From Camelus ferus (lineage: Eukaryota): 64,000 bases of DNA. Of this stretch, positions 1 to 64,000 are shown one piece after another. The notes below the pieces were generated by a model. It made no database searches, was not told the DNA's origin, and saw only the letters and a program-made list of their open reading frames with translations. Location: positions 21,700,001-21,764,000 of the forward strand of contig NC_045713.1 in the NCBI RefSeq assembly GCF_009834535.1, given 5' to 3'. The position numbers were made by a program, and so were the translations under genes. Within the stretch, counting starts at the first letter, position 1. Each line of letters begins with the position of its first letter.

Positions 1-852
1 AAAACCTGGAGAGGATTCCCCATCCTAGATGCTATTAAGAACATTTGTGATTCATGGGAAGAGGTCAAATTATNNNNNNNNNNNNNNNNNNNNNNNNNNN
101 NNNNNNNNNNNNNNNNNNNNNNNNNNNNNNNNNNNNNNNNNNNNNNNNNNNNNNNNNNNNNNNNNNNNNNNNNNNNNNNNNNNNNNNNNNNNNNNNNNNN
201 NNNNNNNNNNNNNNNNNNNNNNNNGCTCTAATCTCATAATAAACCTTTAAGGGACGAGGAGCTTCTTATGGATGAGCAAAGAAAGTGGTTTCTTAAGATG
301 GAATCAACTCCAGTTAAGATGCTGTGAAGATTGTTGATATGGCACAAAAGATTTAGAATATTATATAAACTTAGTTGATTAAGTAGCAGCAGGGTTTCAG
401 AGGACTGATGGCAGCTTTGAAAGAAGTTCTACTATGGGTACAAAGCTGTCAAACAGCACTGCAGGCTACAAAGAATCATTTATGAGAGGAAGTCAATCAC
501 TGTGGTAAATATTGTCTTATTTTAAGAAATTGCCACAGTCCCCTCAACCGTCAGCAACCAGCAGCCTGGTGAGTCGGCAGCCAACAACATCAAGACCCTC
601 CACCAGAGAAAAGATTACAACTTGCTGAAGCCTCAGGTAATAGTTAGCATTTTTTGCAATAAAGCATTTTTAATTAGGGTTGTACGTTTTTTGGACATAC
701 TGCTGTTGCACGCTCAGCAGACTACAGTATAGTGTAACCATAACTTCTAAATGCTCTGGGAAACCAAAACCTTAGTGTGACTCACTTTATGCAATGTTCT
801 GTTTATTGCGGTGGTCTGGAACTGAACCCACAGTATCTCTGAGTTGTGCCTG
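1..852 (+). mobile_element. Tigger1 DNA transposon, 3' portion ending in the right TIR and TA; spans an assembly gap
   Basis: Recognisable Tigger1 sequence (GATGAGCAAAGAAAGTGGTTTCTT, CAGCAACCAGCAGCCTG). Terminal TTTATTGCGGTGGTCTGGAACTGAACCCACAGTATCTCTGAG..CCTG is followed by TA at 853-854. Confidence 0.85.
74..224. other. Assembly gap (N run)
   Basis: 151 consecutive N bases. Confidence 1.
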
Positions 853-1059
853 TAGTTTATGTGCAGATAGTGGACGGTGTTGTTTCTTTTCTTCCTGCCC
901 ACGGCTCTTGTTTCTTGTGCTGGCTTCCAGGTTAAGGCCCCCTATTTCTCTTATGACCTCTTCTCTTTTCTCTAATCTAGAAGTTGTCTCTTTAAGAAAT
1001 CTCATCATAATAAAGCTGGTCTACTGCAAAAACCCTGTGGCTGAAACCACATAAAAATG

Positions 1060-2960
1060 TTGGGGAAAAACAAACTTTGTATCTGAACTCACAACAAAGA
1101 TAATTCAGTGCAAGAAGGGAAACTGAAAGCCAGAGCAGTGCACACGAGGCTGCAGGGAAGAGGCACCTTGTCCTGATGACATGAGGACTCCCAATAAAGG
1201 CCTTTGCATGAAACTAGAACCCTTGCAGGGCCAAAACTAATATTAGAGGACAAAATCAAGAAACACAATCTGGTTCTTTGAAAATATCCGTGAAAGGGAT
1301 AAACCTCTAGTTGCAATGATTAAGCAAAAAGGAGAGAAAACACAATTATAATATCAAGAAGGAAAAAGGGAACATCACTACAGATCCGATAGACACTGAA
1401 AGGATAATAAGAATATTGTAAACAACTTTATTCTAACAAATTTGACATCCTAGTTGAAGTAAAAATTCCACAAAAGATATAAATTACTAAAACTGACAAA
1501 GAAAGAAAACCCAAATAGCTCTGTAACAATGAAAGAAATTGAATTCATAATTTAAAACCTTCTCACAAAGAATACTTCAGACCAAGATGACCTGATTGGT
1601 GAGTTCTAGCCAACACTGAATGAAAAACGGTATCATCCTAAACAAACCTTCAGAAAACAGAGGTGGAGAGAACATACACTACTGATCAGAATATAAAAAG
1701 GTACAACTGCTCTGAAAAACAGTTTGGCATTTCTGAAAACATTAAATATGTACTACCATACAACCCAACCATTCCCCTCCAAGGTATGAAAACACAGAGA
1801 CTAAGCAGTGTTTTTATCAGGTTTATTCATAATAACCAAAGAGCTGAGAACAGCCCAGGAGTCTGCAGCAGGCAAGCAGATGAGCCCACTGTGTTGTATC
1901 CACACAACAAATAATCCTTAGCCATCAGCAGATCAAATTACTGATGGACGTTTAACCTCAAAAACATTGTGCTGAGCTAATCAATTTAGAAACAGAATAC
2001 ATAGCATATGATTCCACTTACACAGAACTCTAGGGAGGAAAAAAGTCTCAACTACAGGGACAGAAAACAGGTCCACGGTGACCTGGGGCTGACTGGGAAG
2101 TGGAACAAGGGAATATTTGGGGGCTGGAAACATTCTGTATCTTAACTGTATGGTAGGTGCCTGGTGTACACATTTGTCAAAAACCATCAAGCTGTACACT
2201 TAAAATAGGTGCATTTTATGTTGTGTAAATGACAACTGACTTCCTGGATAAAGCCCTGATTTGTAGATTTTTTTTTAGTTTCCATGATCTAAATACTCCC
2301 ACCACATCACTCGGCAAAGAATGGGGAAGGGGTGTGCATGGTCGGTCTTACACAGTAGAACAAGCCAGCTGTGGTACACCACCCACCTCAATCTAGTGGG
2401 TTTTGAAAACAAAAGGAAACAAAGAAACCTTGAAATATGAGTACAGCAGGCTAAACTAAGTAAGACTTTTAATGCCAGGTGTTGACAAAGCCATAGAGCA
2501 ATGGAAACACTGGTTAAAAGCATAGGTTGGCGGCATCTACTAAAGCTCACACTGTACATGCCCAGGACCCAGCAGTGCCACAGTAGGGCATCCATGACAG
2601 AAGCATGGACAGATGTCCCCAGGAGACATGCACTGCATGTCACAGCGGCACTGTCATTAAAATCCAAAAACATCCATCAGGAGTGAAGAGACAGACGGGG
2701 TCGTGCACACACATGATGGGACATGACCACACCTGAATACACGCCTCATGATTCCATTCACAATGTGACGCTCACAGCACCGTGAGCGAGCAGGACAGCT
2801 CCGCGGCGCTAAGGGCACGTCATGGGCACACTGGGGGCACTGGGGGGCAGTTACACTGACATTCAGTTTGTGAACATTTTCTGAGCTCACACTCTGTGGA
2901 CTTATGTATGTGTTCCAATTCACAATTGAAATGTTTTAAACAGAAATCTGATTTCATCGT
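1060..2960 (+). mobile_element. Ancient LINE-1 (L1M) fragments: ORF2 remnant plus 3' end pieces
   Basis: A-rich ORF2-like text (GAACATCACTACAGATCC, GAAATTGAATTCATAATTTAAAACCTT) and L1M 3' motifs (ATTCCACTTACACAGAACTCTAG, GCTGTACACTTAAAATAGG). No open frame. Confidence 0.75.
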
Positions 2961-4159
2961 CACATGTCAGACCCTACTTTCTTTCCACTGTTTGTCACAA
3001 GCTGTGTGTCTTCACAAACACGTTTAAGACACTGTTGCGCCCACTGGGCTCCAGATGGGTTTCCCTCTTGCACTGTGACTGTCACTTTCCAGTTGCTGGT
3101 TGCCCACCCCTCACCCACCCCCACCCTGCCACCGCGTGTGGAAGGGTTTTCTGTTCCCGAAGTTTTAAACCTGCTAGGTGAAACTCAAAAGCCACAGACG
3201 CCCCTCCCTCCATCCCAGGAGGTTGGTTCTTTCTGAAGTCAACTTTTGAACCCAGAGGGACCAGAACAAGTTTACAAAGCTGGCAGCCGCCCCAGTGGCC
3301 TACATGTACCTGCAGGGACACCATGTCTTAGGACCAGATGACCCTCTCACCTGCCTTCCTGCCGCGCAGGGTCCATGGTTCCGTTCTTCCCGGGAGACTC
3401 GTCCGAGTCGCCACCCCCGCTGGCTGCGCGGGGCTGCACCTGGGCGCAGGGCTCCGGCGCCAGCCAGCAGCTGCGCTCTGCGGAGGACACACATTTGCAT
3501 CTCAATAACTCTGCTTGGAGCTGAAGGAGCCAGCTGTCGGAGCCTCGGGAGAAACGCGCCTTGTTCCTTTAAGGGGTGGCTCGAGGCGCTTCATCAAGTG
3601 GCCTCCATCTCCCCGCTGGTCTTCACACTTACACAATTCTTCTGGACGAAAAAAACGTGGAGCGCCATTAGCGCGTTATCAGGGGCCACTGTGTGCCCAT
3701 CAATGCCCCTCAGTCCATTGTAGCTGCTGTGCAGCTGCAGGGCTGGCGCTGGGCAAGCCGCCGGCTGGACTGTCCCTGCGTCCAGTCTGTCCGTCCCCAC
3801 CAGGCACTGTGGCCATCCAGCCCTTTCACTATCCCATCCAGTGGAAGTGAACAGCATGTTCAGAGCTCATGAGCTGTCCTGGGGAGGGACAAGCCCCAGC
3901 CAACACCCGCATCCCCAGATCCTCTCCTGACTCGCTGGTGGATCTCATCAACCAAGTGAGGCCTGTACTGTGAGCCCCCGCGTCACTGTACACCGTCCCG
4001 GGCAGGGTGGCTCCCTTATCCCCTGGGTCTAGTGCACAGGTCCGCCTGAAAGGCCTTCCCTGGCCACCCCTGCCCATCCTTCACTGGAAGTCTTGGGATG
4101 GGTACTACCAGTGTTTCCTGCTTCGGTGTCAGCTCCACCAGGGAGGGCCAGCAGGTCAG

Positions 4160-4470
4160 CTGTGGTGGGTTGAATAGTGTCCCCTGAAATTCACATCCTC
4201 CTAGAACCTTAGCACATGACCTTAGAAATAGGGTCTTTGCAGACGTAGTCAGCTAAGAGAAGGGGATGCTGAGTGAGGGTGGGCCTAAAACAATGTCTGG
4301 TGTCCTCACACTAAGAGGAGACACAGAGGCACAGGAGAGACCATGATGACAGAGGCAGAGACGGGTGACGCAGCCCCAACCCAGGGACGCCAGAGCCCCC
4401 AGAAGCTGGATGAGGCGGGAAGGTTCTTCCCCTGGGAGCTCAGACGTCCGGGCTAACTGTGAGATGGGAC
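4160..4470 (+). mobile_element. MLT1 (MaLR) solo LTR
   Basis: Starts TGTGGTGGGTTGAATAGTGTCCCC; contains GAAATAGGGTCTTTGCAGA and AGAAGCTGGA motifs. Confidence 0.8.
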
Positions 4471-7379
4471 ATTCCTGGTGTTCCAGACCCACCCCCAGGT
4501 TATGGTCCTGTGCTTTGGGTACCCTGGAGACCCACACACCCTGCAGAAGCGGAGGCAGCACCTCTAGACCCAGGAGAGCCATGCAGAGCATGTGACCCAG
4601 GGTGGCCCCCATGGCCGCCATCCTCACCAACCTGGGGGCACAGGTGGGCAGGTGCCTCCAGGGACAGTGACCCCACCAAAGGTCAGGGGTGAGGGGCAGC
4701 GAGACTACTGGTTCTGCTCTGGGGGCCGGTCCCGCCCCACCAGCTCATGCAGTGCCCCCTCCCAAGCACTGGGCCCTTGACCCCACCTGCCCCCGAAAGT
4801 CCTTCACACTCAGCCAGGAGTCACCCCAGACTCCTTGCCCCCCTGCCCAGGTAGCACACTGCCCTAGATACAGGCGACTTTGGGTATGCATCCCTAGGAG
4901 GATGGGGTGCTAGGTGTTCTTGGGGGGACAACTGGGGAGGGCAGGGGCCCCAGGCCCCCAGTGCCTTGCTGCCCCCGCCCAGGGCAGGTCTAGAAGGAAA
5001 GACACCCTTCCGCAGATTCATCCTCAAATTCCTCCCCCAGGTGGCCATGCCAGGAGGTACCAGCAGGCCTGCAGCCCAGGGTCAGGCTCTTGGAGCTCCT
5101 GCACCCGGTGCAGAGAGAAGGGGCTTCCATCGCTGGCAGGTCCAGGCAGGAAGACACTGGAACTGACATAACAGGCACCATGGAACCACAGGCCCTTCCC
5201 AGGAGGCATGACCAGAAGGATGGGTCAGGGATAGACCAAGAGGCTGCCACTCTGGGAGGGGAAGAGCCCCCTGCCTGGGAGGGGACCCGCCCCATCTCTC
5301 TTTCTTTCCCATAAGGGCACCAACCTTGTCTGACACCCTCTCAGGGGGAGCTGGATGGACCAACCCCTTGAGGAGCTGAGGACATGGGTCACCTGGTCCC
5401 TTACCTGCCACCCTTGGGGCCAGGTGAGCTTGGGGGTTCAGAGGGAATCAGGACCTGGGCAGCCCAGGCATCAGCATCAACACTCGGGGTTTCTGCAGGG
5501 ACCCGGGGGAAGCAGAGACGCAGGGCAGGCTAGAGCACGGCGTGTTCTTGCCAAATGTCTGAGGAATGGTTTCCAAGAGTGTTTGGGGTTTGGAATTGCA
5601 GTTCAGGGCTGCAGGCAGCATCCTGTCATGGACTTTCCTGGGGAAGAGAGACCCCTCCCTAGGAGAGAAAGAGGAGCCAGTGGAATCCTGGAGGCTGGTG
5701 GGGCCCCACACTCACGTGTCCACACCCATGAACAGGCGTGAACACAGGCATAGCCATGTACACATGGATGTGCACACAGGCACATGTGTTCATCTTAAGT
5801 ATGCAGTTGTGTGTATGACTTGTTATACTAATAACAGTTTCATAAATTGTGTGAATAGCTAAATATTCTGGAAATAGGACCTGACCTTCTGCCCTGGGGG
5901 CCATAGTAGAGGCAGCCACACCAGCCTGTCCCACACACTGGCAAGGGTGTTTGCCCCACTGGCAGCCTCCAAGCAGCTGGAAACAAGCTCTGGTGAGCTC
6001 AGAACACCCAGGTTCAGAAGCCTCTTCCAAAGGAAGGTCCAACATCCCAGGGGTGGGGGTGCCCTCCACTGTCTGACACCCACACCTGCAGTCCTGTCAA
6101 CTCGTTCCTACGCTGTCCGACAGCACAGTGTCCACCAGCCCCTCTCTGGAGCCAGGGTGGCACCAGGAGGACCCCGTCTGGCTGCAGGACCCCTGGGCTT
6201 CTGCCCACAGCTGTGGTGGGTCCTGTAAGAGCCCCCAGCCTGGCCTGGGGCTGCAATGACCAGCCCATCCAGAGCAGCTGTGGCAGCCATGCGCCCAGGC
6301 ATCAGCCCCCACTGCCCACAGCCCACCGGCTCCTTCCACATGTGCTGGTGTCATGAGGTCTTGGCTGGTGGGACACAGTTATCAAGGGTACTCCCCTCTA
6401 TCGCCCCCGAGTGCTGGGGCAGGAACGGCGGCAAAGCCCAGAGGGGCCTCCAAGGGAGACAGAAGCTCTAGAGGTCACAAGATGGGTCTGCCCGCTGATA
6501 CCACCAAGACACATCACCTCATTCCTCTCCTTCTTCCGTCCCAGGGCTGGCAGAGGATGTCCTGGAGGGGCTCTGTGCCTTCCTGAGTCAGCTCCACCTG
6601 CCCCCAGCCTGGTCATGCCTTAAAGGCCAGGGGGCAGAGCTGACCAGAGAGGAGGGGACGGCCCCTGAGACCACAGGCACCTCGAAAAGGAAGACGCTGG
6701 GATCCCTGGACTCTGTGGAATCCCTGGGGCAGGTTGGTGGGGAGGTGGCAGCCGCTGCGGCGAGGGCTGAGAGGGACAAGGCCCCACCCCGGGCGGGGAG
6801 CAGCTGGCCGTCACCATCAAGGCCCAGACACCACAGTTGCGTAGACAGATCAGCAAGCTCAGTCACTGCGCCCAAAACTCCCATCTGCACCCCACTGCTG
6901 GCAAGCCCAGAGGCAGGCAGTGTCCACTTTCAGCCGGACACCCATGGATGGGTCCCTAAACAAGGCAGGGGCATGAGCCCAGGTCCCTGCGAGCAGCATG
7001 AGGTGCAGAGGTCCCATTCCTTCCCAGAGAGGTGCCCAGGGCCAGCACTGAGCTCCCCACCAGCCCACAAGAAAGGAATCCACGGGCACCTCACAGGTAG
7101 GGGCCAGAAGCTGAGGGACTCTGTGGAAAGACTCGCCAGCCCTAATGGTCCTGCAGTCCCAGCCTCTGAGCTGAAACCTCGGCTCAGAGAGCTGCCAGCT
7201 CAGCCTTCTCAGGGCCTGCAGTTCCAAATCGGGGCCAGGAAGGGAAGGCACCCCTGCTCCAGTACCAGCCAGGCAAACCACGCACAGAGGGCCACACCAA
7301 AGAACTGCCCACAGGGCTGGGCGGTGGGAGCGCCGCTGCCAGGGGCCCATCAGAGAGGGCTCAGGAGTGGACCCCGAGA

Positions 7380-7765
7380 TGCGTCCACAACCTAACTCCC
7401 AGAACCTGTGGATGTCACCTCACTTGGAAAAAGAGTCTTTGTGGTTGTGATTAAATTAAGGATCTTGAGGTGAGATCATCCGACCTACCAGGATAGATCC
7501 CAAATCCAATGACAGTGTCCTCACAGGAGACAGAAGAGGAGAGACACAGAGGAGAAGCCATGAAGAACAAGACAGAGACTAGAGGGAGGCAGCCAAAGTC
7601 CAGGGGCGCCTTGGGCCCCGGAAGCTGGGAGAGGCAGGAAGGACCCTCCCCTGCAGTATCTGGAGAGAGCTTAGCCCTGGGACACCTTGATCTCAGACTT
7701 CTGGCCTCCAGACTGTGAGAGGATAAGGGTCTGCTGTTCAAGCCACCAGGTTTTGGTGATTTAAC
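7380..7765 (+). mobile_element. MLT1 (MaLR) solo LTR
   Basis: TAAATTAAGGATCTTGAGGTGAGATCATCC; ACCTTGATCTCAGACTTCTGGCCTCCAGACTGTGAG. Confidence 0.85.
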
Positions 7766-7919
7766 ACTAACCTACCCACCACCCGCCTTAGTGACAGTGT
7801 GATGGGGTGGCCCCACCTCCTCTGACTTCTCTGGGCAGCCCTTAGGGTACAGCAGACCTTCACAGCTCAAGACTCACCTTGGCCCCGGCTTTACTGGACA
7901 TACCCAAAGTAAGAAGCAG

Positions 7920-8530
7920 AAGTGCTTCTCCTTTGATAACTCAGATGAAATGGACCAACTCCCACCAAAACACAGTCAAATTCGCCCAAGATGTAATATA
8001 CTAAATAGCCCTGTAACTGTTAAAGACATCAAATCTGCAGTTAAAAATACGAAAGAGAACTGTCCAGGCCCAGGCAGTTTTTCTGGTGATTCTACCAAAC
8101 ATTAAAGAAGAAATAACACCAATTCTCTCTGATCTCTTCCAGAAAACAGAAAAGGAGGGACCACTTCCCAGTTCATGTTACCAGGCCAGCAGGTCCCAGA
8201 AACAAACACCAGAAAGGACAAACAAGAAAATCACAGATCAACATCCCTCGTGAAATAGGAAATGAACTGCCCAGGAACGCAAGGCTGCTTCAAAAATTGA
8301 AAATCAGTTAAAAGGCCAAATAAGAAAAACCACATAATCATATCAATAGACACAGGAAAAAAATTAGACAAAATTCAGTATCTATTCGTGATTAAAAAAT
8401 AACAACTTCTCAGCAAATTAGGATGAGAACTTTCTGAGCCTGAGGAAGGACGTCTACACACCCACAGCTGCTTAGTGGGAAAGGCTGGTGCTTCCCCTAA
8501 AAGATCAGAACATCGGCCTGTCAGTGTCAT
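7920..8530 (+). mobile_element. LINE-1 ORF2 fragment
   Basis: CCAGGCCCAGGCAGTTTTTCTGGTGATTCTACCAAACATTAAAGAAGAAATAACACCAATTCT; RT-region similarity, degenerate. Confidence 0.75.
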
Positions 8531-10369
8531 CCTGGAGGCCAACAGAGAAAGCCGTTCCAGAGCCACCCTGGGGTTGGTGGGGGACCCTGGCAGTTTCCTC
8601 CGGAGTGGCCCTCAGGGCTGGCATGTGACCCGCCAAACTCACCAGACCACATCTTCACACTAAGCAATCACACCTTGGTTTTAGGAGCAAAAAGAACAGG
8701 AGCAGGGCCCCCAGGCTGTGGTCCTCTATGGGCCTCAGTTTCCTCATCAGCACACGAGGGTACGGCCCAGGTGACCTCTATGGCTCTGAGGGTCCCAACC
8801 CTCACTCTTAACACACCTGCAAAGACCCCATTTCCAAACAGGGCCACCTTCACAGGTTCTAAAGACACATCTTTGAGGGGCACCACTCAGCCCACCATAA
8901 CCTGTGACCCCAAGGGCTCCACGAAGCTGAGGCCTCACATACTCACACACAGGACAGTGGCCCCGAGAGCCCACCCTCAAGCCAATTCCCACAACCCTGC
9001 TCCCCTCTTACACCCGCTCAGGGCCCACCCTCACACTCACACTGCTCAGCAGGGAGGGGGCCCCTGACCTCTGACCTTTCCCCAGGTCTAGTGCTGAGCT
9101 GTGCCTGGGCCCAGGGTGGGCCTGCAGATGCCACACAGATAGGAGTGTCCTGGTCTCATTCACACAGGGCAAGAAGAAACCCACCTTCTTCTGGGCTGTT
9201 TCCCTGGCCATGGCTCAAACACCTCTCCTGATGACACTGGGGCGCTGCTCATGGCAACAATGACCCATGTCTCCTGGTCTCTGTCCTGCAGGAAGGTGAC
9301 CAGGGCCAACCAGACAGTTGCTGTGCAGCCACCACTGGGATGGGCCGGCTCTGGCCCTGCAGGCATCCCCAGGGGATGAACCCTTGCTGCTTCACCTGGG
9401 CCGCCCTCTGGTGACCCTCTGGAGACCCTCCCTCTCCAGTTCTTACATGTAACCGGCCCGCTCAGAGTCTGCTTGTGCCCGCGACCCCACTCCAACAGCC
9501 TCATAACTGAGGAGACCCCAGACACAGCCAGGCCCTCCGCCCAGGCACCTCACGGCCACCTCCTGACCCCTAGGCTGCTTCCCTCCAACTCTGTCCCAAC
9601 ACTTTCCCAACAGCCACCTCCAGCCACTGCTACCGCCCCACCAAAAGCATGTCCCCCACCACAGCTTCAGCTGCTGGGCCTGAGGCCCCTAGTCCCCCAG
9701 CCACCCCACTCACTGGCCCCCACCTCCTTGTGGCCCCAAGTACACCGCTCTCCAGCCCGCTGCTCACACTGACCTCCCCGGGGGACCATCCTGACACCCC
9801 GTCAGTGCAGTGAATTAACCCTGACGCAGTCCCATGAACATACCCACCAGTCCACTTGATCTCTCCTCGCTCAGGAGATGCTGACGTGCCCTTAGGAACG
9901 GGCGCGTGAAACGCACGCTCATGCACAAAGCCAAGGCCACTACCTGTGGACCATCGTACTCAGGCGTCCGCCTCGAACCACTCACCTCTCTGCTCAGGTC
10001 GAGGAGCACACTCGGGTGAGAAGCGCGGGGAAGGGCGTGGCCCGGGGGATGGAGCCCTGCCGACCACAGCCCAGGCCCAAGGGCCCCTCCTGGAGACCCA
10101 GCCTGTCGTGACCACGCCCCAAGAGTGGGCGGGGCCTGAAACAGGACGTGGTGACGCTCCTTAAAGACGTCACGCTGTCCACCTGAGCCTGCTTGAGAAG
10201 CCCACACAGCCTCAGGCAACCCTGAGTTCCAGGTGAGCAGAGACCCCAGCTAGGTGGGCGGGGCTTCCTACCTAGAGAGCTGAGAGATGATGGTAACCAG
10301 GTATGGCTTAAGAGGCCAAGCTGTGGAAATTTGTTACACAGCCACAGAAATCTAACAGTCACAAAGGAG

Positions 10370-12260
10370 GCACTCAGCAATATTTCTATGAACTAGAAAT
10401 ATTACAAAACCGATCACAATACAGTAAGACCACAAGTTATTAACAGTGTCAAAAAACAGAGAGAAAAAAGACCCTCATGTGGAAATTTTTTTAACCTATT
10501 AACTCTTGGATGAGTGGGGAAATACAACTAAAATTACAGAACTTCTAAAAACTGACATGAAAACACTACTATTCAGAATCTATGAAATACATTTAAGGCA
10601 CTGATCACAGGAAAATTAATAGTATCAAATATTTTTATACAAAAAGATGAAAAATTAAATTCCCAACCCCAAAAAGCTTAGAAAAAGAACCAAGTAAATC
10701 AGTGAAGAACATAAGGACATAATAAAAATGAGGATAGGCATTATGAGGTAAAGAACAGAAAAACAATGGTCCTGATTAGTAAACCAAAATCCTGATTTTT
10801 AAATTAACAGAATAGGTCGTGCATTAGTCAACTTAATTGTGAAAAGAGAAAGCCAAATATACAAAATACATAAGGGGAAATAACCATGAAAACAAAACAA
10901 ATCATAAAACAGGCTACTTTGCATCAGTCTCTACAAACACATTTGAAAACCTAGATGAAACAGATAATTTCATAGAGAAATACAGTCCCCAAACTGGCCC
11001 TATCAGAGATGGAAAACTTAGACCTATTTTCATGGAAGAAATAGTTACCAGGAACAACCCCGTCCTCCCCCCAAAAAGCAACAGCCCTAGATAATTTCAC
11101 AGATAACTTCTACCAAATCTTTAAGGACCAGATGGTCTCAAAGCTTTACAAATTATCCCACAGCATTGAAAATGCTTTTATATTCTCTTTCTAATGCAAG
11201 AAGAACATTGATAACCTAACCATGATAGAGACAGTAGGAAAGAAAACATTCACTAGTCAATATCAATTATGAATACTGATGCAAAAGCACTAACCAAAAA
11301 CATTGGCCAATAGAATACAACCCCATGTAAGGAAAATAATACACCACAACGAAGGGGAATTTATCCCAAGACTTCAAATTTGCCTCACTATCAGAAATTC
11401 CACACATAAAATTCACTATACTGATAGATTCCAGGAGAAAAACCACATGATTCCCTCTGTAGGTACAAAAAAGCCCTGACAAAATTTAATACCCATTCCC
11501 GATAAAAAAAAAAAAAAAAAAAAAAACTGTAAGGAAAACAGGAACTGATTGATATTTTCTTAACAAAATAAAATATTTATGCCTTTTCCTAAATTCATCA
11601 CCCCCCTAAAAAAGATGCTAGTGCCAACATTGTACCGAGGCATTAGCCACTGCAATCAGATAAGAAAAATTCGTGAAGATCATTAAAAAAAAGTGAAAAG
11701 AAAAGAAACTGTCTCTATTTGCAGAGGCTATGATTGTATACCTGGAAAAGCCTGGAACAATGAATGCTGTGCAGTTAAACTTTCTGTGATGATGGAATGC
11801 TCTGTACCCTCCGTGTCTGATACAGGACACCCCCACCACAGGCGGCTACTGAAATTTGAAATGGGGCTCCTGTGACTGAGGAACCAATATTTGGTTTCAC
11901 TTCATTTTATTTTATGTGCACGTAAACTTCCCAGCCACACATGACCATCACATTGGACAGGAGGCTCGGCCCTAGAAAATCAATGGGGAAAACGGACTCA
12001 AACAATAGGTGAGCGCAGCGAGGCATGAAATTAACACACAGAAATCCAGAGCTTCGTGTCCACACAAAATAACCAGCGGTGAAAGTGCAGAAACCCCCAT
12101 CAACATCAGAAACCAAGAAGATGAAATACTTCGGAATAAACCTAAAAAGTGTGCAAAAGTCATCATTGGGACAATAAAAGAAACAGTACAAATTGCAGAT
12201 TTGAGAACATGTAGTACTGCATCAAGGTTAATATTTCAAGTTTGACCTGTGCCACTGTCA
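10370..12260 (+). mobile_element. LINE-1 ORF2 fragments with a nested MER3-like hAT element (~11760-11960) and an expanded A23 run (11504-11526)
   Basis: ORF2-like text (GAAAACCTAGATGAAACAGAT, GAAAAAACCACATGAT, GTCTCTATTTGCAG.GGCTATGATTGTATACCTGGAAAA). The MER3-like insert reads AACTTTCTGTGATGATGGAATGCTCTGTA. Confidence 0.75.
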
Positions 12261-12579
12261 CAGGAGAACGAAGGTCCCGTGTTTAGGAAACACACCCCTG
12301 GAATATTTAGTGTAGGGGCACCTTAATGCAACTTAGCCCCTGAGGACAAAGCAAACACGGGAAATGTTGACCTTTGGCTGATCTGGGAGAAAGGAATGCA
12401 GGATTCACTGTACCGCTTTTACAACTTTTCTCTAAATGTGAGATTATTTCACAACGAAAAGTTAAAGAACTGAATTACAAATGCTCACGCTCCAAAACCC
12501 AGCACTTCCTTGCAGGAACTGAGTTCACTCTTGTGCCTGTGAGCTCAGCTTCTACAAAGATGTTCTCTGTTGTTTCCAT

Positions 12580-12960
12580 CCTTTTGTCCCCCAAAAAAGA
12601 TGCTGACACCCTGACCCCCAGCATCTCAGAATGTGACCTTGTCTGGAAATAGGGTCTTTGCAGATGTAATTAGTTAAGAAGGGGTCCCACTGGAGCAGGG
12701 TGGCCCTAATCCACTAAAACTGGTGTCCTTATAGGAGGAAGAAGAGACACACAGACAGAGCCATGTGAAGACGAGACAGACGGTGATGAATCTGCAGATC
12801 AGGAACCCCAGGGGTTGCCGGCAGCGCCAGAAGCTGGAAGAGGCAGGAGGAGCCTCCGCTGGAGCCTCAGAGAGAGCGGCCTGGTCTCAGCCCCCAGGCG
12901 TGAGGGGACGTGCTTCTGTGGTTTGAGCCCAAGCCTGTGGTGCTTTGTTAGGCAGCCCTG
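12580..12960 (+). mobile_element. MLT1 (MaLR) solo LTR
   Basis: GAATGTGACCTTGTCTGGAAATAGGGTCTTTGCAGATGTAATTAGTTAAG; ends GTGGTGCTTTGTTAGGCAGCCC. Confidence 0.85.
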
Positions 12961-15900
12961 TTAAAGTAACACAGACCCTGAAAGCAGACCAGCCTGAGCC
13001 CCCCGTGCAAAGGTCCAAGGGACCCCGTCAGCCAGCCTTGGCGCTCCCGCCGAAGGGCAGGGATGCTCCCTCCGGGGTCGGTCCCTTTCACCAGATGTAG
13101 ACTCCAGACACTTGTAGCGCAGGCCCCAGCTGTAGCCAGAAACCACCTCAGGCTTGTTAAGTGCAAATGTGGGTTCTTTCAAATGCTAATCGGATGCACA
13201 GGGGGCCCAGAAAGGAAACCACGTAACAGGCAAAGCCAAGACCTAAAAGGAGCTGGGAGAGGGAGAGGAGGGATGGGAGGGAGACAGGAAGCCTGGCACA
13301 CCCACCTCGGACAGAGGGCCTGCACACACTGTGCTTCGTCTGTGCGCTGCCTGGAGAGGGTGCGGTCCAGACCAGAGAGCGGAGGAGACAGCCACAGAGC
13401 CCCCAGCAGAGTCTGGTGACCAGTGTCCAGCTTGGGACAGGACTCTGCTGCACCCCAGGTGACTAGTGCAGCTGAACAGAACTGTGTCTACCCAGAGAGG
13501 ACTGTCAGCCCCAGGTGTCAGCGGGGGTGTCCACTCACCTGACTGGGCGCAGAGGAGCCAGACAGGTCCCTGCTACCTGAGCAGGTGCAGGAGCAGGGGC
13601 CACGGCAAACACGCCTCACTCTTTTCACACGTTAATGTCCTAGCCATACCTAGCACATTCAGCTCTGAGGGCCCGCCAGGCAGGCCCATCCTCACATCCT
13701 TACATAAATGACCTTATTCCAATAGGCCAGGCATCATTATTATCCCCAATTCTCAGAGGAGGAAACTGAGGCAGGTGATGTGACTCTGCCCCAAGCAGGT
13801 GGTAATGGAGCCGAGGTCCCACCAGGGGCCACACCCTCACCCCCCGGGGCCCTTCTGCCTCCTTATTCACTTATTCCCAGACCAGCTCTGCCCTTTCCAG
13901 AATGTGCAACCCTAGAGCCACTGGCAGGACAGGACAAGTCAGGCGTCCTCAACAGGGATGAGAGCCACAGGGTGGGCAGCAGCAGCAGGCAGGGCTGGGA
14001 GGGGTTACAAGTGAGGCTGCAGAGCTGAGTGGACTTGGGGGCACAGGCATGAACTCACTTTCAATATAAGTGGCTACAGACACAAGCGCACAAACAAATG
14101 TGTGTGTTCACATTCACGAGTTCCTTAGCTCCATCCTCCAAGAGCACCTAGAATACCTTCCAAATCGTACCACCCGCTGAAAGGCACCAGGCTCTGCAGA
14201 GAAGCCATGTCCAGGGCTGGGCACGGACAACAGAGCCTGAACATCTTCAGTCCCGGAAGAAAGGACAGAACCACAAATGAGGGGCACCCACAGGCCAAGG
14301 CCCATACTCTAGAGCATGAACATGAAATGGGAAATGAATGAACGAATGAATGAAGAGTCTGATGAAGAGCAAGACTTTTAGTTTCAAGGTTCCCAAGGGG
14401 CAAGAGGCCTTGAGGTCACGGTGCTGATTGAGCCATCACAGTGAACATGGCCAGAAACAGACCCCGTGGAAACCATGCCCTCCCAAAAGGCTGTGCCAGG
14501 CAGCAATCCTGCACAGATGCACACGTGTAAACCATCTGTCATAAAGCAACATCAGACAGATCAAGTCTGGGTCCCCCACAAGGCCAGGGCCCTCGTCTTC
14601 AAAAGCTGATGGTCACTGAGTCCAGACGGACGGGAGGGAGATGTTCCCATGTTGGCCTGGTCCTCCAGGGCCCACCACGTGTCCTCGACTTGTATGGTGT
14701 CCCTTAGATGGGCTTGGAGCAAGCCGACTTGTCATAGTGTCTCCCCTTCCCAAAAGGATCCCACTGCATGGATCAACTTCTATGTTTAGTTTGTTTTGGT
14801 TTTTCCCCTAAGAACTTGTGACCCTCCCTTGGCACAGAGACCAGCCCCAGAATCCAGGGGGCCTGACCCCAAGGGAGGACCTCAGGGACTTAGGACTCCA
14901 GGCAAGAGCTGGACTCTCAGAGGGCCGGCATGGGATGTCAGCAGTCGGGGGAACAACCAAGGGGCCGATGTGCAGCCAGAGCAGCGGCTTGGGGCTGGGG
15001 CCGGGGTCAGCTCCCTGGAAGAAGGCCCTTCCTCTGTCCTCGGCCATCGGTCCTGCCCCAAATGGGTGCCCCTTGTGGTGTTTTCTAGGAAGCCATTTCT
15101 CCATTCTCCAGCTGGGCCTCCATGGCATCGAAAGGTCACCGGGACCCCTGAGGCACCAGCACCCTCATTGTGGCCAGAGGAAGCAACAAGGGACCTGGTA
15201 GTGCTTTCCCGGCCAGTGACAATGAAACCACACCACCCCTAAAACCCGAAGGTGCGCGCAGCCTGCAGCCTGTGGGGACTGACCCTGCGCGGTTCTGGCA
15301 GGGCTCCAGGCTGTGGCTCCTCCTCCGGAGCGCGCGCCCCAGGCCCGTCCTGCCCGCTCCCGCAGCTGCCTGGCGCGAGCTCCCCTCTTCTCTTCTGTGT
15401 GTTTTCTCTGGAGCCCGACCTGTGGGCTTTTCTGAATCTCTTTGAGATAAAAATCAAAGACGAATCTTTAAAGGCCATCACCAAAAACCACAGAATAGCT
15501 GGAATTAAATAAAAATAAAGCTGTGGTTTTCCTCTCAGGAACTTCCTGCTTGTCTGAAATGCACTGAGTCAGCAGCACCTCAGAGCCCAGACAGAGGTTC
15601 CCAGGGCTGAGGCCTGGGATGGGGCATCCCAGCAGGTGTCTGGTCACCCTGTCCCAGCGTGCATCAAGGGGGTGGACAGTGGCCAGACCTGCTGGCCTAA
15701 TATCGACGCACATATGTATGCAGTCCAAGCAGTGGGCTGAGTGTCCCCATATTCACTGTGATCTGTGCCCTGTCTGTTCAGTGTTCTCTTATGAGATGGT
15801 TGGTCAGGTGCGGCCACAGTAGAGACAGAGGAACAGCTTGGGCCACAAAGCCAGGGCCACTTGGAAGCACCCGGGTGGAAGCAGGAGAGGGGAGGCCAGG

Positions 15901-16079
15901 CAGAGCCTTTATTGGGGCCAGGGGCACAGGGGCTGCCCCAGCTGATTAGTCCCTGGCCCCAGGTGACTTAGGACAAGAGGAATACTGGCACAGAGTATGA
16001 GGAGTGGACAAGGAGGTGGTGTGGGGTCTGGAAGCACAGGTTTTTATGATGTCAAAGCATTAAAAGATACAGAAAATTG

Positions 16080-16470
16080 TATAACATGATGAATACAACC
16101 TGAACATCAGATTATGACATTATTTGGAAATGGGGTCCCTGCAGATATAAATAAGTGAAGGATCTTTGAGATGAGATCATCCTGGATCAGGGTAGCCCTA
16201 AATCTAATGACTGTCCTTACAGGAAATGGAAGAGGAGAGACAAAGAGGAGAAGCCTGATGAAGGTGGACGCAGAGGCTGGAGTGACACAGCCACAGCCCA
16301 GGACACCTGACGCCCCAGGAGCTGACCGAGCCCAGAAGGATCCTCCCTGGAGCCTCTGAAGGAGGCGTGGCCCTGAGACACCTCCTCTGACCCCGGCTCC
16401 AGGCTGTGAGACAGTCAGTGTCAGCTCAGGCCCCCACTTTGTGGCCATTTGTTGTGGCGGCCATGGGACA
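16080..16470 (+). mobile_element. MLT1 (MaLR) solo LTR
   Basis: ATTTGGAAATGGGGTCCCTGCAGAT...AAGGATCTTTGAGATGAGATCATCCTGGAT; ends CATTTGTTGTGGCGGCCATGGGACACTAATTCA. Confidence 0.85.
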
Positions 16471-16699
16471 CTAATTCAGTCAGGTTCTGGATTTCGGCCT
16501 TGAATGGCCCAGACAGATACCCTCGTGCTGTTTCAGCCGCACAGTGGTTGCAGGTGGCACCCTTGGCGAAGTAGCTTATCCTCCTGCTCCTCCTTCTCAA
16601 CGAGGCTCCGCACGGACACCCAGGGCCCAGCAGGCCCACCCAGCAGGTGGTCGCAAGGCCGAGAGATTCCCAACCCAGCATTCACGACAGACATCAGAC

Positions 16700-17050
16700 C
16701 AGTGCAACACGGTCCATCCACGCAGCAGGACATGACTCAGCCTCGGGAAGGACGGAGACTCTGACACCTGCTGCAGTGTGGAGGAAGCCGGAGGGCGTGG
16801 TGCTCGGTGGGAGAAGCCAGACAGAGGAAGACAGAAGGACAGACAGCATGTGAGTCGTCTCTCTCGAGGACCAGACAGAAAGTGGGAGGTAGGTTGAGCA
16901 TGGGGTGTGACAGCTAATGGACTCAGGGTTTCATTCGGGGAATGCTCCAGAACCAGAGTGGTGGTTCACAACATTGTGAACGTGCCAAATGCTGATGAAC
17001 TGTTCACTTCAAAATGGTTGTTGTGTCTCACAGGGCTCTCACCTCAAAAA
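16700..17050 (+). mobile_element. L1M 3' end fragment
   Basis: CACAACATTGTGAACGTGCCAAATGC..TGAACTGTTCACTTCAAAATGGTT. Confidence 0.7.
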
Positions 17051-17759
17051 TGAGAGGTCGCAGGCCCCTGGGCTTGGCTAAACAGGATGTCCCCAGGACG
17101 GAGGGCGGTTCTGGGATGCAGCCCCTCGGATCACACACCGGCAGCCCCTCCCTCCCGGTCCATGTGACTCTCCTGAGCTTCTCCCACCAGATTCCTCAGA
17201 TCCCTTGCAGCCCCCACACCCCTTCTCAGCCCAGGCTGTGCTGAGCCCTATGGCCTCCTCTTATTTCCTCAGGCTCCCCCACCACATGCCCCAACTGACA
17301 CCCCCACATGACAGACACCTGTCCAAGAAGCCAAGAGGACGACCCCCAAATGAACAACAGCCCCACACTCACACCTGCCTCAGAGCACTCGGAGGGGCCT
17401 GGCCTGGCCTTGCCCAGCCCAATGACAGGAAGCACCAGCACTTTCAGGCACAAAGACAGGCCTCAGGCCCAGTCCCACACAAGGCCCCCGCCCCCCAGCC
17501 TCGGGCTGGAAGGTGAGCTCGGGCCCGCTGCACCCTAACAGCCTTGGGCAACTGGATCCACCTGATAAAGGCCTCGCGCCGGCAGAGTTCTGCTCCTGCA
17601 CCAGGACAGAACCTGGGCCCCTGCGCCCCTGCAGCTGCGCTCAGCACACAGCGTGTCTGGCTCTGCCAGGAAACCAGGTCCTGGGTGCTTCTAGAAAGGC
17701 AGTGAGAGCAGCTGTTCCCATCTCCACAGCCTGAGCACCCCTCCCAGGTGAGCAGTCTA

Positions 17760-18095
17760 TCCATCCACAAGGGCAGTGACTCAGCCACAAAAAGGAAGGA
17801 CACACACAATCACAGAGATGCACCTCAAAAACCTGATGCTGAGTGAGAGAAGCCACGTGGTGTGTGACTCTGCATGACCATCCAGAACCAGCTGGTCCGC
17901 AAGAGCGAGAGCAGAGGAGCGGGTGCCTGAGCGGGGGGTAGGGAGGAGACGCTCATGAGGACAGGTTTCCCTGAGGGATGAGAATGTTCTGGAACCAGAC
18001 AGAGGTGGTGGTTGCACATCCCTGAATGCACCAAATGCCTCAAATTGTTGAATCTAAAATGGTTAACTTCACATGACATGCATTTCATCTCAATT
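17760..18095 (+). mobile_element. L1M 3' end fragment
   Basis: GATGCACCTCAAAAACCTGATGCTGAGTGAGAGAAGCCA; GAGAATGTTCTGGAAC..GGTGGTGGTTGCACA. Confidence 0.7.
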
Positions 18096-19861
18096 TTAAA
18101 AAGAGAAAAGAAACCGGTAAAAACCAGTGGCAGGGAGAACTGGGGCAGAACAGGCTGGTGAGTCTCACGTCCCGCTGTCACTGTCACAGGGGAAGGTGAG
18201 CAGGGTTCTCAGCCCTGTAGGCCACTCAGCACAATCAGGACGGGCGGCTTCGTTTTCCCTGTGAGGCCGTGAGTCCAAAACTTCCCCACACGTGTGTGCA
18301 CATGCGTATGTGCTTGCACTGTTACATCCATGTGAGTGTGTATGCATGTATGTGTTCCAAGAAGACGGGTTCTATCCAAGAGAAATATCATGTGAGCTAC
18401 AGATGTAACTGCACATTTTCTAGCAGCCACACACATTCACAAAATAAAAGGGAACAGATGAAATTAATCTAGATAACGCATTTAACCTGACAGATATACC
18501 ACATTCCCCCTTTGCCGTGGACTAATGTACGAGTTATTAATCCGTCATTCTGTGTCGTTTTTGCATCTGGTGTGCATTTCACACTCAGAGCACCTCAGTC
18601 TGGGCTGAGCAATTCCAGGGCTCAGTGGCTGAGTATGGCTGGCTGGGGCACCGGGAAGCTCTTCGTCTCTGCTCGATGCTGTGTAACCAGCACTGGTAGG
18701 GGAGGGTGGAAGCAGGAACAAACCACCAACAAAACAGCCCACAGCCCCGCTGGCCCCGTGGGTGATGACAAGGCGAAAAATAGAACGCCTGTCCTAATGG
18801 CTGCTGTGACCAGACACTGGCTCTGAAGTCTCATTCAGAGCCTGAGGGGCAGCCGGCAGCCACCCCTCACCTGCAGGGGTCCTCAGTGCATGGCCCCCCT
18901 CCGCCTCTGGGGCTTCACCAGTGTCCCCTGAATCCGAGGTCCCAAAAATGTTCCAAGGGATTTGGGCGACATCATCCTGAAACAGCATCGCGAAACCAAT
19001 AAAACTGTCTGTTAACCTTTCCTGTCAGCTGCCAAGAGAGCACCTTTGGGACGTTAAAATTCGGTATGGGGTGGGGGTGGAAGGAACACTTTTCAGTGGG
19101 GGCTGTAAGCCTGCCAAGACTAGCACTGCAGAAGGAGACAGGCTCGGGAGAAGTGGGAGGTTTTCACCTGGGGAAGCCTGCCGTTTATGACCGGGTCCTT
19201 CTGACCATGCGCGCCCAACCTGCAGGTTCCTCTCAGGCTCCGCGGAACACGCACTTGGTCTGCCCACTTCTGAATACAGCACAAACAATCCCCTTCCCTG
19301 CAAACGGATCTATCTTTCCCACACGATCAATTTAAGATGCTGGGACACGTGAGGGCAAGGCAGTCTGAAATCTGCTCAAGGGCTCTGCTGGATTCCACGT
19401 GGAAGACAGAGAGAGACACAGAGGTATATAGAGACGGACTGCCAAGAATAGATTTGTTATCCTAATGACTGCAATCTTTAACAGCAATCACATGCACCTA
19501 GTGGCGAGCAACAGAACTGCAGGAATACAGGTGAAATGGAGAATCAGCTCTAAAGCCGTCTTGTGTTTATCACAAAAATTTCACACACACTTGTCTCTCT
19601 CCACCTTGAAGATCACTCTTAGAATCTATATCCCACATAGCCTTACCAGCCAAGATTTTGTCACACTTTCTGATTCACAGTTAGTGTGAAATAAAAATGT
19701 TTTATTTTTATAAAAATTTTCCAAATGCTAACCATAATGTAAAATTTAGTGTGATTTTTTTTCAGCCTATATCGTCTCAAAATCCTGACAGAGCCTCCCA
19801 GAAATGGGGCAGGGTATCCATCGGAAAATCACTCTTCTGGTAAACTGACTAAACGCACATG

Positions 19862-19952
19862 AAAAATACGGAACACTTCACGCATTTGCGTGTCATCCTT
19901 GCTAATCTCTGTACTGGTCCAGTTTTAGTGCACGTGCTGCTGAAGCAAACTC
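19862..19952 (-). pseudogene. RNU6: U6 snRNA pseudogene with two internal deletions
   Basis: Minus strand reads GAGTTTGCTTCAGCAGCACGTGCACTAAAACTGGACCAGTACAGAGATTAGCAAGGATGACACGCAAATGCGTGAAGTGTTCCGTATTTTT. It is colinear with U6 except for 3-nt and 13-nt deletions. No PSE or TATA box was recognised upstream. Confidence 0.93.
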
Positions 19953-20729
19953 TACTGTACTTTGATGAGAAGGCAGAGGGTTACTTCTGAGAAGGAGGAG
20001 AACTTGGAGAGAAAAAAAGAGACAGACGAGGACTCGGATTAGTGCAGCAAAATATTCTACCAGCAACAGCTACAAAGTTCTAACAACTAACAAGCTTTAC
20101 AGAAGAGAAGAAAGATACCACACACACACCCCCAGTGCAGAGTCCAAGGCCCAAAACTGCCCCAGGCTCGCAGAGATTGAAGCAAAAAAAGATCACTCGT
20201 GAAACAAAAGCAGAAAAGCTCAGAGGCAGCTGCGGACACCAGTGTTTTTAACGAACAAACATCCGCAGGCACCTGTTTGCTGGGAACCAAGAGAGAAAAG
20301 CAAAGACTTTAGAAAAAAGCAGGGGGTGAGGGGTGGGCCATGGGGACTAAAAGGCATCTAATTTTATCTGGCTTCTTTCCAACGATAAAATCTAATCCAT
20401 CATTTTCTCCGGGTGAAAGCTCTTAATGAAAATTTAAAGTGTGCGACTGAAATTTAGAATTCTCCAGGGATTCTGCTAGGAAGATGTCTAACAGCCGCAT
20501 AAAACTCATCGCTGCTGAACCTGCCAAGGGAAGGGACTGTGTGGGAAGCCGTGGGGCTAGAACGTGGCTCCCAGACCTCAGTGCCCCTCGCCATCACAGC
20601 AAAGACCCTCCTCCTGCTGGGGAGGACAGGGTGTCTCCTCTCAGACCCGTTTACAGCTCTCAGCTCATGAAACCCTGTGGGAAGGGCTAGATGGAGAGAG
20701 GCTGCCTCTCAGTGCCACACAGCCACCCG

Positions 20730-21530
20730 TAACACCGTCCCCCACCACTGTCCTCACCCAGGCTGACGGGGAGGTGCCTCATTGGTCTCCCTGGTGCAAC
20801 CATCACCCTTCCCAGTTCTAGACATTTCCATCACCCCAAAATGAAACCCCGTGCCCATCAGCAGTCCCTCTCCACCCGACCCCTGGCCCTGGTACCCACT
20901 GATCTGCTTTCTGTCTCTGGATTTGCCTGTTTTAGACGTTTCATACAAGTGGACTCATGTCAGGTATGTGGCCCTTTGTGTCTGGCCTCTTTCACTCAGA
21001 ATAATGGTTGCAAGGTCCATCCAGGCTGTAGCATATCAGCACTTCATTCCTTTCTAGGGCTGGAGGATACCCCACTGTATGGACGGATCACATTCTGTTT
21101 ATCCATCATCTTTCAATGGACACTTGGGCTGTTTCCACCCTAGGCTGCTGTGACTGTGACTGTGCTGGAATGAACATGGGCGGGCAGGTGCCCATCTTCG
21201 ATTCTCCTGGGTGTATACCCAGGAGCGGAGTTGCTTGGTCTTGTTGTTGCTCTGGGCTTAACCTGCTGAGGAACCGCAGACTGTTCTCCATGGTGGTTGC
21301 ATCGTTTTATGTCCCCACCAGCCACGCACAAGGCTTCCAGTTTCTCCACGTCCTCGCCAGCACCTGTTGTTTTGCATTTTCATTGTTATAATCACCAGGG
21401 TAGGGGTGAGTGGTGCCTGTGGTGGTTCTGACTTGCATTTTGAAGAGCATCTTTTCAGGTGCTTGCTGGCCATCTACCCATCTTCTCTGGGGAAATGTCT
21501 GTTTGTGCATTTCTAATTGGGTTGTTTGTC
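20730..21530 (-). mobile_element. L1M 3' end fragment (antisense)
   Basis: TTCTAGACATTTCCATCACCCCAAA; GGTCCATCCAGGCTGTAGCATATCAGCACTTCATTCCTTT; TTGCATTTTCATTGTTAT. Confidence 0.8.
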
Positions 21531-23073
21531 TTTCTCCTGTTTCCACTGGTCTTTCTTTAGCCCACTGTGTAAGGAGGGCCCTGGGCGTATGGGGTCCTAG
21601 TGTTCACCTCAGGCTCTCAGGGCTCTCCAGCATGCCCCGCCCAGCTCCCAGGCTATGACTTTAGGTAGATTTTTGGAAACAGGGGAACGGGTGATCTCAG
21701 CCTTTTAATGACCTCCTGGGTGTTTCCTTGTTAAGGCTCTTTGATCAGAGGACATTTTCATCCAGTATATTTTATTTTCTCCTGGGAAGAACTTGATCCC
21801 AATTATCCCAGAGGATAAGGAACAGCCCAGAGGCCAGGCCGACACCTCAAGCTGTGTGCATGGTAAGATAGCAGCCAGGGCTTCCACACCATTGAAATGC
21901 AAGTGCACTGCAACCTCAAATCCTGGAGAGAGTCAGAAGGACCAAAGTTCGTCTAAAAAAGCCAGATGATGCATTGCAATACCAAATGTCACTCTTAAGC
22001 TTAAAACAGTGGCAAATATCACACGTAAAGATGTCTTCTACTGCTTCAGAGTTGTGCCACCACGTCCATCCCCTGCACAGTGGGCTCAGTAGCCCCCTAA
22101 TTTTCTGCCTTTGATAAAGCGGCAATAGATTCGTTTACAAAAGCAGGGCCCATGTAATTCTCACCAGATGTGTTCTAAGCACATGCAATGCTAGGGAGCC
22201 GTGTTAAAAGCATTTTGCATCTTAACTCTAAGTTCTACAGTGTCTCTCCCTGAACAACCAGCACAATTTAAAGGAGCTACCCAAAATTCAGAAACTATGC
22301 TCTTCTGTATCTACAGGAAAACAGGGGTATGACTTCTTACACTTGCAACCTGAAAACAAGGTTTCTAATGATAAACATTCTAAGTCATTTCAGCAAACCT
22401 CTGCCCACCACATCTGCCCCTGGTTATGGGGAGGCATGCAGGAGGACAGACACACGTCTGCAGTATGCAGGTTGCTCCAGCTCCTCCTGAGGTCAGAGGT
22501 TCACCAGAGCTGGCCAAGCCCCAGTGGCTCCTGCTGGCCCAGGCAAGGGACCCGATGGACTCATGGTTCTCTGAGCGCCAAGGAGATGGCAAGTTTGGGT
22601 GTGGTGATGGCATGCAGTAAATTCCTCTGGTTTCCTACGTGAGACATCTTGAACCCAATTTAAACCAAACAGGAAAAAAACTAAGAAGTTTTTTTTCCCA
22701 ACTTTCCGATATGTGTAGCCCCCCAAGACCACAAGGAATCACCCGCCCTGCAGAAGGCCCGCCCCTCCCTTCTCCACAGCCTCTGCCTGCCTTCACTAGG
22801 ACCTCTTTTCTCACTCACTGTCACTACCTGACAGTGTTTTGTTTCTGATGAAAAGCCATCATTTGTCTGCTGAGGGGATCAATCTTGATCTTCTCGCTCA
22901 TTCTGGTGAGTTTTGCCAGCGTGGTGTCACATTTAAGACGAGTAGGGACAGAGGGCGGGTGTAGGGGTCCTCAGTCCCACCTCCCGACCCCCACATCCCC
23001 ATGCCCCCTCCACCCCCATTGCCTCACCCCATCTTCATATCTGGCTAAGTTAGGGAGCCTCTGTGGTGGAGGC

Positions 23074-23615
23074 TGTAGGGGAAGAAATACCTTTTCCTCT
23101 ACCCTCTTAAGTTCAGTCACTGGGGCGTGTGGACTGACAACAGATTAATAGAAGGAAAAAGTCCACTTGCATGCACATGGGAGCCAAGAAAAGTAGCTGG
23201 CTCAGTAAATGGTTTCAATTTGATGCTTATCTACCTAGCTTTATAGGGAAAAGAGAGTCAAGAAAAAAGCCTTCTTATAGGAAAAACAAATAAATCTCTT
23301 TAGATAAGACAAATGGGTTGTAGGAGAATAATCCACACATAAGGAAGTTGGTGATAATGTCTACACAGGTCTGAGTGGTCTTTCCATCTCCTTCAGGGCC
23401 ATAAACGTCTCCCCTCCCCAGATGGGATTTGGGGTAGGCTGTACTCGAAGTATCCCCTTTGGAAGTGGACCTGCCCTACTGAAGGAATTTACGGCAGCCC
23501 TATTTCCCAGAAGTTGCTTTTAGTCAGATGAGGAAAGCTCCAAAAAGGCTTCTTTCTGCATCTGTTGATTCTCAACTGCCTTCGGCTTCATGCCAAGGTG
23601 GTATATTTTGGTGAC
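23074..23615 (-). mobile_element. ERV1-class solo LTR-like element
   Basis: TGTAGGGGAAGAAATA..TTCCTCTACCCTCTTAAGTTCAGTCACTGGGGC..ACAGATTAATAGAAGGAAAA and TTCTCAACTGCCTTC..ATGCCAAGGTGGTATATTTTGG resemble eutherian ERV1 LTRs. The subfamily cannot be determined by eye. Confidence 0.6.
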
Positions 23616-24149
23616 CTGGGTCAGCGTGAGTTGCTACTGTGTGGGCTGTATCTGCTCTTTCCTCTAAGACCAGGCCCAGCAGATCTTTTAAGGGCTATTC
23701 GATCTCCCAAGAGAGAGTGACTGAAATACCCAGTGAAGAAGGAACCAACAGGAGAGTGCGGCCCCTGTGGCAGCCTGGGAGCCCACCCACTGTGGAGAAG
23801 TGAAACTGTGGTTGTGTTTAGGGCATCTGATGAATTCTTGTGACAATTACAAAAGGCAAGATTTCTGTCCTAATACATCAGTTTTTCCCACTTGGAATAA
23901 GATGAATAAATCCCCCTCCCCTTCCAAAAACTACAGGGACAAGCATTCTTAAATCCCTACAAGAGACATGTGCTTGGAAATGTCTGAGAACCAAATATTT
24001 TGTCAATTCAATATGTACTACAGCACCAGAAAGAACCAAGCAGTGAGTACTTTCATAATTCAAGTCATTCTCTAAATTATGTTTTGACATTTAATGAGTT
24101 TACACACATCTTGTTTGTTTTTATGTACTACATTTCTTCATATGTTTTT

Positions 24150-24360
24150 TCCTAATATCATCACCACCACCATCATCTTGGGCCACCACTTACCTGGCAC
24201 TAATCATTGGCCCTTTCCATGTATTAATTTATCTAACCCTCACACCCGGTGGGTTAATCCCTGTTTGCAAGTGAAGAAACCAGGGCACAGAGAAGCTGAA
24301 GCCACACAGCTGGGAAGGGACACCACCAGAGTGTGAACCCTAGTGGTCTGGCTCCAAAAT
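24150..24360 (+). mobile_element. MIR SINE fragment
   Basis: CCTGTTTGCAAGTGAAGAAACCAGGGCACAGAGAAGCTGAAG..GTGTGAACCCTAGTGGTCTGGCTCCAAA. Confidence 0.65.
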
Positions 24361-25959
24361 AAGGTGGGTCCCTGAAATACCAGACCATTCATGAACCCAG
24401 CTCCCAGGGCACAGAGGATCATGGGTGCACAGTCAGCAGGGAGCCCTCCTGCTTTCCTTTCTCTTACCTCCATTTCTTACACAGAGAGCTCTGAGCTCTC
24501 AGGCAGTGAAATGGGGTGGCTTGTGTTGTACACAACAAAAGCGCTTCTGATCCGCCATTAAGGAGGGAGAAAAGAGGCATCTGGATGTTGAAACGGGAAG
24601 GTCTGGCTGTTCATCCACGGCTGAAACAATCCAGACAAGCCCAACTCAACATTTGGTTTCCTTTTCTGAAGACAAACAACAAAAGTTCAGTTTTAGGGGG
24701 TAGGGCTGGTTCTGTTTCTGCTTTAACTGCTAGTGGATTCCTCAGCTGGGGAGGCTGTTGGGCAGGGGGTGTACACAGGTGAAGGGTCTGGAAGAAACTG
24801 TGAGCCAACAGAAATGAAGGGCCAGGAAACTGTCTCCCAAAGGCAGCAAGTACCTCTGCAGCAACATCCTGCTGCCCAGAAGGGCTGCCTCGGCAGGTCC
24901 TGCAGATGGGAAGACTGCCCATCAGCTGTGTCTGAGAGACAACAGGAAACGGGGGCTTGTTAAGAATATCTATGAAAAGCCAGGAGCCTCAATCCTCACT
25001 CGGTAAGGACATGTCAGCAGAGAATGGAACCAAACACACTTTTTCTAAGAAGGAAACAGGCTTTTCCACAAACCAGTTGTCACCAGGACAATGAGGAGTG
25101 AGATCCAGATGGCCATGGGGTTCCAGGCTGCTCTCATCCCAAGCACTGGGAAGGTGATGGGGACAGCCTGGAGTGGACCCCTACTCCCAGTCCAGCCCGA
25201 ACCACTCAGCCCAGAGTATCCCCCAACCCCTATGGTCACCACCTTGTCCGTGTGCACACTCATGCTCCCCATCTCCCTCCCACCTGTCCCTGTGGAGCCT
25301 GGCCCTCAGCAAGAGTCAGTGGCCCATGACCAGTACAATCGGGGTCCACAAAACTTCACGTGGATCCTCAGGGGTAAAGCAGATGAAAACAGTGCCTCGA
25401 GTCACCGGGAAAACCCCAAGGCCAGAGTGAAGCCTCCCAGAAAAGCCAAAGAGGGATGCCGGGGAGGTGGCAGACTGAACACACAATCCCATTAGCTTAC
25501 CCAAGAGCAAGCCCAGCGTGGAGACAGCAGGTTGGCTGGGCTAGGGGTGCCCACTGGATCCCAGGAACCATGGGCTGAGCTGGGAGGACAGATGCTCCCT
25601 GGACAGAGTCCAGCCACAGGGACCAGAGAGCCCTTCACCAAAGCAGAGCCTCCGCTCCCCCTGAGACAAGGCCTCAGTCCATGAAAGGCTGCAGGGCTCC
25701 CCGACAGGTGCTGCCACCAGGTGTTCCCAGCCAGATCTTCCTACCAGATGCTCACCCCAGGTGCTCGAGGGTGTCAGGTCTTGCTTTGTTGTTGCTGCTC
25801 CTATGACATGTGTGCTCTCCTGGCCCAGGGATGCTGTCCTCTCATGTCCCTTCCCTCCCTCCCTCTCCCTTCAAGGAGGACAGGAAGGACCCTGTTCTGT
25901 GCCTCCAGTCCCTCTCAGTCTCCGGGGAGGGAAGAAGGATATACAGAAAGATCATGGTC

Positions 25960-26360
25960 CAAAGCAGCCACCATTTTCCTGTCTAACCATGAGAAAAACA
26001 TCCAGCAAACACCAGCTGAGGGGCATCCTGCAAAATCCCTGACCAGTACACCTCAGAATGATTAAGGCCTTGAAAACTCCATGAAGTCCAAGACCCTGTC
26101 CCAGAGAAGCCCGGGAAACATGAGGACCACACATCACAGGGGTCTGGGGCAGGAAGAGGACTCTGGATAGAACACCGATATTAGTTAACACAGGGTCAAA
26201 ATCAGTTCATAATTGTGATGAGTGCACCTCACCAAAGTAGAGGTCACTGACAGGGATGCGCAGGGCAGGAAAGCACAGAGCAATTCAGTGTTTTCTGCTT
26301 GGTTTTTCTATAAACCTAATACTACTCTAAAAAAGTTAAAGTCTATTAATTATTTATTTA
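25960..26360 (+). mobile_element. L1MC-type 3' end fragment
   Basis: CATCAGCAAACACCAGCTGAGGGGCATCCTGCAAAAT-like text; ends TTCTATAAACCTAATACTACTCTAAAAAAGTTAAAGTCTATT. Confidence 0.65.
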
Positions 26361-27309
26361 AAGTAGCAAGACAGCCCCATAATCATACCAGCCCAGTCTC
26401 TCCAATGACCCCAAAAAGTGAAAGGACCAGGATCCCCTTGGTCACCTGCAGTCTCTGACACAGACAGTGTCCTCTGGGAATCCCAAATATCTGGGCCTCA
26501 GCAAGACTAGGGGGCAGGGTAAGCATGATTACAAATCAGATTTCCACAAGCTCGTTTCTCCCCATAAAAATCACTTAAAATAGTTTATGTCTGACCCTCC
26601 TTATTTTCAATGAAAGAAAACAAAATGCAGCAAATCAGTGTGGACAGAACATGAGAAAGTGCGTGAGTCAGGCATACATGGTTCTCTAGGTGGGTCCAGG
26701 GGCACAAGGTCTGGTTTTCATAGGGCTGCTAAGAACTGTCTTTTCTCACCCGCGATCTCTTGAAAGGGCACAGTGTGCTGTTCCAAAGGCCATGGGACAG
26801 GCAATGTCGAAATCACGTGAAGGCAGAAGCAGAGCTGAGAATGCAGCTCCTTTAGGAGATCTGCACAAATGTAAAACGATGGGAAAATAATGCTGGTTTT
26901 CATTAAAGCATGTTGTTCACATGTAGTGGAATTATAATTGTTGGTTTTAAGTGAAAAGCATAAGCATTATGGCTTCTCCATTTCCGTTTCTAACACAGTA
27001 AATACACCTAGATGTCACTTCTTAATAGAAGCAGGGTTCTGAGACTGAATGTGAAAGCTGTGCCTGGCGTTTGGACCGGCAGACTGCAACTGCGTGGGCC
27101 TGTGGCTCCACCTAGTGGTAAGAACCAAGCAAGGGGACAAGGGAGGACAGAGCTGCCTGACACCACCACGCATCTGCCCATTAGAGACGGACCTCTATAC
27201 CATGGGTCTTTTCGACTTGCACAACCCAGAACCTGCCAATGGCCAGGTCAGGGGCCTTTGAGGAGGGAAGGGCTGTGAAGGAACCAGGAGAGGCGGCCTG
27301 GAGGCCAGA

Positions 27310-27475
27310 ACTCAGGGACTTAACAACATAGGGTAGTGGCAGGGCCACCCTGTGCACAGGGGTGTTGAGCAACACCCCTGGCCTCCACCCTCTAGATGCC
27401 ACAACCACTTCTGGTGGGAGCCGCCATCCACACCCTGGCAGAGAGCTGGGGCAAGGTTGGATGTGGGTCTCAGGA
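27310..27475 (-). mobile_element. MER20 (hAT-Charlie) fragment
   Basis: Minus strand GTGGCATCTAGAGGGTGGAGGCCAGGGGTGTTGCTCAACACCCCTGTGCACAGG matches the MER20 core. Confidence 0.7.
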
Positions 27476-27989
27476 TACCAGGCTTAATCGTATGCAAACC
27501 TGTGCCTTGATTCGCTGGATTTTGTCTCTAACATGCCCCTCCTGCTCCCTGTAAGCCTCACCTCCTTGCTGTGCAAGCCACAGGCCACCAGGACAGCGAC
27601 CAAAGTCCTTAACTGAGTCACATCGGAAGACAATCTTTATCCACTGTCGCCTGTCTGCACACGTTTCACACAGAAGTGCCTGATGTACAGCTTCACGACA
27701 TTCCTCAAAACACAGCTGTAGCAATGTGGCTCAGGTTTCCAAGAAAGCTCTTTGAGTTGGAAAGACGGTGTCCCCTTGACAGGGGCAACATGGGATGGAG
27801 GGACCTGGGAAGGGAGGACCTGAGGGAGGGAACGTGAGGAGGCGCCTGAGAGGGGACATGAGAAGGGGTATCTGAGATGGTGACCTGAGTCGGGCGGACT
27901 TGAGGGGGACCTGGGTGGAGGAACCTGGGAAGACTTGAGAGCGGGGCGTGAGCTGGGCAGAGAGACTTCTGGCTCTCTCAGTCTCCAAC

Positions 27990-28450
27990 TTTTGTCACGG
28001 AGTCCCGCGACCGGTCACGCTCACCAATACCGGCGTGGGAGTGCCCGACCGCCTCAAAGGTCACCTGCCATAACTTAGCAGGAGCCTGGGAAGCCAGGTG
28101 AAAGGAAAATCTGAGTCACACATGTGACAGCGGAAGCTCCCTCCACGCCACGCTTCCGCCCCTGAAGACGTCGCCGCCCGGCTCCAAGATGGCCGCGACA
28201 CGCACGGAGACGTACCGCAAAGGCCCCGCCCCGGTGCCGGTGGACGGGCCCCCGCCCCCCCTCCGGCACGTCCCGCCTCTTCCGGCTTCGATCCGGAAGG
28301 GATCTCCCAAGTGCGCTTCGAGTGCGCGTGGCCAGGTGGAAAGTGGAAGCAGTGGGTGGCTCGGACGTGCTCGCTGTTCCTGTGCCCCGCCTAGGGGTCC
28401 GTAGCCTGCTGAACGGACCTTTCCTCCCGGAGCCGCTCAGTGCTTTTTTT
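27990..28450. promoter_or_regulatory. Orphan CpG-island promoter (YY1, ETS/GABP, Sp1, CRE, AP-1 motifs)
   Basis: CpG-dense. YY1 CAAGATGGCCGC at 28185-28196, CGGAAG at 28131, further CTTCCG/CCGGAAG copies, GACGTC at 28167-28172, TGAGTCA at 28112-28118, and GC boxes. Confidence 0.75.
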
Positions 28451-30344
28451 CATGATAAACACCACCACGTTAATGCCATTAAGAGTGCCAGAAACCTTTG
28501 CTTGGCTCAATTTCTTTAGATAAACGGGTCATCAGCCTCCGGTCCTAGGAAACTTCGTCTAATAAGGACTTTAAATCATAGTATTTGTCGCGTCGTGGTT
28601 TCCTGTCGAAATCCCAGCCTTCAGGGGAAGCCCATTGACCCTACTCTGCGTCCTGGTGGCAGAGCAGCGGGGCCTGAGTCCAGGCTAAGGTCGCAGCCAG
28701 GACCTCGCGGTGCGTGGGCTACTCCTGGAGGGTTAGCTCTCCTTGGGGTGATTGTGCTGACCCTCCGCGCTGCCCCCCAGTCCCCATGGAACAGGTTCCC
28801 AAGAACAGATACGTTCTGTGTGAACCCGAGCAGTGTGAATGTGCCATGGCTGCAGCTCTTGCCCGTCTCTGCCCAGCGAGCTCCGTTGTCCAGGGCACAC
28901 ACCCAGGGAGGCCGCAAGCCAGAGTTTGCTCCTTGCGTGGACTCCAGTTGGCTTTATCATCTCCCGTGTCCGATGACAGACCCTCCCCACGGGAGATTTA
29001 ATTCTGAGGGTCAGGGATGTCTTGATTTCTTTAAACCTGGCGTCTGTCTAAGACATCAGCTTCTCCACCCCGACTGGCCACAGCAGTCCTCTGCACAGTC
29101 TGCATCCTGAGGCAGAAGACGCGCACAGGGGAGGGAGTCCTACCCTGGACCTGGGAGGGGTGAAAGTCCTGGTTCCCATGAAGACCTGTCCCTTGGCACA
29201 GGACAGGGGTCCTTTCTGGGAAGAGACTTTTGTGATAGTTGAGGGTCCCTATTCAGTCATTTGTGCTTTGTGGTCACCAGAGCTTCTGTCAGCTTCTGAT
29301 GAAATGAGCAGATGACCAGGGTTCCAGGTGTTTGAGGGAAGTCACTCCATGAAGGACACAAAACCCACAGAAGAGGGTGGGACCTGGGCAAGCCCCAGAA
29401 CCCCAGGCCTCAGTTTCCTGCTCAGCACAGGGGCCAGTTCATCGGACCTATCTTGGACAGTGAGCACTGCTGGACATTGTCCTTGCCTGGGGGGTGTGGC
29501 CTGAGACCTGACAGAACCATGTCCCCCAAGGTGTCTCCTCCCTTTGCTTTGGTGGAAAACCCCTGAGTACTCTATCCAGGAGGCCTCTTCCATCCTCCTC
29601 GATGTGGTGGGCCTATCCCTTGGGACCTGAGCTCCCAGAATCCCACCTGCTAAGGCCTGAGTCCCACTGTGCTTGACTACTGGCCTGAGGGAGGTCCTAG
29701 AAGGCTCAACAGGGCCATCTGCACCTGTTTCCTCTGTGAAGCAGCAAAGGTGAGCTGCTTCTGGAACCAGCCGCAGCTGGCTGTGCTCATGCTGGGTCAG
29801 CCTTGCTCTTCTCATCAGAGGGTGCACGTGTGGGGTCAGTTGTGAGGCATAGAGCAGAAGGGGTCCTCTGCACACCTCAGTCCCACTCACATAGCTGCAT
29901 GCTGCCACTGCCCCATGCTCGGGCAGAATTCTCTGCAGTGCTGCACGGATCTGGGGTTGCAGCTGCAAGCCAAGAGGGAAGACCGAGAGCCAGGCCCAGA
30001 CCTCGGCAAGGACACACTGATGGCCTGGTGTGTGCATCCACCCTACTCACCCACCTCTGGGGCACATGGTCCTTTGGGGATGCAGACCAGCAGACTCAGC
30101 AGCAATGCGCAGAACCCATGAGCAGCGCTGGCTTCATTAGGAGGGGACTGCTGGGTGGCCTGTGGGCACTGGAGTGTTGTGTGCTTGGGCAGGTGCAGAC
30201 CCTGGGCCCTGACCACAGAACTGTTAGAATATACCACTTCACCAGTCACTTTGTGACTCAGAGGTCATTGTTCTGACTAGAGCCCGTAAGTCCCTGGAAT
30301 CACTGGTTGTATATTTTGTACATGTGAATCTGAGAGCTAGGTTT

Positions 30345-30452
30345 TTTTGTTTATTTTGGCTTTTTGTGTTTTAACAGAAGAACTGGGGATTGAATCTAGG
30401 GCCTCCTGCATGCTAAGCAGGTGCTCTACCACTGAGCTATACCTACTCCCCC
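30345..30452 (-). mobile_element. tRNA-Ala-derived SINE (camelid vic-1 type)
   Basis: Minus strand GGGGGAGTAGGTATAGCTCAGTGGTAGAGCACCTGCTTAGCATGCAGGAGGCCCTAGATTCAATCCCCAG plus an A-rich tail. Pol III A and B boxes and a TTAGCAT anticodon loop are present. Confidence 0.8.
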
Positions 30453-33289
30453 AGGACTACTTGGTTTTTTTTGTGACCTCTGTTTAACTGGGTGAAATAA
30501 AAAGTTTCTTTGTTATCTTCCAATCCCCATGTTCTCCTCTGCCAGTTTTGTTTCCAGGGATGGGAAACAAGTTGGCATGATGTCCCTCATGCAGGGACCA
30601 CTGTTACTGTACCTCAGGAATCGGGGTCACCTTGTTGTAACCCTGAGGGTCCCACACCCACTCCGGGATGGAGTGCTGGCCAGACAGCCCCCCTCCATTC
30701 CTTTCCAGGCCTGGGTCTTGCCGTGTGGGCCACTTGCCTTTTAATTTCCTCACTGGAGGGCAGGCCTATGGCCCTGGGAGGGTTGTGAGTCGGGTCTGAC
30801 CCCCCATCCCCAAGACCTGAAGTGCAGCTGCATACCCAGGGGAGGTGGTCTCGCACAGACCTTGTCTTACTTGCACTTGGTGCTGGATCTGTCCGGGCTG
30901 CGTACTCACTCGCTGGGATGCTGTGCAGGGGAGAGCCCCCATCTCAGGAGGCCCTGAGCAGGAGCTGACAACAGCCAGGGTGCTGCTGGGTTGCCAGCAT
31001 GCCCTTCACACTCAGAGGTAACTGAATGAGAGGCTAGTCTCAGTTCTGGCCCTGCCCAGCAAGGCCACGGGTAGCAGTGGCATTGGGACGGCACAAGCTG
31101 CAGGTCTCATCTGGTTGGAGTGATTCCTCCCCCTGCTCCCCGAGCCCTCATTCAGACACTGCCCCAGGGGTCAGAGAACCCCCCACACACTACTGTCTGA
31201 TTCTTCCTGAGCACTAAAATCAGCACTGCACCCGCCTCCAAGCCTGCCACATTCCTGGGAGCCCAGCCTGCACTGCCTGTCCCAGTCAGGAGCCCTGCAG
31301 GTGAGGGGCCTGAAGCAGCTGTTTCTAGGACAGCGAGGAGCCCTGTTGGTTCTCCTCAGCAGCCCAGTTAGTGGAGCTAATTTCAGAAAGGCATCTGGTC
31401 TCCCTGGACCAGCTCTGGGGGACTGCAAGGTGGCATCAGCTGGAGCACAAGCCATCACTGCTTCCAGAGCGTCCTCCTCCTGCCTCAATTCACTGGACTT
31501 TTGCGAGTTCCAGACCCAGCACTCCCCCTGGGGTGTCTAGGGTTCACAAGTTCACCTTCCCAGGAAGGTGAGAAATAGGAGCCGCAGGGTCCCTGACTCT
31601 CACCAAGGATGGGGGGCTTCACAGGCTCACAGGAGCAGGCGTGCGTCAGCTCAGTCACCACATGGAGTTATGGCCTCCATCACACGGGGCCACCGGGGTC
31701 AACACAGAGACCACTTCTGAACCCTGAGGGTCCACAGGGCAGTGGGCATGACTAGCACTCACAGACTGGAAACAGCACTGCAGAGTGGGAGTGCAGGACC
31801 CTGTGCCCCACAGCTCCCACCATCCTGATGGCAACATCCAGATGTGTTCAAGTGTTACCACTAAGGCCTGCATGCAGCTCGCCTGCTGATTTCAGCTGTG
31901 TTCACAATGGAGTGCTCTGATCCACGGTGGAGAGATCAAAGAGCACCTGCAAAGCAGGCCCCAGAGCAGACCACAGGGGGCCATGCCCTGCTGGGTCACA
32001 CCAGGGCTTCTCCCAGGGGACTCTTGGAAAACTGTTGGGCCAGAACCTGGTCTTAGGTGCCCCATTCTGCCCACGCCCTCAAGGGGAAGGTGTGGCTAGG
32101 TGGTGGGGCCTGGCTGGCCTGGGTCTCAGTCCAAACCTTGACACAGTTCTGGGGCCGAATTGACACCCTGCCCCCACCTCATGTGAGCAGGGCCCCCAGG
32201 CAGAGGAGAGCCCCTAACAGCCTGAGCGACAGGGTGCATGCCCTTAGGTGGAGTGACGCCAGCATTGCTGGCCATCTGCTCTAAGGAGGATGCTGGCACC
32301 CTTGGCTTTAAGCCCCCCACCCCCTGTAAATCCACCATAAAAATAATCCCTAGTTTCCCTAACATGCCCCAGTTCCAGAAGTGCCTCCTGATCCATCATC
32401 ACGTTGATGCTTGAGAGGCCGGCAGGCGCAGCTGACCTTGTTTTATGCACTCACAACAGGGAGGGCCCAGGAGCCCAAGGGGGCAGGGAACACTCTGTCC
32501 TGCCTTCCAAGTGGGAGCAGAGTGAGCCAGGGTGGCTGCAGGAACACCTGCCAAGAGCCTGGTCCAAGCTGCCCCAGGGAGCTCTGGGGACTGGCCTCCA
32601 TGGGCATTGATTGGTGAGCTGCGCCCTGCCACTTTCCACAGCTGCCCAGTCTGCCCACCACCACTGGCCTGGGAATAGGGGGCAGGGGTCAGAGCAGGAA
32701 GCAACTCTATGCAGGCCCAAGTACCCTAGCTGGAACAGGCTCACACCCATGGGTGGGTTATCTCTGGTCTGGTCAATGGATGCTGCTGAGGCCTGGGTAG
32801 GTGGGGCACAGCAAGTTGGCCCCATCCCCACTATTCCCATGTAGCCTGGTGACTCCAGGCTGTGAGGGGCATTGAGGGGCTGAGGTACAATCTAAGGCTG
32901 AAGGTCTTTGGTGCTGCACCACGTGGCAGCCCAGGAGCCCACACAGCCCAGTGGGAAGACACCTCACCATCCAGGGCCAGAGCTGACCTCAAACTGCCCC
33001 CAGCTGCATCTCTAACCCCTGGAGGCTGGCAGAGCATGCCTGGCAAAGCCAGATCCCAGGGGTCAGCTCAGCCCTGAGGAGGGAGGGCGGAGGTGGGGGC
33101 GGTGCCAGGGCCTGGCCCAGGTGGCAGGAGTGGGCGGGGCACCTGCTTGGGCTCTGCCCGCCTGTGTGCCAGGCTCACTCGTCCAGTCCATCACTTCGCC
33201 CTCTCCATCACTTGGCTCTTGTCATCACTTCATCCTCGCGGTCACAGTCCAAGGTAGGTCTGATGAACTGGCCCGTTTCTCGGCTGAGC

Positions 33290-33720
33290 AGGAAACCGAG
33301 GCCGGCGGCTCTGGGCCTTGCCCATGTCCCATTGGGCTGACCTGGACCATCCTAACCCAGAGACGCCCCTGCCGGCCTGTCTTCGGGATAGGCAGCGGCC
33401 CTGCGTGTTCTAAAGGGCTGGCCGGACTGGAGAGGAGCCTCAGTCTGCAGGAGGGCCGCAAGGGGAGCCGCGTCTGCACGCCGTGCGCGCCGCCCGCAGT
33501 GCCCGCCAAGCGAACGCCGTGCGCCGAGGCCGGGGGCGCGCGGGGTGGGCGGCAGGCTCCCGCAGCGGCGGCGACAGCGGCTGCGCGCAGGTAGGGGCGG
33601 CGGCGGGGAGGGGACTGCGGGAGGGCTGCCGCCCCTACCTGAGAAGCCCTCGCCCACGTGACTCTGAGTTTTCACGGGGTGGGGTGCTCAAACTCGAGGT
33701 CTCTGGGAGGGGAGCCCTGC
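33290..33720 (+). promoter_or_regulatory. GNG13: GNG13 CpG-island promoter and non-coding exon 1 (donor CAG|GTAGGG at 33590/33591)
   Basis: CpG-rich with GC boxes; strong donor 1.2 kb upstream of the exon-2 acceptor (TAG at 34766 or CAG at 34772). Confidence 0.7.
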
Positions 33721-34800
33721 ACGCCCCCACTGGCCGCCCCCTCCCCCGGCCCTGGCTCTCACCCTTGTTCCTGGTCGACCCTTCCAGGACCCCCTCCACA
33801 GCAGGAGGCAGGCAGGGTCACACTCCTGGTAGCCCCTGTTCACCCATCCTGAGTCAAGGAACCCGGGTCCCTGGCTCGCAGCCTCAGTGATGGGGGCAGG
33901 GCTTGAGGGGACACTGCAGGGCTCCCTGGGCCCCTTGAGTGGGCTGGGGCAATGGAGGCAGAGAACAACCTACCCTTAGCTGACCCCAGCTCACACGGTC
34001 TCCTGCGAGATCTGAACCTGTGGCTCTGCTGGGCAGGCTTACACTTAGGGACCTGGCCAGGGGCTTGTAGGCAGGTCAGAGGAGACACCGGGTAGCAGGA
34101 GGCTGCAGGGGTTCCAAGTCCTGGACCAGCTGCGCAGCCTGTGACCTCAAGATCCTCAGCATTGCCCCCATCTCTGGGGCCAGAGCAATGCAAATAGCAG
34201 CCTCACTCTCCAGGATTAACCTACCCTCAGGGTGGGCTTGGCCCATGCAAATCAGGGGGAGGCACACGGGTGTGTGTATCAGAGCCCTACCCCTTAGACG
34301 ATGGTCTGGGTTGCCCCTTCTGCAACCAGGAGTGGGAAGTGGGCCTCACAGTCGGGGGTCGGGGGATTTGTCCTGCTGTGTGCTGTGCTGCTGTCTCCCA
34401 GGGCAGGGACATTGCCCTGTCCCTCTCCAACCCAGAAGCCTGGCCTTGGTGAGGCTTTGATGGAGGGTAGGGATACAGAGCTAAGTGTGGAAAGTTTTCT
34501 CCGCAGTTAATTAGCCCCAAGGGAGGTGGGGGGCAGGCACATGAGGCCTCGTTAGTGGGGCCTCAGCTCCAGGCTGTGTACCCCAGTGGGTCACATGTGC
34601 TTTGGGGACCTCTCCAGGCAATGAGTTGGGCACTGGTGTGCTAGGGTGGAGCTCCCTTCTGCCTTTGTCAGGGTGGAGGCTCACCAGTGGGGAGAGAGCA
34701 CCTGGGGCGGGGCGGATGGCAGGCTGGTAGCCCCCTAGCTCTGTTGCCTTCTCCCATACCCTCTAGCTCCAGGCTGGCCACTTCCGAAGCTCCCGACGCC

Positions 34801-35189
34801 ATGGAGGAGTGGGATGTGCCCCAGATGAAGAAGGAAGTTGAGAGCCTCAAGTACCAGCTGGCCTTCAAGAGGGAGATGTCGTCTAAAACCATCCCTGAGT
34901 AAGTCCCCAAGACCCCCTGGAGCCACAGCCACACCCCACACAAGGCCAGCTGTGATTTGCATCTCATTTCCCTGTTTTGTACTCATTTGTTTGAGCCAAG
35001 ACCACATCCCTACACACTGCCATCAGGCAGCACTTCTGGGGGGCCCCGTGCCCACCTGCTCACCCCACCCTGCCCACCCACAGGCTCCTCAAGTGGATCG
35101 AGGATGGGATCCCCAAGGATCCCTTCCTGAATCCCGACCTGATGAAGAACAACCCGTGGGTGGAGAAGGGCAAGTGCGCCATCCTGTGA
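34801..35189 (+). CDS. GNG13: G protein subunit gamma 13, 67 aa; exons 34801-34898 and 35084-35189
   Basis: MEEWDVPQMKKEVESLKYQLAFKREMSSKTIPE-LLKWIEDGIPKDPFLNPDLMKNNPWVEKGKCAIL*; GT-AG intron; CaaX box CAIL. Confidence 0.98.
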
Positions 35190-35245
35190 GGCCCCTGCAA
35201 CCAGCTCATACCTCCCTCTAAAGAGGACAGCTCTGTAAAGGGGAC

Positions 35246-35272
35246 TATAAAAGTCTTTATAAAAAAGACTTT
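35246..35272. terminator. Overlapping variant poly(A) signals (TATAAA on both strands) shared by convergent GNG13 and CHTF18
   Basis: Palindrome TTTATAAA at 35256-35263. I found no AATAAA or ATTAAA on either strand between the two stop codons. Confidence 0.6.
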
Positions 35273-35316
35273 CTGAGGCTGTAAGTCTTCTGTACATTCT
35301 CTAGCAGAGAGAAAGG

Positions 35317-35530
35317 AATGTCCAGGCGTCCAGTGTGTATTTGGGGACATCTGGCATAGGACCAGGGTGTCCAGCATAGATCCTGGGGACATCTGGGGTG
35401 GATCCAGGGCACCCAGCATGACCCCAGGGTGGTCCAGCGTGGATCAGGATGTCCAGTATAGATCCCAACGACGTCCAGCACAGATCCAAACGTCCAGCAC
35501 AACACAGGGATGTCCAGCATAGATCCCAGG
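35317..35530. repeat. Degenerate ~20-nt minisatellite in the CHTF18 3' UTR
   Basis: Recurrent unit resembling TGTCCAGCATAGATCCCAGGGA. Confidence 0.8.
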
Positions 35531-35547
35531 GGCTCAGTGTGGCCCAC

Positions 35548-38500
35548 CTACAGCAGGTCCCTGATGTACAGGCTGCGACGCACGGCATTGGAGACACCCT
35601 CCTTGAAGCGGAACCAGACGTCGCTCCTGCCCACCGCAGTGCCCATGCGCCGTTCAGCTGTGTCGGTCTCAGGAGCTGCATCCTCTGTGGGGGCCACAGA
35701 GCTGTTCCTACACCTGACTCTGACCCCACCCCTGCACCATCCCCACCGCCCCCTACACACCTGTGCTTGGGGCTGCTGCTCTCCTGACAACCACACGGCC
35801 AAAGAAGTCCCTCTCAGGCTGAAAGAGACAGGCTGGTCAGGCTCATGGAGACTGACCCACAGCAGACAGTCCCCTACCCCAGGGGCCATTGGAGAGAAGG
35901 AGGGCCCAGAGGCCATCTCCCAGTGAGGAGGGGTCTTGCGGAACCTCTGGGCAATGACCCCTCTCCCCTCACTCCAGCGCTGACCTTAGCAAATGTTCCC
36001 TCCACCCTTCAATAAGGTCAGGTCTGGGGTAGGAAGTGCCAGCACCCTGCCCAGATGGGACGCTGAGCCCAGGTAAAACCATCACGCTGATCAGCAGGGA
36101 GCCAGACCTGCAGGGCTTAGAATCAGCCCACCTCAAGGTCACCGGCTCCAGCCCAGCAGGCTCCACCTTCTAGCCACCTAGCCCCGCACCCACTGTCTCC
36201 CACCCCTACATCCACCCCACACCTGCTCCTCCAGAGTGGCTTTCTTCATGATGCACTCCAGCTGCTGCTTGTGGCTATATGGGGCAGGTGGCTGCGCCCC
36301 TTTCTCCCCAGTGCTCCCCAGCGGACCCTCGGCCCCCAGGGCATCTCCGTCCACCTGCAAGAAGTTGAGTATAGTGAGAGATGACTGAGCAGGACCACAC
36401 CAGGGACAGTGTCCACTCTGAGAGCCTTGCTCTGCCTAGGTGGGCTCACCTGGGGGCTGTCCCTAGCCCGAGCCAAGACCTCCACCCGCCGCATCTTCTC
36501 CACTTCAACCTCGCGGGCAATGAGCTGCTTGGCCTGGTAGGTGAGGGGCTTGCGGGCAGGAAGCTCAAGAAAGCGGCAGACCTCTTCCACATTCCTGTGC
36601 TCAGGGTGAGCAGGGCAGGGCAGGACACCAAGGCACCCAGTCAGCAGGGACAGGGACAGGAGCTACTCACCACAATGACCCCAACTGCCGGAACGCAACA
36701 GCTGCAGTATGGAGTCCAATCCTGGCACTGCCGTGCCCTAGCCTCATGGCAGCAGCAGGGATTATCTAACGTGAGCTTTGGTTTCCCTAGCCGTATATGG
36801 GGATGAAGAGGGCTAAACAGGGATGGTGTGACAAACTTGGCAGGGCCTGAGGCTGAGGACTTGGGAACCACCATCATCGCTGCCTCCAGGATCTGCATCC
36901 AGGACACCACTGGTGCCAGCCCTCCATCCCCATGACCGTCTCAGGACAGAGAATTGGAGCCCTGGGGAACTCAAGGGCCCTCTAGGGGCAGCCCCTGGGG
37001 GGCACTAAGGCAGAGAGAGACCCTGCAGTAAACCTTAGATCCCAGGGCTGTGCCCCACCTGGGGGCCCCCACCCCACAGTCACATATGGGTAAGGGCTGA
37101 GTTAGAACTGACTCCCCACCCTCCAACAGGGAAATTGAGACTCACACATCTCACCAAGGCCACACTTTCAGACTCCTGCCAAGCGATAGCCAAGGCACCT
37201 AGCACCCAGCCCCCACAGCCTCCCTGCCCCCAGGCACTCCCACCCCAGGCACTGCACAGACTCACGGCTCCAGCCTGTAGACATACTGCCCATCAGGTGT
37301 GCGCTCCTGGCGGTAGGTCAGGCTGTAAGCAAGCATGGTGCCTACAAGGCTGGCCAGTTGCTGCTTCTCTCGGGCGCTGTACAGCTGCGTACTCACCTGT
37401 GGGGCAGTGGGCAGCGGGCATGGGTGCTAAGCATGGCCAGGGGCCTGCCCCCACCAGAAGCCACACCCTCTTCTGGGCGAGGAACTCACGGGGCGCAGCT
37501 TGGGTGCGAGGATGTCCAGAAGCAGGCAGAGGGTGTCCAGGACGAGGGCCTGGGGTGCTGCCCGGCTGCGGGTGGCTGGTGTGATGCCTGACACTAGTGT
37601 CTGAATCAGGTTCTGTGTCCGGCTCATGCGATTCTGGGCCTGGGGTGGAGGGTGAATCAGGACTGGATCACTCAAGACCCCTAGGCTGGACCCTGGGCAT
37701 GGGCATGGGCAGGGCGCAGGGCGCACCTCCTGCTGGCTGCTGGGGAAGGCGATCCTCGGCACACGGCTGGAGGCGAAGAGCAGATGAAAGGCTGGGGGCA
37801 GGAAAGGCAGGTAGCGCAGCAGCTGGAAGCTCTGGCTGTGGTGGGCAGCCTGGCCCAGCAGGTCATCAAAGGCCAGCCAGTCGAGGGCTGCACACACAGC
37901 GCCCAGGCTGGAGTCCCGCAGCCGTAGCCGCAGGAAATTGTCGAACAGGCCCTGTGGGCAACAGGCCAGTTCCTGAACCCCTACAGTCCCACACCCCCTC
38001 CCCCCAGTACAAGCACCACCCAGCAGGACCCCTCATCTCCCACCTGCCTGTGAGGCCAAGGAGCTCAGGCACAACTGCAAATACCAGTGAATGGCCCGGG
38101 GCCCTGAGGGAGGCCAGGAAGGCCCATCCTGGTGCCTCGACTCTGGTTTGACCAAAACCCCAAGACATGTGAGAAAGAAACCCCCAGCCCCTCCCTAAAG
38201 AAAGTTCTGTCCACCACAATTGAGAGCATGGAGTTCCCACTCATTCCTCGTGGGAGTCCCTCCTCTCCCGCCACCATGCTGCCCTCCACAGAGTGGATTT
38301 CCGGATTTGCAAGGATCCCCAGCTGCTAATCCAAAGCTGCTTAGTTAGGGAGGCAGCTTATACCAGGCTTCCCAGCGGGTGGGGGGCATCTGCCACCTGC
38401 TCTCCACACCACACACACCCTCATCCACGTTCCTGCAGCTCACATCCAGAATCCCCACCCCATCCCTAGCCACTGCTGCCACCTTTAGATAATTCCCAGA

Positions 38501-41500
38501 GAGCAGCCAGAGTGACCCCGTTAGACGACGCCCACACCAACCTTCCCTCTCCTAGCATGGGTCAGTCCTTCCTCCTGGCCCCCTATCCCTGCTCATCACT
38601 CCTCTAAGAAGTCTCCCAAAGCCCTGTGCCTGCTCCCCTCCCTCCTGTCCCACCTGTTTCTCCTCGGGCTGAGCCCTGTCTGGAGACAAAGAACACTGCC
38701 AGATGCTGGTCTCCTGTCCTATCCCCCTACAAAGGTTTGAGGTGGAGCACAGTTACCTGGACCACCTTCTCGTGCTCCCCTGCAGAGGCGGCCATGTGCA
38801 GAATGTGGTAGAACCGCTGCGAGGCCAGGGTCATGGGTGCCTCAGCAGCGAGGGGCTCCGAGCCTGCGTGCCCATCACTGAGCAGAAGCACGTGGGTGGG
38901 TAGGGTCGGGTCCTGACCCACGCGGTGCCTACAGAGATGGTGCTGAGGCTGGGGTGGAGCCCCCAACCCATCACCCTGTACCCCAGCCCCACCCACCTAA
39001 TTCCCCCCAGTGGCACTGGCTCCTGTACATTTACCACACCCTGAAATCCCACAGAAGGGGCGATGGGGGAGCTCGAGCCAGAGCAAAGCAGCCCCCAGGG
39101 CCCATGCAGCCTTAGATCCTGTCCACAAAGGCAGAACTGGCTAGCATCCCGGGACCAAGGCACCAGGGACATCCAGACCAAGGCTGGTCTACCTACCTCT
39201 GGGCCCGGGGCAGCTGGAAGACCTCCTGCCACACAGAGAAAAGCCCCTTGCGCTGGTCCTTGAGGCCAATGCGTGTGGTCTGCACAGCCTGAACACTCAG
39301 CTCCCGCTGGCCCCGCCCATGCAGGAACTAGACACAGGGAGTGGGGAGTAAGAGGTGGCTGACACCTGCCCAAGCAGAAATCTAACAAGGGGTCAGGGGC
39401 AGGCGGGGAGAGGAGGGTCACTTGCCTACCTGCAAGGCGTTGATGCAGGCGCGGATGTCATTGTCTGTCTTTTCACAGAGGGCTGCCAGTGCACCTCGGT
39501 CAGCATGCATGCCCTGCTGCAGGGCAATCTGCAGGGAGGTAGGAGGGTGGGTGTCTGCCCCCAGGGCCCCACCCTGTGGCCACCTCCTCTCTAGAAACAA
39601 GTGAACAGCTCTTATTCTACAAGGAGCAAAGGCTGTAGATCTCTATGGAAGGACCTCAGTCACTGCTTGGAACCATCCACCACCCGAGACCACCAGTCTC
39701 CTCCACCCCACGTCCTGGGCCCAGCGGGGGGACTGGGGAGCCTGATGGCAGAGGGGAGGGCAGCCTCCACAGACCTCATGGAGCCGCTGTGTGAGCCTGG
39801 AGGGCAAAGTGGGTGGAAAGTGGAGCAGAAGAGCCTGCTGCTTCAGTTGCCGCAGGGAGGGCGCAAACCTAGGGGGATGATCAGTGTCCAAAGGGTTATC
39901 TGCCTGGCCTGGGCACCAGGGAGCAGGCAACAGCCCAGTAGGTAAAGGATCAGGGGCCAGGTGGGGGCACACCTGCCCAGGGGAGACCCTGCCCCGCCCC
40001 ACTCACTGGTCATTGCAGATGCAGATAATGGGCCTCATCAGGAGCCCCTCCTCTGCCCGGCGCCGCCGCCCCCCACCCATGGGCATGGCTGGGCCCCTTG
40101 GCTCTGCCTCCTGTGGGCCCTTGCGGTCCAGGATGCTCAGGAGAACATTGATGGCAGCCTGAAAGAACATGCAGACAGTGTGGTAAGCCACAGCCCCCAC
40201 AGCCCACCTGCCAGCCCACCCACCACACACCCAGGAGGCCCACCGTGGGGGCCCCGTCGATCTCATCGATGACCAGGCAGTTGGGCTTCCCACCAGTGCC
40301 CAGCACTGATTCCATCTGCGTAGCCGCTTCAATGCGCGTGCGAAAGGCCTCAGGGCTGCGGTCGTCACTGGAACCATAAGGCCAGGAAAAGGCTGTCAGA
40401 ACAGCCATGGCCTCAGCCAGGGTGACGGCCAGTTTCCCTGGAAGGATGATCTCCCAGGGCAGAACCACCATGCCTACACCTCAAGGGTACTACACGAGGC
40501 TACCCCATGACACTGTGGTCAAATTCCAAATCCCAGTGAGCCCTAAGAATGGACAAGTTCCACTGCCCCTGGACCCTGGACCCCAGCTCCACCTTCAATC
40601 CAGGCTTTCAGGGCTGTGTCCCAGACTCGACCAGACATGTCAGGGCAGACAGGAGGCCCAGCCTTTCCCTCCACTCACCTCGCATTCATTTCCACCACGG
40701 AGTACCCAGCGTGCCGTGCAATCACATGGGCCAGAGTGGTCTTGCCCAGCCCTGGGGGCCCACACAGCAGCGCCACCTACAGTCGAGGCAGAAGAAAACG
40801 TGCTGCAACCCCCACCACCTTGAGGACTCTGGGAGCCCCCAGCCCAACTGCCAGGGAGTGAAAATCCTGTCTGTTCCATGAAGCTTGGTGCTGAAAGACG
40901 TCCCCCTGTGCCACCCCAGTCACCAAAGAAGAACAAGCCCCAGCCTGCTCGTGGCATAGAGCAAGAAGTGAGGAGATCTGACAGACATAGCCATTACTGA
41001 CATGACTGACGCCTAGAAGCCACCCACAGTCCCACCGTGATCACTGTGGGGGGATGTTAAGGTCCTTCAAAGAGAGCTGACTTCACCTAAGTCATTAGGA
41101 CAAAGTACTCAAGCCCCAGCTCAACTCCCTTGGGGTGGAGCTGGCTCTCCACACCAAGACCCTGACATAAACCCACAACCAAAAGAGCAGTAAATGGTCC
41201 CCAGAGTCCAGACCCTGGGCTCAGAGGCCTGTGCAGCACAGTCAGGTGTGGCTCACCTTCTGTCGGGGCCGCCGGCTTGGGTCCAGCTCAGCCTCTAGCA
41301 TCTCCTCTAGCACCTGCTCATGGCTCTTCCACTTGCTGGAGGCCGCAGTCTCTTTGCCTCCACGGGCCAACTCCACACTGGGCCTGGGCTTCCGGGCGGG
41401 CCTCTCTCGGCCAAACACCACCAGATCCCACAGCTTTAGCCACTTGAGGAGGCAGCGGTTAGTGAACTGTGGGAAGAGAGGCCTGGCCTGGAGGAGACAC

Positions 41501-43923
41501 CAGCACCAAGAACTCCTCTTGCCTGCCTCTCACATCAACTTGCCCTTACAAGCTCAAAGACACACACAGGGACACTGAGTGACAAGAGAGTGATGCCTGG
41601 TCACACTGCTGGTGAGCAACAGAGTCAGGCTCACACCAAGGCCACCTTCCCCACAGCCCAGGCTTTGACCCCTCCAGGACCCCTGCCCACTATCTCCAAG
41701 AGCATCTCAGCATCAGCTACTGTGAGAAACATAAAACATAAGTGACCAGCAACACTCTGGCCCTGTACTGGCCTCAATTTCCCATCTACAATTCAACAAG
41801 GCTGACCAAAGCCCTCCCCTAAATCCTGACACCTCCGTGGACTGGCAACACAAAGATGTGCTAAACCCTGAGTTTTTTCATTTCAGTAACAAAGAAGCCA
41901 GTCACACTTGAGCAAAAACAAGGTCTCACATCGTCACTGAGCAGCTCCGTGTAGTGCTGGGGAGCGAACTTATCTACCCAGAGGCAATGCTGGGAGGCAT
42001 CTCGGCCGTCAGCCACCTCCTCCTCCGGGGCTCCCAAAGGCTGGGCTTCCTCCTCCTCTGACCTGAGACTGGAGAACATCATACACTGAGCCATTAGGCC
42101 TTAACCACGTGCAGGGACCACACACCCCCCAGAATACAGGCTGGGGATCAGCAGTCCAAAGTCTGGTAAGGACCCGAGGGGTGGAGGGGCCCACCACCGT
42201 GTCACCTGCACAGTGTCTCCGAGAGCCGCTGGGCCTCCTCCAGCAGTCGCTGCCGCCGCTGTACAAACAACAGGGATCAGGATGGCTCTGCCAGTCACCC
42301 CAGAACTACCTCTCCCCTCCCAGCAAACCCCAGCAGACCCCACCTCGCTGTCTACTTTCTCCTTCAGGGAGGCAAAGGACACACCCAGTAGGTCCAGCTG
42401 GCCACCGCCACGCCACCGGATATCAAGGAAAGGGCTCTGCAGGGGAAGGAGGACAGCAGTCAACCCCTCCTCCATTATGAGATTCCCTCAGTCCCCTTCC
42501 TAACAGTGCTCAGAGACCCAGGTAGCATTCCGTAGCATAAGCAGGCCACAAGGAGCCCCCTCTCACCAGGGACCCCAAGGGGAGAAATCACTGGGGTGGG
42601 GCCAGCTCTAAGAGGGAGAAGAGGGAAGGTGAAAGAAGATGGAAGAGGAGAAGAAGGAGGGAGAAAGAAAAGGGGGAGGGGGGAGGAGGATTAGGAGGAA
42701 GAAGAAGGAGGGGGTGGGGGGAGGAGGGAGGCGGCCCTCCCCAGTGGATGACTGGAGGCCAGGTGGACCTCTAGAGGGGTCCTCCTGGGTCAGAGTGGGG
42801 ATATGATGTCCAGGCCCCTACCTGTGGCTACACAGCACCCACCTGCACCCCAGTGCCCAGTGGGTCAGCCCGCAGCACCAGGAAGGCCCGGTCACCACAC
42901 GTAGAGGTCACGTTGACATAGTCCTCCAAGACAGGGGGCCGCCTCAGGACAGGATTGCGGGTGGCTGGTGGGGCCGGACTGAGATCCACATCAGCCCCGG
43001 TGTCCAAAGGCCTGGGAAGGGATGAGGTGATGTGGGGATTCTCACCTCCTGTTACTCTCAGAGGAGGAGGGGCCCAGACTCACTCCCAGCTACCCAGCAC
43101 TCCCACAGGCCCACAGGCCAGGAATCTTGTCTGAGGAATGGGATTTTTCCAAGGCCCCCTGGACACCTGTGCCCCAAGCCACACACCCCTTGCTCCACAG
43201 CTCAGCAGGGACCTCAGGACTCAGTGGGGGGGTGATGTCCCGACTCAGGGAGTCAGGAAGCAGGGGCTCTTCCATCTCGTCGGGCCTGAAATTCAGTCTC
43301 CTGGCAGCCTCCAGCTTGGACCGTTTGACTTTGGGGGCTTGGGAGACATATGGAAGTAAGAAATATTATTCCCCATTCTTGCACCCCACCCCTATGCCCT
43401 GGGGCCCCGCAAACGTACTGGAGGGCAGGGGTCCGTCCCCCTGGATGTCAGCGGGCAGCTGCCTCTTCCTGGCACTGTCCTTGCAATGCCCTGGAGGTCC
43501 AGCTGGAGAGTAGTAAGTGGCAACATTCCCTCTAGCAAGGGCCTCTTCGAACGTCAGGCGAAGCTGGCCCACGGTGGGCCGGGGGCCACTGGAGGATGAC
43601 AGGGGGGCTGTCCCTGCGGAAAGAAGGCGTACACCAGCCGCCCACGGCAGCCTGTCTGCACACAGGCGGCGGCGCTGAAAGGCCCTGCTCCCTCCGACGC
43701 GCCTGCCTAAGGCAGTTGCTACCTCTCGACCTTCGCGCCTCCCCTTCTATGAGCAGCCCTCTTGAACTCCCGGGGGCGCCAGAACCCTTGCCGGGCTACC
43801 GGGGACGAGGCCGCGGCAAGGCCCATGCCCACCTTCCAGCTCGGCCAGCACCTCGAGCTCGGCCGCAAACTGGCTATGGAAGTCGTCCTCGACGCCGCAC
43901 AGCTCCCACTCGTAGTCCTCCAT
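35548..43923 (-). CDS. CHTF18: Chromosome transmission fidelity factor 18 (RFC-like clamp loader subunit), 982 aa, 22 exons
   Basis: Exons: 43833-43923, 43419-43613, 43187-43337, 42843-43011, 42344-42436, 42206-42258, 41930-42068, 41257-41466, 40679-40776, 40244-40367, 40007-40158, 39775-39868, 39430-39528, 39197-39327, 38757-38928, 37727-37951, 37490-37639, 37266-37396, 36450-36594, 36223-36354, 35761-35818, 35548-35684 (2949 nt, all GT-AG and phase-consistent). Walker A GPPGLGKT, Walker [16 protein letters not shown], and C-terminus [17 protein letters not shown]. Confidence 0.97.
42605..42735. repeat. Polypurine low-complexity tract in CHTF18 intron 4
   Basis: About 130 nt of almost pure G/A on the + strand. 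Confidence 0.85.
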
Positions 43924-44400
43924 GGCCGCCTGCTGACCCGCCACGGGCCGCAGGGTCCGAACCTCCCGCGCCGCAGGGTCCGAACCTCCCGCGCCGTGCG
44001 CGCCGCTCCCGCCCCGAGCGACCCGGCGCCGCCAATCAATAGCCGACGTGCCCGGCGGCTCTCTCCATTGGTCAACAGGCGAGGCGGGGCGTGGGCGGGG
44101 CTGCGCGCGCAGGCTGGGCAGGGCCGAGTCCGCGCTCCGGAGCCAAAGCCGCAGGCTCCGGAGCTCTCCATTGGTCAGCACGGCCGCCCGTCCGCTGCAT
44201 GGGCGTGGCGTGTCCGGGGCGTGGGCGGGGCTGCGTGCGCAGGCCGAGCGGGGCTAGGTGCGGCTCAGTGGTCCGAGTGGCGCCTCTGGGGTCGCTGGAC
44301 CACCAGGTGCGGAGTCGCGGGAGCAGGAGCCGGGGCTGGGCCGCTGCATCGGGGACCCGGACGGCGCGGCCCAGCTGCAGGTCGGCCCTGGAATGGGCGG
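43924..44400. promoter_or_regulatory. Bidirectional CpG-island promoter for CHTF18 (-) and RPUSD1 (+); RPUSD1 non-coding exon 1 donor CAG|GTCGGC at 44380/44381
   Basis: Head-to-head genes. CCAAT boxes (CCAATC ~44031; ATTGG ~44067 and ~44170), GC boxes, and NRF1-like TGCGCGCGCA and TGCGTGCGCA. Confidence 0.85.
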
Positions 44401-44940
44401 GGGCTCGGGGAAGGAGTGCAGCCGGGTTCCTCTCGGCAACGCTCTGCCTGTGCCCATCAGACGCGAGAGCGGGGATTTTGTGGAGGGATGGCAGGGCAGG
44501 GGGTGTCTGCGTGAGCGAGAGAGGACCCTGTTCCCCGCCCTGCACCCGACCCCACTCAGAAAAACTCTTATCGTGCGTCCATGGCCTGTCCGGGAAGGGT
44601 CCGTGGGGGCGGGCTGGAGGAGAAGGCTGCTTCTCCCCAGGCCTGGATCTGGGCAGGACTGCCCCATAGCCAGAGCCCAGAGCAACACTAGCTTCTCTGA
44701 CCTTAGCCGGATCCCTCACCCCAGCAGGTAGATAACTTGCTACTTGACTCAGAGATGAGGATGCAAGCACACAGTAGGTCTGCAAGCTTGTCTGCCGCAT
44801 AGGGTTGGTAGCTTCAGAGCGGGGGCCCAGGGGAGCAGGAGTGTCCACACTAGGTGGGCAGGGCCATGGTGTGGGGCTGAACACCCCATGACACACACCC
44901 CACCCGCCCCACGCACTTGCCTCATAATGCAGGTGCCACC

Positions 44941-46704
44941 ATGGAGCCAGGCAGCATGGAGAACCTGTGTGTTGTGTACCGGAGCCATGACTTCCTGGTG
45001 GTGAACAAGCACTGGGACGTGCGCATCGACAGCAAGGCCTGGCGGGAGACGCTGACCCTCCAGAAGCAGCTGAGACACCGCTTCCCAGAGCTGGCAGACC
45101 CTGACACCTGCTACGGGTTCAGGTGTGCGGGAGTTGGGTACAGGTTCCCACAGCACCCTCCATCGGGGGAAGCAGTCACCCCCAGCCCAGCCACCGCTGA
45201 TCCTCTGCCCCATACCAGGTTCTGCCACCAGCTGGACTTCTCCACCAGTGGGGCACTCTGTGTGGCTCTGAACAAGGCAGCCGCAGGCAGTGCTTACAGG
45301 TGCTTCAAGGACCGACGTGTCACCAAGGCTTACCTGGCTCTAGTAAGGCGTGGCTGGTCTCTGGGGCAGGGGTCTCCAACTCTCAGTCCGCTTTGGCAGG
45401 CTCTGGGTGTTGGGTGGGCTCCCCAGAAGTGGCAGGTACCCTGGCAAGCAGCATGTGACCCCTGCTTGGCAGGTGCGGGGGCATGTCCAAGAAAGCCGGA
45501 TGACCGTCAGCTATTCCATCGGCAAGAGCAGCACAGAAGGCCGGACCCACACCATGTGCATTGAGGGCACAGAGGGTACGAAAAGCAGGGGGTGGGGGCT
45601 AGGGGCACATGTTGTCCAGTGAGGACCCTGGGTGGACTGGGGCAACCTGGGCAGGTGACCTAGGCTGGGGTGCACTCGGTCCCAGAGATGGTCCAGCCAA
45701 CTCTGAGCTTGCCTCACTCCCCTCAGGCTGTGAGAACCCAAAACCAAGCCTCACGGAGCTGGTGGTCCTGGAACATGGGCTGTATGCAGGAAAGCCTGTC
45801 TCTAAAGTGCTGCTGCAGCCCCTCACAGGTATGTCCTGCGGTGGGGGCCCAGCAGCTGCCGGGGTCTCTTTGCTGTCTCTGATGTTGTCCTGCTTCTGAT
45901 GGTGTCCTGCCTCAGGCATCTCCGTCAAGAAGGAAGGGAACCTCCCCAGGCTCCCTTAGCATCACTGGCCAAACTGATTCCTCCCCCACGCTCAGCTCCA
46001 CAGCCTGCAGCCTCTTGCCCCACATGGGGTTTTGCTGGTCTATGTGAACCAGGCACTGCTCCAGCCCTGCCTTCACCAGAGGCAACCCCAGAAGTTGCTT
46101 CTGTCTTGAGCTCTGACATCTTTATCTATGGCATGAAACAGAGAGGTCTGCTGTCCCCAGGAGTTGCCTGAGGTTCCAAGGCCACAGTCGAGGACAGTGC
46201 TGGGCATGACGTGAACGGGTAGGGGGTGGGCATGGAGTGGCACCCCCACCTGACCGACCCCCTCTCTTCCCCAAAGGCCGGACGCACCAGTTGCGCGTGC
46301 ACTGCAGTGCCCTTGGCCACCCCATCGTAGGGGACCTCACCTATGGCCAGGCCTCGGGCCAGGAGGACCAGCCTTTCCGCATGATGCTCCACGCCTTCTA
46401 CCTGCGCATCCCCACAGACACTGAGTGCGTGGAGGCCTGCACACCTGACCCCTTCGTGCCTGCCCTTGATGCCTGCTGGAGCCCCTACACCTTGGTGCAG
46501 CCACTGGATGAGCTCGTCCAGGTCCTGCGGGCGGCCCCGGACCCTGACCCCATAGATGGGGGCCTTGGGCCCTGCAGCCCCTCCACACCCCTGCCAGGGC
46601 CAGGCCGGCCCCCACCACCTCCTGCCAAGCCCCCTGAGACAGAGGCACAGCGGGCCTCATGCCTGCAGTGGCTGTCGGAGTGGACTCTGGAGCCAGACAA
46701 CTGA
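44941..46704 (+). CDS. RPUSD1: RNA pseudouridine synthase domain-containing 1 (RluA family), 312 aa; exons 44941-45122, 45219-45342, 45473-45575, 45727-45828, 46277-46704
   Basis: Kozak GCCACCATGG; VVNK motif, catalytic [29 protein letters not shown]; 939 nt, phase-consistent. Confidence 0.97.
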
Positions 46705-47468
46705 GAACACTGTCCTGGGGTGGGGATGGCATACTGGGACCCCAAGGGGCAGGGGCTGTGGGTCAGAGCCCTGGACCAGTCCCTGCAGCGGCCAGGCCTG
46801 AAGAGGGGCTGGCAGGGCCAGCAGAGGAGCCAGGCAGCTGTGATTCCAGAGGATGGAGCCCTTGAGCTGTGGGACCCACACGGCCTCCCTCTTAGCCCCT
46901 CTGGGGAAATCGTGGCTATTGCCCCAGAGCTCCTCCCTGGCTCCAAAGCCTCACCCCCAGGGGCTGACTTGTAGACTGGCTCTGGATCACCCTAGAAGAG
47001 GAAGAGCCAGGACCTGTGCCAGCCTCAAGGTGGGCTCCTCCTGGGCCTGCAGTGCCCCACTCCACATTGCTGTGCTTGGACCCTCTGTGCCCGTCACCCC
47101 AGCCTGGCTGGGTTCTCCACCTGCTGACCGTGACCCTCCCTGCTAGGCAGGTCCTACCTTGTGCCTTCACTTTTGCCAAACTGCTCCATCCGCCCACATC
47201 CGGAGCATCTCCCATGGAAGTGGGCATGAGCCACACCCCCAGCTTCCACCTCGCTTGCCATTCCTCCAGACCCAATGTAAGCGCTGCCCCTGTGGGGTCT
47301 TCCGGGCGCCAGGTCACAGATGCTGACTTCACCACCTGCTTGGCAGTTCCCAGTTAGCCACGGGTCATCAGGCCTCAGCCTGGGAACAAGGGCAGTCACC
47401 CCGAGCTTCCCCTATCCCCCACAACATGCCCACACTGCCCCAGCCACAGCTGGGCTCTAAGGACTCAG

Positions 47469-47474
47469 AATAAA
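47469..47474 (+). terminator. RPUSD1 poly(A) signal
   Basis: AATAAA ~770 nt after the stop, followed by GT/T-rich sequence. Confidence 0.7.
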
Positions 47475-50400
47475 CGGTCAGTGACTGACTTTGCAAGTAA
47501 CCATGAATGTGCCTGATGTGGGGTTCCGGGGGGACCCAGACCCCCACCCCCATCCCAGCACTGGGCAGACCTTTGCTCAAGGCCTTCAGCAGCAGCCAGG
47601 ACAACCCTTGTGAGCCTAATCTGCCACCCACCCCCTCATGTGGTGAACACCCTGCCACCCTGGTGTGGGGCTGCACTCTGAATTGGCACAAGTTGGGCCA
47701 GTCATATCCCTGGAGGACCCCCAGATCCTCAACAAAAACCGCATCCATCTGGTCTTACCAGGGTGCCTCGCTGAGTGCTTACCCTGGGGCACTCCAAAAT
47801 CTCAGAATGCCATGAGAGGGCTGGTGCCTGGGCCTTCAGCCAGTTTGAGGTCACACATCTGTCCCTTCACCCAGCTGGGCCAGGCCCCTCCTCTCAGCCA
47901 TCCAAGGCAGGCAAGCCCTGTTGTGGCGCTCCTGGGCTGGCCCCACTTGTAATCACAGTGGGATCTCAGCCAGGATGGAGCCAGAGGCAGCCACCCACCC
48001 ACCAGTGGGGCCTCTGCAGAAATGCAGGTGCCAGCCACTGCCCCCTGCACCTCCGTTTCCTCTTCTGTAACTGGAGTACCAGAGGGGCCCATGGAGTAGC
48101 ACCCAAGACAGATGGTTACAGTGATGTGCCTAGCATGACCTTTCTCACTGGACTAGGGTGCAATGGGATTGTATCCCCATTGCTGCCCTCTCAGCCCCTC
48201 ATTTCCTCACTGAGAACTGCCCCACCTCCCCCAACCTCCCTCCTACTGCCCTCACCCTCCACACTCTGCCCTCATCTCCCCTTCCCGACCATCCACCACT
48301 CCCCCCGCCTCTGTCATCAACTTCCCTCACTTCATTCCCTTCCCGGAACTTCTCCACTGTCTGCTCCCTGTTTCTCATCCGCCCCACAAGTTGGGGACTG
48401 TGTTGGCCTTGCTCACTCTGTACTGAGCCCCTCACCTGGAGCACGGTCCTGGCTCACACACACTGCTCAGTGAGTGAGTAGAGAATGAAGGAAGATTCCC
48501 CAAAGGACGGAAGGCCAGGAGCCCTTGTGTAGGCTTCCTGCTTCTCCCCACACCCCCTACACCCCCTCCTCACGCCCCTACACTCCACACCTCCTGGGCG
48601 GTGCTCAGAGGCCGTCATGCCTGCTGCTGCCACATGGGGTCACTGCTGTTCCAGGTCTCTCAGCCCCGTCCACCTGAGCCTGCAGTGACCTTTGGAAGCT
48701 CTGCATCCCATTTCCCTGGACATACCCAGTCGTTTCCCAACTGCTGGCACCTCCCAGAGGATCTGGGCCCACAGGGTCCTGTGGCCAAGCCAGGACCACC
48801 CTGACAGCCCTTCCTTCCACGTATGCCCCCAGGGGTCTCTCCCTGCCCAGTTCAGGCAGGGCTACCCCAAAACATCCCAGAGTGTCCAGGTCTCGTTCCC
48901 TGTCCCCCAGCAGCTAGCCACATGGAGGGGAGACCAGGGGTCCCTTTATATCTCCCTGGGGCATAGGTCCTGAAGTCAAGAGGACATTTCTCTTGCCAGG
49001 ACAGAAAAAATAATTTTTCTTCAGCTAGATAGCATCACCACTGTTCACCCACCCTCAGGTCCCAAGAAGCTGCTGGGGAGGCCAGGGGGCTGAGGACAGC
49101 CTACTACTCCCATCCCCACCCTTTTGGAGCCAGGAGTCCCAGTAGGGCCAGGATTTAGCCTCCACTCTATCCCACCCAATTGAGGGCGGGAGCTCCAGCT
49201 TCTACTTAGTGCCAAGTGGTCTGGGGAGGCACTAGGAGGTCAGCCAGGAGCTGGGGACTTCGGTCAACCCTGACTGCCAGTCTGCCAAGTGGGAACTGTA
49301 GGCTGGGGAGGGATCTGGGGGAGACCAGAGGACAGGTACGACCAGCTGCAGAACACTGACCTGGTTCAGGGCCCATGGGCTGAGCCTGCAAAGCAAGCAG
49401 CAAAACAGAAGATGGGCGGGCTGGACAGGCAGGCAGCTGCAGAGGGAGAGAAAGTGCGATAGAAGGGCAGACAGGCGGCCTGTGGGTCGGGACTGCCTGG
49501 GGGATGTTCCGCATATGTTGCCCCACAGCCTGGCTCCTCCCACTGAAAAGCCCCTCTGAGAGCCCCCAGGGCCAGATCCCGACCTTGCTCCCTACAGGTA
49601 GGCTGCCTGCCCCTCCCACGGTCCACCCAGCGCACCTGCCCCAACAGCTGACTGTGGGGCAGCCACAGATGTCACGCCCCAGGGAACTCGGTGTTGACAG
49701 GACAGTCCAGCTACAGGACTGTCCCACTGTTGCTCACCTTGTATGGCCAGGGGTAAGCTGCTCAGCTCTGTGGGCCTCAGTCTCCTCATCTGCAAAGCGG
49801 GCATTGCACTGTGCTGCTGGTGGGGCCAGATTCCGTGAGAATACTCGGGAGAACTGGGGGCGGGGTGTGGCTCTGTACAGCTCAGCAATCGGTCTGTTGC
49901 TGTGGTTGTTTGCACGGCCTGAGCCTGCCCTGGGGGCCAAGTCCGAATGGGACAGCCAGTATCTGGCCTCCTGCACTCGCTAGCCTATGAGGAGCCTCCT
50001 CCACCCCGGCCTGGGCCCTGGGGTGGGTAGAGACCCCACCACTAAGTGATACCTCCTCCCCACAGACCCCTTAGCATCCAGAGCCCCAGCAGGCCCTTAG
50101 CTAAAACCTGCTCCCATTCGAGTGCTCAGGGCTTGGGTGGAGCTGATGGCCCACCTCAGGGATTCAGTGCTGGGACCCAGGGTGAGCTTGCCCCTGCTGG
50201 TGGACCTGGCCCCAACCCTGCCCCCTGGGACTCTGGGACTCTGGGGGTCACGGGCCTCACTGCCCCTCGCCCTGCCAGATGGAACCGTGCTGTGGGGGCT
50301 CAAGGTTCCAGAGCCTCCTGGCCCCACTAAGCAGGGGCAGATGTGGTGAAAGCTGAGGTCAAGGGCCATCCTGGGGCACCTGGCTCCCCATCCACCTCAG

Positions 50401-52131
50401 CTGGCAGGGAAACATCTGTGGGCACCTTCATCCTCAGCCGTCCTGCATCCCCACCTCCTGCTTTACCTTCGAGACCTGCCCAATGGAGCCAGCCCCATCC
50501 TGGGCCCCAGCAGGCTGCACACCAGGGCGTGTGTGGCCGGCATGGCTGTGCACCATCAAGGTTGCCTGCACACTCTCCCCACCCAGATGTACACACATGG
50601 CCAGCTCTGTGACAGCACCAACAGAACGGAAACACACCACACCTGTCACTCAACCCAGGCAGCACAGAGGGTCCACGCATGCCTGACATCCCTGCAGGGG
50701 ACATACGTGCACCACATATGCATGCAGATGTGTGTGCTCCTGGGTGCACACGGACGTGCACATGTACTCACACAGATGCTAGCACACACATCAAGTGCAG
50801 GTGTGCTCATGTACAAACACACACATGAACCTCGAGGCAAGGACACTGCTGGGCTGGGGCCCCACCAGTGGCGAGGGGTGTGCGCTGGGCAGCTGCCAAC
50901 CGTGAGCTCAACCTCTCACTCTCGCAGGGCTGCAGAGCAAGTGCCCGCTGTGCCTGGGGCCCCGAGGGGCAGACATGGCAGCGTCACCTGGCATAGCCCT
51001 GGCCCCTCCCCTACACGTCTGCCTGGCGGGCATCGCTGCAGAAGTGGGTGGCCAGCTGGGCAGGGTGCTGAGTGAGGCATGGAAGTGAGCAGGGACCCTG
51101 GTGCCACTACCCTGCACCATCCCTGTACCCCAAGGCTCAGTTGCAGGGGCTGACTCACTGGGTGGACTGGGACTGCTGGTGTCTGGAGCACCTGGTCTAC
51201 AAGATCGCTGCTTCTGACAGCTGCCGCCTGGCCCTGGAGCAGCCTCCCTCTAGGACAGACGGAATTCTTCATGCTCAGGTGAGAGGCAGGGGCAAGCGGG
51301 AATCACCACCAGCTGGACGCACGGGGCCTCAGCTGGAAGTCTGGCCTCTGTGCGGCCCTGGGCAGGTAGCTGAGTCCCTCTGAGCCGCTGTCTTGTGGGG
51401 CAGTAACACCTCTCTGTGTTCCTCCTGGGCCATGCAGAGTCCAGAGGCCCACGGGTGTCCGAAGTCGACAGCCCGTGCAAGGCTGTGGCCCAGGAGCCAG
51501 CAACGTGGCCTGGGCTCCCCGGCCCACCCACCTTCCCCAGGCCTCACAACTGTCATCTCCACTTTGGTCAGGGCAGCCAGCGGGCTGCAGCGTGGGTGGT
51601 GCCCGGGGTCAGGTCTCACTGGGCACCTGAGGCCCTGAGAGGGAAAGGGGGCTGCCTAGGCCGCCAGATGTGGGTCTGAAGCCAAGGCTGCACCAAAATA
51701 GGTTGGGGGCCACCAGGCCTCTCACCCCTGATGCTACAGGGACTCACTGGGACTACCACCCACCCAACCCCTAGAGCTGTTAAGATATCAGTTCATTGGA
51801 GACACGGCAGCCCAGCCCGTGGGTCCCCTGAGTCCTGACCCACAATGACAAAGGCCCCAGGGTTGGGCTTGGCTCCCCATCTGCCACTCCTTTTTATTCC
51901 AAAGACAAATTGTTTGTGGGTTGTACCCTCCCCCAAGACAGAGAGACATGGTTGCAGCCCAAAGTTCGAGGCCCTTCACAGTGCCTATCCTGTGTGACCC
52001 TGGATGGTGACCTACCCTCTGTGCCCTGCCCGGGCCTCACTACCTCCTGTCTCCTCTCCAGCTTGTCCTGGACTGGCTGCCTGTGACCCTGGTGCCTTCC
52101 TGCAAGGAAAACCATTGCGCGCCGCACAGCC

Positions 52132-55100
52132 ATGGGCCCCAGAGCAGGTGAAATGACCCTCCCTCCCCATCTCGGGAAGCAGCTCCCCAGTGGGACAGGA
52201 CCACCCTCTTTCCTCTAGTCTGCTCTTGGGGGTCCTGCCCCAGGGCTCCCCCACTGGGCGTTAGGGAAGGGAATTGAGACGGCACAGATGGGGCACTGGG
52301 CCTGGGGGTCCTGGCGGGGACAAGGCATGGATGAGGGGGACCATGGCTAGAAGGGACGGAGCTACCGAGGGGCTCAGGAGAAGATGGTAGCTGACCCCAT
52401 CCCTCTGCTTGGGGATCTTGGGGCTCAGACTGTGAGGACAGAGGGTGGAGGGAGGGGTGGAGGCAGGAGTTTACACACATGTACACCTGCCAGGGGCACA
52501 CACAGGGGTCCACACCATCCACACGTGGATGTGCCATTATAGACGTGGCATTGGTAGGCATGTATACAGGCCACAACATACATGTGCACAAGCTTCTATA
52601 GTCACATGCCACCTGCTGCACATGCCGACACATCATCACACGGGTGTGTACACAATCATACCACCAGACACACAGGCGTGCTGTGTGGGCATGCATGCCA
52701 CCACACACATACAACCCACCACATATGTGTGTTCATCACCACATACCATTAGGGGCACACGCGTACAATGTCAAAGACAGTCATCTATACAGTTAGACAC
52801 GCTGTCACACACATGTTCACCTGATCAGAAGCACACCCAGGCACATGTGCTCAGGCTCAGGCTGGCATAGACAGGTGACCAGCACCATTGTGGCAGACAC
52901 AGAGGCCCTGGGCAGACCCACACTGGATGCTCCCACACGTGCTCACAGCTTGTTCTGTTCCAGGTGCCCTGGTGAGCCCAGGCCTTGCCCTCCTGGTGTC
53001 ACTCACTGCCCACTGCTCTCCTCCCAACACCAAGGGTGCCTCCCAGGGAGGGCTGGATGCCAGCAGGGCCAACCTGTGGGCCAGGTGAGTGCAAGTTCTA
53101 AGTCGACAATCACATTTCCTGCAGCAGATTCCCTGGCAGGCCTGGGTAGGGGACAAGGAAGGACCATCTCCAGGGTCTGCGTGTGATGGCCCAGGCATGG
53201 CTGGGGCAGGGCTCTGACTCCCGGCTCCAACATGGGGGCCTGGCCCTGCCTGCCTAGGTAACTCACCAGAGATGGTTCAGGGAGGCTGGTATCCTGCACA
53301 GAGTCATGCCCACATGGCTGGCACTACTCTCCTTGGCCTGGCAGGCAATCACTTCTTGTCCTGAGGCCTTTCAGCGTCCCTTTCCCCCTCAAGCTTTGCT
53401 TCCCTCTCAGGCTCCAAACTGGGACTCTCTCCAGGGTTCTCATGCAGGGGGGTTGGAAGTTACTCATCTGCTGTGAATCAGTTGACCACTCTTCTGACTG
53501 ATCAGGCAGAGCTGGAGGCCAAGTTGGACCAGCTGAGACATGACCCCCTCCCCGTGCATGAATTGTATTAGATTCACATCATGAGGAAGGCCTGGCTGTG
53601 GGTGCCTGGCAGGTGCTCTCCAAACTCTCAGCCATCGCTGGGACCATGGAGCCCTAAACTCTGGAACCAGGCCTCAGATGAAGCGCAAACTCAGAGTCTG
53701 GACACTCTGGACTCAGGGGCCACTTTTAATCCCGCCCATGGCTTGGTGCCTGGCACCAACCAGGTACTGTCAGAGGAATGAGTGTGTGCACATGCGTGTC
53801 TGTGAAACTAGAGCCTGGCCGTCTGCAGTTCCTGTCTCACTCCCCAGTGTTGAAGAGTGATCTCCATTCTGCATGCTGCAGCCTGGAGGCCCCCAGCCTC
53901 TGCCCCTCACTGTCTGCCTCCTTTCTGCCCAGTGCCAACACCTCCCTCCTGCAAGGCTTCTGGTGCCAGCCGGCCAGCCAGCTGTCCCGGGACCAGCTTG
54001 CAGCTTTGATCAGGAGGATGGCATTGCAGCAGGTCCCCCTCAGAGCCTGGCAGGTCAGCAGCGGCACTTGCAGTGAGCACCTGGGTGTCGAGGGCAAGGG
54101 CAGACTCCCTGGAGAAGCGCCCCGGGGACAGGCAGGAGGGGAGGCATCCTTAGCAGAGGACCCAGGCCAGGACCTCAGGGCCGGGACATAGAGCAGCTCT
54201 CCTGGAGCACAGGGACCCCGCACTAGAGAACTGCATCCATTGTTTGTAGGCCAACCTGCCAATTTCACAGCCACCTAAGATGCACCTCTCAGGTCACCTG
54301 ATGGGACATGAAGTTGGCCTCTGAGGTCAGCATCTCCTTCCCTTGAGTGATTTTCCAGCACGGCCCACTTTGGGCCATTGCCAGGATTTCTCAGCCAATT
54401 GCCCACAGACTCCTGCCTCTTGCTCTGGGTTTGATGAGGGCTTGCCCACCTGGCCTCCATCTGGCACCTGGGGCAAGTTGTCCGGACTCCCAGGGGGATA
54501 TTCCAGCCTGCTAGCCTCTCCCCTACCTGGGCCACGAGAAGGGCCAGTTGAGCCCACCGGGACCTACAGCTGACACAAAGTCACCAGCCCCTGAGTTTAA
54601 AAAAAGAAAGGAAGAAAAGCTATCATTTTGTCTTGTTATAAAATTAATATAAAACTAGTAATAAATTTGAAACAACCCCAGAGTAGGCCAAGTGAGTGGG
54701 ACAAGAAGCCCAGGCGGGGTTGGCAGCGGATAAGTGGACTCCAGGAACCACTGTGGTGCCGTGGGGGCTGGGGTGGGCAGGAGCCTGATGCCGGAAGTTG
54801 GGGGCTCTCAGGCTAGGTTTGACCCATTCTGAGGCCTGTTCTGACATGGAGGTTGAGGCAAGAAGAGGAAGACATGGAGTCCAGTAACAGAGAGCCGGCA
54901 GGTGGAAAGAAGGGACAGGTGGACTTGGGGTGAGGGTGGAGAGGTGGGTGAGGGGCTTGGCCCAAGGAGGGCCCCACACTGAGGGAAGGGTGACAGGCAG
55001 AGAGGAAGGGGCTGGGTAGGCCCCAGGTGGGACGAGGGCATGACACACTGCCTGCCCTGCCCAGCTCAGCTGCCTGGCCAACCTGGCCGCCCAGCAAGGC

Positions 55101-58100
55101 CTCCAGCGTGACTTTGAGCTCCACCCGCCGGACCTGCTGCTCTTCTATGAGTGAGTGCCCCTCCCCGCCCAGCATCTGGCTGCCTGGGCTGAGCATGCTC
55201 CCAGGGGCACCTCAGTCACTTGGAGGCCCCCCAGCTGGCCCTGCCCTCCTGACAGCCCCTTACCTTCCCACAGCCTGACACAGGTGAGAGAAGCCAACTG
55301 CCGGGCCTTCATCCACCGTGCCGCCCAGGGAGACACAGAACTGCTGGCCAACCTGCCTGACCAGAGGGCCGCCCTGCAGCACAGGGCCCTGGCCTGCCTG
55401 GTAGGCGCTGTGGGCTGGCTGGGCCAGGACAGGATGGGTGATGGGCAGTGGGACCAAGCTCATGCTGACCTGCTATCCTGCAGGGAGGGCCCCGTCCACG
55501 GCTCAGTGCCTCTGACCTGCTGCTCCTCGGGGTCCTGGTGTGTGACATGGACGCATCAAGCATCATGGCCGCAGACCCCTGTGTGCTGCAGAACCTGCTG
55601 CGCTGCCCTCGGCTGACAGCCACCCAGCAGTTCGCCCTCAACAAGCTGCTGGCCAGTGGCAGGACCAAGCTCGGGTGGGTGGGGGCCTGTCCCTTCTGCC
55701 CAGGCCTCCCTTCCTTGAGATGAGAGAGGAGGCGGCCTGGAGACTGGTGTCCACAGCCCCACTGACCTCCAGCCTCTGACCCAGCTCACATCCCACCCTG
55801 ACCCTGCAGCCTACGGTGTATGGGTTTGGGGTGCTGTCCCCACCTGCTGGGCCCCGCAGTCCCCCTCCCCAGAGGCCTGGGATGGGAGAATCTCTGCTGG
55901 GCAGGCCCTGGGAGCTGTACTCAGACCTGATACAGAGCCCCCCTTTGCACGTCAGGCCCCCTGGCTCCTGGAACCTGGAGGGGCTGCAGGCTCTGGGACC
56001 TCTGGCCACCTATATCAGCCCTGGCCTGTGGATGCAGGTGCAGGAGGTAGGGCAGCGCCTCGGGGCAGGGTAGGGGCTCCAGCCGACCTTCCATCAGCCC
56101 GTCTAAGCCTGCGGGTCGGCTGTACAGACATTCTGATGCCCAAGTCGTGTCCCTGGTCACTCTCCATCACAGAGTTTCTGTCTGAGGAGAGGGAGGAGGG
56201 GACGGGTGGCTCTGGTGGCCCTCCCTAGGGTGTGGGTTCTCCAGGCCCGTCCCTCCAGGCCGTGGGCCTGGACTTCTTCGGCAGCATGGTGGCCATGTGC
56301 CGGGAGGGGCAGCTCAGCCAGCGTGATGCCAGGCGCTTTGTCACCTGCTTCCTTGAGGCCAAGGCCAAGTTGGTTTCCTCACGGTTCAAGAGGGACACAG
56401 GTCAGTGTGGCCACCATGTTTGGGGACACTGCATCTCCCCCTGCTCAGGGTCCTCATCCAGGAGTGGGGGCACCAGAGACATGGCAACCCACACTGAACC
56501 CCCTGAGCTTGGCCTAGGGGTCTTCATCCAGCCTCAGCAGAGTGGTCAGAGTCTGGTGGGGCAGGACTGGGAGTTGAGGTCAAGGTCAGGGTTGACTCAG
56601 TCTGGTCTGGGCCAAGTATTTGGCTAGGGGGTCAAGTTTGACGAGAGTCATGGGTGGGTCATGGTTAGGAGTGAAGTGGGGCCCAAAATCAGCAGCAGTT
56701 GTCAGCTCAGGCCGAGGCTGACCAGCTCGGTCCTCAACACCAGCACCCCACGCAGCCACAGGGAGAACCTGCATCCGCGGCGACATCACTGCAGCCACAC
56801 TGCAGGACAACCTCTTCCTGGTGCGCTACGACTGCTCACAGCTCGAGTCCTGCCTGGGCAACCACGTGCTCAGGGCCAACCTGGACCCCCTGCTGCAGCA
56901 CCCGCTGCCTGCCGAGTGCCAGCAAGTCGTCAAGACCAAGTTGGCTCGGGTGCGCTGGGGACCAGTGGTGGGAGGTGAGTTGGGGGCCAGCGGTGTGGCC
57001 TGACCCCCGCCCACCACTCGTTGCAGGTCTACCCGGGCGGCATCCCTGAGGAGCAGCTGCGGCTCATCCCCTCGCTGGTCTACCTCTACTCCTGTGGGGA
57101 GATCGGCCGGTGGCACATCACATCCAGGGACACAGTTGTGGCCCTGCTGGCCCCAGATGGGGCCCTGGAGAACCAGACGGAGGTGAGGGCAGTGGGGGCT
57201 CTAGGAGGCTCCACTGACTCCAGCCTTGCTGACCCCAACCCTACCCACAGGCCATCCTGCAGAAGTTCCTGGACCACAACGGCACTGTCACTGGCGCCCT
57301 GCTTGTGGCCATCGGGGGCTCCCGCCTCTGCTGGATGAGCTCCCAGCAGATCCAGGCCATCCAGCCCTCAGAGTTCCGGTAAGCCCATCCAGCAACTCAC
57401 CCTCCACAACTCTGAGCCAACTCCACTCTTTAGCCAAGGAAGGTTGGGGGACACTGAGGCTCAGGTTGGGGCCCAGGCCAGGCCATCAGAGGTAGACTCA
57501 TTTCTTTTGGCCACCATAACAAGGGGAGTGGCTACAAACAGCAGAGATGTATCCTTTCACAGTCTGGAGGCCAGAAGTCTGAAATTATGGTGTCGCAGGC
57601 CCACCTCCTTCTGAAACCTGTAGGGGATGGTCCTTCCTACCTCTTCCAGCTTCTGGTGCTGCATCACCCCCATCTCTACCTCCATCATCACATAACCATC
57701 TTCCCCATGTCTGTGTCCAAATTTCTTCTTATGACCAGTGGTTAGATTTAGGGCTCACCCGAAATCAGCATGACCTCATCTCAATTTGATTATATCTACA
57801 CATAGGAAAGACCCTATTTCCAAATAAGGTCACATTCTGAGGTTTTGGGTGGATGTGAATTTGGGGGAGACACTAGTCAGCCCAGTGCCAAGGTGAAGAG
57901 GAAAGCTGTGGTTCAGGGAGAGAGGGCCAGGCCCCATGTCCAGAGGATGAGGGGCTGCTGGCCTGCCCTCAGCCCCACACCCTCCCCCAGGCTGGCCGGC
58001 ACCCTGGATATCTCCTCCTGCCCTCAGAGCCAGAAGAACGTGCTCTACGCCAAGGCCCGAGAGGCCTTCAGCAGTGCCAGGACAGTGGCTGCCTACTACC

Positions 58101-59537
58101 GCCTCATGCGCCCCTACCTCGGTGAGACCCCGCCCTGTGTGCAACACCCCTCCTCTGGAGCCCTGCCCTCCTGCAGAGCCCTCACCACTGCCCTACCCCC
58201 AGGCGGTGCCCCGGTGGAGGAGCTGCGGCACCTGGCCCAGGCTAACGTCTCCATGGACATTGACACCTTTACCAACCTGAACCCCCGTGTGCTTCAGGTG
58301 GGCCCAGGGGCTGCCCATCAGGTGTGGGGCAGGGCTGGCCGAGCTGGGGAGCCCTAGGTCACGTCTGCAGGCCCCAATACCCCCAAATTGGAGGTGTACA
58401 GATAGTGTGGGCCCCAGGTCACTTCTCCAGGCTGGTTCTGCCAGGTCTCACCCCTGGATTGGCTAAACATTGATCCATGTCCCTCGTTCTATGGCCCCCT
58501 GGCTTCCCTTGCAGAGCCTGAGTGTGGGCAATGTGACCACACTGCTAGGCCAGAATGTAGGGGACCTGCAGAAGGCTCGCAGCCACCCGACCATCAGCTC
58601 CTGGCTCCGCAGCCTCAACCAGTCAGCCCTGGGTGAGCTGGGCCTGGACACGGACCCTACTGGCCCCACTGGCCCAGCCCACTCAACCACTGGGACCCCC
58701 AGCACCACACCCTGGATGCCCCAGCTAGCCCCCACCTCAGACCAGCCTGGGAGTGATGCCCCCAGCTCAGGTACAACTGCACCCACCCTCCCCCTCAGCA
58801 GGACATCCCCCCTCTGCCCTCTGTGCCCTGGGCCCTCTGCAGACCCCTGACTGCTACTAGCTTCTCGTCTTCACCCAATCTCATTCTCTGCTGGCCAACT
58901 CTTTCCATCTGCCTCCTCGGATGACATCTGGGTGACACTGGCTTTCCCCTGCATCACCTGCCGAGTTAGTGAAGGACACAATTGTCTCCCCCAAATCCAC
59001 AGAGCTGCAGAAGGTGGAGGGTAGGGAAGCTATGAGGTCCCTGTCTGGGCCCAAAAGAGTGGCTGTGCATGGGGGTCTTCATTGCTCTTCCCACCCACAG
59101 GGACGGTGTGAGCCTCCAGCTTAGGGCAGGGGCTGTCCAGGCCTCGGAGGCTGTGGGACAGCCTTGAGTGGGAACGGGGGGCACCCAGCAAGACTGAAGG
59201 GTGCTCCCTCCTTGTTCCACCTACAGGCAGCCCTCCAGCCCACCTTGGGTACCTGCTACTTGCCATAGCCCTGCCCTCAGGCCTCCTGTGGCTGCTGTAT
59301 TGGGGCACCCTGGAGCCTAGCTGGGACCACTCATGGGGCATCTGCACCATAGCTTCTGAAGGCAGCGCTGCCCCAGCACCACATGCAGGAAAACTGGGGC
59401 TATTAAGTGGAGCTGGACGACTACTCAGGCCAAGATACAGGCACCAGGCCCAGGGGACCTGGCCACGCCCCATGTCCTGGGGCCTACAGGGCCGGTCCCT
59501 GCCCACACCCAGCTCCCAGGACCTGGAGCCAGACTGA
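52132..59537 (+). CDS. MSLNL: Mesothelin-like protein, intact, 719 aa, 15 coding exons
   Basis: Exons: 52132-52147, 52964-53084, 53933-54053, 55065-55150, 55274-55400, 55484-55674, 55956-56046, 56259-56400, 56762-56949, 57027-57182, 57251-57378, 57991-58121, 58203-58297, 58515-58770, 59227-59537 (2160 nt, all GT-AG, no stops). Signal peptide MGPRAGALVSPGLALLVSLTAHCS; motifs LLQGFWCQPASQL, LVCDMDAS, GGAPVEELRHLAQANVSMDIDTF. The 16-nt first coding exon is the least certain part. Confidence 0.9.
57500..57880 (-). mobile_element. MLT1 (MaLR) solo LTR in MSLNL intron
   Basis: CACAGTCTGGAGGCCAGAAGTCTGAAAT; AAGACCCTATTTCCAAATAAGGTCACATTCTGAGG. Confidence 0.85.
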
Positions 59538-59653
59538 GGACCTGAGCCCAGGGTCACTTCCCCAGCCAGTGAGGGAGACGCTGCCCTGCCCTCTGGCCTC
59601 TTCCAGATGAAGAACAGGGGTTGGCAAAGGGGCTGATTTTGCTGATGGATTTG

Positions 59654-59659
59654 AATAAA
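59654..59659 (+). terminator. MSLNL poly(A) signal
   Basis: AATAAA 117 nt after the stop. Confidence 0.7.
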
Positions 59660-59989
59660 GGACGAGGGGATCTTCCTGCCTGTGTTCCCTTGCTCTGGGC
59701 CTAAGGAGGGCACAGAGACCCTCTTAGCTGGGGTCAGGACTCCCAGAGAGTCCCCTGGGGTGACAGTGTCACTAGAAGCCACACTGAGTGTTGGCCTGGC
59801 CTCAGGGGAAACAGCAGCAGGAAAGTCCCAAGAGCCCTCCTGCCTGGAGTCCCTCCTCTTTCCAGGTGCAAACAGGAGGGGGCTGCAACCCAGGGAACCA
59901 TGCCTTATGGGGTCACAGCCGTCGGGGGCCCTCCCACCCAGTCCTCAAAACACCAGGGGGCACCACTGCGAGGGGGGTATGGGTCTTCT

Positions 59990-59995
59990 TTTATT
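59990..59995 (-). terminator. MSLN poly(A) signal
   Basis: TTTATT on + (AATAAA on -), ~90 nt after the stop. Confidence 0.75.
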
Positions 59996-60086
59996 GTGCT
60001 TCGGTGCCCTCAGGTCGGACAGGGACCACCCAGGCCTGCTCCCAGCCAGGCAGGGCCTCCACAGCAGGGCCTCCAGAGCAATGGGC

Positions 60087-63000
60087 TCAGCTCAGGATGA
60101 AGGCCAGGAGCAGATTTGAGGTCACAGTGAGCACAGGTCCTGGTCCGAGGAGGTGGGGGCCCCCCGAGAGGGCCTCTGTGCGGAGAGGGGAAGACTCACA
60201 CCCTCCCCCTCACTCTGCCCCGACCCCACCCGCCCGGCCACCCCAGCCCACCTTGGACACTGAAGTCCAGAACCAGGTAGCCATTGGGGATGCCGCCGCG
60301 GAGCCCCAGCCCCAGGCTGTCCAGGTCATCCTGCGACTGCCGGGAGATCCAGTCCCGCACGAGGCTGTTCCCCTTCTCAGCCTTCAGGCCCACCAGGTTT
60401 GGGCCCAGAAGTTTCTGCACCTCAGCAATGGTCAGCGGCTGCCAGGGCCCCCAGACGGCAGTCAGGGTCCACTTGCCTTTCCCCAGAAGGTTGCTTTCCT
60501 CTACTGTGTCCAAACCACCCACCCTATGCCTCCCCATCCAGACCCTGCCTTGGCCCCTCCAGACTTTGGAGAGGGCCTTGGCTACCCCTCAAAAGCCCCA
60601 CCCCTAGATGCCCCCCTTCTCTGTGGTTGTACCAGCACAGCCTCTGTCTGCAGCTTCTTGAACGTGGCTAGGTCCATGTTTATGTTCTGCTGACTGAGAG
60701 CCCGCAGGTCCTCCATGGGGGCCCCACCTGCCCACGGGAGAGGGCCCCCTAAGTGTGAGAGCTTGCAACAGCCCCTAGTCTCACCCTCTGACCACAGGCT
60801 ACCAGAAGCCACTTCCTTTCCTGAGAGTTTTCCCAAAGAATTCCTTTGCCTGGTGACCACCTGACCCTCTGGGTTGGAAGAAAGGCTGGAGGTGCCCAAA
60901 ACTCACAGGATCTCAGCCTATACACACTTGGAGGGACACAGGGTACACTTTGGTCACACGGCCAACAGGCTGCCCAGTGAGGGGGGAATCTGGCAGCATG
61001 GATGCGGGAGCTTCAGGCATCACCCTCCCCTCCCCAGCCATGTCCTCCCTGGCTCACCCAGGTAGGGCTTGATATTCTCAAAGTATTCAGACCCTGTCAT
61101 GTTCTTGAAGACAATGCGGGCCTTGGGATAGAGGACGGCTATCTGCTGTGGGCTGCACGCATCCAGGTCCTGTGGCCTGGTCACCCTGGGGAGGTAGCAC
61201 AGGGCCAGGCAGTGAGCTGGGAGCGTGGCACGCCCACAATACCTGACAGAGCCCTGGACTCACCAGACAACATTGAGGCTCATGGAGCCCAGCTGCTCAG
61301 GGCTGAGAAGGCACAGGTAGGTAGGGTGGAGGGTGGCCAGGGTCTCCAGGGTGGCCTTGTCCAGCTGGCCCCCTCTCACTACATAGCGGGCAATCAGGGC
61401 AGCCACCTGTGGGAAGAGGCCACTAGGTGGCTTGGGGCAGCGAGAGATGTATCCCCTTGGACCTGCACAACCTCACATGTTGTGTCTGCCCCTCCCCACC
61501 CTGGTAGCTGGTCACCTGAGCATCCATCTTGTGTCCTTTGGTAACTTCGAGCAGAGATTTCACAGTCTCCAGGGATGTCACATTCCACTTGTGGATGTCC
61601 TCGGGGGTGACCGAAAGGAAGAAGTACCTCAGGTGCTGGATCAGGGACTCTGGGTATCCCTGTGGGTAGAACTTCCCCGGAAAGTGACCATGAGGGCCAC
61701 AGCCACTCCCCGGGCAGCTGGGAAAGCCGAGCTATGGCAGGCAAGTGGGAGCCCGAGTCCTGAACTACCTCGTCCAATTTGCGCTTAAAAATGTGGAGCT
61801 GCTGGTAGGTGAAAGGTATCAAGTTCACCCGGTCCATCTGAGCAGCCAGCAGGGCCCCATCCACACAGGCCTCCAGCTCCCACTCCTCGTAGAAGATGAG
61901 TTTTTCATCCACCACTTGGGCTTTCCGCCCCGGGGGGCAGGCCTTCTCTGCAGGGGTAGGCAGGGGGTTCGGGACTGGGCTTCTCCCATCAACCTCTTCC
62001 TCCCACACCCACGCTGAGACCCTGGGCAACACATGACCTCTCTGGGTCTCAGTTTATCCATCAGCAAAATGGGGTGTTTCTGTTCACTCTCTTGGGTCAT
62101 CATGATTGACAAGAAGGGCCGCAGGCGCAGGCAGGTGAGACATCACATGCCAGCCCCCACCCTACATCTTCTGACGCCTAATGGGGCTGGGCACTGTGCT
62201 CACTCTCTGTGCCCCGCCGGGCCCTTGGGATGATGACGGTCAGCTCAGGCTGTGGCCAGGACTGGTCCCTGGAGGTGTGCTGCAGCCATGAAGTCGTGAG
62301 GCCCTGAGAACAAAGCAGCGCTGGGACTGAGCAGAGAAGCCTGGCGCTCAAGGACCCCCACCCAGGGCCAGAAAACCCTCTTTGATTCCCCAGAGGGGCC
62401 TTACCAATCCCGTATCTGCAGCCTGGGCCCTGGAAGGTAACATCCACCCTGCAGGGGAGGGCACACCAGGCTCAAGGGATGGCCAGGGACTTCCAGCAAT
62501 GCCTGCTGCAGTCCCCCACCCTGGCGAGGAAGGAGACAAAGCTGGCCCCTCCCAGCCCCGTGCACACCCCATGGGTGTAGAAGCAGAGGGTTAGGCCCCT
62601 GCACCCCACAATATCACGTCCCGCAACACCACACCAGGGAGCACAGGCCTCCTCCTGGGGCCCTACTGCTCAGGGCAGTCAGACACCTGTCTCATGGGCA
62701 CCCTCAGTTTGGCCTGTGCCCCCATCACCACCCTGCCTCAACCTCCAACCCCGTAGGTCACCGCAGTCCAGCATGGGTGCCAGACATAGTCACCTCTCAG
62801 GGCAGAGATATGGCTGACAGCCTGCCTGGGACTTGAGGCACCTGATGAGATTCAAGACACTTGTCTGGGCTCAGGGCACCTACTTAGATTCAGAGCATCT
62901 GCCCAGGATTCGAGGCACCTGCCTAGGGCAGGGTCGGGGGGCACTGTCCACAGCCAGGGAAGGAAGCATAGAGCAGGTAGCGCCTTTCCTAAGGCCCCGA

Positions 63001-63162
63001 GCCCTAGGGACCCACAGCTACCCTTGGACACTCTCTGGCACTCCAGTATTTTGCTGCAGCTCATCGTCATTACTCACCGAGGCTGAGAAGCAGGAGCAGG
63101 AGGCTGCCATGAGTTGAGGTCCCACAGGACTCCAGTGGGGTTCGAGCAGTCTGCAAAGCCAT
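60087..63162 (-). CDS. MSLN: Mesothelin, short form lacking most of the MPF moiety, 401 aa, 10 coding exons
   Basis: Exons: 63078-63162, 62405-62448, 62204-62303, 61769-61947, 61516-61671, 61264-61406, 61058-61185, 60633-60727, 60252-60438, 60087-60175 (1206 nt, phase-consistent). Signal MALQTARTPLESCGTSTHGSLLLLLLSLGW; furin site PRARR; LIFYEEWELEACVD; GGIPNGYLVLD; GPI tail EALSGGPHLLGPGPVLTVTSNLLLAFILS*. Confidence 0.93.
62824..62925. repeat. Degenerate 19-20-nt minisatellite in the MSLN intron after the first coding exon
   Basis: About five units: GCCTGGGACTTGAGGCACCT / GATGAGATTCAAGACACTT / GTCTGGGCTCAGGGCACCT / ACTTAGATTCAGAGCATCT / GCCCAGGATTCGAGGCACCT. Confidence 0.75.
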
Positions 63163-64000
63163 GGTCTGTGGAGGACAGCCACTCTGATGTCCCCACTTCT
63201 TCCCCTCCCCACCGCTTCCCTGCACCCACGATACTGCCCCAGGCCAGTGTGGGGCCTTGTGGGGCTGCAGGGGTCTCAGGGCCCTGGAGGGCTACCAGCT
63301 CAAACCTTCACAGGCCTCCCCGGCAGCGGCAGTGTCTGTGTGTGTGGCCTCTGGCCCTCCTCTCAGGACCAACCAGCCTGCCTGGCCCGCCTCCTCCGGG
63401 AAACCTGCCCTTCTGCCAGAGGGGTCAGGTCTGAGTCAGCCTGGCCCTCAGCTGTGAGAGCCCAGGCGGGCGCCCATCCTCTCTCCCCATGGGGCAGGGC
63501 GGGAGAGTTTCGTGTGCAAGGAAGCAGGGCCTGGCTGGCCTTGGTGTCCCCACCCCAAGCAGAGGGACAGAGCAGTTTGGAGGCTGGGGGTCACGCTGAC
63601 CCCTCAACCTGCAGCATGGCCGTCCTCCCCGCCCACCCACAGCCACAGGTGCCTGGCTTTGTGTAATCCCAGGGCCCTCCTAGGTGGACGAGGCCGCCAC
63701 AGCCCACCTGCCATCCTGGTTTCCCTTCTGAGGTCCTTCCGGAAACAGAGGCCTGGACCAGTGTGAGTGGAAGGTGGGTGGGGTGCTGCTCCCTAAAGAG
63801 GGGGGCTTGCAGGAAACCGAACCACCTTCCACTCTTGCCCTCCCAGAGAGACCCAGAGTGGGAGGCCGCCTACAGCCAAGGGCAGTGGAGCCATACCCTC
63901 CCCCAAACCTTCGCCAAGGCCTGTGTCGGGCCCCACCCCAGCTCAGAAATGGGGGAGAGGCACGTTTATGTCTCAGCAACCGCTTTCAGCCAGGCAAAGA

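What the first reader, a model, noticed from the sequence alone, without database searches (positions are those of the whole stretch)
62204..62448. Mesothelin has lost the six MPF exons by a clean in-frame genomic deletion
Seen in sequence: the 44-nt second coding exon (62405-62448, GWMLPSRAQAADTGL, ends phase 0, donor GTAAGG) is separated by only a 101-nt gap-free intron (62304-62404) from the 100-nt exon that carries the furin site (GLTTSW...PRARRGTE, starts phase 0). The CDS totals 401 aa. Established knowledge: human mesothelin is ~622 aa, and six exons (~666 nt, ~222 aa, most of megakaryocyte potentiating factor) lie between these two exons. Internal control: MSLNL in this window still has homologous exons (121, 86, 127, 191, 91 nt) at that position, while shared downstream exons match in size (156 and 95 nt). 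Inference: a deletion fused two phase-0 introns. The result is a functional GPI-anchored mesothelin, with the MUC16-binding LIFYEEWELEAC segment intact, that cannot make full MPF. This may be shared by other artiodactyls rather than unique to this species; I cannot check that here.
Basis: partly seen in the sequence, partly recalled or inferred. Interest (0 to 1): 0.88.

Follow-up and report, generated by a model that had tools for sequence, protein, structure and literature searches.

The report
Camel mesothelin lacks MPF exons (known)
The camel mesothelin gene really has lost the six exons that encode most of megakaryocyte potentiating factor, but this is one ancient deletion shared by all laurasiatherian mammals and was published in 2011, so it is ordinary for this genome.

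Summary
On the minus strand, a 44-nt exon 2 (62405-62448) and the 100-nt furin-site exon (62204-62303) lie 101 nt apart with no N between them. The 10-exon CDS encodes 401 aa. RNA contigs from two studies carry the exon 2 to furin-exon junction and the other introns, and DNA contigs from two further studies span the region without a difference, so this is not an assembly collapse.

It is not special to this species. The residues match Camelus ferus RefSeq isoforms exactly. Mesothelins of about 400 aa with the same junction are annotated in camelids, ruminants, pig, hippo, whales, equids, rhino, carnivores, bats and pangolin. In yak, donkey, a bat, a seal and a pangolin the same intron of 86-107 nt aligns end to end with the camel one. 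Its 5' half matches the start of lemur and beaver intron 2, and its 3' half matches the end of their intron 8 (breakpoint about 62355/62356).

All 88 proteins found with the MPF region are from Euarchontoglires. The event is already published (Kim & Hahn 2011, Int J Mol Med 27:289, cited in PMC11417096, which confirmed it by RT-PCR in dog). The scan had also noted this same stretch once before (s1-149340).

Verdict: real, correctly interpreted, already known, low interest.

The parts
63078..63162 (-). MSLN coding exon 1 (85 nt, ATG at 63162, signal peptide)
   Evidence: donor GT; RNA joint 62447/63077 in runs X1 and X2
62405..62448 (-). MSLN exon 2 (44 nt, ends phase 0; GWMLPSRAQAADTGL)
   Evidence: same 44-nt exon in yak, donkey, bat, seal, pangolin and lemur
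62356..62404 (-). 5' half of the fused intron, derived from the start of ancestral intron 2
   Evidence: Local alignment with lemur and beaver intron 2: score 52 and 47, against a shuffle maximum of 26-28
62304..62355 (-). 3' half of the fused intron, derived from the last ~53 nt of the ancestral 74-nt intron before the furin exon; deletion breakpoint at 62355/62356 (within a few nt)
   Evidence: The alignment with lemur last-MPF-exon/intron 8/furin exon starts exactly where the intron 2 homology stops, in camel and in the bat. The intron part alone is weak (score 19 against shuffle mean 14, max 22)
62204..62303 (-). Furin-site exon (100 nt, starts phase 0)
   Evidence: RNA joint 62302/62404 in X1 and X2
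62214..62225 (-). Codons 70-73, R-A-R-R, the furin-type R-x-[KR]-R motif
   Evidence: Translation; aligns with RFRR/RLRR/RLKR of long-form mesothelins
61769..61947 (-). Exon 4 (179 nt), start of mature mesothelin, with the LIFYEEWELEAC segment (equivalents of human Y318, W321, E324)
   Evidence: these residues are named as functionally important in PMC11417096
60087..61671 (-). Exons 5-10 (61671-61516, 61406-61264, 61185-61058, 60727-60633, 60438-60252, 60175-60087 including stop), ending in a hydrophobic GPI-signal-like tail
   Evidence: every intron seen as a joint in RNA run X2
53933..56046 (+). MSLNL exons paralogous to the lost MPF exons (121, 86, 127, 191, 91 nt), used as the internal control
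   Evidence: open AG..GT exons of those sizes with MPF-like peptides; weak tblastn hits of lemur, gorilla and beaver MPF at 55062-55675

Best explanation
This is the ordinary laurasiatherian form of the mesothelin gene (MSLN) in a camel; the residues are identical to Camelus ferus RefSeq isoforms. In the stem lineage of Laurasiatheria a single deletion of about 1.9 kb removed six exons. In lemur and beaver those exons are 50, 121, 86, 130, 194 and 91 nt, 672 nt in total, and encode nearly all of megakaryocyte potentiating factor. The deletion ran from about 49 nt into intron 2 to about 53 nt before the end of intron 8. Both introns were phase 0, so the fused intron of about 100 nt splices exon 2 directly and in frame to the furin-site exon. 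The camel gene is transcribed and spliced exactly this way and evolves under moderate purifying selection. By homology (inferred, not shown) it makes a signal peptide of about 36 aa, a vestigial pro-segment of about 37 aa ending in RARR, and a normal GPI-anchored mature mesothelin.
For: Gene model and 101-nt intron. RNA junctions in two studies and gap-free DNA contigs in two more. About 400-aa mesothelins are annotated in more than 50 laurasiatherian species, against 618-654 aa in primates, rodents, lagomorphs and colugos. The same protein junction in 15 laurasiatherians. Genomic intron lengths of 107, 96, ~101, 102 and 86 nt in yak, donkey, Hipposideros, monk seal and pangolin, with no N inside. 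These introns align end to end with the camel intron. Exon structure 85/44/100/179/156/143/128/95/187 in short forms, with six extra exons in lemur and beaver. Breakpoint mapping. All 88 proteins that match the MPF region (P0063:45-290) are Euarchontoglires. No MSLN-type MPF exon elsewhere in the 64-kb window, nor within 10 kb either side of donkey MSLN. Pairwise dN/dS of the mature part is 0.38-0.43 for camel against five other orders, the same as lemur against beaver (0.43). Identity to Camelus ferus isoforms. Publication: Kim & Hahn 2011 as summarised in PMC11417096, plus dog RT-PCR there.
Against: Kim & Hahn 2011 itself is not held in the library, so I know its content only through the citing paper. 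I could not compare my breakpoint or taxon list with theirs. Eulipotyphla was not confirmed independently: in the mole locus L009 no MPF exons are detectable in 5 kb upstream, but exon 2 and the fused intron could not be aligned convincingly. No afrotherian, xenarthran or marsupial MSLN was examined. Polarity (loss rather than gain) therefore rests on the paralogous MSLNL exons and on the intron homologies. Signal-peptide, furin and GPI processing of the camel protein are inferred from homology only.
Confidence: 0.96

Rival explanations
1. Assembly collapse: the MPF exons exist in the camel genome but were dropped from this assembly.
For: None found.
Against: There is no N in the intron. DNA contigs of two separate studies span 60087-63300 with 0 differences and flat depth. 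RNA contigs of two studies splice across exactly 101 nt. Five independent assemblies of other orders have the same homologous short intron.
Confidence: 0.01
2. A recent deletion specific to camels or to artiodactyls, and therefore a new lineage-specific event.
Against: The fused intron is homologous along its whole length in a perissodactyl, a bat, a carnivore and a pangolin. The breakpoint maps to the same place in camel and bat. The event is published as laurasiatherian-wide.
Confidence: 0.01
3. The short protein is only an exon-skipping isoform, or a full-length MSLN copy lies elsewhere in the genome.
For: In tree shrew (L008) a 392-aa RefSeq model with the same junction is produced by skipping exons that are still present in the DNA, so skipping can give this product. 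An earlier scan note (s1-149017) reports a decayed stereocilin-like gene about 7 kb beyond the window end; I could not read it.
Against: In the camel there is nothing to skip: the intron is 101 nt. tblastn with three MPF sequences finds only the weak MSLNL paralogue in the window. No camelid or other laurasiatherian protein with the MPF region exists among the hits. Donkey has no MSLN-like sequence in 10 kb upstream.
Confidence: 0.02

Closest known systems
Laurasiatherian MSLN exon deletion (Kim DS, Hahn Y. Int J Mol Med 2011;27:289-93, doi 10.3892/ijmm.2010.573)
   Same: Loss of the MPF-coding exon block by joining of two introns, with mature mesothelin kept. It was reported for cow, pig, horse, panda, hedgehog and dog (as summarised in PMC11417096). 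The camel gene has the same junction and a homologous fused intron.
   Different: Nothing essential. According to the citing paper, camelids, bats and pangolin were not among the species named; they follow from the phylogeny.
Dog mesothelin (Nabeta et al. 2024, Front Vet Sci, PMC11417096)
   Same: The dog transcript (exons 5-8 amplified by RT-PCR and sequenced, matching predicted variant 2) has a deduced protein that lacks MPF but keeps the furin motif, the Y/W/E residues of the CA125-binding region and a GPI signal. The camel has RARR and LIFYEEWELEAC.
   Different: Different species. The evidence here is public RNA-seq contigs rather than RT-PCR.
Long-form MSLN of Euarchontoglires (gorilla P0063 622 aa, mouse P0118 625 aa, lemur P0106, beaver P0077)
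   Same: Orthologous locus, tail to tail with MSLNL. Exons 1-2 and everything from the furin exon onward are the same size, and the mature part is 60-69% identical.
   Different: These carry six additional exons (about 222-224 aa) that form the 31-kDa MPF released by furin. Their furin motif is invariant.
MSLNL, the neighbouring paralogue in this window
   Same: Same Pfam family (PF06060), with exon sizes of 121/86/127/191/91 nt matching the lost MPF exons.
   Different: A distant paralogue (about 30-43% identity over short stretches). It does not replace MSLN-MPF by sequence.

Membership tests
Mesothelin orthologue (MSLN, Pfam PF06060) | Sequence membership in the PF06060 mesothelin family and best matches to proteins annotated as mesothelin | tested here: met
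   top hits are mesothelins of Camelus (E 1e-255), all carrying precomputed PF06060; no mismatch to C. ferus isoforms X4 and X5.
Mesothelin orthologue (MSLN, Pfam PF06060) | Conserved synteny: tail to tail with MSLNL | tested here: met
   MSLNL-type exons on the + strand at 53933-58300, converging on the MSLN 3' end at 60087. The same arrangement is seen in loci L002-L008.
Mesothelin orthologue (MSLN, Pfam PF06060) | Furin-type R-x-[KR]-R site before the mature chain | tested here: met
   RARR at residues 70-73. Actual cleavage was not tested.
Mesothelin orthologue (MSLN, Pfam PF06060) | C-terminal GPI-anchor signal | not testable with these tools
   A hydrophobic C-terminal tail aligned with that of human and mouse is visible. 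No GPI predictor or experiment was available.
Laurasiatherian MPF-deleted MSLN allele (Kim & Hahn 2011) | Exon 2 joined directly to the furin exon, in the genome and in mRNA | tested here: met
   101-nt intron; RNA joints.
Laurasiatherian MPF-deleted MSLN allele (Kim & Hahn 2011) | The fused intron is homologous across laurasiatherian orders, indicating a single event | tested here: met
   Alignment A2 of six species from six lineages; 84% mean column identity over exon 2 + intron + furin exon, and the intron aligns end to end.
Laurasiatherian MPF-deleted MSLN allele (Kim & Hahn 2011) | The fused intron is a chimera of the 5' end of intron 2 and the 3' end of intron 8 of the long form | tested here: met
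   The 5' half is clearly significant. The 3' half is supported mainly as a continuation of the exon alignment.
Laurasiatherian MPF-deleted MSLN allele (Kim & Hahn 2011) | Present in the basal laurasiatherian order Eulipotyphla | tested here: inconclusive
   Mole locus L009: no MPF exons in 5 kb upstream and no N, but exon 2 and the intron could not be aligned. The citing paper lists hedgehog as lacking MPF.

The most novel reading that the evidence does not exclude
The deletion itself is known, but two consequences may not have been described. (1) Once MPF was gone, the furin site became dispensable. R-x-[KR]-R is invariant in every long-form mesothelin listed, but has lost its P1 or P2 basic residue repeatedly in short-form lineages: many bats RALQ, pilot whale RAQQ, pig RPQG, pangolin RACQ, with weaker RAQR, RALR and RAWR in equids, other whales, some bats and alpaca. 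Camels, ruminants, hippo, rhino and most carnivores keep it. (2) Tree shrew, a euarchontogliran, seems to have lost MPF independently. Its MPF exons are still in the DNA but carry frameshifts and stops, and the annotated transcript skips them at the same in-frame junction. Together these would argue that MPF is repeatedly dispensable in mammals.
Probability: 0.4. Interest if true: 0.3.

Novelty: already known. Interest (0 to 1): 0.08.

Why it matters
For this genome it matters little. The camel gene is what phylogeny predicts, and RefSeq already annotates it this way. The practical point is for comparative and veterinary work: MPF-based assays or reagents designed on human or mouse MSLN cannot work in camels or in any other laurasiatherian, whereas reagents aimed at mature mesothelin may. 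The natural absence of MPF from a whole superorder fits the reported normal platelet counts of Msln-knockout mice (as cited in PMC11417096) and suggests that MPF has no essential function.

Tried and rejected
tblastn with default settings missed the 44-nt and 100-nt exons in several loci. I replaced it with exact k-mer mapping of each species' own protein and a splice-aware CDS builder.

The look-up of the tree shrew protein P0078 found no record. I reached the locus through its cluster mate P0169, whose first 232 aa are unrelated mis-annotation.

Kim & Hahn 2011 is not held by DOI. Two literature searches were malformed, and a search for tree shrew plus MSLN plus pseudogene found nothing.

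The dN/dS calculation restricted to the MPF columns crashed on an empty column set and was not repeated. The dN/dS of the 36-codon vestigial pro-segment (0.25-0.47 for camel pairs, mean 0.57 over all pairs) is too noisy to interpret.

The mole locus gave no convincing alignment of exon 2 or the fused intron.

I considered and rejected assembly collapse, a camel-specific deletion and an exon-skipping isoform (see the rival explanations). I did not run structure prediction or further protein-database searches because they would not change the verdict.

Full report
**Observation.** Reading the minus strand and assembling the exons in a script gives a 10-exon mesothelin CDS. The exons are 63162-63078, 62448-62405, 62303-62204, 61947-61769, 61671-61516, 61406-61264, 61185-61058, 60727-60633, 60438-60252 and 60175-60087. 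All introns are GT-AG, and the CDS is 1206 nt, or 401 aa plus stop. Exon 2 is 44 nt and ends in phase 0. The next exon is 100 nt, starts in phase 0 and carries R-A-R-R at residues 70-73. The intron between them (62404-62304) is 101 nt and holds no N; the only N run in the window is 74-224.

**Is it real DNA and real RNA?** Public runs were found with the 3.2-kb gene region and laid on it.
- RNA contigs from two different studies (X1, X2) hold 0.47 of the sampled words, about the exonic share.
- Both RNA runs carry the joints 62302/62404 (skipping exactly 101 nt, GT..AG on the minus strand) and 62447/63077.
- Run X2 shows all nine introns of the model.
- Contigs of two runs of unlabelled library type from two further studies (X15, X17; taken as genomic DNA because they hold all sampled words, introns included, at flat depth) span the whole stretch in one piece with no difference. 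One of them may be the assembly's own source.
- Assembly collapse is therefore excluded, and the short mRNA is the expressed form.

**What it is.** A protein search with the 401-aa product returns mesothelins.
- The window's residues are identical to Camelus ferus isoforms X4 and X5 apart from isoform-specific segments. They differ by one residue from C. bactrianus and by four from C. dromedarius.
- Mesothelins of about 400 aa are annotated in alpaca, hippo, baleen and toothed whales, yak, goat, deer, musk deer, pig, peccary, donkey, rhinoceros, seals, dogs, cats, mustelids, panda, hyaena, more than fifteen bats and pangolin.
- Several unnamed Logan contigs of 1.3-1.4 kb, about the length of a short-form mRNA, also encode proteins of about 400 aa.
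- Primates, colugos, rodents and lagomorphs have 618-654 aa.
- In a protein alignment all fifteen laurasiatherians have the same gap, from just after ...AADTG to just before the W of the furin exon. Gorilla and mouse have about 222 extra residues there.

**One event or many?** I fetched genomic loci for yak, donkey, Hipposideros bat, monk seal and pangolin.
- The corresponding intron is 107, 96, about 101, 102 and 86 nt, with no N inside.
- These introns align with the camel intron from donor to acceptor.
- The exon sizes are identical: 85/44/100/179/156/143/128/95/187. The exceptions are the annotated donkey exon 4 (200 nt) and pangolin exons 1 and 5 (163 and 84 nt).
- Lemur and beaver have six further exons of 50, 121, 86, 130, 194 and 91 nt (672 nt, in frame) between the 44-nt exon (38 nt in the beaver model) and the 100-nt exon.
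- The first ~49 nt of the camel intron are clearly homologous to the start of lemur and beaver intron 2 (score 52 and 47, against a shuffle maximum of 26-28).
- Homology to the end of the 74-nt intron 8 plus the furin exon starts at the very next base, in camel and in the bat alike.
- This places the breakpoint at window 62355/62356, with no obvious microhomology. The lost segment is about 1.9 kb in lemur coordinates.
- The deletion therefore predates the split of Camelidae, Ruminantia, Perissodactyla, Chiroptera, Carnivora and Pholidota.

**Polarity and second copies.**
- A search with the MPF part of gorilla MSLN (residues 45-290) found 88 proteins, all from Euarchontoglires. None came from any laurasiatherian.
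- tblastn with lemur, gorilla and beaver MPF against the whole window hits only the paralogue MSLNL, and only weakly.
- MSLNL keeps open exons of 121, 86, 127, 191 and 91 nt with MPF-like peptides.
- In a gap-free donkey assembly there is no MSLN-like sequence within 10 kb upstream.
- The mole locus shows no MPF exons in 5 kb upstream, but its exon 2 could not be found, so Eulipotyphla is consistent but not proven here.

**Function.**
- Pairwise dN/dS of the mature region is 0.38-0.43 between camel and the five other orders. That is the same as between lemur and beaver (0.43), so the truncated gene is under the same moderate constraint as the long one.
- The segment LIFYEEWELEAC keeps the Y, W and E that PMC11417096 names as functionally important in human mesothelin.
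- By homology, the camel precursor should give a signal peptide, a pro-segment of about 37 aa ending in RARR, and GPI-anchored mature mesothelin. Processing is inferred, not shown.

**What is known.** A literature search found Nabeta et al. 2024 (PMC11417096). They amplified and sequenced exons 5-8 of dog mesothelin cDNA, matched it to a predicted database transcript, and state that the deduced dog protein lacks MPF. [quoted passage not shown] According to them, that paper showed the loss in cow, pig, horse, panda, hedgehog and dog and attributed it to non-homologous end joining of introns. The 2011 paper is not held in the library, so I rely on the citing paper's summary. My independent reconstruction agrees with it. 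The finding is thus real and correctly interpreted, but already published, and already reflected in RefSeq annotation of this very species.

**Side observations.**
- The furin motif R-x-[KR]-R is invariant in all long-form proteins listed but degraded in many short-form lineages. This is what one would expect if cleavage lost its purpose once MPF was gone. Camels keep RARR.
- Tree shrew has a 392-aa RefSeq model with the same junction, but its genome still holds MPF exons 4-8 between exon 2 and the furin exon. They carry frameshifts and in-frame stops relative to lemur and beaver. This looks like an independent loss by decay and exon skipping. It rests on one draft assembly and no RNA.
- These two points are the only parts that might be new, and they are of modest interest.

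**Earlier scan notes.** The same stretch was noted once more in this genome (s1-149340). A note on MSLNL (s1-149418) fits what I saw of its MPF-like exons. A note on a decayed stereocilin-like gene beyond the window end (s1-149017) could not be tested from this window.

Noticed in passing
L008:15413-17177 (Tupaia chinensis, GCA_000334495.1 KB320600.1): The tree shrew RefSeq model XP_006146423.1 (392 aa) splices exon 2 to the furin exon as laurasiatherians do. However, the 1.6 kb between them has no N and still holds MPF exons 4-8 with frameshifting indels and in-frame stops. This looks like an independent loss of MPF by exon decay and skipping in a euarchontogliran. It rests on one draft Illumina assembly, and no RNA was checked.
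   Followed up: partly
window 62214-62225 (-) and the aligned position in P0001-P0120: The furin motif R-x-[KR]-R is invariant in all long-form (Euarchontoglires) mesothelins. It is degraded in many short-form lineages: bats RALQ/RALL, pilot whale RAQQ, pig RPQG, pangolin RACQ, and equids, other whales and alpaca RAQR/RTQR/RAWR. It is kept in camels, ruminants, hippo, rhino and most carnivores.
   Followed up: partly
window 61671-62204 (-): RNA run X1 has a low-depth contig joining 61671 directly to 62204. This skips the 179-nt exon 4, which would shift the frame. It is probably a minor aberrant splice product.
   Followed up: no
window 61406-61430 and 61659-61671 (-): Camel RefSeq isoforms differ from the RNA-supported model by alternative acceptors: an 8-aa insertion PPSGLFPQ before exon 6, and loss of FYPQ or of 24 aa at exon 5. 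The RNA contigs of X2 support the 401-aa form.
   Followed up: partly
window 19862-19948 (-) and 30375-30446 (-): Rfam gathering-level matches to U6 snRNA (45.5 bits, just above the cut-off of 44) and to tRNA (43.5 bits). In a mammal these are likely a U6 copy or pseudogene and a tRNA gene or tRNA-derived SINE.
   Followed up: no
L009:1-5000 (Talpa occidentalis): The mole MSLN model is partial and starts inside the furin exon. No MPF exon is detectable in 5 kb upstream, and exon 2 was not found, so the 5' end of the gene may be further diverged or degraded in moles.
   Followed up: partly
beyond the window end (about 6.8 kb past 64000): An earlier scan note (s1-149017) reports a decayed stereocilin-like gene upstream of MSLN. 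It cannot be read from this window. In donkey (L010) nothing MSLN-like lies within 10 kb upstream.
   Followed up: no
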